DNA of 64,000 nt from Glaucostegus cemiculus. Taxonomy: Eukaryota. Of this stretch, positions 1 through 64,000 are shown in pieces (the first letter of the stretch is position 1; every line of letters begins with the position of its first letter). The DNA is taken from NCBI GenBank assembly GCA_976551045.1, contig CDPCPM010000026.1, forward strand, positions 6,262,001-6,326,000, given 5' to 3'. Both the position numbers and the translations under genes were made by a program. Under the pieces are notes generated by a model. The model searched no databases and was not told the DNA's origin. It saw only the letters and a program-made list of their open reading frames with translations.

Positions 1-195
1 AAATAAAATAGAAACTGTTGGATTTCCTCAGCAAGTCGGATAGCATGCGTAGAGAACAGAAACAGAGTTCATGCTTAGGTTGAAGGATCTCATATTTAAT
101 GAAGGCCCAGCGGTGCGAAAGGCTGACTCTGTTTTGCCTTTCACAGATGTGGCCTGAACAGCTGTGTACTGTCAGCATTTTCTGTCTTGATGTTT
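1..195. mobile_element. Two decayed Penelope-like terminal repeats in inverted (fold-back) arrangement
   Basis: 1-92 resembles the reverse complement of 96-195. The plus half (atgaagg...gaaaggctgactctgtt...cacagatgtggcctga...cagcattttctg) matches the terminal repeat at 7580-7680. Confidence 0.65.
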
Positions 196-1255
196 TTTCT
201 TCCTTTGGATTCCTGATCATTCTGGACTGGAGAGGCAAATCCAAGGGAAAACTATTTGTTTGAATGCAGACAGGCTCCATAGGCCTTCTGTTTATTTTCA
301 GACATCCAAAACACAATATGGTCATATCATAGACATGATGAAGTCAATATTTGAATATAACTTTCAGAATTACCTCTGGACTGGGAAATACCTTGCTTAT
401 GGCACAGCTGGGGTTAATTTCTCTCTAATATTTCAGTTCTTACTATAAAAAGATTCAATAAACCCCACATTAATTTTAAACCATTACTTGAGGAGATTTT
501 TATCTTGCAACCAAACACACTGCCTATATCTTTCTGCTTTGTTGAGCAGCACCCATTATTATCCAGACTTGTTATGATGGTCGACAATCTTTTGTGTTGG
601 TTGACAGACTTTGTGGAATTATGCCAAATAATCACACAACTCAGCAGAAACTCCAAGCCAAAATTTTTAATGGCAACAATAGTTTCACTGGAATGTAAGC
701 AAGGCGACAAAAGAATGGCTTTGTAATATTAGAATATGCCATATTATATTGACTAGGATGTGGACTGCACCAGAATTTCAGGAACTTCCACTGAAAACAT
801 CATAAGAATCTTGGAAGATACATAGAGGCTTTCTAAAGAATTTTCTCAGGATACCAGAGGAGAGATTATATAATATTTAATTTTTAATGATGTTCATGAA
901 ATTATTTGAAAATACTATAACAGATTTATTTAGCGTTCTGTCATTCAGGAGTATGCTGGTCCCTGGTTATATATCAACAACAATAAGGCAATGGTGACAA
1001 AAAAAATCAGTTAATTAATGGCCAGTCATTTTGAGATGACAGTGTATCCCTGATGCAAAGATAGAACATTGTATTCTTCTCAGCTCTGACAGAAAGTGAA
1101 GATGAAATATTAATGTCGGCTTGCTTCTTTTCTCACACCACGGAGAGGTGTTTGGGAAGACTGCTTTCCTGCAGTCAACCCAGCTTTAATTAATCAGGTC
1201 ACTTTCTCTTTCAGCCTACCTCAGATGTGCTTCATCTCTGCAGTGAACAACATAC

Positions 1256-1407
1256 CTGAAAATTCAATCGAAAGCTGTCCAACTAATTTTCGACACCAAT
1301 CCATTGTTCCCTGTGAAGATCAACTCCTTTTGGCATTTGCTTTGAGCATTTGGGTGTTAGGCTATCTGTCTATTGATGCTGTGTTTGCTACCACTTATGT
1401 TTCAGAC
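1256..1407 (-). other. Candidate 152 nt spliced exon (non-coding, or UTR plus first codons)
   Basis: Minus-strand acceptor tttcgttgttttattttgcag|G and donor CAG|gtatgt. All three frames have early stops; an ACAATGG start gives MDWCRKLVGQLSIEFS open to the donor. No homology recognised. Confidence 0.25.
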
Positions 1408-1756
1408 CTGCAAAATAAAACAACGAAAGGGATTCATACTGGGTAGTGCCAAGCAGGTTACTCAGTTCAAGTACTAGTTAAAGCCACTCTGAGGTAATTT
1501 ATAAAGCTATTTTTTTAGAGTACCTGTATTTGCAAATCATTACATGAATAATTTACATAATTTTGACTGTGTTGTTAGTGGTAATCAAGAGACCAATTGT
1601 ACAGCCAGATCTTTATTCTGTCATATTCTCCATACTATAGCAGCCCATTAATGTGGTTCTGTTTTCAGTGATCTTCATTGACTCCCTTATTGTTCAAAAC
1701 GATGCATCATTTCACTGTTCTACATCATTACAGCAGCATAGTCATTAAATTACTGG

Positions 1757-2010
1757 ATGAGCAGCCATAGTTCTGGACCATTGATTCAGAGACATGAGTT
1801 CGAATCCCACCTTGGCAGCTGTGGAAATTTAAATTCAAGTAATTAAACAAAACATGGAATTCAAACAAAAAAAGCTAGTCTTAGGAATGGTATCAATAAA
1901 GCCACTGAGTGGTTGACGTAACTGCTTCTTTGATTCAAGGGTTTTTAAGGATAGATAATGAAAGCCAGTTTTGCCAATGATGTCCATTTCCTGTCAACAA
2001 ATACATTAAA
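1757..2010 (+). mobile_element. tRNA-derived SINE-like repeat (family A), internally deleted
   Basis: B-box gagttcgaatccc at 1796-1808, followed by ggcagctgtggaaatttaaattc. Shares blocks with 9905, 29385(-) and 30950. A-rich end. Confidence 0.7.
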
Positions 2011-2359
2011 ACAAAGAACTTTCAGCATAGATTACCATGGACCATTTTTGTTAACTTCTTCCCACTACAGAGCTTAAGCAAAGAGATTCAGAAGGAAACA
2101 ATCAGCACAAAGTATAGAGCTATTGAAAGGTGCAGAGGGAAATCAATACAGAAGGCGGATTGCAAAGTATTTCAGTGGGGTGCAGAAACTTAATTCATTT
2201 GTACAGAAACAAGTAATCTTCAGTGTGATATCTAATAATGGTAGGAGTAGGCAAGCAATCTTTTATCATATTAATAATCTGTAAATTGATAGATAAGGGG
2301 CATTGTGAAAGTAAATGTTGTCTATATGCATTTTGACAGCTATATTTTCATGTTTCAAA

Positions 2360-2394
2360 ACCCACTATGTTAGTGAAAGACGAACATAGTGGGT
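2360..2394. repeat. Perfect 12 bp inverted repeat with 11 nt loop
   Basis: acccactatgtt (2360-2371) / aacatagtgggt (2383-2394). Confidence 0.9.
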
Positions 2395-3898
2395 CAGCAC
2401 ATTGTTAGGTTTGATCTGAACCTGGCTCTGGATCCATCCCCCAAGGCAGGTAAATAAGCCTTCACCTAAGATGTCTTAATTAAGTAGCCATCAACAATTT
2501 CCATTGATGGCTAATGAGCAAATATTAATTTTATAAAATTTAAGCATAATTGGTCCTAGATTTACCCCTTAAATCAAAACAGTAAGCAAGGTGATCATTA
2601 TTAATATACTCTTTGCCAATGGCAGAGGCCAAGGTTCACTGAGATTTCATGCCAAAATAGCTTCAAAGCATAATATTGTTCATTTTGGGTTACAACATGG
2701 AATTCAAAATTCCATTCACTGGCATTCACCATGTTAAGAAGCATGAAATCCCCTTTTTCAACAGAGAAGTAACCTGCTTTTAAGGTCAGATGACTCTCCT
2801 ACAAAGAAGCTTTATGCATTCTGTACCTTGTCATTTTTTGCCTGTGCAAACCTAACACAGTTCAGTCAAGACATCTTTCTGAAAAGATATCTGGCCAGGT
2901 AAAACTGGCCACCATGTGAAAGCATGACTATAATTGCTGTAGCTTGTATGGAGAGGGTACCATATTGTGTGAGCTTTTACAACCCACCAGCAAATCACAA
3001 TTATGTGAGAATATGTGGCATTCCTAACTATCAGGCATTAGAACTTCTAGACTTTAGAACCTTATTGTTCCTAACTTTACTATACCATTGGGAATGAGCT
3101 ATCTATCATGATGCCATATAATGCAGAACTGAATATTCTAAATGTTCCTGGTTAATGACACATTTAAGAATTCAGAAAATGTTATATTTGGCAGATGTTA
3201 TGTTGGCAGTTTATAATATTTCATGCAATATATGATCCACTATGCAACCTCATTTTTAATGATAAGGTTTTGGCAATAAAGCGTATTAAAGCATATGGAA
3301 GCATTTGGAGGCTACCAATACATGAAACATACGGGCCCTTTGTCCAAAATCCAGTACCCTCAAGACCAAGGCAATGCCAGATTTCAGAATTTCCCAACAA
3401 TGTATGCATAGTGTTTTGTCCTCACTCAATAGGTTATAACTCATGCTTTCTATTTGCAATGCTACCCCTGAGGGTACCTTCTGGACTTTTGACTAATAAA
3501 CAGGAAGTCACCTAGCAGAGCTTGTGCTGGGTCAGGTAGGTTCAAGGGTTATATGGGTGGGTTCAGAGAGGGAACATGACTAAAGTTTACACATAAAAAA
3601 ACAGTGACATCTTTAACAGTTGGTGAGCTTTGGCTGGATTGTGCTCACCTCTTGCTAGCAGGTACATTGGGAACCACCAACTATCCCCTCCACACTGTGC
3701 AGCTCATCACTGACTTCCACACCTGCCAATTGAAATACAGCAGTTAGAGATGAGCTGGAATTTAGATGCTGGCACATTTGACCTCTCACTTCACCACGGA
3801 CCTGTCGCTGAACCCAAGGATGGAATACACATGTACTGAACAGTGGGGAATATTGAACCTCCCATCTGGCCCCCCAGATTTGATAGCCTAATTTCAGA

Positions 3899-4190
3899 AG
3901 TTAGCGTAACACTATTACAGCGCCAGCGACCCAGGTGCAATCCCCACTGCTGTCTGTAAGGAGTTTGTACGTTCTCCCCGTGTCTGTGTGGGTTTCCTCC
4001 AGGTGCTCCAATTTCCTCCCCCACATTCCAAAGATGTACGGGCTAGGAGTAGTGGATGTGCTTTCTTGACACCAGAAGGGTGGTGACACTTGCGGGGCTG
4101 CCCCCAAAACACTCTACTCAAAGGATGTATTTCACTGTGTGTTGCGATGTATATGTGACTTATAAAGATATCTGATCTTATCTTATCTTA
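3899..4190 (+). mobile_element. V-SINE (HE1-like) with Rex1-type 3' tail
   Basis: tRNA-like head, V-domain ggagtttgtacgttctccccgtgtctgtgtgggtttcctccaggtgctcc...cccacattccaaaga, and (tctta)n tail. Confidence 0.88.
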
Positions 4191-6309
4191 AATAAGGTTA
4201 CAGACTGAGGAGAGGACAGATGGGAGGTTTACTTATCTTTATTTTACTTTGTGATTTTAAATGATCTTTAGAACTGTAAGACATAGTTTATTGATTTTAT
4301 TTTTAAATTAACTAAGCCCATTGTCATTTAGAGAATATAAGACCAACTGAAGGTCTGTGACAGCACCATCAGGGTGTTTCAGGGGTAGGGTCTCAGGGTA
4401 TGCAGTTTAAGCTCTGTGTAGCACTCACAAATTCCTCCACTTTGTGATACTCTTGAGCACAAACGGTCAGTTCTGTATCCAACTCTGAGCTCTCTGGGTG
4501 GCAGGTTCTGGCAGTGAGCTGGATCCAGTGCATCTGGCCACTTATACTGAGAGAGGACCAGCACTAAGGCAGCATTGACCTGGGAGTTGGCACCCAGTGA
4601 TCTTGGGGTAAGACAGTATTTATGGTTAAATAATGTTGGGTATGTATCGAATTAGTTCATTTGTTACCAAGTGGATGGCATTCAGCCCAACACAGGGATT
4701 AAACTCCTGCCAGTGCTGGTGAGCAACAATACCCCTCTATGCCAACACTAACTTGAAGGAGTTCAGCAGTTTTACTGCAGTCCTACTGAAGAAGGTACAC
4801 AATGTCCACAATGTCGTGCAGACTTTAATTTCACACAAGCACAGAGAAGACATGGTGAGGGTGCCCAGTATTGCAGTCACGGGGTGCTCCTGTGAGGGCC
4901 AGACACACCAGAAGTGAAATTCATAAAAATAAGCAACACAAAATTTGGATCCCACCTTATATTCTGCTCTTTTCTCTTTTATAGTCATCCTGTGCTATCA
5001 CCCAAAACGAATTTCTATAAATTTACTTAAAGTACCATGAAGTGGACATGTTTGACACTTGGTATAAGAAAAACAATGCCCTTCCTTTCCCCATTACTGA
5101 CCTCCTCAAATTGATCAACATAAACAAAAACTGTTTGAATTATTATTTGAGGTGGATTAAATAGGACTGAAATAAATCAATTGTTGTGATCCCTTTCTGG
5201 AGTATGGCCATGATTTTTGCAGAAGGACTATGTCCTGTCTTCTTAAAAAGGTCATTGAATGTGACACACAGTTTGGGGGTTGGGACATTAATCTACAATG
5301 ACAAGCAGAAACCTTTACTGGTTCACAATACAAAAACATCTCTGAATACAACAAAGGACGATTTCACAATTTTTTTCTCAAACAGGCCTGATTAATTGGA
5401 TTCTTTGTATCTGCAAATTGAAAGCTCACTACTACCTGGTTGTTCTTCAGACCAGCAAACCTCTTGGGACGTGAAAGTTTGGACAAGAGCCTGGGACATG
5501 AGAGCCCAGACTATTGTGTGTAGTGAACTGTAAAAAGCCATTCAAAGGAAAAACACCACACATTCTTTATTTATTTGTAGTGAAATATTTATCTGTGACA
5601 TGAGGCTTTGGTAATAGCTCGTCCCTCTTTTCAGCTCTCCAATGAATAGAGACATTTTTAGAACGAGCGCTTAATATATCTCCCAAGTGAATAATTCAAT
5701 TTTGCACACTTTGAAATGTGCTGTATTGACCTGAAAGCCAAACTGTTGTGTTTCTGCTTGAAAAAAAATCAAACTCTCCAATTTCTTTGTACTTTGAGAA
5801 TAAGCGCACAGCTAAATTGTTAATATTTGGATTGATAAATACAAACAACCAACAGATCCTTGTAGTGCTGGACTTCTGCATTAATTCTGCATTAGTTCTA
5901 GTACAAAAAACAGCCAATATCATCTAATGCCCTTTGTAATAAGAACATATAAAAACATTTAAAAGTAGAAAAATTATGATCTTATATGACCAGGTAAATT
6001 ATGAAACATTCATAAGCTGAGATGTAATTTTTCAGATCTCTCCTCTTGCAAGCAAATTATGTTGAAACTTTTAAACTCAGGGAGTAATGCTCCATATACA
6101 GATTACTCCCAACAGATTATTTTTTCTGATGATTATCCTTTCATTTGTATTCACCTCTTGAGCACATTGCATCTGCATAAAGCACAAGTGACATTTGGGC
6201 TTTGGCATCTGTTAAAATTTAAAGTTGAATCATGTCCTCAAGCTTATGGAAAATCAGCAACAGAGAGTTAAAATTATGAACTGTGATGAAGCATAATCTC
6301 AATGAATCT

Positions 6310-6505
6310 GCACCATGCATGCATATTGGGATTATCTCACATAAATACTTGGACTTCAACGTAGTAGTTCCTCAAGCCAGCAACACCAAGCCTTACAACC
6401 TCTTCCATCATCTGTGCTTCAGTCTTGAGTCATTATCAGCTGTGGTGTAAAGGGTACAGCAGAGCCCTGCCACAGTGCCCTTCAAAAGCCTACTACTTGC
6501 CAGTG
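6310..6505 (+). mobile_element. Highly decayed non-LTR RT C-terminal fragment
   Basis: Weak similarity to the reverse complement of the LINE relic at 40630-41215. Confidence 0.3.
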
Positions 6506-6792
6506 TGCTGTGATTTGACATTAAATTCCACAAGAAAAACATACAGCATTTCTTAAAAAGCAAATTTACAATAAAAATTTTCAGTCAGATCACTCCTGAC
6601 TTGACCTGTTATTACAAATGTGTCTTTAAAAAAGCAGTCTCTTTTGAATATCTTGTACGTAACTGAAAAGTATGGCAGACAAGCTTCGTCCCATGTATTG
6701 TACAGCTTGCAGAATGTGGGAATTCAAAGATGCTCCTGGCAGTCTGGGTGATCACATCTCAGGAGGTGCTTCCATTATGTCCACTTCAGGGA

Positions 6793-7715
6793 GAAACAAA
6801 GGACTACAGATGCTGGAATCTAGATGTAAAACAGGGTGATGTTGGAGGAAGTCAGCAGGCCAGGCAGCATCTGTGGAGAAAAGAAGGCGGTCAACTTATC
6901 CTGAAATGTTAACCCCCTTCCTTTCTCCTCGGATGCTGCTTCAGAACTTGGTTTTAGAGCTTGAGTGCTGACTAGAGGCATTACGATGCATCTGTCCCTT
7001 TTCTCTCTTCCCCTGATCTACCCAGTTCCTCCAACATCCACCCTACTCTCAGCTCCCCATCACCCTGGTTACCCAGTCCCTACTCCACCTTCGCTCCGGT
7101 TCCCCTGAACTACCCAGTTCCTACTCCACCCACTCCATCTGCCCATCACTCACACACTTCTCCCACTTGTGTCCCCTCCCCCTACTGTTCCCATCTACCC
7201 ACCCCACCTCCCTTATTTGGCTCCATTCTTCACCTTCCTTCCCCATCATCTGCAGCCTTTTGTTATATCCACCTATTACCTCCCAGTCTCTGTCACTATT
7301 CCCACTCTTCCCTCCTCCATCTGCCTCTCACCCCTTCTCTCCTGGATCCTCCTATCGCTTGCCAGCTCTTGCTTCACCTCTTCCCCTCACCTGACTCTCT
7401 CCGCTCTATATTTCAGTGTAGATTAAGGGTGTCATCCTTCCACTGATGCTGCCTGATCTTGCTTTTAACTTTGTTTATAATTTATCCCCATGGTAACCCT
7501 GGTGTTACCCTATTAGAGACATCACCCTCCCCTACCCCTCCCTGTGGCTGAACAAGCTTCTTTTCTCTCCTTTTCAGGTCTGATGAAGGGTCTCCGATCT
7601 GAAACAGTGACTCTGTTTCCCTTCCCACAGACGCTGCCTGACTTGATAAGTATTTCCAGCACTTTTCGTTCTTGTTTTAGACTTCCAGCGCCTGCAGGTT
7701 TTTTTTTTGATTTTC
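6793..7715. mobile_element. Cluster of Penelope-like terminal repeat fragments
   Basis: Minus-strand terminus (cagatgctggaatctagatg...cagcaggccaggcagcatctgtggag), CT-rich 3' UTR at 6990-7420 similar to 18300-18640, and a plus terminus with ctgatgaagggtctccgatctgaaac at 7580. Confidence 0.8.
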
Positions 7716-7724
7716 ACTGACCAG

Positions 7725-9768
7725 GAGAAGAGCTGGATGCACTAGGGACCAAAAGGTAATCTGTATAGAGCCTGAAGATTTAGGCAAGGTTTTAAATAAG
7801 TATATTTCATCAGTATACACTAAAGATAAGGACATTTGTAGTTGGAATTCAGAAAGGTGATTGGTGAAATTCTAGAAGGTGTTATCATTAAGAAGGAGGT
7901 TGTAGATATCTTAGCTGTCGTGAAGGTGGATCAATCTCTAGGGGGCCTGATGATGTGGATCCCAGGCTGTTATAGCAAGCAAGGTAGGAGATTAATCCAG
8001 TCTCTCAAGATGCTGGGGCTGCTGGGGCTCTGGAAGAGATGGTTAAATCTTTGCTGGCCAAATGATTGGAGGACAGCAAATAAAGTACCTTTATTCAAAA
8101 GGGATAAAGGAGGGATAAGCCAAATAATTGAGTTTAACATTAGTGGCAGGGAAGTTATTGGAAAAGTCCTGAGAGTCTGCACTTGGAAAGGCAGGGATTA
8201 ATCAAAAATTGTCATCTTTGTTAGGAGCATATCCTGTTTGACCAATATGAAGAAGGCAGTGTGTTTGATGGATTTCAGTAAGGCCTTTGACAAGGTCCCA
8301 CATGGAACACTCGTCGAAAAGGTTAAGCCCATGGGATGAAGGGAAAGCTGGCTTGGTGACAGTAGGCAGAGGGTGATGATGCAGGGTTTTTGTTAGGACC
8401 AGAAGCCCGTAACCTGAGCTCTACCACAGCAACAACAAACAACTTGCTGGAGGAACTCAGCAGGTTGAGCACAGGGATTGGGACTGGAACTCTTACTGTT
8501 TGTTACATACATTAACAATTTGGGTGTGAGTGCCAGAGGTATGATTAGTAAGTTCACAGAAGACATGTAAATTGGTTGTGTTGTTGGTATGGACTACCAT
8601 AATCTTTAGACAGTATTGATGAGGTGGTAAAATGGGCAAAGGAATTGCAGATGGAACTTAATCCTGTTAAGTGTGAGGTGATGCATTTTTGGAGGATGAA
8701 TAAGGCTAGGATATACACAATGAATGGTAGGATCTTAGCGGGTATTGAGGAGCGGAGGGGCCTTGCTTAGGACCCCCATCAGCAGGGCCATGCCCTCTTC
8801 TCATTGTTGCCATCATGCAGCAGGTACAGGAGACACAAGAGATTCTGCAGAATCTGGAATCTGGAGACAAGAGATTCTGCAGATTCAGGAGGTACAGGAG
8901 CCTGAAAACCCACACCTCAAGAGTCAACAACAGCTTCTTCCCCACTGCCATCAGGTTCTTGAATCAACCTGAAGAACCCTAATTCTATCTCAGACTATAT
9001 TTCCCTCAGATTGCACTAATGTCATAGTGTTTATATTTGTTTATTCTGTTGTGTCAGTTATGTATATTTTTTGTTGATTTATGTTTATGTAATTTATGTT
9101 TGTCATGTTTGTAATGCACTCTGCTGATGCTGGAATAAACTAAGTTTCATGGCGTTTATAGCTTGGGTATGTACGCTATCATCAGCTGTAAGGGTATGAA
9201 GGAAATGGTACAATTTTATGAACCATTAGTTTGGCCACATCTGGAGCACCCTGGTCAACACACTATAGGAAGGACATGATTGTAATGGAGAGGGTGCAGG
9301 GGACATTTACCAAGAGGACATTTACTGAGATGGAGTTGTCAGCTGTAGAAGAAACTGATAGGCTGGATTTGTTTTCCTTGGAGTGGAGGAGGCAGAGGGG
9401 AGACCCGACTGAGGTATACAAAATTATGAGAGGCATACGTAGGGTAGATAGAAAGAAACTTTTTCCCAAAGAAGAGGTGACCCACACCAGACAGCATATG
9501 TTTAAGGTAAAGCCTGGGAGGATTAGAGGGGAGTTAAGGAAGATTTTTTTTTCCACACAGAGTATAATCTGGAACGCACTGCCTGATTGGGTGGTTGAAG
9601 CAAAGATTCTCACAGCATTTAAGAAGTATCAAGAGAAGAATTTGAATCACCAAGGCATAGAAGACTACAGACCAAGTGCTGGTAAATGGGATTAGTGCAG
9701 AGAAGTATTCAGTACTTGTAATGGGCATGGTGGGCTGAAGTGCCTGCTTCTGTTCTGTATGACACTAT
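7725..9768 (+). mobile_element. CR1 LINE, 5'-truncated, frameshifted, with nested insertions
   Basis: ORF2 pieces DWRTANKVPLFK, DFSKAFDKVPH (gatttcagtaaggcctttgacaaggtcccacat), RGDPTEVYKIMRG and IWNALP; CR1 3' end gggctgaagtgcctgcttctgttctgtatgac. Confidence 0.9.
8886..9180 (+). mobile_element. Rex1/Babar LINE 3' end nested in CR1
   Basis: RRYRSLKTHTSRVNNSFFPTAIRFLN-type C-terminus; same family as 51919-52345(-). Confidence 0.8.
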
Positions 9769-9807
9769 CAAAATATTATAACTAAATATTGTTCTGGTAT
9801 TAAAAAA

Positions 9808-9905
9808 AGTATTGGATTTACTTAGCAACTTTCATCTCCTCTAAATGTCCTATAGTGCTTCGTGGTCAATGAAGTACTTCTGATGCAGAGCCCTTATTGT
9901 AATGT
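9808..9905 (-). mobile_element. DeuSINE/L2-type 3' tail fragment
   Basis: gtcctatagtgcttcgtggtcaatgaagtacttctgatgcagagcccttattgtaatgt resembles the reverse of the AmnSINE1/SacSINE1 3' part. Confidence 0.55.
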
Positions 9906-11062
9906 GTTATGGTATGATAACTGGACCAGTCATCCAGAGTCTTGGAGTAATGCTCTGAGATGTAAATTTAATTTCTAAGCTTAATTAAATGATCTGGAGT
10001 TTTAAAGGAACACTGGAATGTGGGACTACCTGGTTCATGAATGTCTTTTGAAGGGGGAAATATGCCACTCAGTCTGACCCATTTGTGACTCTAGACTCAG
10101 AATGATTTGATTGTTAACTGTCCTCTGAAGTGATTAAGCAAGTAAGCCAATTGCATCAACCTCATGTTAAATAATAAGAATAACCAACAAAGATTTATTT
10201 AGTAGATTTGAACATAGCAAAGAAGCTCGCAGCCAAGTCAAAACTCTGATTTCCAAATTCAGAGATCTGCCCCACAACCCAGTCAAGCAACACCTACGCT
10301 GCACTCAGATTTGTATCTCTCAGTCAAAGGTCCAGACTTGCCAATCACATTGCCTGGGTACATCCGATCCAACCAGAGGTAGCGACACAGTCCAGGATGA
10401 GTTGCCTTGGGACCCCCCAAGCATCATCTCCATATTCCATGAAGTCACATTGCATTGATTCAAAGGCAGGCAAACAACCCTTCTGCTGATTAAGAGCTAA
10501 CTTCCTTCCTAAGTCGATGCATGCTAAATGCCTCTTGGAGGAAAAACTGAGAATCACAAGGCCACTGTCATGATTCTGAGTACTAGCCCTTGATTTGGTT
10601 CCTTAGATGCCTCATTGTACAGCACATGGATTCCATGCTGGACTGATTGCATAATGACACACACCTGAGCCCCATCAGTGGCCTAGCATAGGTACCTGGG
10701 TTTCTCTAGCACTAGTTGCCAGAGAATTGGTCAACCCTGAAGATTCAGTTTGGTTCGTAGCTGCTTAGAGTGGTCTACTCTAGCTCAGTCCTGTGTTCTC
10801 TAGTCCTGCTTGAAGATTCAGTTTGTGTTGGGATTACTACTCAGCTCTCTGAGGTAAGATTTCCTTCCAGTGTTGCCTGCCTCTGGTCCTGAGGAAGTAT
10901 CCTAACTTTTACCAGTGTGCCACATTTGGGTTCTCTGTGATCTTGCTCTTCAATCAACATTGTGACAGCCACAAAATATAATGTGAGTGGGGACTTCAAT
11001 GTCCATTATCATAAATGGCACAGTCATGCCATGGGTGATCAAGTTGTCCAAGTCCTGAAGGA
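9905..11062 (+). mobile_element. Family A SINE-like head continuing into an APE endonuclease relic of a LINE, split by a solo LTR
   Basis: Head at 9905-10160 matches 30950-31240. Removing 10566-10972 gives gaggaaaaactgagaatcacaaggccacaaaatataatgtgagtggggacttcaatgtccat, which ends in the APE motif VGDFNVH. Confidence 0.7.
10566..10967. mobile_element. Solo LTR (402 bp), probably Gypsy-type
   Basis: Ends TGTCA...TGACA; exact 5 bp TSD gccac at 10561-10565 and 10968-10972. Confidence 0.85.
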
Positions 11063-11067
11063 TTATA

Positions 11068-11155
11068 TTAATCAGGAATAGTAGGAGGCCACCCAGTCCC
11101 TCTAGCCTGCTCTGCTATTTAACAAGATCATGGCTGATCGAATCATAACCTCAAC
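11068..11155 (-). mobile_element. CR1 3' end fragment
   Basis: ggaatagtaggaggccacccagtccctctagcctgctctgctatttaacaagatcatggctgatc, similar to 34960-35030. Confidence 0.65.
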
Positions 11156-14100
11156 ATTGCCAAAGCAATATTAATAACTTGTAAATTATATTCACAATAT
11201 GTGTAATGACTATAAGATTCTAAGACAATGTTGTAAAAATAGTTAAAGACCACTAAAATGCGATTGTGAATCCAATCTATCACCATATTAAGGTATTGCA
11301 GCTCTTTCCTTCTGGTTTCTACAAAAAAAAAGTAAAATCAAGGCAGAAGTTTGCAACTCAACAGTTGAATCTCTTAATTCACTCAACAATGCCAAGCATT
11401 GATTTAAATTGAATTTTTAACTATAAAGACTCCACAACCCATTTTTTCTCATCCTTTTAGAATGCATAGTTTTTGAAAACTGAAAATATCTGTTTGCTAT
11501 GAAAACAGCTCATAATCATGCTAATCTTAAAAAATCATCTTGTCAGGATTTACATCACATTGGTATTTTATTTTATTTTGAAAGCAAAATACTAACATAA
11601 TGAATTGCTTAATGTTCTGTAGCTAACTTTGTTTTGTAGGCATATAATATTACTGTGGAGCTATAATTTAATTAAAAATAATATTTTATTAAAATACTAG
11701 ACCATGCAAAAGTGTATGTCTGCCAAATCTAGTGCTACAAAAGCCTGCCTTCAACGCACTGCATTTCTTGATTTGTAAATTAGGAATATCAAATTTGGCA
11801 AGATCGTCATTATTAAAGGTAAACAATACTTTTTTATGAGCCATTTGTTTTGTAAAAAAATGAGATTTTGAAGTGTCAGTAAGGGAAGAGCAATCTCACA
11901 TATCTGCCTACATTATTTTAAACATTGATTTTTTTTCTGCCCGGTCCCTCAACATCCTGCTCATGGGGGTGGGTTATTGTGGTTTCCAAGCATGAATCAG
12001 TAACACTTTATTTTGCCATAATAGCAATCCAAGCATCAGCAGAGTTTGGCTGTGGGAGTATGCTGTATTTTTGTAGAAAAATCAATAACTGCTTCTGTTT
12101 GGAGAGAAAAGCATAAAGGACAGCTAACTGTACTATATTGTAAGTGTTCTGCAACCAGTCACAGCACATGCCTTACAACAGCAAATCCCTGCAAATTATT
12201 AAATAATAAATCACAAAGTAGAGCAAGTCTTGGTGGACAGAACATATTTCCCAGCAAAGCAGACAGAGACAAATAAATTATTTAGTCCTCACGCAAAGAT
12301 AAAACAACAGAGGGAAAGAAATGAGAAGTTCAGATTTTTTTTCCTGCACACTTTTTTTTAAAATAGAATATGCTATGTGTTTTATTGACAGATTGTTGGA
12401 AACTACTATGGTCAATGACATGGCTTAACCCAGAGAAGAATCTTTGACATCCAGACTCAGCTTTGAGCAGGGGGAATGAAACCCTAATCGAAGAGCAACC
12501 TTGCAAAAATTCCAACAGAGGAATATGTTGCCAAAACATATCAACTGTTTCCAGATCAACTAAAGAAAAATGGTATTAAGGGTAAACATAATTTGGGAAT
12601 CTAAAAAAAATTCGAATTTTTCCACCTGCTTTTAACTTCCTTTGAGACAATAAAAGCTAAATGCATCACAATAAATTGCCTGCAAATTGCAACACAAAAT
12701 GCTGAAAAACATGCACTGGCTGGGCTTCATCCCATTGCATATACATGAGGTCAGCACCTATCTGAGTTTCCATGTGCTACCAGAAAAAAAATTATCATTG
12801 GTGCATATGTACCAACTGAAAGTGGCATAAAATAAATAAATACTTTTATTGACCATTCACTATGCTACTTTTATAACCATTCAGATGGCACTTGAAGACT
12901 GAGAAGAACTGAATTCCTTCATGCAAGTTTGTCCATTCTTATTTTGGAGCAGTAAAGAGGTCTACCTGTATTTTAGTGGACAAGCAGAAATACAAGCGTA
13001 CTCTCACTGCGAGCTCCAGATTCTGATCCTTGCCACATCAATAATAATGGATTCCAACCCACTCCATTTAATTTTCATTTTATGTATTTTTTTTACTACT
13101 TTAAATATTCAGAAAATATTCACTATGCAGTATTTTTAATGTAAATGTAATAAATTTTGCACGAGGATTCTGCACCTCTGCCACCTAAAGCTTCTTTCTG
13201 TGGAGGAAACAGCAGGGAAATGTTCCTTTTTTGCATCAAATATAAATAACCTCAGGCTTACTTGAATAAACTTGAGCATATATTCTATTAAATGTCTGTT
13301 TCAAATGGTTTTTAAAAAATTTAAAATTCTAAGATAGCAAGCGAACAAAAAGGTTATGTATCTTTCAAAACCTGAAGGAAGATTAAGGCAGTAATGTCAG
13401 TAAAATTATGCATTTCTTCCGTGATGCAGAATTCAGGTAATAATCACTTTCTGCTCAAATAGATGTTGGAAACATAACTTAAATTGTCAGCTTTTTATAT
13501 TCTTGGGTCGTAATTTGCAAAGTAAGATCAAAATATCACTTGGCTGTGGTTAGACTCATCTATCTGCTTCCTTGCTGATTGACTAGATCCACACAAAGAG
13601 ATCTGCTCTGTGTGTGTGGAGCCCTTGAGGCTATTGTGGAAAGTGTTTTCTCAGATTATTTAATAGAACGTTCACCAATTATCTAACTGCAGTACAATCT
13701 ATTGATTGCTCTGTTAGGTATGATTGAATAGCCATTACAGTTTTAACAGAAGCATTTTTAACAACAAAGTAACTGTGAAATTATATTATGTAAGCAGTGC
13801 AGAGTTAATGATTGTTATATACTACTAACAAAAGTGCAGTCATTCTGTATTTTTATAATTGATTTGCCAAATACTTTCATTGAACATTAATATGTGGAGG
13901 GGATTATAATCGTTCAATTCATTCAGCCTGCCTGTTGGCAGTCTTTCTGGGTCTCAGTTAACTTCTCTATCATTTATGGACTCGGCTTCACAGCCTCATA
14001 TAAATGAGACTTTTCTCTCAAAATAAATAGCGTTGGTGACCTAGAATCCATTGGATATAGTTCTAATCTTACAAATTTACCAAAACCAAATTGTACAGCA

Positions 14101-14584
14101 ACAATATTTAATTTATGAGAATAACTTATCTTAATATAAACTACATTCATTAGCCAGCTAACCCATGTTTCAGAAACCATCTTCAAATATTCACTTCATT
14201 GATCCATTAGTTCACTGTTCAGCTTCTAGTTGCCAGGCTCTGGTTGGGAGCTGGGATGGATGGTCCCTTTCATTTATACCTGCTTCATATAGAATAGTCA
14301 TATCATGGATGGGATTTGCAACAGATTTATTCAGATATAATCAAAAGATTGCTGGTATAGTGAGTCGTACAACAGCCTCTTATCTCATACTGGTGGGTTT
14401 AAATTAAGGCAAGACTGGTTGGATGTAATACTCCCTTCTCTCTGTTGTCTGTGAGGTCTTCTCCACAGTTCTCGTCATTTGAGTGAAATGATACTTGCAC
14501 TGTATTTTCAAGGTTTGATTTCTTTCCAAAGAAATAGTGAATATATTTTCAAATATTTTGGTAAGTGAAAAAGCCCAGTTGGTG

Positions 14585-14837
14585 GGCGACACAATGGAGC
14601 AGCTGCTGCCTCACAGCTCTAGTGACCCCGGCTCAAACCTAACCTTGGATGCTCTCTATGTGGAGTTTGCATATATTTTCTGTGACTGCTTAGGTTTCCT
14701 CTGGGTGCTTTAGTTTCCTCACGCATCCGAAAGATGTGCAGGTCAGTAGGTTAACTGGCCACTGTCAATTAGTGTAAATTGGTGTTTAGTAGTCAGCAAG
14801 GACTCAGTGGGCTGAAGGCTGCATTTCTATGACTGTA
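14585..14837 (+). mobile_element. HE1-like V-SINE with CR1-derived tail
   Basis: Head gctgctgcctcacagctctagtgacccc, V-domain gtggagtttgca...ggtttcctctgggtgct, and tail gtgggctgaagg...tctatgact. Confidence 0.85.
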
Positions 14838-16837
14838 AGGCTAATGAAAAACAAAATGGCTACAGTTTGCTTGTGCTATATGTGAATGAATGCTGTTGGC
14901 TTTGGTCAGCATTGTTGTTCACTGGACATTGCAACGTTGGTTGGACTGAGGATGAAACAGCATTTAATTGCATACAGTGCAAACATTATTCCAAGCCACA
15001 AAACATGAACTTGGTGTAAATTGTTCAATAAGATAATATATGTTGCTTATAGATTTTACATGGTAAATTTGTTTTGTGAATGAACAACGATGCGCAAGTG
15101 ACCAACTTCCAAAGCTACTTGTCTTGCTTCATTATATTCAGTGCAAAGGTCTCGAGATAAGTTTTCTTACCCCTGTTCTTTATTCAAATGTGCAGCAAGT
15201 CATTGAACAACAGCCATTCATAAATGCTACACAGCATCTTAAAATAGTTGGAGTGAGTCTTTCCGGGCTTATGCTATTGTTGGCACGGAACGTGATGTTA
15301 TGGCAAGCTTATGTTTGACTGAATTGCTATTTTTGCTTTCTAGCTCTGGAATGAAGGCATGCCAATTATACTATCAAAAACTGAGAACAGAAAACTTGGC
15401 TCATCCTTTACTATGTGCATTAGTCCAATTACTTGTGCCTCCAATAACCTATAATAATCTCTATTATATTATTTGCTCCTTCATTCCAGGATTGTTCTCT
15501 TTTTCACAGCTGGCTCATGTAGGGTGCCATCACTCTTCCATTCTCTCAACTCTTCTTGTGTGGCATGTTTTCCCTATAATTTGCCTATCAATCTGTTATT
15601 TTCCTGCCACCTGTACAACACAACCATTCATTATTGCTTAACAGCAAGCAACAGAAAATGCTGTTCTTAAACCTGTTCTTTGAGAATCCCAACAGTTCGT
15701 CAGACAACACTGAGGCTTAACTATTTCCCAGAGTGCTCTGCATTTCTACATTTCATCAGGAAGCCTTGTCCCTTGGGAGCCTATCATCTCAAGGCACTCA
15801 CAATGCCATGAAAACATAAAACCCCATCTGGTCCATTTAATGATTTCTATTTGATGAATTTTTTCTATTCATGAAGGAAAATATTACCACAGGGGATGGC
15901 CTGCAGCACACTCTACCCTATTGCTTCTTCTAAGTCATGACTGATGATCATCCAGCCGTCCACAATCAAAACAGCAAAGAAAACACACAATGTCATTGGT
16001 CCTTAAAAAAAAAAGTCACCAGATGACTTTTGATTATATTTTCTTTGTTTCTGCATACTGAGAAATTGAATCATGTTTAATTAGATATTAGCTAATCAAT
16101 CATTGCCATTGAGGACTTCTGAGTAGTATTACATTAGAATGCAGAGAAAGCATAAGGGAGCACCTTGGAAATTTAAACCGTACAACACTTGTAATATTAA
16201 AAGAAAGTTGTCAGATAAAACAAAGGAAGACTGTTTGCTTGTGGCTGTACATTGGCAGCTCTGCTAACAAGTCCTAACAGATGACATGAATTACCAAATC
16301 AGTGCATGACTATTCAAAAGCTAATACTTCCAAAAACCTTCAGGAAAAGCTCACAATCAAATATGTACAAAGGTTAGTTCAGGCCCCATGGCCTCTCTAG
16401 GTTTATGCTGCTGTCACCTTTTGAGGCATGTCAAGATCAATTTTCTCTAATAGATATCACTTTAGCTACATGATAATTGGCCCATCGCTTTGTGCTGATT
16501 GAATAGCAGCCAGAGATTAGTCCACGTTCAACAGATGATGAACAAGACATCTGAAATACGCCTGCAAGTTTCTTTCGCAGTCCAAATTTCTTTGGTCCAG
16601 AAAAGTAATATATTTTGATGGGAAATTAATTTGAGGAAGACAAATGTTAAAACTGACTCTGATACCTCTTTCTTTGGGCGTCACTTTTACTCTGAGCCTG
16701 GTTTCCTAATTACACCAAATGTACTGTAGAAGTCATTGTTGTGCAATGCATGCTTGCAGAAGGTTGGCTCATTCACATGGGAAATTTGATTTACACTTAC
16801 GTGTACTATATTAATTCTCTCATCTTCTGTATCATCA

Positions 16838-17095
16838 AATCATAGAATAATACCACACAAAACAAAGCCATTCAACCTAGAATTCTTGAGCCAGCTCTTT
16901 GAAAGACCTAACCAATTAGTTCCAATCACCTGACCTTTCCCCATGGCCTGGTAGTATTTGTCCCCTTCAAGTTTTTATCCTTTCAAAAGTTACTTTTAAA
17001 CAATTGCTCCCAAAATCTTTCCATTCCAGCCATAACAGCCCGCTGAATAAATCTTTTCCTCATCTATCCTCTATTTCTTTTGATCATGGTTGTTA
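16838..17095 (-). mobile_element. CR1 3' end fragment
   Basis: aatcatagaataataccacacaaaacaaagccattcaacc...ccagctctttgaaaga...ccaattagt is a typical reversed CR1 3' UTR. Confidence 0.65.
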
Positions 17096-17127
17096 ACAGT
17101 GAATTTCACTCAATGTATTCAGACCAT

Positions 17128-18735
17128 AACACAAGAGATTCTGCAGATGCTGGAATCAGGAGCAACACACACAAAATGCTGTTAACAGACCCAACCTGTT
17201 CCCCTCCACTGCCATCCTCCTCCATCTGATAGGACTGGTACTCACCCTCAACAACTTCTCTTTTGACTCCTCCCACTTTCTCCAAACTGCTGCCGAGCTT
17301 GTCAATTTCATCAACTTTGACTCCAACTTCCACCCCACCCTTAAATTCACTTGGTCCATCTCCATCACCTCTCTCCCCTTTCTGCATCTCTCTGTCTCCA
17401 TATCCAGAGACAGATTAATCACTGACATCTTTAACAAGCCCACTGACTCCCACAGTTGCCTTGACTAAACTTCTTCCCACCCTGTTACTTGCAAGGATGC
17501 TATCCTCTTCTCCCAATTCCTCCATCTCCACCACATCTGTTCCCATGATGAGAATTTCCATTCTGGGACATCTGAGATGTCCTTTTTTTTCAGTAAACAG
17601 AGTTTCCCCTCCACCACCATCAATGCAGCCCTCACCTGCATGTCCTCCATTTCCCGTGGGTCTGTCCTCACCCCTCACCCCTCCCAACATAACAGGGACA
17701 GGGTTTCCCTTGTCCTCACCTACCACCCCACAAGATTCCCCATCCAACACCTCATTCTCTGCAACTTCCTCCACCTCCAGCAGGATCCCACCACCAGGCA
17801 CATCCCCTTCCCCCCCTCTTTGCTTTCCACAGGGATTGTTCTCTCCATGACTCCCTTGTCCACGCGTCCCTCCACACTGATGACCCTCCTGGCACTTATC
17901 CCTGCAACCACACCAAGTGCTACACCTGCCCCTGCACCTCCTCCCTCACCAGCATTCAGGGCCCCAGACAGTTCTTCCAGGTGAGGCAGCGCTTCACCTG
18001 TGAATCCGAGGGTGTCATTTATCGCATCTGGTGCTCCCAGTGTGGCCTCCTCTACATCAGTGAAACCCGATGCAGATTGGGTGACCACTTCATTGAATAC
18101 CTTCGCTCTGTCTACCGCAACAGCCAGGATCTTTTGGTATCCAGCCAGTTTAATTCCACATCCCACTCCCGTCCTGACATGTCTCTCCTCTACTGCCATG
18201 TTGAGGCCAGATGCAGGATCGAGAAACAACACCTCATATTCCGCTTTGGAAGTTTCCAACCTGACAGCCTCAACATTGATGTCTCTAACTTCAGGTAACC
18301 CCTCCCCTCTTTCCTGTCTCCTCTTTTTATCCCCCTTCCCTTTGTTTCCCTCATTCCTATGGCCCCCTCATCCCTTCTCCTCCCCCTCCCCTGTCCTCAT
18401 GACCTGTATATCTATTTCCCACCTCCTTCCCTTCATTCCATGGTCCACTGCCCTTCTGGATTCCATTTTCTTCAGCACTTTCCTTCTTCTACCTATCATC
18501 TCCCAGCTTCTTACATTACATCCTTTCATCCCCCCTCCCCCACCCACCTACCTTCCCCCTTTCACCTGGACTCACCTCTCATCTGCCAGTCTGTGCTCCT
18601 CCCCCGACCTTCTCATTCTGGCTTCTCTTCCTCTCCAGTCCTGATGAAGGGTCTCAACCTGAAACGTCGACTGTTTATTTCCCTCCATCGATGCTGCCTG
18701 ACCTGCTGAGCTCCTCCACCATTTTGTGTGTGTTG
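17128..18735 (+). mobile_element. Penelope-like retroelement (partial RT + GIY-YIG endonuclease + terminal repeat) with TSD
   Basis: GIY-YIG ORF 17981-18298 (FTCESEGVIYRIWCSQCGLLYISETRCRLGDHF...EKQHLIFRFGSFQPDSLN); RT-thumb pieces (LVLTYHP); inverted terminal piece 17128-17181; TSD tattcagaccat at 17116-17127 and 18738-18749. Confidence 0.93.
18636..18673 (+). ncRNA. Minimal type I hammerhead ribozyme in Penelope terminal repeat
   Basis: CAGTC-CTGATGA-AGG(gtctcaa)CCT-GAAA-CG-TC-GACTG: stem I cagtc/gactg, conserved core, stem II, palindromic ACGT stem III, GUC cleavage triplet ending at 18668. Confidence 0.82.
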
Positions 18736-19886
18736 TATATTCAGACCATGTACTTCTTCTTCACAGATTTTGTCACTAAAACTTACTGAAATAACAGACC
18801 TTGCTTTTGAGGGAGGAGACAGGTTGATGATAAGTTTGTTTAAGTGGGATAAACAAATATTCAGTAGCCACACAGAAATTAACAACGTTTGAAAAGAATC
18901 TCTGGACAGACACTGACCTGAACTGCCCCAGGAAATACAGAGTAATTCATATTTCCCTCCGTAGTTGTCAGGAAGCTGAGTGCTCCAGCGTGACCATGAA
19001 AACTTCAAACGTCCTGACAGGTGCTCAGCAGCGACTTCCTGCCCGGCTGCACTCCACAATTGGTGACCAATGCCACAGTGCCATCTCCCAGCACTTTGAC
19101 TAGGAAACATTTCTCATGGACCCTTGCCAGCTTACACCTGGCACAACTCAGTGACACTGTTCATTTCAATGGAATGAACTGACTGTGATGGAGGCAGATA
19201 TAAAGTAATTTACATATGTTAATTAATTAAATTAATTAAATTAATATGCTTTCTATTTTTTTAAAGTCCTTTTGTTTATATATTTTAGAATTTTAGTTAA
19301 AATGTAACAGTGTGATTATTTTACTTTTTGAAGTATTTATGAGTTAGAAATATTCACAAATAACAGCCAGCTCAGCTGGGGCTGAGGTGTCAGTTGGATA
19401 GAGCTTACCACTCGTGGCCAACAGGACTTCACCATCCACACTGGAGTTCCCTTCCTTCAGGAAGCTGCTGCATGAAGGTCCACTCCCAGTAAGTAAAGAC
19501 CCAGTGAGGAGGAGAGAGATGAGTGGGGAGGTTTGAAACTTCCAGAAAATTCTAGAGCAAGTATGTTTATTGTATTTGTATGGAATAAGATTTACATTTC
19601 TTCAAAATGTCCAATCAGCATCAAAACTAATCAGTTAGTCAGTTATGGGAGCAATAAACCCATGTGGGAAATATTTTTGTCAAAGCAGCAACTCTGTTGT
19701 ACATCTGACACATTTTTTTTATATGTGAAGAGCTTCTAGGAGAAGGTAGTGATCATTCTCAGTCTGTTGGTATTGCTGAGGGGATTACCTTGATAGACTG
19801 CTGGATCATTTGAGTATTTTGCTTAGCTGATGTGATCAGTAATTATTGGGAATGAAGATGGAGAAACTTGTATTTCTCCAGTAATT

Positions 19887-21058
19887 TCTGCCTTCAATAC
19901 GATAATTCCAAGCAAGCTTGTCACCAGACTCCAAGACCTAGGACTCAGCTCCTCCCTCTGCAACTGGATTCTTAAATTTCTAACAAACAGACCGCAGTCA
20001 GTGAGGATAGGCAGCAATACCTCCGGCACAATTATTCTCAACACTGGTGCCCCACAAGGCTGCATCCTCAGCCCTCTACTCTGCTCCCTATACACTCACG
20101 ACTGTGTGGCCAGATTCTGCTCCAACTGCATCTACAAGTTTGCAGATGATACCAGTGTCGTGGGCCATATCTCCAACAGCGACGAGTCAGAGTACAGGAA
20201 GGAGATAGAGAGCTTAGTGGAATGGTGTCATGACAACAACCTTTCCCTCAATGCCAACAAAACAAAAGAGTTGGTCATTGACTTCAGGAAAGGGTGCGGT
20301 GTACATGCACCTGTCTACATCAATGTTGCTGAGGTTGAGAGGACTGAGAGCTTCAAGTTCCTAGGTGTGAACATCACCAACAGCCTGTCCTGGTCTAACC
20401 ATGTAGATATCACAACCAAGAAAGCTCAACAGCGCCTCTACTTCCTCAGGAGGCTGAAGAAATTTGGTATGTCCCCTTCGACTCTCACCAACTTTTACCG
20501 ATGCACCATAGAAAGCATCCTATCTGGTTGTATCATAGCTTGGTATGGCAACTGCTCTGTCCAGGACTGCAAGAAACTGCAGAGAGTTGTGGACACAGCC
20601 CAGCACATCATGGACACCAGCCTCCCCTCCTTGGACTCTGTCTTTACCTCTCGTTGTCTTGGTGTAGCGGCCAGCATAATCAAAGACCCCACTCATCCAG
20701 GACATTCTTTCTTGTCTCCGCTTCCACTGGGTAGAAGATACAGGTGCCTGAGGGCACGCACCACCAGACTTAAAGACAGCTTCTTCCCCACTGTGATAAG
20801 ACTATTGAACGGTTCCCTTATACAGTGAGATGGTCTGTGACCTCACATCCTACCTCGTGCGTCCTTGCACCTTATTGTACTGCACTTTCTCTGTAGCTGT
20901 GACACATTGTACTGTTACTGTTTTTACTGTACTACATCAATGTACTTTGTACTAACTATGTAATTGCACTGTGTAATGAATTGACCTGTACGATCAGATT
21001 GTAAGACAAGCTTTTCACTGGACATCGGTACAAGTGACAATAATATGCCAATACCAAT
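19887..21058 (+). mobile_element. Rex1/Babar LINE, 5'-truncated
   Basis: [11 protein letters not shown] start, RT ORF, 3' UTR ending gtgacaataatatgccaataccaat. Confidence 0.92.
20001..20828 (+). pseudogene. Rex1/Babar reverse transcriptase, C-terminal 275 aa open frame
   Basis: [62 protein letters not shown]. Confidence 0.9.
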
Positions 21059-23551
21059 GAGTGTGGGCTGCTAGTTGTATTCACTTCCATATGGAGCTAT
21101 TGAAGTTAATGGAGTTGAATGTGTAGTAGGGAGTACAACCATAGCTGATAAACTCCACACGTTGAGCACCAAGTAAAGCAGATCACTTGTTTTCATTGAT
21201 GGACTCAAAAGTTCCTCTGACGCTGATCGTAGGTTTGAATATTGCCAATTAAATGTATGGATCTAACTTCTTTCAGATATTGTTGGCTCTTGTCTTTGTG
21301 TTTAAGTCACTGTAACTGTAGAGTACAGGTAATTAAAATTGCCATGAAATATCACTTACTTATTGTTTGACCTGCACCCAGCTCTTCTCTGGACTGCAGG
21401 AAAATAAGATCATTGCATAGAAGTTTCAGCACATGAAACTAGAAGTACTTCATTGGATGTTCCAAAGACACTGGATGAATCCATGTCTTTTTCTTTTAAT
21501 TGAATTAGTAAGACATAATACTTGTTTTCACAGATGGACTAAATTAGCACTGGAGTTTGTAAGCTGACAATTCTGTGACAGCTGCATCATCCTTGTGGAT
21601 ATTAAGTTGTCCAGTTCACTTGTCTGTTTCAATTATTAAGAGTTCTATTCATATTACAGCAATCACTCGGCTGACAGGAGAGTCACTGTTCGCTTGATGT
21701 GTGGCATCCTCAGTGTTATTTAGCACCTTTTCCTGCTTCCCCCGGGTTTGGTATTTTGTACAAGTTTTATTTCCACAAATGTTACCAATTGTCATGGCAT
21801 ATATCACATACTTCTCTTACACTATATGAAATATATATTTTACATTATACATGAAGTTATACATTTTTAACAGCTTACATGGGGCTTTGTTTAAACTTGC
21901 TCTTGAACTTGAGTTGTCTTAATAGTGTATTTCACCAATCTGGAAATCACAGATCTGCTGCAATGTAAGAAGCAGGTTTGTCATCAGCCAAGACTCTGAA
22001 TATTACAAAGCAAGAAGATGTATGTTTCTGTGTGCAGGAAACAATGCATGGCACTAACAAATTATTCTTCATATTCGTATTGTTGCTTTTCACATTTATT
22101 CATTCAGGCTGATGGAAAGCTCAAGTTGGATCCTACAAGCACTGCTAAATATGGATCCTGTTGTCACTTTCCAACTGTGCAACTTTTGGAAGGATTTATC
22201 TGTTGTGTGGCTCTTAACTGATTATTAGCCATTGGATGCAGATGTTAACAGAATGTGAAAGTAACGTATACCTGTATATTGCCTTTAGCAGAGTGGGCAT
22301 GCCAAGGAACCTCAGAGGATTGGGGAGGGATGGGACCTATTGTTATGGAATCCCTAGAAGCTAATTGCTGCCGGACTCCAACATTTCTGACTTTCCTTGT
22401 GGGACAGGAATTCTTCTTCTATCATTTACAAGTTAAATGTTGTGGGAAGTGTGTGGAGGGATTGGTTATCCAGAACCAGGAGGTTTCAGTCAGGAATTTG
22501 TGTATCTCTGGAGGAGGACATCCCTAGCAAAGTGTATCAGCCACCATATGGATGGGTATGGATGCCACTGCTGTACTCTGGGACAGAAATGTACCCTGGA
22601 CTCCTGAAGAAGCCTTCATTTTTCTTAAAGTTTAAGACTGATCACCTTCCACAGGGGCTGAATGGGAACTGGTCAGGGACAGACTGGGTAAACTTATCCC
22701 TAGCTGTGGTGAGTGGATGACAAAATTTCCAGCTAGTGAGCCATATGGCCAATGGAGATGCACTTAATGTGAAACTTCCATCAGTTTGCCCCATGCAAAT
22801 TATGTGCCCTACCTTCTTGAAATCTTTGCAGGGTCAGTAGGGATGAATACCATGGAAAGTCTATGCTTTTGAGGAATTTTGATTCCCACCTTTACTAACA
22901 AATTACATGTAATGGCCAATCAAGAATGGTTTCCCAATCAAATTTGGCCCTGTCTCAAACACTACTATATCATTCTGTAGCTGAGCAGGATTGTGACTGT
23001 TTGCCAAATGGAGTTCAGGTAGGAGTGTAAGGGATCAACTCTGCTCGTCTCAAACCACCAGTGGAATTCATGCACCATTATTGTCTGTTTCTTTGTCATT
23101 GATCTGTCTGCAGTCTGCAGTGTTAAGGCGATGGCACAAAGGCTGCACTTAAACTACTAATTTTGCACTCACATAACAGATTATAAATAGGTCAGCACGG
23201 CCCAGAAGATCATTCCGCGCATTGAGACTTCATGTCCTTACCGCAGGCAAACCCACACCACCTTGAGCTCCCAAATTATTCAGAATAAATCCTGTGAAAT
23301 ATTCTCATAACAATTACCGCAGTATTTTGAGTAGAGGACTACAGTGCAATATCCCATCTATTTCTAGCTATACTTTGTGCCTACATTGATTGAGAATACA
23401 TTGAAAAACTCCAAATAATGGAACTAGATCTTTGGTTTAGACTCCAAATCCTGGAACTGAGAGACTGATGTTGGTGGTTTTTATCCCTCATTGCCTTTTG
23501 CCTTTCTAATGTGTTAGTTAATTGGATAAAAGCAGACTGCAAATATTGGTA

Positions 23552-23940
23552 CAGGTTGAGGCTCTCTGGTCTTGCATTCTGTGGTCCAGCAGCTCCTGTG
23601 GTCTGGTATGTTTTGAATTTGCAGTATGGGTCTATGCTAATTATAACTAAGATCTAAAGTTGACTAAGATCTGTGCTAATCTGTAGCTAATTAACCTACC
23701 ATTGCAACTTTTGCAGTCTCAGCCAACAGCGATCTCAGCTGACAGTGATTCTGTCTTACAGAAACTACTGATTACAGACAGTTCGCTGAACCCTTATGTA
23801 ACCCAGGGTGCCTATGATGAAAAAGAACAGTTCTCCTGCACAGAGGAAGACGATCAGGAGGCAGTTTCGGTTGTCCAGCATTTTCCATGGTTCGGCACTA
23901 GTCAGATCCCAAGGGTGTCAAACTAGAGAGTTTCAACCTA
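23552..23940. mobile_element. Tigger/pogo-like non-autonomous DNA transposon
   Basis: Left TA|CAGGTTGAGGCTCTCTGGTCTTGCA versus right reverse complement TAGGTTGAAACTCTCTAGTTTGACA, 18/25 identical. Confidence 0.7.
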
Positions 23941-24336
23941 TCTTGCTTTGGGGTCCAGAAATGCCAAAGACATATTAAAGGAAAAGTATGTACTTGATGT
24001 ATTCCAAAAATAATCTCAGATTTAGACCTTTTTGGTCAATTAGATATTTAAATTCAACTGGATTCACTGAGTTGAAAAGACAAAATAGTAATGAAAGAAC
24101 TCAGGATAAAATACTGAGAAGGAAAAAGCTGAAGCTGATCACTTCCATTAAGATGCAAAGAGAGAACATAATTACCTTGCTGCTTATGAAATTATTGAGT
24201 TAATATGTAAGCAGCAATGAGAAAAGGGCCATCCAAGTAATATACCTCACAGGCAGCCTGTGTTGAGAGGGAGTTCATTGTGGCACATTGAATTCTGTCC
24301 ACATACAATTCCACCATTTGAGTATTTCAGTTTATT

Positions 24337-24415
24337 CATAGAACATGGAACAGTACAGCACAGGAACAGGCCCTTCGGCCCACAATGTTGTGCTGAACTA
24401 ACTGAGCTAATGACA
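24337..24415 (-). mobile_element. CR1 3' end
   Basis: catagaacatggaacagtacagcacaggaacaggcccttcggcccacaatgttgtgc; compare 60765-60810. Confidence 0.8.
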
Positions 24416-25929
24416 TGTATTTCAGTGGTAATAGCAACAAGATTAGCTGCACCTTAATTATTGTTACTGTTTCTGTTTTCTTTTACTAATTAGCTTTGTG
24501 TTTCATTAAAGGCACATTGTAAGTTGTTGAATACACAGTAAATGCTGAGGAACTGCACAAACCTGCCAACCAACCAAAACTGCATCAGCAGTTGTAGAGA
24601 CTGCTTGAATATTGATGCACCTTCACCACTGCTTCAGCTCACACTTAATACAGCTGCACCATTAAACTTACAAAATGCTTACCCTCCATTGAGCTCATAT
24701 AGAGTATGTTCAGGTGGACAATGTGCTTTAAGTTTATCAATATTCTTCTGTAGTGGGCATCCTTATTTTCTCTCTGTATTCTGAATGCAGTAGGTGCAAG
24801 CTAACGTCATTACAAGAATTACTTATGTGTAACCACTTTCATATATTTGAAAATGAATTCCAAGGAAGTAATAAACCAAACTGGATATACCAAGATTAAT
24901 ATGATGAAAGGCTGAATGTGGATCGATATGGAAATTTTGCCTGCATTTTATAAGTTAGCCTGCATGAAGTAATGTTTCCACCTGCAGTTTGTGGTGGATT
25001 TTTTTTTAATTTGGTGATTAACTTGCATTGAGCATAATTGCATCTACTTTACATTTTCTCTAATCTATTGCCACACAATAACATAAGCACCAATCAATTT
25101 AGTTATTAGGGAGCAGGCCTAACCTAACAAAATCAGCAGCTGTTAACTGTATGAAATAACATAATACCTCTCATGTATTGTGGCATAATTGAAGTAAGTT
25201 TAAAGACCACAAACACATTGGCTTTAAGCCATGGTATTGAGTGGCAATTATGTCTAATGTCAGTGGAGAATTCATTTGGCAACAACAGTAAGATGACAGG
25301 GAAAGTGGAAGTAGCCTCTCCAGGAAAAGGAATTAACCTTTTCAGAAAATATACAGACCAGGAACCCAATCCACTGACATTGATAGAACAACACCTGTGT
25401 TATTTTAATATCAGCAAAGAGATGCTCATTGACACATGCAAACTGTTCCATCCTAACCAAAAAACACCTTTCTGATTGATGATATTTCACTTGTGAAAGT
25501 GAAGTTGGAGCGATGATTTACCTCCTCTCACCTTGTCTCTAAAGAGGGTAAAATAGACAACTCAAGCATTCAATGTCTCCAACAGCTTCCTTGGAAGCAG
25601 AGATGTACCATGAGCATACCTTCCAACATTCATCATTTATTTAAAGATGAAAAGTAAAGGTTTAAGATGGAGGCATCATATTTTGATTTGTAGATTCCAG
25701 ATGTGACAAAGTTATTGCACTGCTTCCAATTGATATAATAAATCTGGAACAAATAAGGGCTCTATAACATGATCCACTTATTGCAAAATATGATTGTATA
25801 TACTCTGTAATTTGCCCAGGCACAACATGTAACCATTATGCTCAGGTAAACCTCTGTGCCCAGGATTTCCTTCATTATTCAAGACCCCAGAAGAAGTCCA
25901 CAGACGAACATTAAGTTTGCTCTTTTTTC

Positions 25930-26537
25930 AAGATTGGGCAGACCTTTCAAAATAGAGCCTGACTAGCTGACCTGAATCTGATGCATCGGGCTTGGCTCAG
26001 ATTGAGTTCAAGTCTGTCAATACTTGTGGATTCAGTTCAGGTGGGCTGATCTATGCCATCACAGCCTGACTCAAGATTTATACAGGTCAATCTATCTTGG
26101 AGTTAGCTCCAAATCATGTCATCTTAACACTCAGTCAAGAGGAACTTGACCTGGAATGTGGGAAGGTGAGCTTTGGGAGTGGATTTCAAATTTGACTCAG
26201 TATCAGGGGCAAGGTGTAATACTTGGCAAGTGAGTGAATATGGAACTTTGCCTGAGATTGGACATGCTTTCCTGAGCAACAGTTTTGACTGTGCCATGAC
26301 ACCATGGTCAGGCAGTGATATCCAGCCATTGGAAGGTGGGCGAGGAACTTCACCAGGGTTTGAAGTACCTTTTTCAGGTTGGATGTCAAGTCTGTCCCAT
26401 TGTTGGAGTCTCAATACGATATTCTGCTCATAGCTTTGGGTTCGGTTAGATTGAGTAAGGAAAAGAAAAGGCTTGGGCTCTGGTAGGGTTCGGATTGGGT
26501 GAGGTTGGGTCAAATTTTTACACTTGAGCAGACCTCT
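25930..26537. mobile_element. Possible decayed hAT-like MITE
   Basis: Right end ggtagggttcggattgggtgaggttgggtcaaattttt...gagcagacctct looks like decayed (tcggg)n subterminal repeats; the left end is only loosely complementary. Confidence 0.4.
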
Positions 26538-28174
26538 CTCTCAATTGATATGCAGAATATGAATTGTACGCCCTCTCTAATATGACTTGAATAATCATTG
26601 TAGCACTGGTGGCATGAACACCTTGCAAACAGGACAATGCAGTAGAAACATTAATTGGGGCTATGGGGGTTAAATAGGCAAATCACCAAAGGCAGGCATG
26701 GAGCTGAAGTGCCCAATTAATATTATCTGTTTCATAGCATTGCAGACGACACATTCCATGACTGCTAATGGCTCTTTCTAATCATTGTTGTGCACATTGC
26801 TGGTCATTGGCCATACACACCAAAAGGGGGCGATGTTGTAGGTGGCTCACAATACTTCAGGGCAGTTCTTTCCCCTTGAAGGGGAAGTTAGTGGTGGAAG
26901 AAAGTGTCTGGAGTTTTTTTTTCCAAAAGTGTGGCCACACTTGTAGAGGAATGGCTGAATGTGCTAGACAGTAGGTGTGGAAGTTTTCAGATAATTTACT
27001 TGGTGAGAGAGGTATTGGCCTGGATTCCCCTCTTTGAATTGTTGTTTATTTTGGGGTAATTTCCTTGAAACTAGCTTGATAAATGCAAAAGACCATGGTA
27101 TTTTAAGCACAAATTGCAAAATATTACAAATCCAATCTCTACAATCTTTTGCACTAGTTTGAAAAACATCACACTGGAAGCAGACCCCACCCACTGAACT
27201 GCCCATCACAAAATGAATTAATCATCAGTGGGAATCACCTGCAGGTGCTGAGGAGACTACAAATGCTCATGGGCACCACTAATAGGTATGATTTAAAATA
27301 TTTTAAATGTTTATGTTGTAAAGACTTTGCTGTAGGACTCACTTCATTACTTCAGTCTAACACACAATGGTTCATATACTTTTTAGAAGTCATTTTTAGT
27401 CATCTGAAAATCATTTTGGACATAGGTTATGGAATGGTATTGTGGAAAATATTTTTTTTGTGAAAGGCTCATTCAGCTTATTAATCAAATTTACCAACAT
27501 ACCAGTCTTCAATATATGTAGGAATATTTTATTGCATTTTTCTGAAGTGCTGCCTGATAGCTTTGATTCTTGATGGTTGTTATATTGGATGATATGCAAA
27601 TAAGCTTGAGGAGAAACTTGCGTGAGAAAATGCTTCAAAACAGGCACAGTTTGCACTAAACCTCTACTGTTTTTAAGTTGGAGAAGAGTGAGTTTAATAG
27701 TCAACTGGGTAAGCCACTCAAAACAAAATCAGCTGTACCACATAAAATTCTATTGAGTTCTATTCCTTTCTGCCAGAGGTTCATCTGAATGTAAGGTTCA
27801 GTCCTGACTTCTCAGCTCTGCTGCAGATGTTTTCATTTTAAAATGCCTCTCCCTGCTCCAGCACCTTTAACTCTCAAAGTGGTATTTGTTTGTCACTAAA
27901 TTAGGACAATGTCTCTGCTAATCTTCTGCCTTCTCCTCATTCATCTGCAACTTCCTCTAAGATTCCCCTTTCCCAACCGTGAGCTTGCACTTCCTTTCGA
28001 TTATCTCCTATTATCTCTGTATGTTCTCAGCTTGAGATTTAACTGCTACTCCTTAACATCTTCATGATACTTGTGAACACCACCTCCCTGTGCGCCCCCA
28101 CCCCATGTCTCATGTAAGGAGACTCCATGTTAGCTGGAACTGTTCATGAGAATTTCGATGCATCCTCAAATGCG

Positions 28175-28800
28175 TGGTATGGCAGAATTGTTACAGCATG
28201 GAAGAAGACTATTCAGCTCCTTGAGTCTATGCTAGTTCACTGTAGAGAAAACCATTCAGTCCCATTACCCCTTTTTTGTCCAGAGCCCTGTAAATTATTT
28301 TGCCTTGTGTCAATCCGACTTCTTTATAAAGTCTTTGGTTCAGTCTCTTTCAGATACTTGCAGTGAGTTCTAGATCATCACCACCCTTTCCATTTTTTTT
28401 AAAGAGAAATTCTCCTCGCATTCCCTCTGCATCTTTTGTTTCTCACTTTAAACCTGTCCTGTGGTCTTTCATCCATCTGCTAATGGGAGCAATTTCTCTC
28501 TAATTACCCCAACTAGACCAGCCATGATCTTCTATCAGAATTCTTCTTGACCTTCTTTCCTGCAAGGAGAATAAGCTCCACTTGTCCAGTCTAACCTTGG
28601 AGCTGAAATAGCCCATCCCCGAGCCATCTCCCTGGGATTTTAATATTTTCTTTCAATGTGGGGTGCAGAAATGGATACAGTTCTCCACTTGTGGTCTAGG
28701 TAGTGCTTGATAAAGATTCAACAAAACCTCTGCATGCTTAATGCTTATATGTATGAAGTCCATGATCCCCTATACCTTACTAACCACTTTCTCAATGCTA
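28175..28800 (-). mobile_element. Decayed CR1 3' portion
   Basis: 3' UTR acagcatggaagaagactattcagctcc; ORF2 relic gaaatggatacagttctccacttgtggtct (RPQVENCIHF on minus). Confidence 0.75.
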
Positions 28801-28809
28801 TTGTTTCCC

Positions 28810-29375
28810 AGAACAACTCATTTGAATCCCTCTAATAAAGTTCCTGCCTCTGCCACAGTCCATAAGGAAATCCTTTGTCTTGTGATAAAGGTTGTCTATT
28901 CGACCATACTTCTTTTTTGTCTGCAACCTTTGATATAGTCCACTATTTCATCATGTTCCAACACTGCTCTACCTGTTTGGGATTGCTCTCACTTCATAGC
29001 ATTCTTATCCATCCAGTCACGGCCAGAAAGAGACCTACAATAGCTTCTCGACTGGGTCCAACAACGTTACCCCTGTTGCCCTCAAGGTAATGTCCTTGGC
29101 CGATCCTACTTCCAATCTATATGTTGTCTAATAACAATGTCATCCAAAAATCCAGCATTTTTTAACACTTGACAACGCATACTTCAAGCTCATTGCTTCC
29201 TTCACCGATGCTTCTACTGTTTCTAAATTGTTGGTTTGTTTAAACGACATTCAAAAACGGATGCTCAACACTTAGTTGCTAAGACTGCTGACATCATTTG
29301 CACTCCCTGTAATGAAGTCTGTTCCACCACAATTGCCTCCATCCCTCTTCCTGGCAACTGCCTTATTATTGTAGC
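28810..29375 (+). mobile_element. Decayed L2 RT fragment
   Basis: LSATFDIVHY (LSAAFDTVDH-like) and ccctcaaggtaatgtccttggccg (PQGxVLGP-like). Confidence 0.65.
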
Positions 29376-29384
29376 CTCAATGTT

Positions 29385-29727
29385 TTTCTGAATTTGGCAA
29401 GGACAACATTTGTTACACGTCCTAAATAGGTTTGAACTTCATGGATTGCAAGACCATCTCATAGAATCAGTTGCACTGGTGGGTCGGGAATCATGTGAAG
29501 GCCAAATGATGCAAAGATGACAGATTTCCATCCTTGAGGACATTAATGTCCTAGATAGGTTTTTTGACAGTCTGGTAGTTTCACAATCACCTTTAATGAT
29601 AATAGCTTTTCACTTCTAGATTTATATAATTAAGTGAATTTAATTTTCCCAGCTGTCGGGATGGGATTCAAAAATCTGTCTCCAGCTCAATAGACTAGGC
29701 ATCTGGATGCTAACCACCTTGCTATTC
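29385..29727 (-). mobile_element. Family A tRNA SINE-like repeat
   Basis: Reverse of the 1757/30950 family: gacagatttccatccttgaggacattaatg and gaatttaattttcccagctgtcgggatgggattcaaa. Confidence 0.7.
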
Positions 29728-29769
29728 TTAGAAAAAAAATTAGATGGAAAAGGAATCATAAGGCTGATA

Positions 29770-30075
29770 AATACAATGAGCTTGAGAGAGTTTTAGTAAC
29801 CAGCAAGAAATATAAAAATAGTTAGCTAGGGTTTCTACAAATGTGTAAAAAGAAATAGCAGTGAAATTAAATGCGAGTCCGTCATAGGCAGAAGCAGGAG
29901 AAATTATAATGGGGAATAATGGCTCTCATGTTTTGTTTCAAATGATTTTATATATATTTATATGTCTTCACTGTTGAAGATATAGTTAGTAAACCACAAG
30001 TAATGGGGCACCATATATCTATGAGAATGAGGGAATGAAGTAATTGAGATTTTTTTAAAAAAAGATCTGGGGAAA
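29770..30075 (+). mobile_element. Decayed CR1 ORF2 fragment
   Basis: ctagggtttctacaaatgtgtaaaaagaaa...gcgagtccgtcataggcagaagcaggagaaattataatggggaataa...gtcttcactgttgaaga. Confidence 0.65.
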
Positions 30076-30949
30076 TGACTGGGACTCAGCTGCAACTTGC
30101 TTGCACTTAGATGGCTCAGATCCTAAACCCACTTTCAATTGTGTTAACAAAGTTGCACCAGGTTACTACCCTTTAATGCATCAAGAAATGTGGTGGAATC
30201 TTGCTAAACTGGAGTTGATGGTTCAAATGGAACTGCTGGCCTTCAGCCATTGAGATATCATAAGTTTTATAGTGTGATATGCCAGAGTTTCACGCTCCGT
30301 TGCTGAGCTCCACGGGGGAGTCGAGTAGCAGGGGCCATATTTTCTGGGATCCTCAGTATTCTGCCAGTGAATGTCCACGTACTTTTCAGCGAGGATTCTG
30401 AGTCTGGATTAAGAGCAAAGGAAAAGGCTAAGTATTTTTTTACTTGTATTGCTTTAGTTTACTGTTTTCAATTATCTCTAAGCTTTAATGTGTTTTAAGT
30501 TAACTTTCTACTGAAAAAAATGATTAATTTGTTTCTAATAGTGTTTAAATGTCTCTGAATGACGTAGACTTTGAAATCAGATGAAATCCTTGATGGCTTT
30601 AAGGGGGTTAAATCTCCACGCCCAGCCTTGTCAAAGGCTGCCAGAGGCATTTTGAGGGATCCTCTCGACTGCACCACCTGAAGCCCAGTCTCATTGCCTG
30701 CCTGCAGGGTGTGGAGAGCTAGTGAGATTAGGCCTCCAGATGTGTGTGGGAAGTGGGAACCCTGGGTGGTGGGCCCTGGTCCTGCCCATGCACTTTTATG
30801 AAAAGAAGGTAAGAGAAAGTCTTGCCTTCTGCTGCATTATTTTATTCCGCTAGTTCATTAAAGATTTTATGACTGTGGTTCTTCAAATGAAGTTTAGCAG
30901 AATTGTGAACAGTAACTAGATCAACACAATTTAAGGCATATTTTGGACA

Positions 30950-31280
30950 TTATGGTTGAGTTACTAGATGACTAGACCCAGAGGCTGGGTCGCTGGATCA
31001 TGAATTTGAGACCACCACAGCAGCAAGGGAATTTGTATTCATAATAAAATAAAACTGGAATATCAAACTTGGATGACTGAATCTATTGGATTATCAGCAA
31101 AACTGATTTGGCCCATTAGTGTCCTCAAGGGAAGAAGATCTGCCACCCTTGTCTAGTCTGTGACCATGGGCGCCCAACAATATGATTCATTTTTAACTAC
31201 CTCGGAAGTGGTTTGCAAAAACCATCCAATGCAAGAGCAATTCAGGCTGAGTGATGTTTGTTGGTTGAGCCTGTGACCAG
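30950..31280 (+). mobile_element. Family A tRNA SINE-like repeat
   Basis: Head tatggttgagttactaga...ccagaggctgg, core gtgtcctcaagggaagaagatctgccacc, short tail. Confidence 0.65.
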
Positions 31281-33223
31281 ATAAACTGAACATTTCAGGT
31301 GGAAGGTAAAGTTGAATCCAGACTGCAGAATATTTGGACTGCTCTTGGGAATAATTAGCACCACTATGTCTTTGACAATGCTTGAGACCATTTCTAATTG
31401 GTGTAACAAAAATAATTTCTCAAATGTTTATTTGTAATGTTTTTAGCCTCTAATTGTAAATATGCACAAAAAGCTTATGCTGATATAGGAACTACTGTAC
31501 AGAAATTTTGTTTAAGGCACGATCAGATGCAGTTATATTAAAACACAATCCTTTTGAATGCATCCATCATCTTACTACTTAAAGTGAATGATGGAATTCC
31601 TCTTCAATGTTGGCATAGACAAAGATGCTGTAATCTCTTCCTTGTACATGCCCTAACTGTTTGATGCAGATACGGAAAGGGAAAGACAAAAAATTGTTGA
31701 TCTCTCTTGCAATGAAATTCACAACTTGATGAACAGAAAAAATAAGTCCTTACTCTAAAAGTCCAATCTCTAGAATTTCACTGTTTTGGCTGTTATTCCA
31801 AAATGTTACAGAAGGAAATCAAGGTGGGAGTAGAATGACTTTGACTTAGCCACAGTTTTCCCTCAGTATGCAGTTGTACAAGAGTATCACCGGAATGTTC
31901 TTGCAAGTGCTGGGATACGGTTGGATTCTCAGTGCCAGTATCTTTAGCATCACAGTGGAAAGATTATGTTGCATTTTGGAAAAATCTGCTGACTTTCCTC
32001 TTTGTCAATGGACCCTTTCTCTTCCCAGAATGCCCTTGAAGTCTCCCTAAATGAAAATAGCAGGGTAGCCTGCCAGCCAGTTGGGCGAGTTTATTGCTGT
32101 CACTGGGGCTAAGTTTCATTTTCTTGCCAGCAGTATCACCACACCCATGAACCGCAGATGGGAAAATGCTGCTTTCATGATTTTGTTTTTTTGCATATCC
32201 TAGTCAAGCATTTTCAGATGGTGAAAGTATGGAAACTCCTCTGCTGGTATAAATGTAACCCTATCGTCCTCAAACAAGCAGAGAGGTCAATAACAAGCAA
32301 ATGGGAGTGTCACCATGAAGTGTGGAAATACATTGTAATTATTTTTCTTTTAATAGATTTCCAATTCACTGTACCACTAAACATGAATTTTCAGATTTGC
32401 CACCTAAATTGGAACAGCTCTTCCTGTAAGGATCCGATGCAAGACTGGTTGAACTAATCTTAATCCAATTTCTGATGAATTTTTCCTTCAACAGAAAGCT
32501 GTCTTTAGTTCAGCATTAACTGGCAATCTTACTGAAACACAGGATACCATTCGTGAGGGGTGCAGGACTGAGATTAGGGCTGGAGCAGACTAAAAGGCAC
32601 TTTGAATTTCACTGGGTTTTATGTGAGCAGACAATGGGTACTGAAATGGGAATTCATCCCTTTCCAACCATCAGTATTTCTTATTTGATGAACACAAAGG
32701 AAAAGAAGAAAAAAAATATAATGCTTCAAACCCACCCAGCCTAAATTTCATATGCATGCTCAAGTAACCCAGTGTAATGTCGTTGATAATTGTATCAAAA
32801 CAGTGTTAATGAATTTTACGTTCATTTCCGAATGAGTTAATGTCAGATATTAATAATGATGGATTTTCTAGTGCAAGGATTTCATTATCCCTTGTACTGA
32901 TTCTTGTGTTTTAAACCTTCCCTGACCTCCATGATGACAGCAGTCAAACAAAATCCAAAATTCATTTCAGATGAGATTTTGAATGAGGATGTTCTGAATC
33001 ACGACCGACCTTGTTCACCGATAGAAGAGCCAAATTTTCATAAAACTGAAAGCTTGAACTGGCCATTATTTAAAAGGCCAAGTACATCTCTCCTGCAGGC
33101 AAAGGCTGAACACTGCATGGCTCCCTGCTAAACTAACGCAAGTAAATGGGTGCATATTGAGATCCCACTCAGCACACCCCATGTAGTTTCAGCAGGCTCC
33201 CCCTCAAAATCAAGTGCACACAA

Positions 33224-33860
33224 ATGCCAAATCCTGTTAAAAGGGAAGGAGTTCTATATTTATCAGATATGAGTAACAAGCTGGAGAAAAAGTTGACAAA
33301 GGAGGTGGTTTGCATCACAAGAGATTTTGTAGAACAAATCGTGCAGTTACCAAATACGTGTGCCTACGCTGCTCTCAAAGCCAAGGGGCCCCTTTCTCAG
33401 AAACCTTGCACTGGTTTCTTGCAAGTGGTCTCTGCTGAAACATGCACAGATGGCACTTTGCTGCTCACAGTTGCATTGGTGAAATCCTGAAAGTGTCTGC
33501 AGGCAAAGAGGGGAACCCTATGTTTTTAAACAAATGCAATTTTTGCATTCTTAGCTGGAAGAGGCATTAGGCAGCTCTGTGGGGCTTCCAACAGTGCAGC
33601 TGTCCATATAGGACACTCATGCCCTTACACTACACAGCAGCTCCCGTCCAGGAGTAACCTTCAGTCAACAAGGTTGCTCCTGCGAGAATTGTTCTTTGGA
33701 AACCTATGCAGTTTCTGCCCCACAGGGAAGACTCTGCACTCCTTTTCTTTCTCACTCACCCATCATTGTAGAATGCATTTGTTCCAGTGGCTGAATTGTG
33801 TTGTGACCTCTTAAGAGCTACTTCCTGAGATCTGCGCTGTGAGGGAAATTGTTGTTCATA
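33224..33860 (+). pseudogene. Decayed Harbinger (HARBI1-like) transposase, N-terminal half
   Basis: Colinear motifs across frameshifts: LTKEVV, CTGFLQVVSAETC (ASGSFQ...GDIC-like), HFAAHSCIGEI, GF/PTVQLSI*DTHAL (GFPxVQGAIDCTHVAL-like). Confidence 0.55.
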
Positions 33861-34952
33861 TAATTTGATCCTTAAAGCCACTTATTTCTGAAATAGAGCA
33901 GCAGCAAAGGGAGCCTGTTAGTGCTGTGTTGGAACTGGCTCAAACAAGTCTCATGTTTTGTTTAGAGCGCTGTAAAACTGCATTAGTGAAATTGTTCATG
34001 CAATATTTTAACAATAGAAAAGTGACACAGACAGATTTCTAGGCCTCCATTTTGTCACCAGTTTTGGACTGCTGTGAAATCTTTACCATTTTTGAACATG
34101 ATGGCAGTGAACTGAACTTCCCAAAAACGTACAGGTAATTGGCCATTATAAGTTACTCCATGATCAAGGTAGGTGGCAAAAGAATCCAGGGGAAGTTAGT
34201 AAGCATGTCAGAGAGAATACACATGTGAGGGGGAAAGGAGCAGATGGGAATGTTCTCTTGGGAGTCTGCATGAATTGATGGGACTCCTGTAGTGTAATAA
34301 TTTTCACATGTTTTGGATTGCCCATCATTTCCAGGTTAGAAATGATAGACTGCAAGTTCTGCACAAAAACCAGATTGGTGCCAGACTTCCCCATGCTTCA
34401 TGCCATTGCACACAAGCCTTCTAGTAGACTTGCCCAGCACCAGGCATTTCATTGTGTGTACCAACCTGCCTTTGCAGATTACCCATCAAAGATCTCTGAG
34501 TTCTTTGAAGCTTATTCACTGGGCCTGGCTATGTGTGAGATAGATGTGATGCTTGGAATAGTGGTGAGTGTGTAGTAGCACAATGTTTAGTTCTACTCCT
34601 GACTGGCGGACTTTGTTGCTGGTTGAGTATGATGTATTGAGCAGTGTCAGTCACAGTCTTTGTGTTCACTGACTCTGATCATGCACATAAGGTCACAGAA
34701 CATAAAACAGCATTGCAGTTAGTTGCGGGAGACATGACTCCTACATTCACTGCCACAATTGTCTGCCCCTTCAGCATATGCTTAGGGGCCTCCTGGCTCC
34801 CTGCAGAGAAAGTACATCTCTTCTCCTCCCCATCCTCTTATCCAAAGCTTCCAGTTCCTCATCAGAAACTAGCAAACCCCTGGTCTATTCTACCCTGTGT
34901 CATCTCTTGCAGCAAGTTGAAATCATTTCAAGAATCACTTGCCTGTTGCATG

Positions 34953-35630
34953 AGACCATAAGACATAGGAGCAGAAATAGGCCATTCAGCCCATTGAGTC
35001 TGCTCTGGCATTTGATTATGGCTGATATATTTTCCCCTCTCAACCCCCATTCTCCTGCCTTCTCCCCATTACCTTTGATGCCCTTACTAATCAAGAACCT
35101 ATCAACCTCCACTTGGCCTCCACAGCCATCTGTAGCAATGAATTCCACAGATTCACCACCCTCTGAGTAAAGAAATTCCTCGTTATCTCTGTTCTAAGGA
35201 GATGTCCTTCTCTTCTGAGGCTGTGCTCTCTGGTCCTAGACTTTCCCACTACTGGAAACATCCTCTCCTCACCCACTCTATCCAGGCCTTTCAATATTTG
35301 GTAGGTTTCAATGACATCCCCCCTCATCCTTTTAACCCCAGCAAGTTCAGGCCCAGAGCCATCAAAAGCACCTCATACATTAACCTTTTCACCCCTGGGG
35401 TCATTCTCACAAACCTCATCTGAACCGTCTTCAGTACCAGCTCTCCAATACCTCTCCAATACAGTCCCAATGAAGGGTCTTGGCCCAAAACGTCGACTGT
35501 TTATTCCCCTCCAAGAATGCTGCCTGGCTTGCTGACTTCCTCCAGCACTTTTTGTGTATTGCTCCAGTTTCCAGCATCTGCAGAATTTCTTATGTTTCTG
35601 TCCTTCCTTAGATATGGAGCCCAACACTCC
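34953..35630 (-). mobile_element. CR1 3' portion interrupted by a Penelope terminal repeat
   Basis: MRGDVIETYQILKGLDRV...RNFFTQRVVNLWNSL; 3' end agaccataagacataggagcagaaataggccattcagccc. Confidence 0.9.
35461..35597 (+). mobile_element. Isolated Penelope terminal repeat with mutated hammerhead
   Basis: acagtc-ccaatga-agggtcttggccc-aaaa-cgtc-gactgt, then tgctgcctggcttgctgacttcctccagcac...ccagcatctgcagaatttctt. Confidence 0.85.
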
Positions 35631-38144
35631 TGCTATAATGCAGCACTTTAAGAGGGACAGGGTAACTTACTGGAGCAAGGTAGCACAAACTAATAGCAGG
35701 CACTAGCAAACTTAGGCCTTGTTTTGACCGGCTAAAGGAATGGATGAATAATGAAATTCTCATGGTTAGTGAGTGTCATCAGAGCTGTTTTACTTTTCTT
35801 CCGTTGGGCTATCATGCTTTGTAATTCTGGTGGCAATTTCCAGCATTGTCTAATTTAGCCCTATGTGTCATAGGGAGGGTGTTAATAAAAACACAAGTAC
35901 AGTGGACCAATGTGGCTTGTGTTGTTCCAATGCTGAGGTTACTAGAAAAATTAAAGTGAAAAGCTGCATACATTTACAAGAATCATTGAATGGACCCCTT
36001 TTAAATATGATTTACAGGGATATCAAATTATCTTTAAACATATTTTGTATTTGTTGACATTCCTATTAGGTTGAGATTGCTAATGGCTGGGAGGAAGTGG
36101 TGTGGAAAAGTTACTGACTAAAGGAAAAGAGCCCTGTCCTTAAATCTACAGTAGATTTTATTTCCAAGAGGAGGGAATGAAGGGCTATTAGTCATTTAGA
36201 TTAAGGTACTGCTTGCAAATGGAAAACATTGCTTGTTTTGAAGTTCTCTGTGTCAAGATGGCAAGGTTTGTGAACAAATTAAGAAGTCTGCAGTTTTACA
36301 AAAAGACGGTGTTGCTTTGATGTTAGTAGCCAAGTTGATTTGTCAAATGTTAGATTACTGAGTGGCGTATAATGACTCCACCTTTCACGACCCAGCCATT
36401 ACAACTCTTCTCAACTGTTATCTACAGCTTTTGTTGTTCAGACAAAGAGATATTGGAAATTCAATTCAAACACAGAGAAATAGCCTGCACTTCATCCTGC
36501 GAGCAACTATTTTGATTTTTAAATTCAATGCGGATGTTAAGTATACCTTTTAAAAACCAGAAACACAATCAGCAAAAGTGGCTAATTAAAATAAATAAAA
36601 TTAATTATAACCCCAAGTAAGAAAGCCTGTTCATGCAGTTCAGAAGTACTGTGTAAAACCACTTTGTGATTGTCATGGTAAGTTATTGCAAGATGTCCAG
36701 GATTCCAGCTGAAATTTAAACAGGGTCCAGTTTTTGATTCCTAATTTAAGTTCTTTTTCTTTTCCTACTGCCAGATTATTAGTTGTAAATTTGCTCAAAA
36801 TATGTTACATGAAAGTATGGCTTCATCCAACACTTGGTTGCTCATTACAAATGCTTTGATCCCAGTGTCTTTGAAATTCCAGCTCTCATCAATAATTCAC
36901 TTTCAGGTGTAAATCTAGGTAGTATAGCCACATTCTAACATAATCTTTGTTCACTTGAGCGTATTGCTGCTTTCAAACAGCATTTTAATTTCAAAAACAA
37001 GAACTTCTCCAAAATATATATATATATATATAGCTCACAGATCTCTTGTGGCATTTCTTACAGGTAGTTTGGTATCTCAGAATAAGATTATGATGACTGC
37101 CCTAATCTCTGTAAGGCCAGCATTTAAATACCCACTGTTGGTACCTGTCTTCCTAATGTAAATTAGTTGATGAATTGCTTATACATTTCAGGCTTCTAGT
37201 CATAAAAATCAGGCTTGCTCTTTTTTCTTTTAAGGTTGTGTTGTCTGTGTTGTAAGGAGTGATAAATAGAGTGTGATGCATGTCTGCTAGTCATAAGATT
37301 CCTACACACTCTTGTGAACCTCCCATGACAATAAACGCAGTCTACTCCATTGATTGATTATGCCATGTAATGCATGGTGTATTATTACTCTGCCATTGAT
37401 ATTGTTGGGTTACTTTTGTCCATTTAAGGCAACAAAATCTAATTGTTAATGCCAAGAAGTTCAAATGATTTAGGATGCCACTTTTGGTGAATAGTGGAAA
37501 ACAGGTGACATTGAAAAAGCCAAATATTATGAACAACTTACAAATTACATTTCAAAGTTAGAATTGCCCTCAGGAGTTATCAAAAGTTACAGTTGCCTCC
37601 AGAGGAGAACATAATCTGAGCAGCAGGTGAAATAAAATTGCAACACACAGTTAAGTATGTGATATTGGGAGCACAGTTTGTAATCAATGACAATAGGTGT
37701 CTAATATCTGAGATTTACTGCACTTAAATATATTACTAAAAATCTACATTGGCACTGTTAACAGTTTCCATCTTTGCTTTTATCGACTCATTAAGCAGAA
37801 AAACACCAAATCCATATTACTGAAGTATGAATTTTTAAAAAAATTTTCATATAGTGAATTAACACTTCAATAGATAAATAACATAATTTAGTTATGTCAC
37901 TTACATGTACCAATATTATTATAATTTAGCTACTTCAGGTTGAAAATTAGGAGATGCATTTTTAATGGGTTAAATGGAAAGGGACGGGGTCAAAATTGTC
38001 TTTTAATCTTTTCGCTAGCATAAATCTATATTTGTTGCACAAAATATACTCAGGATTCACCTCCTATGATGGCAACAGAGCTTCATTCTGTTTCAAGTTG
38101 TAACATTTCTGTGAGGTAGTTATCCCCAGAGTGCGGGCTGATAC

Positions 38145-38280
38145 TGATGCACAAAGCAAACTGCTGGAAGAACTCAGCGGGTACACTAGAATCTGTGGAG
38201 GCAAAGGGATGGTTGACTGGAGACACAAGAGACTTCGGATGCTGGAATCTGGACCAAAAAACAAACTGCTGGAAGAAATG
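38145..38280 (-). mobile_element. Tandem Penelope terminal fragments
   Basis: caaactgctggaagaa occurs twice, around gacacaagagacttcggatgctggaatctgga. Confidence 0.7.
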
Positions 38281-40370
38281 GCTAATACTGATCTTTGATG
38301 CAACATCAGCAAAACGGAACACTTGGGCATTATCAGACCACTGTTTCTGAAAGTTCACTGTGAAGAAATAGGCTGACAGGAGGCCTATATTACAATAATG
38401 ACTGCATTTAAATAAAAACACGATTGGTTGCAGAGTACTAAACATCGTGTTAAATAAATGCAAGTCTTCCTTTACATATGATGCTTTAGCTAGCTCAAGA
38501 GCTACAATAGTAATGGATATGTGCTCCATTTGACATTACATTTTATCTGTCCATCTAAACTTTTTCAAGTCCAAAGAAACAGATATTTTGAATTCACACC
38601 ATGGCTGCTAGGATTTCTTTTGTTTATTAACTTATGGATAGAGAAAGTACACAGTGCCATACAGACCGAAATGCGTTAAATGTCTTCTACATCCATAACG
38701 ATTAAACAAACTGTGATGTCAGAAGAAAATTCCAGTAACCTTTGCTCAAGCCAGAAAACTAATAAAAACACTTAGCGGACTGTTTACAATTCCTGTCCAT
38801 CTGCATCATAGAAATAATCCTTATTGATTGTTGACCTCTTTGATAGGATTTGGAATTTCTGCCAAGGTGTTTGCCTGTACTGAGGTATTTGATGGTTCTA
38901 GGACGAGACACATTTATTGAAGTCTTCACCCATCTTTTAAATTATTTCCAATCGTATATCATGTCACTGACTGAAGTGACATGAACCTCGAGGGAGCTTG
39001 GTGCACACACAAATATGTAAAAAGAAAATGATTGATTTTGAAAACATTGTTATTTTGAATTCAAAAGCAAGTTTAAGTATGGTTTGCTTTGTTTTAGTTC
39101 TGTGCAAATATATGTCTTATAATAAACACAGATCAGCTGGTGGTGAGTTTTCTAGCTTAGTAGCAAATTGCAAGCATGTGAGAGAAGAACCAGATTTCCA
39201 ATTCAATTCCAGTGGCATAGTATTAGATTAATAACCTTTAGGCTCAAAGTCATGTTCATCCCATGTGGAAGAGAAGGATTCAATTCCAGTGATGTGTTCC
39301 TCCCTAACTTGTTTGATGGAAGTGTTGAACAAAGATCTGATTTGTTGCAAAAACTTTAAATGCCTGTGAAAGGAAGCGTTTCATCTTTGCCTCATTTCCC
39401 AATAAATTTCTCTCATTACTCTACAAACACTAACTTTCTCAGGAAAGTCAGTCATTTACAGATTGATGTCATGAAGTACGACAGATTGTATTCATAGATG
39501 GTGTGAGAGTTGTTTGTGTTCTTGACCCTAATACACTCGAACTTGTTTGTGCATCTATGCTGGATGACACAACAAGCTGCCTTCAGTTGGTAGTTGGGAT
39601 TTACAAATGTTCAATTTCAATCAATCAAAAGGGGTAAAAAAGCAGTCACTAAAACTTCTAAAACAAATATTTGGTAACATCTGTATGCTAATGACTGAAC
39701 ACTCCAGACCATCACTGAATAGAGTAGCTTTTCATGTAGTTACAGGTTTATCACTGGACTATTGTAATGAATCAATCATCTTCTGAGTAGCCATATTATT
39801 AGAACATCAATCAATGTTGACTAAACTGACTTCAATCCGATTTACCCATCTTATTATCCCTAAGGTCTTTATCACTGATGATTGTCACACTGGGGATATC
39901 TTGAAAGAAGGTTACTGTTAACATGGAACATAAGAGATTTGATTTCAGATGCTAACATTCAACTCTTTCTATTTGTTCTGCAGCTCACTCAGTATTACTG
40001 CTTAGTTCCAAGATGCAGTAGTGACAGATTAACCTTTGGGGATAGAAACAACATCCTAACAATTCAAAGGTTCCAAAAGGACTGGAGTGTTTTGGAGCAT
40101 TTTCACAGTTTAGGTTGAGGATAAAATGATGTATAATTATTATCTTCTGCTATAATGGGCCAGGTTGTGTTTGACCGATCCCAAGCCTTGTGCTCTCTGT
40201 TTGCGCTATTCCATGGACAATAACCCTTTGTAGCTCTGCAAAGGTCCTCACTGCCACAACAGTCTTGAGTACTGAAATTGATTCTGAGTGGTGACAAAGT
40301 CCCAGGTAACACATCCTGAATCCTTGCTTCTGGCCTTTGACAGCTCATCAGAGGCAAATAAAATATCTGT

Positions 40371-40623
40371 GATAGAGTCAGAGACAGATAGGATGGGAAC
40401 AGGCCACTGAGTCCACACAGACCATCAACCATGCATTTACACTAATCCCTTTGTTAATTGTCTGAGATTCTACCACTCACCCACATGGTTGGGGCAATTT
40501 AAAGTGCCTAATTAATTTACCAATCAGGACATCTTTGGAATGTGGGAGGAAACCAAAGAAAGGGTCAGGATTGAACCCAGGTCTCTGGCGTTGTGGGGCA
40601 GCGGCTCTACTGGCTGTGCCACT
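40371..40623 (-). mobile_element. HE1-like V-SINE, internally deleted
   Basis: acatctttggaatgtgggaggaaacc and ggtcaggattgaacccaggtctctggcgttgtggggcagcggctctactggctgtgccact. Confidence 0.85.
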
Positions 40624-40629
40624 CCTAAC

Positions 40630-41215
40630 ACCAGGTGCCTTTGTCCTCCTCGATGGTGGAGGCAGTACCTTCCAAGCTGCTGTCAGACTATCCCCGGTGA
40701 GTAATTGCAATGCATTTTGTAGATGGTCGACACTGTAACCATTGTGCACAAGCAATGTGGGAAAGGATGTTTTAGGGTGGTGGATGGGGATCTATTGGAC
40801 TGTTTTGTCCTGGATCATTATCAAGCTTTTTACCAGACCTGCTGGAGTTGCGCTCTTTGAGGGAAGAAAAGTGTATTCCATTATGTTCCTGTCATGTCTG
40901 TATATGGTGGAAAGGCTTTGGAGTGACAGAAGGTGAGTTGATCACCACAGGATGTTCAGCCTCTAATCTGCTCTTGCTCTTGAAGCCATTGTATTAATGA
41001 CGAGTTTCTCATCAATGGTGATGTCCAGGATGTAATGGTTGGGGACTTGGTGATGCCATTGAATGTCGCTTGTTGGAAATGGTCATTCTATAATGACAAC
41101 TTTCATCACTTTGAGTGGACTGATTGGGTGGTAGTTAGCTGGATTGGATACTTTACCCCTGCATTTTGAAATCAGGACATACCTGTGCAATTTTCCACAT
41201 GGGATTGGATGTTCA
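40630..41215 (-). mobile_element. Decayed CR1-group non-LTR RT C-terminal region
   Basis: Reverse relic tgcattttgtagatggtcgacac, tttgtcctggatc, gtattccattatgttcctg...atggtggaaaggctttggagtgacagaaggtgag. Confidence 0.65.
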
Positions 41216-41499
41216 CCATTCAAAATTATTGAATTCATTGTTAAGTCTTGAAGAACTTGTTCAAAAGATTAGGTCCTGGAGTTTACACTGAGTGTCAGTG
41301 GGACCAGAGGCTTGGAACAGAGAGATCTGAGGGGTGAATTAAAATGACAAGTGAATTAAAGCTTAGCCACAGTTGTGGACTGAACAGAATTACTCTGCTA
41401 GCATCACCCATTCTGTGATTGGGTTTGGTCTTCCAAAATTGGAGATCACACATTGTGGGCAGCAAAAAATGTTTAGTAATTTGAATGAAATATAAGTAA

Positions 41500-41935
41500 C
41501 TTACTGTTTCACCTTGGAGGAAAGATTGTGGCACTGAAAGAAGGGGGTGAAGGACAGCCATTGTATCTCCTGTGCTTGCACAGGGAAGTACTTTGAGAAG
41601 AGGAGGAGTTGCTGAGGACCGGGAACTGTGTACATGGGTGTCTGCAGGATACTGAAAGTGGAGTAGGAGATGAACTTACTTGAGGTATCATGTCGGATGT
41701 GGTAGAAATGGTAAATGATCCATTGAATATGGAGATATGTGATCCTGAGAAGGAGAAGAAATGCTGAGAACAAAAGTGCAGGAAATTTGGTATAGACCAT
41801 CATGGGTTCTGTTGATGTCAGTGGAGGGGCATCCTTGGCTGAGGAAAGAGAAAGACGTGTCAGAAGCACAGATTTGGTGGAGGACGTTGCCAGAACAAAT
41901 GTGTTGGAGAAAGAAAATTGGGGAAAAGTTTTATG
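41500..41935 (-). mobile_element. Decayed Penelope ORF fragment
   Basis: Minus translation LHIQWIIYHFYHIRHDTSSKFI resembles FPIQHLILCNFLHLQQDPTTRHI at 17730-17800. Confidence 0.7.
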
Positions 41936-42902
41936 GAAACAAGGTTAGAGATAGAATGAAAAGTAAATGCGTGTTTCAAGGGCCTTCAGGCAACTTGAGC
42001 AGATTTGTCTTCTTGGAACCACAGTTGAGGCTACTATGCCTGTATATATTTGTACCTCTCATCTGACCTGATAACCTCATCTAACTTTAACACCGTTGTG
42101 ATAAATTTAGCACTCTGTTTATCACTGCTCCTGAAAAAGAGATAGCAGAATCTTACCAGCTGGTGCTGCATGCTCTGTTTTAACCATTGAACAGCTTCAT
42201 AGTTCTAAAAGTATTAGAACAAAAATGATCCTCAAGACTGGAGAAGCTCTTACAAAACAAAATCTATAACATACGGAGCATGGGCCTTACCTCAACCCGA
42301 TTTCAAACATTATCTCAGAAGTGTGCTCTGTGTGAATTAATTTGGTTTGTTACAAGTTCATTCCAGAGCCTGTCCTCTGCTTCAGGATGAATATTTGTCT
42401 TTGCCAATAAACTCTATCTCACATCATGCATTCCTTTGTGTTTCACCAAACATTCCCATGGGCTCCACTAGCCAATTTTGAAATCTTGATAACTGCAGAA
42501 GTGCACAGCTTGAACTTGATCATTGCCATTATTAAATGTGCTGGCTATGTAAACATTCTGAAGCTTCAATATTGGCCAGTTAGACATTAGCGGAAAATAA
42601 ATCAATAAAGTGGACAGCAAGTCATCTATTGAGTCCACACAAGGCAAGTTTCTTGTTTCACACATTCCCCCAATGTGACTAGCTGAGCCAATCTTGAGTA
42701 CATTCTTTGAGGGAGAGCCTATGGTCCTGAGTCCCACCCAATGCCAGATACTACTTGGCAACCACATTGAGAACATCAAAACCACGTGTCATCTTCTAAT
42801 GAAGGAACATAAATTAAGTTAAAACGAGGGAATAAAAAAAACTTACTTTAAAATTGGTTACTTGGATGGTTTTACCTTGTACATATGCAGAGCATATTCT
42901 AA

Positions 42903-43390
42903 ATTCAGAATCAGAATCAGTTTTATTGTCACAACCATATACATACATAGTATGCATAGGAGCGAGATATCGTCCTCCTTAGGTGCTCGTCCCATTAAAT
43001 AACAACCAACAGAGACACAGACACACTTAACAAAATAACCATTAAAAAACATTAAACATTAAAAACTACGGAAGTTGAAATTAAATTAATACGCAGATTA
43101 AATTAAAAATGGCCGGTAAATAAATAAATAGTTATTAAAGTGAACGGGCTGGTGGCGGGCATTTAAAGTGTTGGTGCATTTCTGTGCACCTAGCATCTCT
43201 TAGTGTTAACACGAAAGATGGAGGGATGAGAGAGTTCGCAGTTCTGATGGCTTGCGGAAAGAAGCTATTGTTCAGCCTGGTCCTTCTTACCCTGATACAT
43301 TTAAGCCTCCTCCCCGATGGCAAAATTGTAAAGAGGTGATGGGAGGGGTGAGAAGGGTCGGCCATTATGCTTTTGGTCTTCCTCACACAA
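42903..43390 (-). mobile_element. Rex1/Babar 3' end, distinct subfamily
   Basis: ORF 43135-43386 IMADPSHPSHHLFTILPSGRRLKCIRVRRTRLNNSFFPQAIR; (ctgatt)n tail after aataaaa. Confidence 0.88.
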
Positions 43391-45130
43391 CAACATAAGA
43401 AAATTATTTTCTTATGGAACTTATTCTATTTAAATTACTTTAATAATGACATTGCTCTGAAGTTCTACTATAATTACTGAAATGATTTCACCAATCTGGG
43501 ATGGGATTGACTGCTGTTATTTCTTACTGGCACCTTTTTTTAAAGCATCACCAAAAGAAGTGTCAGAGTTTTTTTGTTCCCCATCATAAGCTTTGGAAGT
43601 GCTGACCTGTACAAATCTAGTATATTTTTGGGAAAAGTACTTTGCATCTCAAAATTACCTCTTTTATGATTACACCCAACACATCTCTCCACCATTTATC
43701 AATAAAAAAATAATAAGCTATTTTAAATTGGTACACCAGAAAAATACATACATGAAACAGGACACAGTTTTGGATCTCTTGGGCACAGGCAGAGATACAG
43801 CCTCTGTTGTATCTTTAAACCCAATTGAAAAATCTGGTATGACTTTTATCAATAGGAGCATTGAGTTTTGTGGGTTTCCGTTGGGTCCCAGAAGCATTAC
43901 AAAATATTTGTTTATGAGCAAGAGAATTCTAGGTTGTTTCATATTCGTATCCACAGTCATTACCACTGATACTGTATCAACTATGATAATTACCATTGTG
44001 ACTTAGAGTTAAGTACATCAGACATTTGTCTGCTCTAAGGGGAAAAGCATTAAGTTGGCACGGACTGTTTGTTTGAAATTAGGTTCACTTTATTCAGCTT
44101 GGTTTGATTTGGCTCACTTTCATGTTAAATGTGAAAGAATGTGTGGTTAGGACAGAATGTGTTTTGGTGCTGAAGTCCACTGTCATACATTTCCTCAAAT
44201 AGCAAAAACATGAAAATTATTTACATCATTTACCATGAAAGCATGTGCAACTATTAAAATGTTAAAGATGTGACATAGTCTTGCTTAAACTCTGGGTGTG
44301 AATGGAACCAAAAAAATGGCCTAAGCTGTCAAAAAGTAGATCAGCTTGGGTAAACTACATATTTACCAGTGATTCATGGAACACTGTCAATTTTTGTTGA
44401 CTACCAAACTAATGCCTTGGCACACCTTTTTCTGCAGTGAATTGTATGTTCATTATTGAAGAAACTGGGTTAGCTAATTCCAACCATAATAGTGTCAGCC
44501 TATCTGTAAACCCTCCTTCTCCATAATCGTAGACAAAGAAATGGGCATCACTGCACAGTTATCAAGGGGAAGAATATTGATGCTGGCAAAAATAATAATT
44601 GTGCTCTCAGTTCAACTCTACTAGTGATTAATCCTTTCTCTGGGTGTCATCCTGTGGGATACTTGCAAATCCTTTCCACCTAGGCTGTGGGATCCCATAA
44701 AGCCAGACTGTAGCATCAAACCAACTGACCTCTCAGGTGACATAAAAATGGTTACAGCTTTGGAAGGAGCACTTGAAACTCTGGCAGACTGTTGATCAAT
44801 TTGCAAGTTCTTCCACTACTTCATTTGGTCATCTCTCAAAGGAAGAGTGAAAAGATATGAAAACAAAAGTATACAGCACTTCCCACTTCCCTAATCTCCC
44901 ACTCCCTGCACTGTCCTTTCAAGATCCAACAGTTTGGTGCATGTTCAATTGCGCATCAGTTACTGCACAGCTATTTCCCTATTTGTACCTTGATGACTGA
45001 CCAGCAACCAGCTAGTAATCTTTCTGAATGATGTATAAGGTGAGGCTGCATGTGTGCTAAATTATGAACATCCCTTTGACAATGTTTAGATTACAACCAA
45101 GAGCTTGACTGTGATTGCCCAAGCTTATTT

Positions 45131-45283
45131 ATAGAACATTGCAACACAGTACAGGCCTTTCGGATAACATTTGTGCTGACATTTTATCCTGCTTTAAGAT
45201 CTATCTAACCCTTCCCTCCCACATAGCCCCCCATTTTTCTATCATTAATATGTCTATCTAAGGATCTCTCAAATGTCCCTAAT
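45131..45283 (-). mobile_element. CR1 3' end
   Basis: Near-identical to 46712-46872 (acattttatcctgct.taagatctatctaacccttccctcccacatagcccc). Confidence 0.85.
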
Positions 45284-45311
45284 TCATAGCGAATCTGTTG
45301 TCATTCCATCA

Positions 45312-45800
45312 AAAGAGAAATATTCAGCAGGTCAGGCAGCATCCATGGAGAGAGAAGCACAGTAAATATTTCAAGGAGATAATCTTTCATCAGAACTGGA
45401 AAAGTTAGAAATAGGTTTAAGATGCAGAGAAAGAGGGAGAAGGGGGAGCAAAAGTCTGTGACAAGCTGCAAAGAAAGAGAGCTTGAATGACAAAAAGGAA
45501 TGATGGTGCAAGATGAAAGGAGGTGGTAAAATTTGCAACACCCATCCTTTTATCCACTATCCAGGAGATAAACAACCTACAGGTGAATCAATGAATGTGC
45601 CTCCTGCGGTGAATTGGGCCAGTGTTGCAGGGCTGGTCTCTTCACTCTGAGCCGGACACATCTGGTTGCACCTCTCTAAACTGTCTTCACCTCCAATGTC
45701 TCCTAGATGCCTCCCCCTTGGTAAGCCATTGGGCACAGCAGTGGTTGACTTCAGAATATATTGTTCATTGCTCAAGGTGTTGTCCTGTGTGCACTGGAGT
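45312..45800. mobile_element. Penelope terminal repeat (-) joined to a GIY-YIG-proximal fragment (+)
   Basis: cagcaggtcaggcagcatc...ctttcatcagaactgg on minus; cactatccagg...caggtgaatca and attgttcattgctcaaggtgt...cactggag on plus. Confidence 0.65.
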
Positions 45801-46062
45801 GGGGCGTGGGGGTAGTTGGCTACTCTTGTAATCAGTTTTAATTTTATATAATTTGGTATGTTTTATCTCCTACAGTTATGCCATCAAGTCATAAATATAG
45901 GAAGAATTCAGTGGCTATTTTTCAATTGGACTTATCTGCATCAATTTAAGTTCTAACGAGATACATCCATGTACATGCATGCAAGAAATAGTATTCATCC
46001 ACAGCTAGAAAATAGAGATTTGGGGGTAACTGGAAATAACAGTCTAAAAATGAATACATTAT

Positions 46063-46430
46063 AATAAAACTTGTGTTTGTATAGCATTTTTCATGATATA
46101 AAGGGCTCAAAGCAATTCACACAAGCAATTGCAGGTCACAGACAATTGTTATTGCTGACAATCACTGGGAGTCTTGCAGATTGCCATGAGATAACTTAAT
46201 AGATGATCCATTTTTTAAAAACTATTGTGATTGAGAAATGAATGTTGGTTAGACCTCCAGGATAAACGTCTACTCTTCTTCAAACACCTGTCGCAGGATC
46301 TCCAATATCTAACAATCAATTGATGGGTGGGGGCCCTCAGTTTATCTAACAGTTGCAAAAAATATGCAAGGCTGATTCTATTGTCCAGTAAAAGGATCAC
46401 ACAGCACTGTAATTTTAATTTGTACACAAG
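46063..46430 (-). mobile_element. DeuSINE (SacSINE1/AmnSINE1-like) relic
   Basis: aacttgtgtttgtatagcatttttcatga...caaagc, gatgatccattt...tgattgagaaatgaatgttgg, ctactcttcttcaaa...ggatct, gggccctcagttta, all in Deu-domain order. Confidence 0.65.
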
Positions 46431-46480
46431 GCAAGACTCTCATTGATGCCACGCTCAGTCAAATCCTGCCACAATGTCAA

Positions 46481-46571
46481 GGTGAGGAAGTGCAAACTCC
46501 ATACACACAGCACCAAAGGTTACAGTTGAGTGTGGGTACCTGAAGCTGTGAGGCAACAGCATTAATTGCTG
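46481..46571 (-). mobile_element. V-SINE head fragment
   Basis: gtgcaaactccatacacacagcacc...ctgaagctgtgaggcaacagc. Confidence 0.7.
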
Positions 46572-46711
46572 AAAAAAAAACCTCCGCAGCCCCAAATCAT
46601 ATCTTTGCTGATTGTAGAGTCAGCATCATCAACTTTATGAATTTGAATTTTGGGATTGTTTTATTTTGGTGCAGTAGCAGAAAACTACTAACATTAAGGT
46701 GATTTCACCTG

Positions 46712-48507
46712 ATAGAACATACAACACTATGGCACAGTACAGGCCCTTTGGTCCATGATGTTATGCTGACATTTTATCCTGCTCTAAGATCTATCTAACC
46801 CTTCCCTCCCACATAGCCCCCATTTTTCTATCATTCATGTGTCTATCTAAGAGTCTCTTGAATGTCCCTAATGTACCTGCCCCCACAACCTCAGCCGGCA
46901 GTGCATTTCACGCACCCACCACTCTTAGTGTAAAAAAAAATTACCCCTGACATCCCCCTTATCCCTTCCTCCAATCACCTTAAAATTATGTCCCCACGTG
47001 TTACCCATTGACGCCCTGGGAAAAAATCTCCAACTGTCCACTCAATCTATACCTCTTATCATCTTGTACACCTCTATCAAGTTGCCTCTCATCCTCCTTC
47101 ACTCCAAAGGGAAAAGCCCTAGCTCGCTCAGCCTATCCTCATAAGACATGCTTTCCAATCCAGGCAACATCCCGGTAAATCTCCTCTGTACTCTTTCTAA
47201 AGCTTCCACATTTTTTCTATAATGAGGTGACTAGAATGGAACACAATACTCCAAGTGTGGTCTGACCAAAGTTCTATAGTGCTGCAACATCACCTCGCGG
47301 CTCCTGAACTCAATACCCTGTCTAAAGAAGGCCAACACTCCATACGCCTTCTTAACAACCCTACCGACCTGTGTGGCAACCTTGAGGGATCTATGGACAT
47401 GGACCCCAAGATCCCTCTGTTCCTCCACACTTAGCAGTCCTGCCATTAACCTTGTATTTCTGCCTTTGAATTTGATTTTCTGAAGTGTATCACTTCACAC
47501 TTCACACTGCCACTTCTCAGCCCAGCTCTGCATCCTATCAATTTCTGTTGTAATCTACAGCAACCTTCTACACTATCCACAACACCACCAACCTTCAGGT
47601 CATCTGCAAACTTACTAACCCACTCTTCCACATCCTCATCTAAGTCATTTATGAAAATCACAAAGAGCAGGGGTCCCAGAACATAACCCTGTGAAATACC
47701 ACTGGTCACCGACCTCCAGTCAGAATATGCTCCATCTACCACCACCCTCTGTCTTCTATGGGTGATCCAAATCTGAATCCACACAGCCAAGTTTCCCTGG
47801 ATCCCATGCTTCCTGACTTTCTGAATATGTCTTCCATGAGGAACCTTATCAAATGCCTTATTAAAATCAATGTACACCACATCCACTGCTCTAACTTCAT
47901 CAATGTGCTTTGTCACATCCTCAACAAATTCAATCAGGCTTGTGATGCACGACTTGCCCCTCACAAAGCCATGTTGACTGTCCCTAATCAGCCCATGCTT
48001 CTCCAAATGCCTGTAAATCCTGTCACTAAGAATTTTCTCCAGTAATTTGCCCACCCCTGAAGTAAGACTCACTGGTCTGTCATTCCTAGGGTTATCCCTA
48101 CTTCCTTTCTTAAACAAAGAAACAACATTTGCCACCCTCCAATCATCCTGCACTACTCCTGTGGCCAGTGAGGATGCAAAGGTCGTCATCAAAGGTGCAG
48201 CAATCTCTTCCCTAGCTTCCCGTAATAACCTTGGATATAAACTGTCCGGACCCAGTGACTTATTTATCCTGATGTTTTTTCAATAGTTTCAGCACATCCT
48301 CTTTCCTCACATCGATATGCCCTAGCATATCAGTCTGTCGTACACTGTCCTCACAGACATCTAGGTCTCTCTGGTGAATACTGAAGCAAAGTATTCATTA
48401 AGGACCTTCCCTACCTCTTTCGACTCCAGGCATATGTTTCCTCTTTTATCCCTGATTGATCCTACCCTCATTCTAGTCATCCTCTTAGTCTTTACATATG
48501 TGTAGAT
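46712..48507 (-). mobile_element. CR1 LINE, 5'-truncated
   Basis: ORF 47446-48192 with RPVSLTS, QHGFVRGKSC, DFNKAFDKVPH, QGYVLGP, KFADD; ORF 47231-47446 LVRPHLEYC; intact 3' end. Confidence 0.95.
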
Positions 48508-50639
48508 TTGTGATTTCAAGCTTTTTCTGCGAAATGTCCTCTGTGACCAGGGCTGTGGCAGCTCTGACAACAATTTTCTTCCTCAGACCAAGTTTTGCAA
48601 TGAATCGCTAAGAAAGTATTGGGAATAGAATAAACAGCCAAGTGCCTTCTGATGGCAAGGAATAGTCAATAGCAAATCATTGCAAAGTATGGCCATATAT
48701 ACGCCATTTTTAAATAGCTCAGACCTCCAAATATTGCAAATAAATGATGAAACAACAAATTGGTTATTAGTGAAGGGAAGGGGGAACCTCTTGCTCAGAC
48801 ATCTATGAGCAGAAGGGGAATTCATCACAGAATCTCCATATCAGAAAACCTTGCATATTTGGGGATTAGTTGAATATAAGGACCCTACAGGACTTTAGTG
48901 CTCTAATTCTGCTGAAGAGTTTGTTGGAATGATCATGTAATGACTGTGCTTGCCTTCAAATGTGCTCTTGTGACTTTGCCATGTGAATCAGACCAAAGCT
49001 GGAGTAAACAAGAAATTAAATGTGATTCAAAGACACAAAAGAGGAAAGGACACTTTTTTTTGCTGAAGTGCTGAATTTTTGTTTTGGCCATTCTCTCCCA
49101 GATTTCCAGAAGCCATATTCACATGCAAACTGCTTTTGGCATTCAGATCTATCTGGTCTAACTAAATGCTCCATCAAATAATCAATTTTACTTTGAGCTA
49201 TTAATACAACATGTAGTACACACAAAAAAAATTAGGTGCTTAATTACATTGCATAAATAAGTGATGTTTTATGTATATCAAAATATATTAATTGTTTTAT
49301 CAATTTCCACTATCATTCCAACTGACCTCCGGCATTCAATGGATGCCAGATATTTCATTAGTGTTGAGAGATATAAATGTGTTCTATTTCTTCAGGCTTT
49401 ACTAGCTTCACAATTGGATTCCTATTGTTCTCAAAGAAATCTTAACTGACAATTATCTTGTTTACATACACTGAGATGATCTCAAGGCCAGACCTCTTCC
49501 TGCCTGCAATGGCAAATACTACATGAAAGCCTCTTTTCAGGCACAGTATGTCTGGCCAAGTTGAGGTTTGGTCCCATTAATTTGCATTCTGTGCTGGAAG
49601 CAGTGTGATAATTAAGCATAGTCAGTTTATGCCAACCTCTCCTTCAGCTTAAAAACTGGGATCTATGCCAATCTTAGCATTATTTGGATGAATTATGCAA
49701 GAATCAGTCATAGATATTTAGAAATGAGGTCCAACCCAGATGCTTTATGCTGGGTTGTTTTTCTCCCCCACAACATCGAGAATGCAAAGCAATTTTCAAT
49801 CTCCCTTTGGCCTTGGTTTCAACAAAATAAGGATTAACACAAAGAAAACCTAAATGTGTAGTTGGGATGGCTCTAAGGTATTTGGAGACAAAAGTTGTTT
49901 GCACTTGTTCCCTGAAGTAGTATAATATCTAAACATTACTTATTGGAGGATTATGACAAAGTTGTGAATATTTTTGGTGATCATATCTTGCCAAAATATT
50001 ATGTGAAATTTACTACATCAATCAATGTTCATTATATGCATAAATATTGTCTTCATCAATATTGTTATTAACATTCCTACCCACATTGTTTATTCTAGAA
50101 TGCAGTTTTAGTGGATAATAAGATTACAATGGCTACCAAAGATGTTACAGTTCTTTGAAGTGCTTTGTAATGATGGGTATGTGAATAAAGTGATGAGATC
50201 ATTGGGGTGAAATATATAAATAAAACATTGGTTTCAGATTTTTACTCTCTTAACTCATTTATAAAAGTTTATACAAGTTTTAAGTTTGTGTATGATATGA
50301 AGTGGAAGGGATAGTCAATATAGAGGGCAATCGTGGCAATTACAGGACAATAATACACCTGCATAATGGCAAATAATTGATAATTGAAACTCAACACAAA
50401 TAACTGCTGGATATTATATTTTGGCAGAAGAATAGTGTGGTCATTTATTGCTTGGAAAATGTGAGCCTTGGTGAGAGAGAGGAAAGAATGATTTTGGAGT
50501 ACAAATAACCCAGACACAAAAGGTCTCGCCGTAGGTTAGCAAGACCACAAAAACAGAAGGTAAATAACTAGGGTTTAATTCTAGAGGTGTAAAATTGAAA
50601 AAGAAAGAGATGTTGTGCTGTTCCTGCATACAGTTCTGT

Positions 50640-51075
50640 TGACGCATTATAAAAATTACACAGGGTGCAGAGACATGCACGATGATACCAGAGTGCAATG
50701 GTAAACATACTAGGAAAGGATGAAGAGACTGAGTCCTTTTTATTTCTTGAGAAAAGAAGCCTGAGGATTGAACTAACAAAGGTTTTGAAAAATATTGATG
50801 GAGTGGGTGTTTCCACTGTGGGGAAGGGCATACCTTGAGAACATCAATAAAAGATGGTCACCAAAAGGTCCCAGAGGGAAGTCAGAATAAATTTCTTGAC
50901 CCAAGGAATGGTGAGAATGTAGAATGTGCCATCTCATGAATAGTGGAAGTGAACAGTATCGATACATTTAAGGGGAGGCTGGGCAATCCACATGTGGATA
51001 AATAGGAAGAGATTTGATAGAACATGAAAACTGGTATGGAAGAGTCTGACTGAATGTCATGTTTCTGTACCATAT
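50640..51075 (+). mobile_element. Decayed CR1 3' portion
   Basis: gggtgcagagac...atgataccagag, ttcttgagaaaagaagcctgagg, gatacatttaaggggaggctgg and a 3' tail. Confidence 0.75.
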
Positions 51076-51331
51076 ACATCCCACATATTACCTCATAGGT
51101 TTTGAATGCACTTTCCCATTCAATTCATCACTATCTTTACCTGAATAGTAAATGAGTAAATGAGCAAATGCTCAGTAGTCTTACTGAAAGATCTCATAAG
51201 CATGCCTGACTTGCAACAATGAAATGTAGCATAACATTCTGCAAAGAAACTAGTCATTACATTGACAGGATGTTATATTATCCTCTCTTTGCTCCTGCCT
51301 CCATCTCTCTGGCATTTGATACTGATTCTAT

Positions 51332-51628
51332 CTAACAAATCATACAATCAGTGCTGCTCAGGACTTCCATCACACTGCTGAGCTTGTGTGATTTCTCTTT
51401 CCTCTGACATTCTTTGTACATCCCTCTTGCCTCCCACTTCTTTTCACATCTCCCTTCCTACTTATAATATGTGCTTCATTAATCAAGTTTCCTTTTAGTA
51501 ATGGTGTTACCTGACCCTCATACCTCCTTTATAGGTTTCCATGTAGCCACCCACTGTGCTCCCAAGATTCTCCCATTCCCACCCTGTTACCTGTTGCAAA
51601 TTTATATCCAGCTCCCACAATTTTAATA
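51332..51628. repeat. Partner (putative donor) of the inverted duplication at 58541-58826
   Basis: Its reverse complement aligns end to end with 58541-58826, including 47 identical nt. Confidence 0.92.
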
Positions 51629-51918
51629 CTTGGCTTCCAAGTCAAGCCTTAACTGCATCTAAATCCCCATATTGATTCTATAAGTCCAGATCACTCTAGC
51701 AAGTGGGTGAAATTGTTGACAGAGTTAGGACTGTCATCTGAAATATGAAACTGAAGAATTTCTTTTAAAGGAATGGAATTATTATTTCCATATTGGAGAC
51801 TATAGCAATAGCAAGAAAAAAGCAGCAACCTTTAACATTGACGTGCATGAACAGGCTGGAGACTGAATTGAAGAAAGTCATGACAACTCATCCCAGTGTG
51901 GGGACTGGCAAATACAAA

Positions 51919-52345
51919 GAGTTCAAGTTTAGGTTGTCATATGCATACATACACAGGGTATAAGTACCATGGAAACTTTTTTGCAGCAGCATAGTACATT
52001 ACAAGATGAAGACAAACATAAGTTAATATACACTTGAAGTAACATAAATTATACATAACTTATATATGTGCAAAATAAACATACCAACACTAGTACAAGA
52101 CTGAGAAACAGAAAAAATATATTGTCTGAAGTAGCGTTAAGGTTTTTTAGATCAGTTAAAAAATCTGATAGCAGTGGGGAAGAAGCTGTTGTTGAACCTT
52201 GTGGTGTGGGTCTTCAGGCTTCTGTACCTCCTTCCTGATGGTAGCATCGAGAAAAGGGTATGACCTGGATGGTTGGATTCTCTGATGATGGATGCTGCCT
52301 TCCTGAGACATTGCGTCTTGCAGATGGTGATGGAAGCCCAAGGGA
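51919..52345 (-). mobile_element. Rex1/Babar 3' end
   Basis: ctgatagcagtggggaagaagctgttgttgaacc...caggcttctgtacctccttcctgatgg; (aacttg) tail. Confidence 0.85.
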
Positions 52346-55300
52346 CTAATGAGAAAAATGAACGGTATTGAGAAAAATCTTAACTTATTATTTGGATATA
52401 TTTGCTTTATATCAACATTAAATATTACACCAATGTAATTATGTGCTAATATATGTAATAATACAGTTGAATAACCTCTCAATGTTCACTAATTCTATTG
52501 TGGAAGTTAAGTAACTTTCCTCCTGGTAGTGAGTAGGAAAGAACCAGTAGTTTAATTTCATTCTTCAAGTGATATGCAAGCTTTCACTTCACACCAAGGT
52601 TATTGTCACCTTCAGAGTGCTGCCATTGGTGTTACAGCTCCATTATCAGAAAATGTTTAATTTTTTAAAATTATGAACTTTCACACCACTCAGTCTCATG
52701 GGGCTGTGATTTCCAGTGGGCTTAGTGCCATTTTGATGTCTTTTAGATTTTATTTTCAAGTCTAAAACCTTCATGTACTGTGTACTTCCATCTGCTTGAT
52801 GACACATGATGTAATTCCAGTGCATTGGTCTGATATTGCTCTGAAAGTGGACTTGGATTAATATATGTTGATAAATTTGGTTTAGCTAACCTGTTCAACA
52901 TGTCAATGAATAAAATCACACATTTGTGCCACGACACACAGAACTATGGCTACTATTGCAGACACAAAAAGCTCAAATGGAATATAACCCACATTGTCAT
53001 TAGCTGGACCTGCTTTCAAAGCAGTGATGATGTAATGTTCCTGTTTGTTGTATTGAAGATTGTAAGTGAGAATGAAACATTACTTATTTGTGGCAAACAG
53101 TGTCAGCATTAAGGGCAAGTACAACAATATTAGATGCAAAATAAAACTTTTTTTCCCTCCCCAATAATATATTCCAGCTGCAACTGCTGAAGAGTCCCTG
53201 TTACTTCAGCAGTGTGACTTTTTCCCTGTGTCATTCCATTCATCTCTTTCAGAAAAATTGACAACTTCACGTTGATTTTTTTTAAATTAGGAATAATTTG
53301 GTGCTGTGCATCAAGTCATGAAAGAGCTGAAGAGGGACTTCCCAAGTCCATCCAGTGCTCATGTGGGTCAAGAATATTGGGTCATCCTAACAATTACTTA
53401 AAGCTGATTTTATACATGCAGATTCCTTCTGCATTAAGTGCTATTGATTCTTTCCAATGACCAGAAGAGTATTTTTCAAGGACAAGCAAATTTAATAAAG
53501 AGGAAGAGGGAATTTTTTTGTATTCTTCAGACTGTTGTGTTGATAGAAATGGATTGAAACTAATTATTTAAGACAGGAATGCCTTTTAATACATTATAGA
53601 ATACTTTTACATACTGAAGAGCTGTATCTGAAGACATTGTAGTAAAGAGCCAATCAAGTATATTAATTTATTATCTTAATGTTGCCATTTCAATAGTAAT
53701 GGAAAACATCTGACCTCTGCACAGATTTTCTGTGCAAAATGTGTTAGCCCAAATCTTCCCCTCAAAGCTGAAAGGATTCCTGAGCATAGTCTAAATCAAA
53801 GCATTCAGCTATAGTTAGGTCCTGGCCCCAGGACACCTGTGTGCCCTTCTGGATTATCATTGGAACCCAACTGGGCAAAGCAGACTTCTATAGCTACCTC
53901 AGCTATCATGCTGGAAGTCTACTTGCTTAGCCAGCACTAGTTTAAACTGGACTCAAGTGCATTTATCCCAGTGAAATCGGTAGGAAGAAACAGTTACTGG
54001 GGGATGGTAAGTCGGCCTCTTTTTATTTGATTTATGTCAGTAAGTTTAAATGCATTTGATTAGTTTGAGTGTGTGTGACACATTTAATTTATTAATGTTG
54101 CTTTTATTATTTAATATTTCTTTTTGAATGCTTGCAAAGGTCAAAGGCATTCACAAACATTCAATTTCAGTAACTGCTCTGATGGCCGGTGAGTCTGGGG
54201 GTGAGGTCTCACAGGGAGTCTGATCCATTCTGGAGTTGAGCCGGCTACTTGTGATCTGGCAGCCCTTGCACTTCATTTGACTGCTCTAAATGTGTTGGGG
54301 GTCACATTCCCAGGACCTGTCTGGAAGGTACAGCCTGGTCCAGTGCCACAGGGCTGTCGACCTAGCAGTCAGCAGCATGTCTGCCCTAAAATTATTGCAT
54401 AGTTTGCCCATTGCAAATTTCAGAAACCTATTTTTTTCCAACGAATAAGGAGTGCCACTTTAAAATCCCATGGGATCATCTTCGTTTCTTGCTGAGGTAC
54501 TGGCCGGCTACCATTGAAGCCCCAGGGAAATGGCCTTTGGTGTCCATTATCTGCAGAATCTAAACAGTTCCACCAAAGTTATGACTGGAGGCTGAGAGAA
54601 TCTTTGGGATTTCAGGGCCTACTTTCCTACTGATAATGAATTATGTGCTTTTGATCTGTAACTTCAAACATTCATGGAATAATTAGGGAATGACATCATT
54701 GACACTACATTGGATTCTGTGAAGTGACGCGGCTAGGCTCTCGTTACTTGACCTTCATACTGATTGCAGGAGAACTGGTGGGAAAACTTGGTTTTAATAC
54801 AATTAAAGCAGAAAAATTTGGATGCTTCAGTGGTATGCCTTCTTGACACATTTAATTTTAATTAAATACTGACAACACAGTTATTTCACAGGTATTCCGA
54901 CCAATACAAAGGTTCAGGAACATGTGTACCATGCCCAAATTTCCAAGATTGCATGCATAAATGAGTTCCTATGATCCACATAGATAACATAACAATGACC
55001 CCAAGTCCAAACTGGCAACTAGGGTGTAAAGGGCCTTTGTTGATAAACAAGGATAGTTTCTATTCTTAAGGCAAATAACTGGCCAGGTCTTTCTGGCATG
55101 GTTCCTCCCACCCAGAATTGTGATCCATGGTCTTCTCATGCCCTTAAGTACCTGTTCTGGATGTGGAAGGTCCATCTTGCAGGCTAAAGTGTCCCAGACT
55201 CCAGTAGCATGGTCTGAGTGACAGCAGGACCTCCAGTCACACATTAAAGAACCTTCTCCCCTGAAAGCCTGAAAACTTCAACTACTCTCTGAAGCCCTGC

Positions 55301-58289
55301 CCTTGTTTTGCAAGCTGCAAAAGCCGTGAATGATGTTTAAAAGATTTTAAATGTCTCAGAATTTCAGAAACTTAATAACTGTTATAAAATTGAAAGGAAA
55401 TAATGAAAAAATAAATAAAAGAGAATAAAAATAACTATAGCAACTTTAAAAAATTAACTAAACAGTCATAATTTTAAAAAAGGAAATTACCTTCCCCTTT
55501 GTCTCAGATCTACAGTCATATAATCCCCATCAAATTCTGCATCAGGGTTTATCTGGTAGAGAATCTAAAAGGCAATTCATTACTGTAATCTCAGCAACGC
55601 TGAGCTGTACTACTAGACATCATGTAAAACCCCACAAGTAGAGGAAACTGATGGACCTGGTATAGCCAAACACTGGTGGTTCTGTTCAGAACCATCGGCA
55701 ATAACCGTCAAATTCTACTTTTCATTACATGTCCCAAATGTCACCACAGGTTTCACCATGGATTAATTCATAATGCAAGGGATGTTGTAACATTGTAGTC
55801 ATTGTAAAGATATAAACAAGGAGATAAGCAATATGGCTGGTGATATTGAAGCAGAATTATTAGGAAGGACATTGGTAGAGTCAAATCTTTAATTTCTGTT
55901 TAAGTCAAAACCACAAACTTTGTATAATGTCCAGTATGAAAGGCCACCCATTCTGTCTTTCATTAGCATCTCTGGTATTGACAGTTCCAAACCATTTTGT
56001 ATGCAGTGTGATAACAGATAAAATTGAATAAATGAGTGGCCCATTCCTTTCTCTCTCCATCAAGAAGATTAAGTGAAGTAAAAGTGATACAGACAGGATG
56101 CAGCCAATGACAATAATCTGTACATTTGCAAGGTCTCTCAGATTAACATGTACTCAAAATTGTTGATGCATGGTCATATTGGCTTATTCATTATTTAAAC
56201 TTTATGTTGTGTGATATTCCAATATATTTTGGCTTTTTTATTTGTATAGCAAGGATAATGTTTAGCAGCCAAATGGCATTGCAATGCTCCTTTAAATGCA
56301 ATTTCACATTATTAATGCAAAAGTTGAAGAAATTGTGGTCAGATTGGGGTAAAACCTCCCAGCTGTTGAAGCCATGTCAAAATTTGTGCTAAATCAATTA
56401 AATAAGAAACATGCTGATGTCATCATCTTAATTCAGTGGAGGATCAGCACGCATCCCTTAATCTGGCAGCAGATATAATTGAGATGATTATATAGTGAGA
56501 ACGAAGCTGTGGTTGACTTTTATGGTGGAAAACTGTCCAACAAAAGGATTGAGTCATTGAGACTGTTTTCGTAAAACCATTAACAAATAATGGTCATTTG
56601 ATTATTTTGAGACACAACAGAAAATCCCATTTCTAATCCAGTGTACTATTGTTTGGCACAAAGGATTTCTCAATGTATTAGTGTCCATATTCTTTGTCAA
56701 TTGGTGGGCTTGGACAACTACACAGATTATTATCCCTGTCTGCCATACACCCTGGCCGAATAAACCAAACATTGGGAACTGGAATCAAATTAAACTTTGA
56801 TCTATTAAATTCAGTTCTGTTATTAAGTAAAAGCACCAATGTCCAAAAAAAAGTGTTGCATGTGCTTCTAAAATCCCAATTGTGTGTCAAATATGGCAGG
56901 GAGCTGAATTCAAATAGCCCAGAATATAGAAGCAAGGATCCTGATGTATATTTAAACTTGTGCACATTCAATGTAATAGTGGCAATGCCATCATGAGCTG
57001 CCTTCCAAATATACTGTTTGCAGCATCCAGTCAGTGCTAATAATGTTCACTGACTAAATGCTTCAGCAAGGAGCCAATGCAATGAGTGGATAACAACAGT
57101 TAAAGCTATCCTGCACTTCTTCAAGGGGAGATGCATCTTGTTTGGAGCAAGTGTTGGCAGCTATTCTGTAAATGAAACAACTTGGAACACTGTGAAGGAT
57201 GAAACAACATGGGACAAACTGGGTTTCATGGTTTTCACTGTTGCTGGGCCTTGGTGGGAATGTGAGGAATGAAATGCCTAGCAGACACATTATGTGGCAA
57301 TAAATACCAGGGTCAACCTCCAAGGATTTAGATTCAGTGTCATTTAAGATGTAATAACCGTCAATGAATGCATCTTCAAGTGCTACATCCTCTCCACAGT
57401 ATTACCTGCTCTGGACATGAGATGATGTATCATGTTTCTACAAATAACTAATATCAATTAAGACTGGTACCTACTGTTCATGAGTTCGCTGTGCTCTCAC
57501 ACACTGAGCACCACATGCACCTCCAGCTCACAGATTACACACCCACAGCTACCTAACCATGGCAGCCACATCACCAAAATACATTGTACATCAGTCATTG
57601 TTCTGCAAGAAAAAAGGAAGTGCTTCAACATGGTTCATAAACAGATGCAAAGCCAGGCAATGAGAGAGGAAGGGCATGTCTATGTCTTGCTCCAGAAGGT
57701 GGTGATAGCTTTGTACATCAGTGGAAGACCTGTTGCAGGGCCAAAACCATTGAAGATGAATGTGTTGCTACCGTTAAGTTTTATGCCCATCATTACACTT
57801 TGTCACACCAACACTCCCTCCCCTGCAATCTAAAATCTCTATTGATCTCCAGCCTGCATACTGTACATTCCTTACTTTCCTCCCATCCCCAGCATCAAAA
57901 CGTTGAGGGAGGAAAGCTGTTACTCAGTTTCCTAGTCATAGCCATCACCTCAGGCACTCTGCCTGATGTAGGCATTGGCAGGGAGTTAGCTTTTGAATGT
58001 GATGAAAGCTTAAACCATCTCAACATTAGTTATTGAGCTGTAGTGTCCAGATAACTCAGTGCATGTTCAGAGACCGAGGTCCGTGTCATCAATTGATTCA
58101 CTGACATGAGAAGATGGGCCTTACACTTAATGTCAACAAGCTAAAGGTCCTCTACTATCCTGCACCAATTATAAAATGCTTCCTCTGACAATGAAGATCC
58201 CAGATGAGGACTGAGAAAACATGGACCATGTCTCTGCAGAGCCACCTTTCAGCAATGGCAGACATCAATGATAACTTTCACTGAAAATC

Positions 58290-58482
58290 AAAATAAATCT
58301 ACATATGCTGAAAGCTGAAATAAACAAGGAAAATTCAGGAAACACTCAGCAAGTGAGGCAGCACTTGTGGAAAGAGAAATGAAATTAATGTTTCAGGTCT
58401 GAAACCCTTTGTCAGAACTGGGAAAGAGAGAAAACAAGTCAGATACAGTTACAGAGAGCTGGAGGAAGGGTGAGTAGAACAA
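58290..58482 (-). mobile_element. Penelope terminal repeat with decayed hammerhead
   Basis: Reverse complement cagtt-ctgacaa-agggtttcagacct-gaaa-catt-aatt; ggaaacactcagcaagtgaggcagcac. Confidence 0.75.
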
Positions 58483-58923
58483 TTATTTCTTTTTCTCTCT
58501 CCCAACTTGCACTAATGTGCTTATTTTGATGTCTGAATTTTATCAAATTGTGGAAACTGGATATAAACTTACATTGGGTTACAGGGTGGGAACGGGGGAA
58601 ATCTTAGAAGCAAAGTGGGTAAGTACATGGAAACCTATAAGGGTCAGGTGACACAAATGTTAAAAGGAAATTTGATTAAAGTAATACGTATTAGGAGGAG
58701 GAAGGGAGATGTGAAACGAAGTGGGAGACAAGACGGATGTGCAAAGAATGTCAGGGGAAAGAGAAGTCACACAAGCTCAGCAGTGTGATGGAAGTCCTGA
58801 GCAGCACTGATTGCATGGTTTGTTAGTTCTGAGGAAGGGAGAAACAAGTCAGATACAGTTACAGAGAGCTGGAGGAGAGATGAGTTGTACAAATATTTAT
58901 TTGTCTCTCTCCCAACTTGCACT
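58427..58923 (+). repeat. ~87 bp direct repeat (58427-58513, 58838-58923) flanking an inverted insert
   Basis: aaacaagtcagatacagttacagagagctggagga...tctctctcccaacttgcact present twice. Confidence 0.92.
58541..58826. repeat. Inverted copy of 51332-51628
   Basis: Direct alignment of the reverse complement. Confidence 0.92.
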
Positions 58924-59090
58924 GTTGTCATTATAAATAGCTTACATGACAAAATAAGATGATTTTATACTAATTTAAGTTTATGTTAACTTATGTTCAT
59001 CATGTTTATAATGTACTGTGCTGCCTCTGCAAAAAGCTAATTTTCATGCATTCATTACCGTCATGCCCATGACGATGAACTTGAACTTGA
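58895..59090 (+). mobile_element. Rex1/Babar 3' UTR
   Basis: taatgtactgtgctgcctctgcaaaaagctaattttcatg...aacttgaacttga, like 9110-9150 and the reverse of 51919-52040. Confidence 0.75.
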
Positions 59091-60020
59091 ACAAAGGAAT
59101 AGCTCTTTCAGGGTGAGGTCAAATGAGTAAATGTGGCTGTCAGGGCTAGACTATGCTACTGTGTCCATGTTAAGTATTGCTAGTGAGAGGTTCTCTGTCA
59201 CCTTCAATGTGTCAGCTCTGCTTCTGGCCAGTTGAGAAAAAAGGCTGAGGAAGGAGAAGACCTTAAAGTCAGCACAAAACTCACAGTCTAACAGGCAGCA
59301 ATGATCTCTGTCCTCTATACGCTTCTGAGCCATTGAGTATCTACAGCAGGTACCTCAGAGGACTGTGAAAGTAACATTGTCACACCTCCCACAAAATCCT
59401 CCAAATCCACTGGTGAAGAAGCAAACTAACATTGCCCTTCTCTCCTGGGCCAACATTCCAGCAGAGAGCTTCTAATTATATTCATTCAGCTCAGATGGGC
59501 TGAATGGTCACATTGTTCACATGCCTCACACCATACCCTCCAAACAGGCACACTAATCTGAGCTTCATCATAGTAAGACATTACCAGGAGAATAGAGGGA
59601 AGGAATCAAAATGCTTTTGAAGTCTCCTTGAAATAGCATTACATTCCCCTGACTTGAGGGAATCCCTGGCCCGTGATGGAGAAGGAATGTCCTCTGGATT
59701 GCACCAAGAGCTTGTCTATTTGTTGGGAGTGCACAGAAGTCCAGTTTAATTGGCGGGAGGAGTGCACCACCTCCCAAACTACCCACACCCACTTTACCAT
59801 CTAGTAGAGTATCTCTTGCCTCAACTGTGGCAATTTCTGTGCGTCTTCCATCAGCCTCATCACATGCTGATGTTCTGCTGAAGAAAAGGAAAAGGAAGAA
59901 GTATGCATGACTTGCAGCTAGAGCTGGGGGGCAAGGATAATTCCATGGATAGTTTCTAGGAGACAAGGTCAGAGAGTTGGAAGAGCAGCCCTTGGAGGAA
60001 CAGTGATGGTTATGAACCAC

Positions 60021-60114
60021 AGCATGCAGGGTGTGTTGGGAAGCATGCAGGGTGTGTTGGGAAGCATGCAGGGTGTGTTGGGAAGCATGCAGGGTGTGTT
60101 GGGAAGCGTGCTGG
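60021..60114 (+). repeat. Minisatellite, 21 bp x 4 perfect copies plus a partial copy
   Basis: agcatgcagggtgtgttggga at 60021, 60042, 60063 and 60084. Confidence 0.97.
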
Positions 60115-60764
60115 AAAGCCATTTCAATGTCAGGAATCATGGAGGACCAGACACTGGCTTGGCTCAGGGCTTTGGGGGAGTGCTTTCCAGTGTGGAAGTG
60201 GTGACTGAATCCTGCAGCTGCATCTTCTGGCCAACGTTGTAGCTTTTGCTGCAGTCAGGAGTAGAAGCCATCAAATGCCGTGTGTTCCCGTGAATCATTT
60301 CACAGCTCTAGATTTTAGTGTCCAAAGGGTCTTGCAGACCCCCACATCAGTTTTGCAATCTGTCCTTGAATGGGTTACCAGGATTACTTGATAAGAGGTA
60401 TATAAGATTACGAGAAGCATAGACAGAGTGGACAACCTGCATCTTTTCCCTGCCTTGAAAGAGAAGTGATCATTCCAAGGAGCATGAACCTGCAGTCCTT
60501 TCTCAAGAAGGCAGCATTTCTCCTTCTTCCCTGATGCTGGCCCCATACCCCTTGTGCTTTTCCTGTTGCCTGTCTATTTACTAATGTCTGCTGCTGCCCT
60601 TGGCAGAGCCTTCTTGATCCAGAGCTGCTTGAGGTTTTCCTCCAAGGTCAACTCTCATCTCAACAGTTGATTGAGAGGCTTCCACCGGCTGTGCTGTAGC
60701 CACAGAACCAGAGGGTCACACACCATGGAAACAGGTCCTTTGCCTATTGTATTTAACATAAACC

Positions 60765-62155
60765 AATACAACACAGTGTGGGCCCTTCGGCCCACAATGT
60801 TGCGCCGACCTATATAAACCTTATCCCCATTCAATCTATCCCCCTCTCTACTTCACCTCCCATAACCCACTATTGCTATTTTGTCCATGTGCCTGTCTAA
60901 CAGTCTCTTAAATGACTCTATTGTATCAGCCCCTACCACCACCCCTGGCAGTGCATTCCAAGCAGCCATCACTCTGAGTTAAAAAACCTACCTCTGACAT
61001 CTCCCCTGAACTTTCCTCCTCACACCCTAAATGGGTGAGCTTTAATACTGGCCATTGCCATCCTGAGGATAAAATGTTGGCTGCCCACTCCATCTATGCC
61101 TTTCATAATCTTATACCCCTCTGTTAAGTCTCCTCTCATCCTCCATCTCTCCAAGGGGAAGAGCCCTAACTTGCTCAGCCTCTCCTCATAAGACATGTTC
61201 TCCAGTCCAGGCAACATTCTTGTAAGCCTCCTCGGCACCTTCTCCAAAGCTTCCTCATTCTTCTTATAATATGGCAACCAGGACTGAACACAATATTCCA
61301 GATGTGGTCTAACCAGGGTCTTATAGAACTGCAACATTACCTCTCTGCCCTTGAACTCAATCCCCCAGCTAATGAAGGCCAGCACACCATATTTCTTTTT
61401 AACTACCCTATCAATTTGCATGCAACTTTGAGGGATCTATGTACTAGAATCCCAAGATCATTCTGTTCCTCCACATTGCTAAGGATCTTATCGTTAACCA
61501 TGTACTCTGCCTTCAAGTTCGATCTTCCAATGTGTATCATTTCACACTTCTCTGATTGAACTCCATCTGTCACTTCTCTGCCCAGCTCTGCATTCTGTCA
61601 CTATGCCATTGCAACCTAAGACAACCTTTTGCACTATCTACTACACCACCAACCTTTGTGTCATCAGCAAACTTACCAAGCCATTCTTCTGCTTCGTCAT
61701 CTAAGTCACTTATAAAAATCACAAAGAGCAGGGGTTCCAGACAGATCCCTGTGGAACACCACTAGCCACTTTACCTTCATCAATCTGTCTTGTCACTTCC
61801 TTGAAAGGCTCTATTAGACTTGTGAGGCATGACCAGCCCTTCACAAAGCCATGTTGACAATCCCTTATAAGACTATGTGCCTCCCAATGCTCATAAAGCT
61901 TGTCCCTAGGAATCCTCTCCAATAGTTTGCCCACCACTGACGTAAGACTAACTGGTCTATAATTCCCAGGATTATCCTTTTACCTTTCTTGAACAATGGA
62001 ATAATGTTTACCATCCTCCAATTCCTCTGGTACCACCCCTGGGGCCAGAAAGTGCTCAAAGATCATTGTTAGTTCTCCAGCAATCTTTTCCCTTGCTTCC
62101 CTGGGGTATATCCTGTCCGACCCTGGGGACCTATCTATCCTAATGTTTTTTAGTA
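60765..62155 (-). mobile_element. CR1 LINE, 5'-truncated, with internal deletion
   Basis: FYKTLVRPHLEYCVQSW, QHGFVKGWSCLTSL, GVPQGS; about 180 nt is missing near 61770 relative to 47710-47890. Confidence 0.93.
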
Positions 62156-62309
62156 GCTGTCACATACCTGTTTACATTAATTCCACTTGGCAGTGCTTGG
62201 ACCAAAGCCTTCTATGGTGGTTCAAGTGCTCAGCTGAATACTCCTTCACTGTTGTGAGAGTTCCTGTCTCCTCTTAACGAAGCAGCACTGACTATCACTA
62301 ATCAATGCA

Positions 62310-62520
62310 ACACTGTATTTACCTGGCTTATTCCTGCTGTCTTTTAGAATAAAATTACCACCTTCACAGTCCTCCAGTCAGCTGCCATCTCTTCTGTGGC
62401 CAGAGAAGATTTGAAAATTTCTGTCAGAGCCCCAACAAACTCCTCCTGGCCTCTCAAAGAACTAGGAATACATCTCATCAGGCTCTGGGGATTAATCCAC
62501 ATTTCAGACCACTCACTAAG
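62310..62520 (-). mobile_element. Older CR1 fragment
   Basis: cagtcctccagtc...gtggccagagaagatttgaaaatttctgtcagagcccc...catcaggctctgggga. Confidence 0.65.
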
Positions 62521-62791
62521 ACATTTATTATCTCCTTCTTTACAATGCTATATTTTTCTGGAACTATAATGTCCTCTGTGGTGAACCCTGATGAGACAGA
62601 GAGAACATCAGGACAGGAACAGGAAAATGGACACCAAGGGAATGCATCAGTTGTATTGAAAATGGGCATGATTTAATATATGTGTTTAGTTTTGTGTTGT
62701 GACCTTGTCTTGTGTGACTATCAGTGATGGAAGTAAGGTAGGGGTGGGACTGTTGGTCTACAAAAAACTAGTTGTGGTGACCAGAATTGCA

Positions 62792-63400
62792 TCAGAATGG
62801 GTTCTTCATTGACGACCCCACAGGGTTTCTTGTTTCCTTATATTTGCTCCTCCTTCTCCGCAGCCTCGTCCTCCCATTCCTGCTTTTGTTCTTCAGCTGC
62901 TCACTGTGCATCAAGGGTTGTGCCCTCATGATGGCAAAGTTGTATGGCATGCTGGAGACCATTGCTGATCTCAACACCCACTCCATGGAGTAATGCAAGG
63001 TTCCAACAGAGCAGTTCATATCATGGACATGGTCTTTCAGCACACCAGCAGTCTGCTCCATCACACTTCATGGGGCAGAATGAATTTCATTGGATTGGTG
63101 TTGCCCAGGTTTATATGGGTTGTACACTAGCTTCATGAACGGTGTCCTCAGTGAACAGTCTGAGTCACCCAGCAGCCACCCTTTGATTTACTGTGAGGAA
63201 TCTGAGACTACTGCTGCAAAACCCATGGATAACATCATGATCTGCTCATTCTGTACACTTCTGTTCTCCGTGTGGTGTGTATGTGCTGAACCCTCCCTGA
63301 TACATGTCTGTTACATGGACACAGACTCTATTTTGGACCTCAGGGGTAGGACCTCGATTTGGCTATTTCACTTCATGCCTTGGATCTTTTATACATTTAT
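62792..63400 (-). pseudogene. Decayed Harbinger (HARBI1-like) DDE transposase
   Basis: IKGWLLGDSDCSL (GWLLGDxGYP-like, about 63150-63190) and MEQTAGVLK...GTLHYSMEWV...MPYNFAIMRAQPL (IEQTIGVLK...GALQYSPERV...MLHNLAI-like). Confidence 0.75.
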
Positions 63401-63679
63401 TATAAAAAGGTATTGAGTTTTTATTAATTTGATAAATAAAATGATTGAGTCCCAGTTCTTCCATTGACTCTGTATTAAAAAAAAAGGAAAGTTGTGAACT
63501 GTGAAATTGATATTAAATAAATATAAGAAGTAATAAAGTGCAATTTCTAGGAATGATTTTGATTAATGCCATATTTAGTCATGCTGGAGTGAGGAGTGAG
63601 TTTGAAGAGTTGGTTTAGTAGGATAGTAAGCACTGCAGCATGCTCTTGTAGAATGTTAATAAATAATTCAATGGGTAAA

Positions 63680-63890
63680 AGTACCAAATGATCCAAAATT
63701 CCATCCTAATTTTGCTGATCTCAGTTGGAACAGCAATTGAGGCACAATTGGCCTAATCACCCTTGAGACTGAGAAGGGGCAAAAGGCCAGTCGAGGTGTC
63801 TCCTGCCAACTGTTTTCGATTGATCCCTGCTGGAAAGTACGTGTGTTTGGGGGTTTGGTCAAAATACAATCAGGGTTAGTTACTGATTCT
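63680..63890 (+). mobile_element. Probable old SINE-like repeat
   Basis: gctgatctcagttgg...cacaattggcct...ccctgctggaaagtacgtgtgt resembles a chondrichthyan interspersed repeat (recalled, not verified). Confidence 0.4.
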
Positions 63891-64000
63891 GTACATTTTT
63901 GTTTAGATTGAACTCCTTCCATTTCAGTTTACAGAAGTTTTTTAAAAAATGGACATTTGGGTGAGAAACTGATGTTCATGGGATTACTCAGGAAAATGTT

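Follow-up and report, generated by a model that had tools for sequence, protein, structure and literature searches.

A minimal hammerhead motif in the pseudo-LTR of a broken Penelope-like element of Glaucostegus cemiculus

Minimal hammerhead ribozymes (min-HHR) of metazoan Penelope-like elements (PLEs) were described by Cervera and De la Pena in 2014, and both the class and its dimer requirement are set out in the main text of that paper (PMC4209133). Two motifs pair there through a palindrome, so that the active site is shared across copies; in Schistosoma, a single motif gave no cleavage and dimers and trimers showed low activity. A G-C pair at positions 10.1-11.1 is highly conserved in the class, as a trait of the consensus that stands outside the descriptor. 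The main text, taken without its supplements, names neither sharks nor rays, and our search of the literature, partial in coverage and excluding supplements, found no study devoted to such motifs in these animals.

Three further systems invite comparison. In the anole, the Poseidon element PAc (Frangieh et al. 2024, PMC11167929) has its hammerhead in the pseudo-LTR (pLTR); downstream comes a tail of 30-40 nt, which lies between two points where reverse transcription starts. As described in that report, the hammerhead cut only with protein added, was dispensable for insertion in vitro, and had no RNA-seq reads beginning or ending at its cut site; priming at two start sites and off both strands was found in vitro for the same element. 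The Neptune/Nematis EN+ PLEs encode a reverse transcriptase (RT) followed by a C-terminal GIY-YIG endonuclease, joined by a linker of CX2-5CxxC type that marks this group in the account of PMC8557442. Non-LTR retrozymes carry type I hammerheads related to those of PLE pLTRs (PMC7229834; bioRxiv 10.64898/2026.07.22.740005), and the latter source reports hammerhead-bearing retrozymes in one chondrichthyan.

The insertion and its coding remnant

The motif studied here lies at 18636-18673 of the window, by which we mean the whole 64,000-nucleotide stretch of DNA that was analysed. The pseudo-LTR that carries it belongs to a broken, 5′-truncated Penelope-like element at 17128-18737, with the following features.

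17116-17127 (+): left target-site duplication of 12 bp, an exact repeat of 18738-18749
17128-17181 (-): inverted 5′ piece derived from the 3′ end of the pseudo-LTR, an 87% reversed match to 35543-35596
17184-18298 (+): 5′-truncated remnant of a Penelope-like RT-endonuclease ORF, from tblastn with P0001, P0002, P0006, P0009 and P0030
17903-17929 (+): CX4CxxC zinc-finger-like linker, from the translation
18014-18061 (+): decayed GIY-YIG motif, VIY...YIS, with YIG changed to YIS as judged by translation and relatives
18299-18737 (+): 3′ untranslated region and pseudo-LTR, from self-BLAST; family-like sequence stops at 18735
18636-18673 (+): minimal type I hammerhead motif, comprising stems I and II, core, A18648 and palindrome, with a predicted cut after 18668
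18738-18749 (+): right target-site duplication of 12 bp, an exact repeat of 17116-17127

The hammerhead follows the stop codon of the ORF remnant at a distance of 338 nt, and family-like sequence ends 62 nt beyond it. Of the 54 bases of the inverted piece, 19 coincide with the 3′ end of the element itself, 18 of them being alike, and the other 35 form a tail beyond that end; the loose ends of relatives at 18735 run on into this tail. Across the insertion (17116-18749), the sense part extends to 18735 and the inverted 54-nt part begins 35 nt further along the family sequence. The anatomy is typical of PLEs, since 5′ truncation, an inverted 5′ piece and a 35-nt tail correspond to the 5′ truncation, inverted 5′ copy and tail described for Neptune/Nematis elements in PMC8557442. 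Structurally, the insertion would fit priming off each of the target strands, with two start sites close together; the 35 nt that separate the 3′ end from the start of the inverted piece in the family resemble the spacing reported for PAc (PMC11167929). On this reading, it would neatly illustrate, in a genome, the model in which Penelope elements are primed at two start sites and from two strands.

The GIY-YIG ORF reported by the initial annotation proved to be a broken remnant rather than an intact gene. It retains the single-ORF order of RT then GIY-YIG endonuclease, and has lost about 51 codons near 17285, in which the RYIDD motif of its relatives lies. An in-frame stop follows at 17466-17468 and a frameshift near 17804-17831, and the glycine present in 75 of 77 motif-matched relatives (121 proteins examined) is replaced at the YIS position. 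A Pfam scan of the remnant did not detect GIY-YIG. Both endonuclease cysteines are kept, and the relatives' two histidines, which we take to be those of the CCHH motif, are Tyr and Gln in the remnant. To judge from its letters, the element is dead, because its RT catalytic motif is deleted, its frame carries a stop and a frameshift, and YIG has become YIS.

A first protein search with the remnant returned two Hypanus sabinus proteins, and a second yielded 334 relatives, the best of them from rays and sharks; many have RT and some GIY-YIG domains (PF00078, PF01541). In the best stretches, the remnant is 49-69% identical to ray and shark proteins. The linker is also present in 102 of the 121 proteins examined, and the element is likely of Neptune type, an assignment that stems from this one motif rather than from a tree. 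It departs from Neptune/Nematis elements as described in PMC8557442 by the absence of a tandem pLTR, by its lost catalytic motifs, and by an insertion site outside a (TA)n microsatellite with a clear 12-bp duplication. PAc, in comparison, is an intact Penelope/Poseidon element whose ORF starts in stem II (PMC11167929), whereas the element at 17128-18737 is dead and has the Neptune/Nematis linker. As a separate observation, two ray proteins (P0006 and P0007), annotated under host genes as isoforms of a divergent kinase and of a chitinase-domain protein, are largely made of the ORF of this PLE; they are either exonised copies or annotation artefacts.

Motif structure and predicted folding

Re-reading of 18636-18673 gave the same letters as the initial annotation, and much of the structure described there stood. 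Stem I has the stated length, with five Watson-Crick pairs (18636-40/18669-73). All core nucleotides are present, as claimed: CUGAUGA at 18641-47, which fits CUGANGA, GAAA at 18661-64 and a U-H cleavage site make the core complete. Of the annotated stem II of 3-4 bp, the four pairs held and the A-U register did not; that register was predicted at -7.5 kcal/mol, against -8.3 kcal/mol for a shifted one in which 18649-52 pairs with 18657-60 (G·U, G-C, G-C, U-A) after an unpaired A18648. The shifted register is our best reading of the predictions, and C at 18660, found in about half of the relatives, fixes it. The core-closing pair (10.1-11.1) is consequently a G·U wobble in this copy, which does not agree with its description as fully intact. 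Helix III is absent beyond the core. Positions 15.2-16.2 form the palindrome ACGU (18664-67), which is loopless, and stem III cannot form within one molecule, as had been proposed. The annotated cut site after C18668, which we take to be C17 in hammerhead numbering, is right by analogy with the minimal hammerheads of PLEs.

The identification as a Penelope-type minimal type I hammerhead matches the descriptor features given in the main text of PMC4209133. Held in common are the type I topology (here a 5-bp stem I with a 4-bp stem II), the full core, a 5-bp helix I, a palindromic 15.2-16.2 without loop 3, an unpaired base between 9 and 10.1 (A18648 here), location in the pLTR, and occurrence mostly as single dispersed copies of truncated elements. 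Two differences were noted: helix II has 4 bp here, as opposed to 7-8 bp in the Schistosoma families, and 10.1-11.1 is G·U here and G-C in the consensus. Because G10.1-C11.1 is not a defining requirement in that work, 18636-18673 can be counted as a departing member of the family; by its descriptor features, it is a metazoan PLE minimal hammerhead that deviates in one consensus pair. Non-LTR retrozymes, by contrast, are short tandem repeats with at least two motifs in a row (PMC7229834), and here a single motif accompanies an ORF remnant. A retrozyme was rejected, because the motif is not part of a tandem array and the nearest same-strand copies, 11 kb and 16.8 kb away, are both broken.

We searched both strands of the window with a descriptor requiring the core, three stem II pairs and four stem I pairs. 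The sole match was 18636-18673. In 200 third-order Markov simulations of 64 kb, relaxed hits occurred at 0.03 per simulation and strict hits at zero. The covariance-model check suggested by the initial annotation gave no hammerhead match in Rfam 15, at E up to 1 for the window and up to 10 for the 201 bases around the motif, so that 18636-18673 matches none of the canonical hammerhead families there. The folding z-score of the region was -1.35, and pair counts over five window copies (the two near 6925 and 92 were too decayed to be included) showed covariation no higher than in shuffles. Pattern matches in metagenome contigs (31 loci) and viral contigs (three loci) were put down to chance; none of the 34 resembles the element (blastn, tblastn) or the hammerhead. 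Viral contigs searched for relatives of the locus yielded none.

Folding was predicted with nearest-neighbour energies, which take no account of Mg2+, tertiary contacts or protein help. The 38 bases alone form stem I with a predicted probability of 1.0 and stem II with 0.94, and fold as a rod in which core positions 18643-46 are paired with 18665-68. For two molecules, the double hammerhead was predicted at -14.1 kcal/mol; two monomers came to -21.0 and the most favourable inactive dimer to -24.0, so that the active dimer is predicted to be 7 kcal/mol worse than two monomers. For the natural copy at 35462, in which G-C closes stem II, the double hammerhead was predicted at -20.1 versus -19.0 kcal/mol. 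A G·U pair at 10.1-11.1 would slow cleavage, and we found no published measurement of this effect in the literature. In vitro, two bare 38-base motifs joined in tandem may nevertheless cleave. Dimer cleavage has reportedly been described by Lunse et al. in RNA Biol.

With flanks on both sides, the predicted probability of stems I and II was at most 0.04 in five of five contexts; in three shorter contexts, the stems were predicted at 0.6 to 1.0. One downstream segment is implicated.

18681-18689 (+): segment predicted to pair with 18643-18651, blocking the hammerhead fold in a manner that depends on C18689

Forcing C18689 to be unpaired restored the stems in four of six contexts, the exceptions being the two longest. 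This base, present in at most 2-4% of family depth, is predicted to favour a fold that destroys both stems.

Relatives in the window and in related genomes

The window holds six further fragments of the same pseudo-LTR region, and among the seven copies, only that at 18636-18673 combines CUGANGA, GAAAC and ACGUC. The G·U at the stem II closure recurs in three of five aligned window copies. No tandem unit or intact partner for the motif was found in the window. One fragment matters for what follows.

35455-35596 (+): closest family member on the same strand, lying 16.8 kb downstream, with a broken core, a G-C closure of stem II and the tail

In this fragment, the cleavable half (35490-35499) is intact. 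Pseudo-LTR or tail fragments with no ORF nearby number eight beyond the studied element (35455-35596, 7558-7700, 45290-45420(-), 58305-58445(-), 6785-6935(-), 85-215, 38195-38330(-) and 8833-8866(-)); any of these that reaches the hammerhead has a broken core.

Other repeats occur in the window. A 330-aa open frame at 19836-20828 (+), with a Pfam RVT_1 match (E 1e-18), belongs to a different retroelement 1.1 kb downstream, and related pieces lie at 8887-9000 and 52119-52290. Two decayed LINE copies with RT matches (46700-48280 (-) and 60750-62000 (-)) are about 77-85% alike and 14 kb apart. An inverted repeat (51332-52048/58545-58997) has arms of up to 191 nt that are 82-88% complementary and about 7 kb apart, and a 21-nt unit forms a tandem array at 60000-60125, with several copies identical. 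When 343 stop-to-stop frames of at least 55 aa from the whole window were compared with Pfam, only retroelement RT scored above the curated cut-offs. Frames of at least 90 aa read by eye contained no recognisable host exon, a reading that could miss small exons in which Pfam has no domain, as well as an intron of great length. A weak GAIN hit at 35094-35372 was rejected, its translation reading as the tail of what is presumably a LINE.

We aligned contigs from four of 24 sequencing runs, one from each of four organisms, to 18520-18960 at 80% likeness. All four runs contained related contigs (16,840, 38,167, 58,427 and 25,703). In two runs, X3 and X7, the summed depth over the motif exceeded the depth of the flank contig by a factor of about 100,000, a ratio that is not a copy number and is a sign of very high family abundance. 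The initial annotation had named a family consensus without stem I/II complementarity as grounds for doubt. This condition is not borne out: stem I is kept in most contigs, stem II is stronger in about half of them, and the complementarity of both stems holds in the family. Among the differences listed, C replaces T at 18660 in 45-58% of family depth, giving a G-C closure of stem II, and G replaces A at 18656 (46-57%) and 18657 (30-34%). CpG-type transitions affect 18661, 18665, 18666, 18668 and 18669 at 12-27% each, positions that belong to the core, the palindrome or the cut site.

The in-motif differences listed are nearly all CpG-type transitions, which we read as a sign of decay without selection. 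The copy studied here departs from the commoner letter at two of 38 motif positions in three of the four runs, a rate per base at least as high as its rate in the rest of the pseudo-LTR (seven places listed in about 180 bases). T at 18660 accounts for 42-55% of depth, as against 13-14% change at the other base of that CpG, an excess over symmetric CpG loss that does not suit decay alone; the G·U closure may be a tolerated subfamily trait, or may reflect bias from aligning on this copy. None of the 24 loose ends listed falls at the cut site.

In X3 and in X7, a single contig spans the 3′ junction of the insertion, with 18 differences in 259 letters in the former and 20 in 268 in the latter (about 7%). 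These contigs include 36 and 45 bases of the element side and end before the motif. The insertion is common to these two relatives and predates the split from them; it is old, because the relatives that share it are about 7% diverged in the flank. In run X1, the unique flank had no cover, which proves nothing about presence.

Some features of the alignments concern the region around the motif. The stretch just downstream of the hammerhead (18685-18714) has 2-5 times the hammerhead depth in all four runs, and so is shared more widely than any other part of the pseudo-LTR. Strand-switch joints occur in many related contigs between 18636-18644 and 18676-18698, and many others start at 18636-18637 with unrelated sequence before. 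Inversion or family boundaries thus cluster at the hammerhead.

Relic or working ribozyme

We consider it about 85% probable that the hammerhead, carried in the pseudo-LTR of a broken Penelope-like element of likely Neptune type, is as a lone copy an inactive relic that rarely or never cuts cellular RNA. Following published work, tandem copies of the active parent would have put two motifs into one RNA, and the ACGU palindromes of two copies would have paired to give a 4-bp stem III. Each active site would then combine the 5′ half of one copy with the 3′ half of the other, and cleavage would follow C17 (18668 here), probably helped by the element's protein. After insertion, the copy would have drifted without selection and lost its coding capacity, and it may have held or gained the weak G·U closure of stem II and the base that favours the blocking fold. 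Several observations speak against inactivity: core nucleotides, palindrome and stem I are all intact, the bare 38 bases are predicted to fold both stems, the G·U closure may be tolerated in a subfamily, and the orthologous contigs of X3 and X7 stop short of the motif.

The same intact features could instead belong to a working ribozyme, which would cut after 18668 on meeting another intact copy in trans, or when assisted by the protein of an active family member, and so might cut a plus-strand read-through host transcript. Related genomes offer very many potential partners, and the anole element provides a precedent for protein-assisted cleavage (PMC11167929). Against this stand the G·U closure, the unfavourable dimer energy and the blocking folds, the lack of an intact partner and of a visible host exon in the window, and, as far as the published accounts go, the weakness of dimers (PMC4209133) and the absence of RNA-seq ends at the anole cut site (PMC11167929). 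We regard a working ribozyme as unlikely. Cutting of read-through host transcripts, as put forward by the initial annotation, found no support, since no host exon was seen, the natural flanks are predicted to draw the motif into another fold, and the window holds no intact partner.

It is very unlikely that dispersed relics act as half-ribozymes, with 18636-18673, in which the catalytic half is whole, cutting a copy that keeps only a cleavable half, such as 35490-35499 on the same strand 16.8 kb off. The reverse cut does not arise, because the 35462 copy has a broken core and cannot cut after 18668. Cleavage of this kind would need both copies in one long transcript together with an active element's protein. 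If true, and with relatives numbering tens of thousands in each genome, this would be a source of RNA breakage throughout the genomes of rays and sharks.

More doubtful still is a regulatory ribozyme kept by the host, like the conserved intronic hammerheads of amniotes. The age of the insertion, common to two related organisms, and a core that is whole, unlike those of the six other window copies, could be taken in its favour. An intact core needs no selection, however, because, on the assumption of independent changes, the five CpG-prone positions would all survive in about 32-45% of family depth, a range that the 80% filter biases upward; moreover, the motif has no stable stem III, and the window shows no sign of a host gene. 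A chance likeness is the least credible reading of all and is largely refuted, for although the missing Rfam match, the modest z-score and the covariation counts would suit it, the rarity of simulated hits, the fit of the PLE pseudo-LTR location, the extra base at 9/10.1 and the palindrome to the published consensus, and a climb of about 50- to 180-fold in the depth of relatives between the bin that precedes the motif and the one inside it all tell against it.

Read as a probable relic, the motif adds a further copy, carried by a dead transposon, to a ribozyme class that is already published. Lone copies that cut RNA in cells, if shown, would matter, as cleavage by PLE minimal hammerheads in vivo is not reported in the sources cited here. 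Ray-like genomes hold very many such motifs, which could be used for studying how the motif decays.
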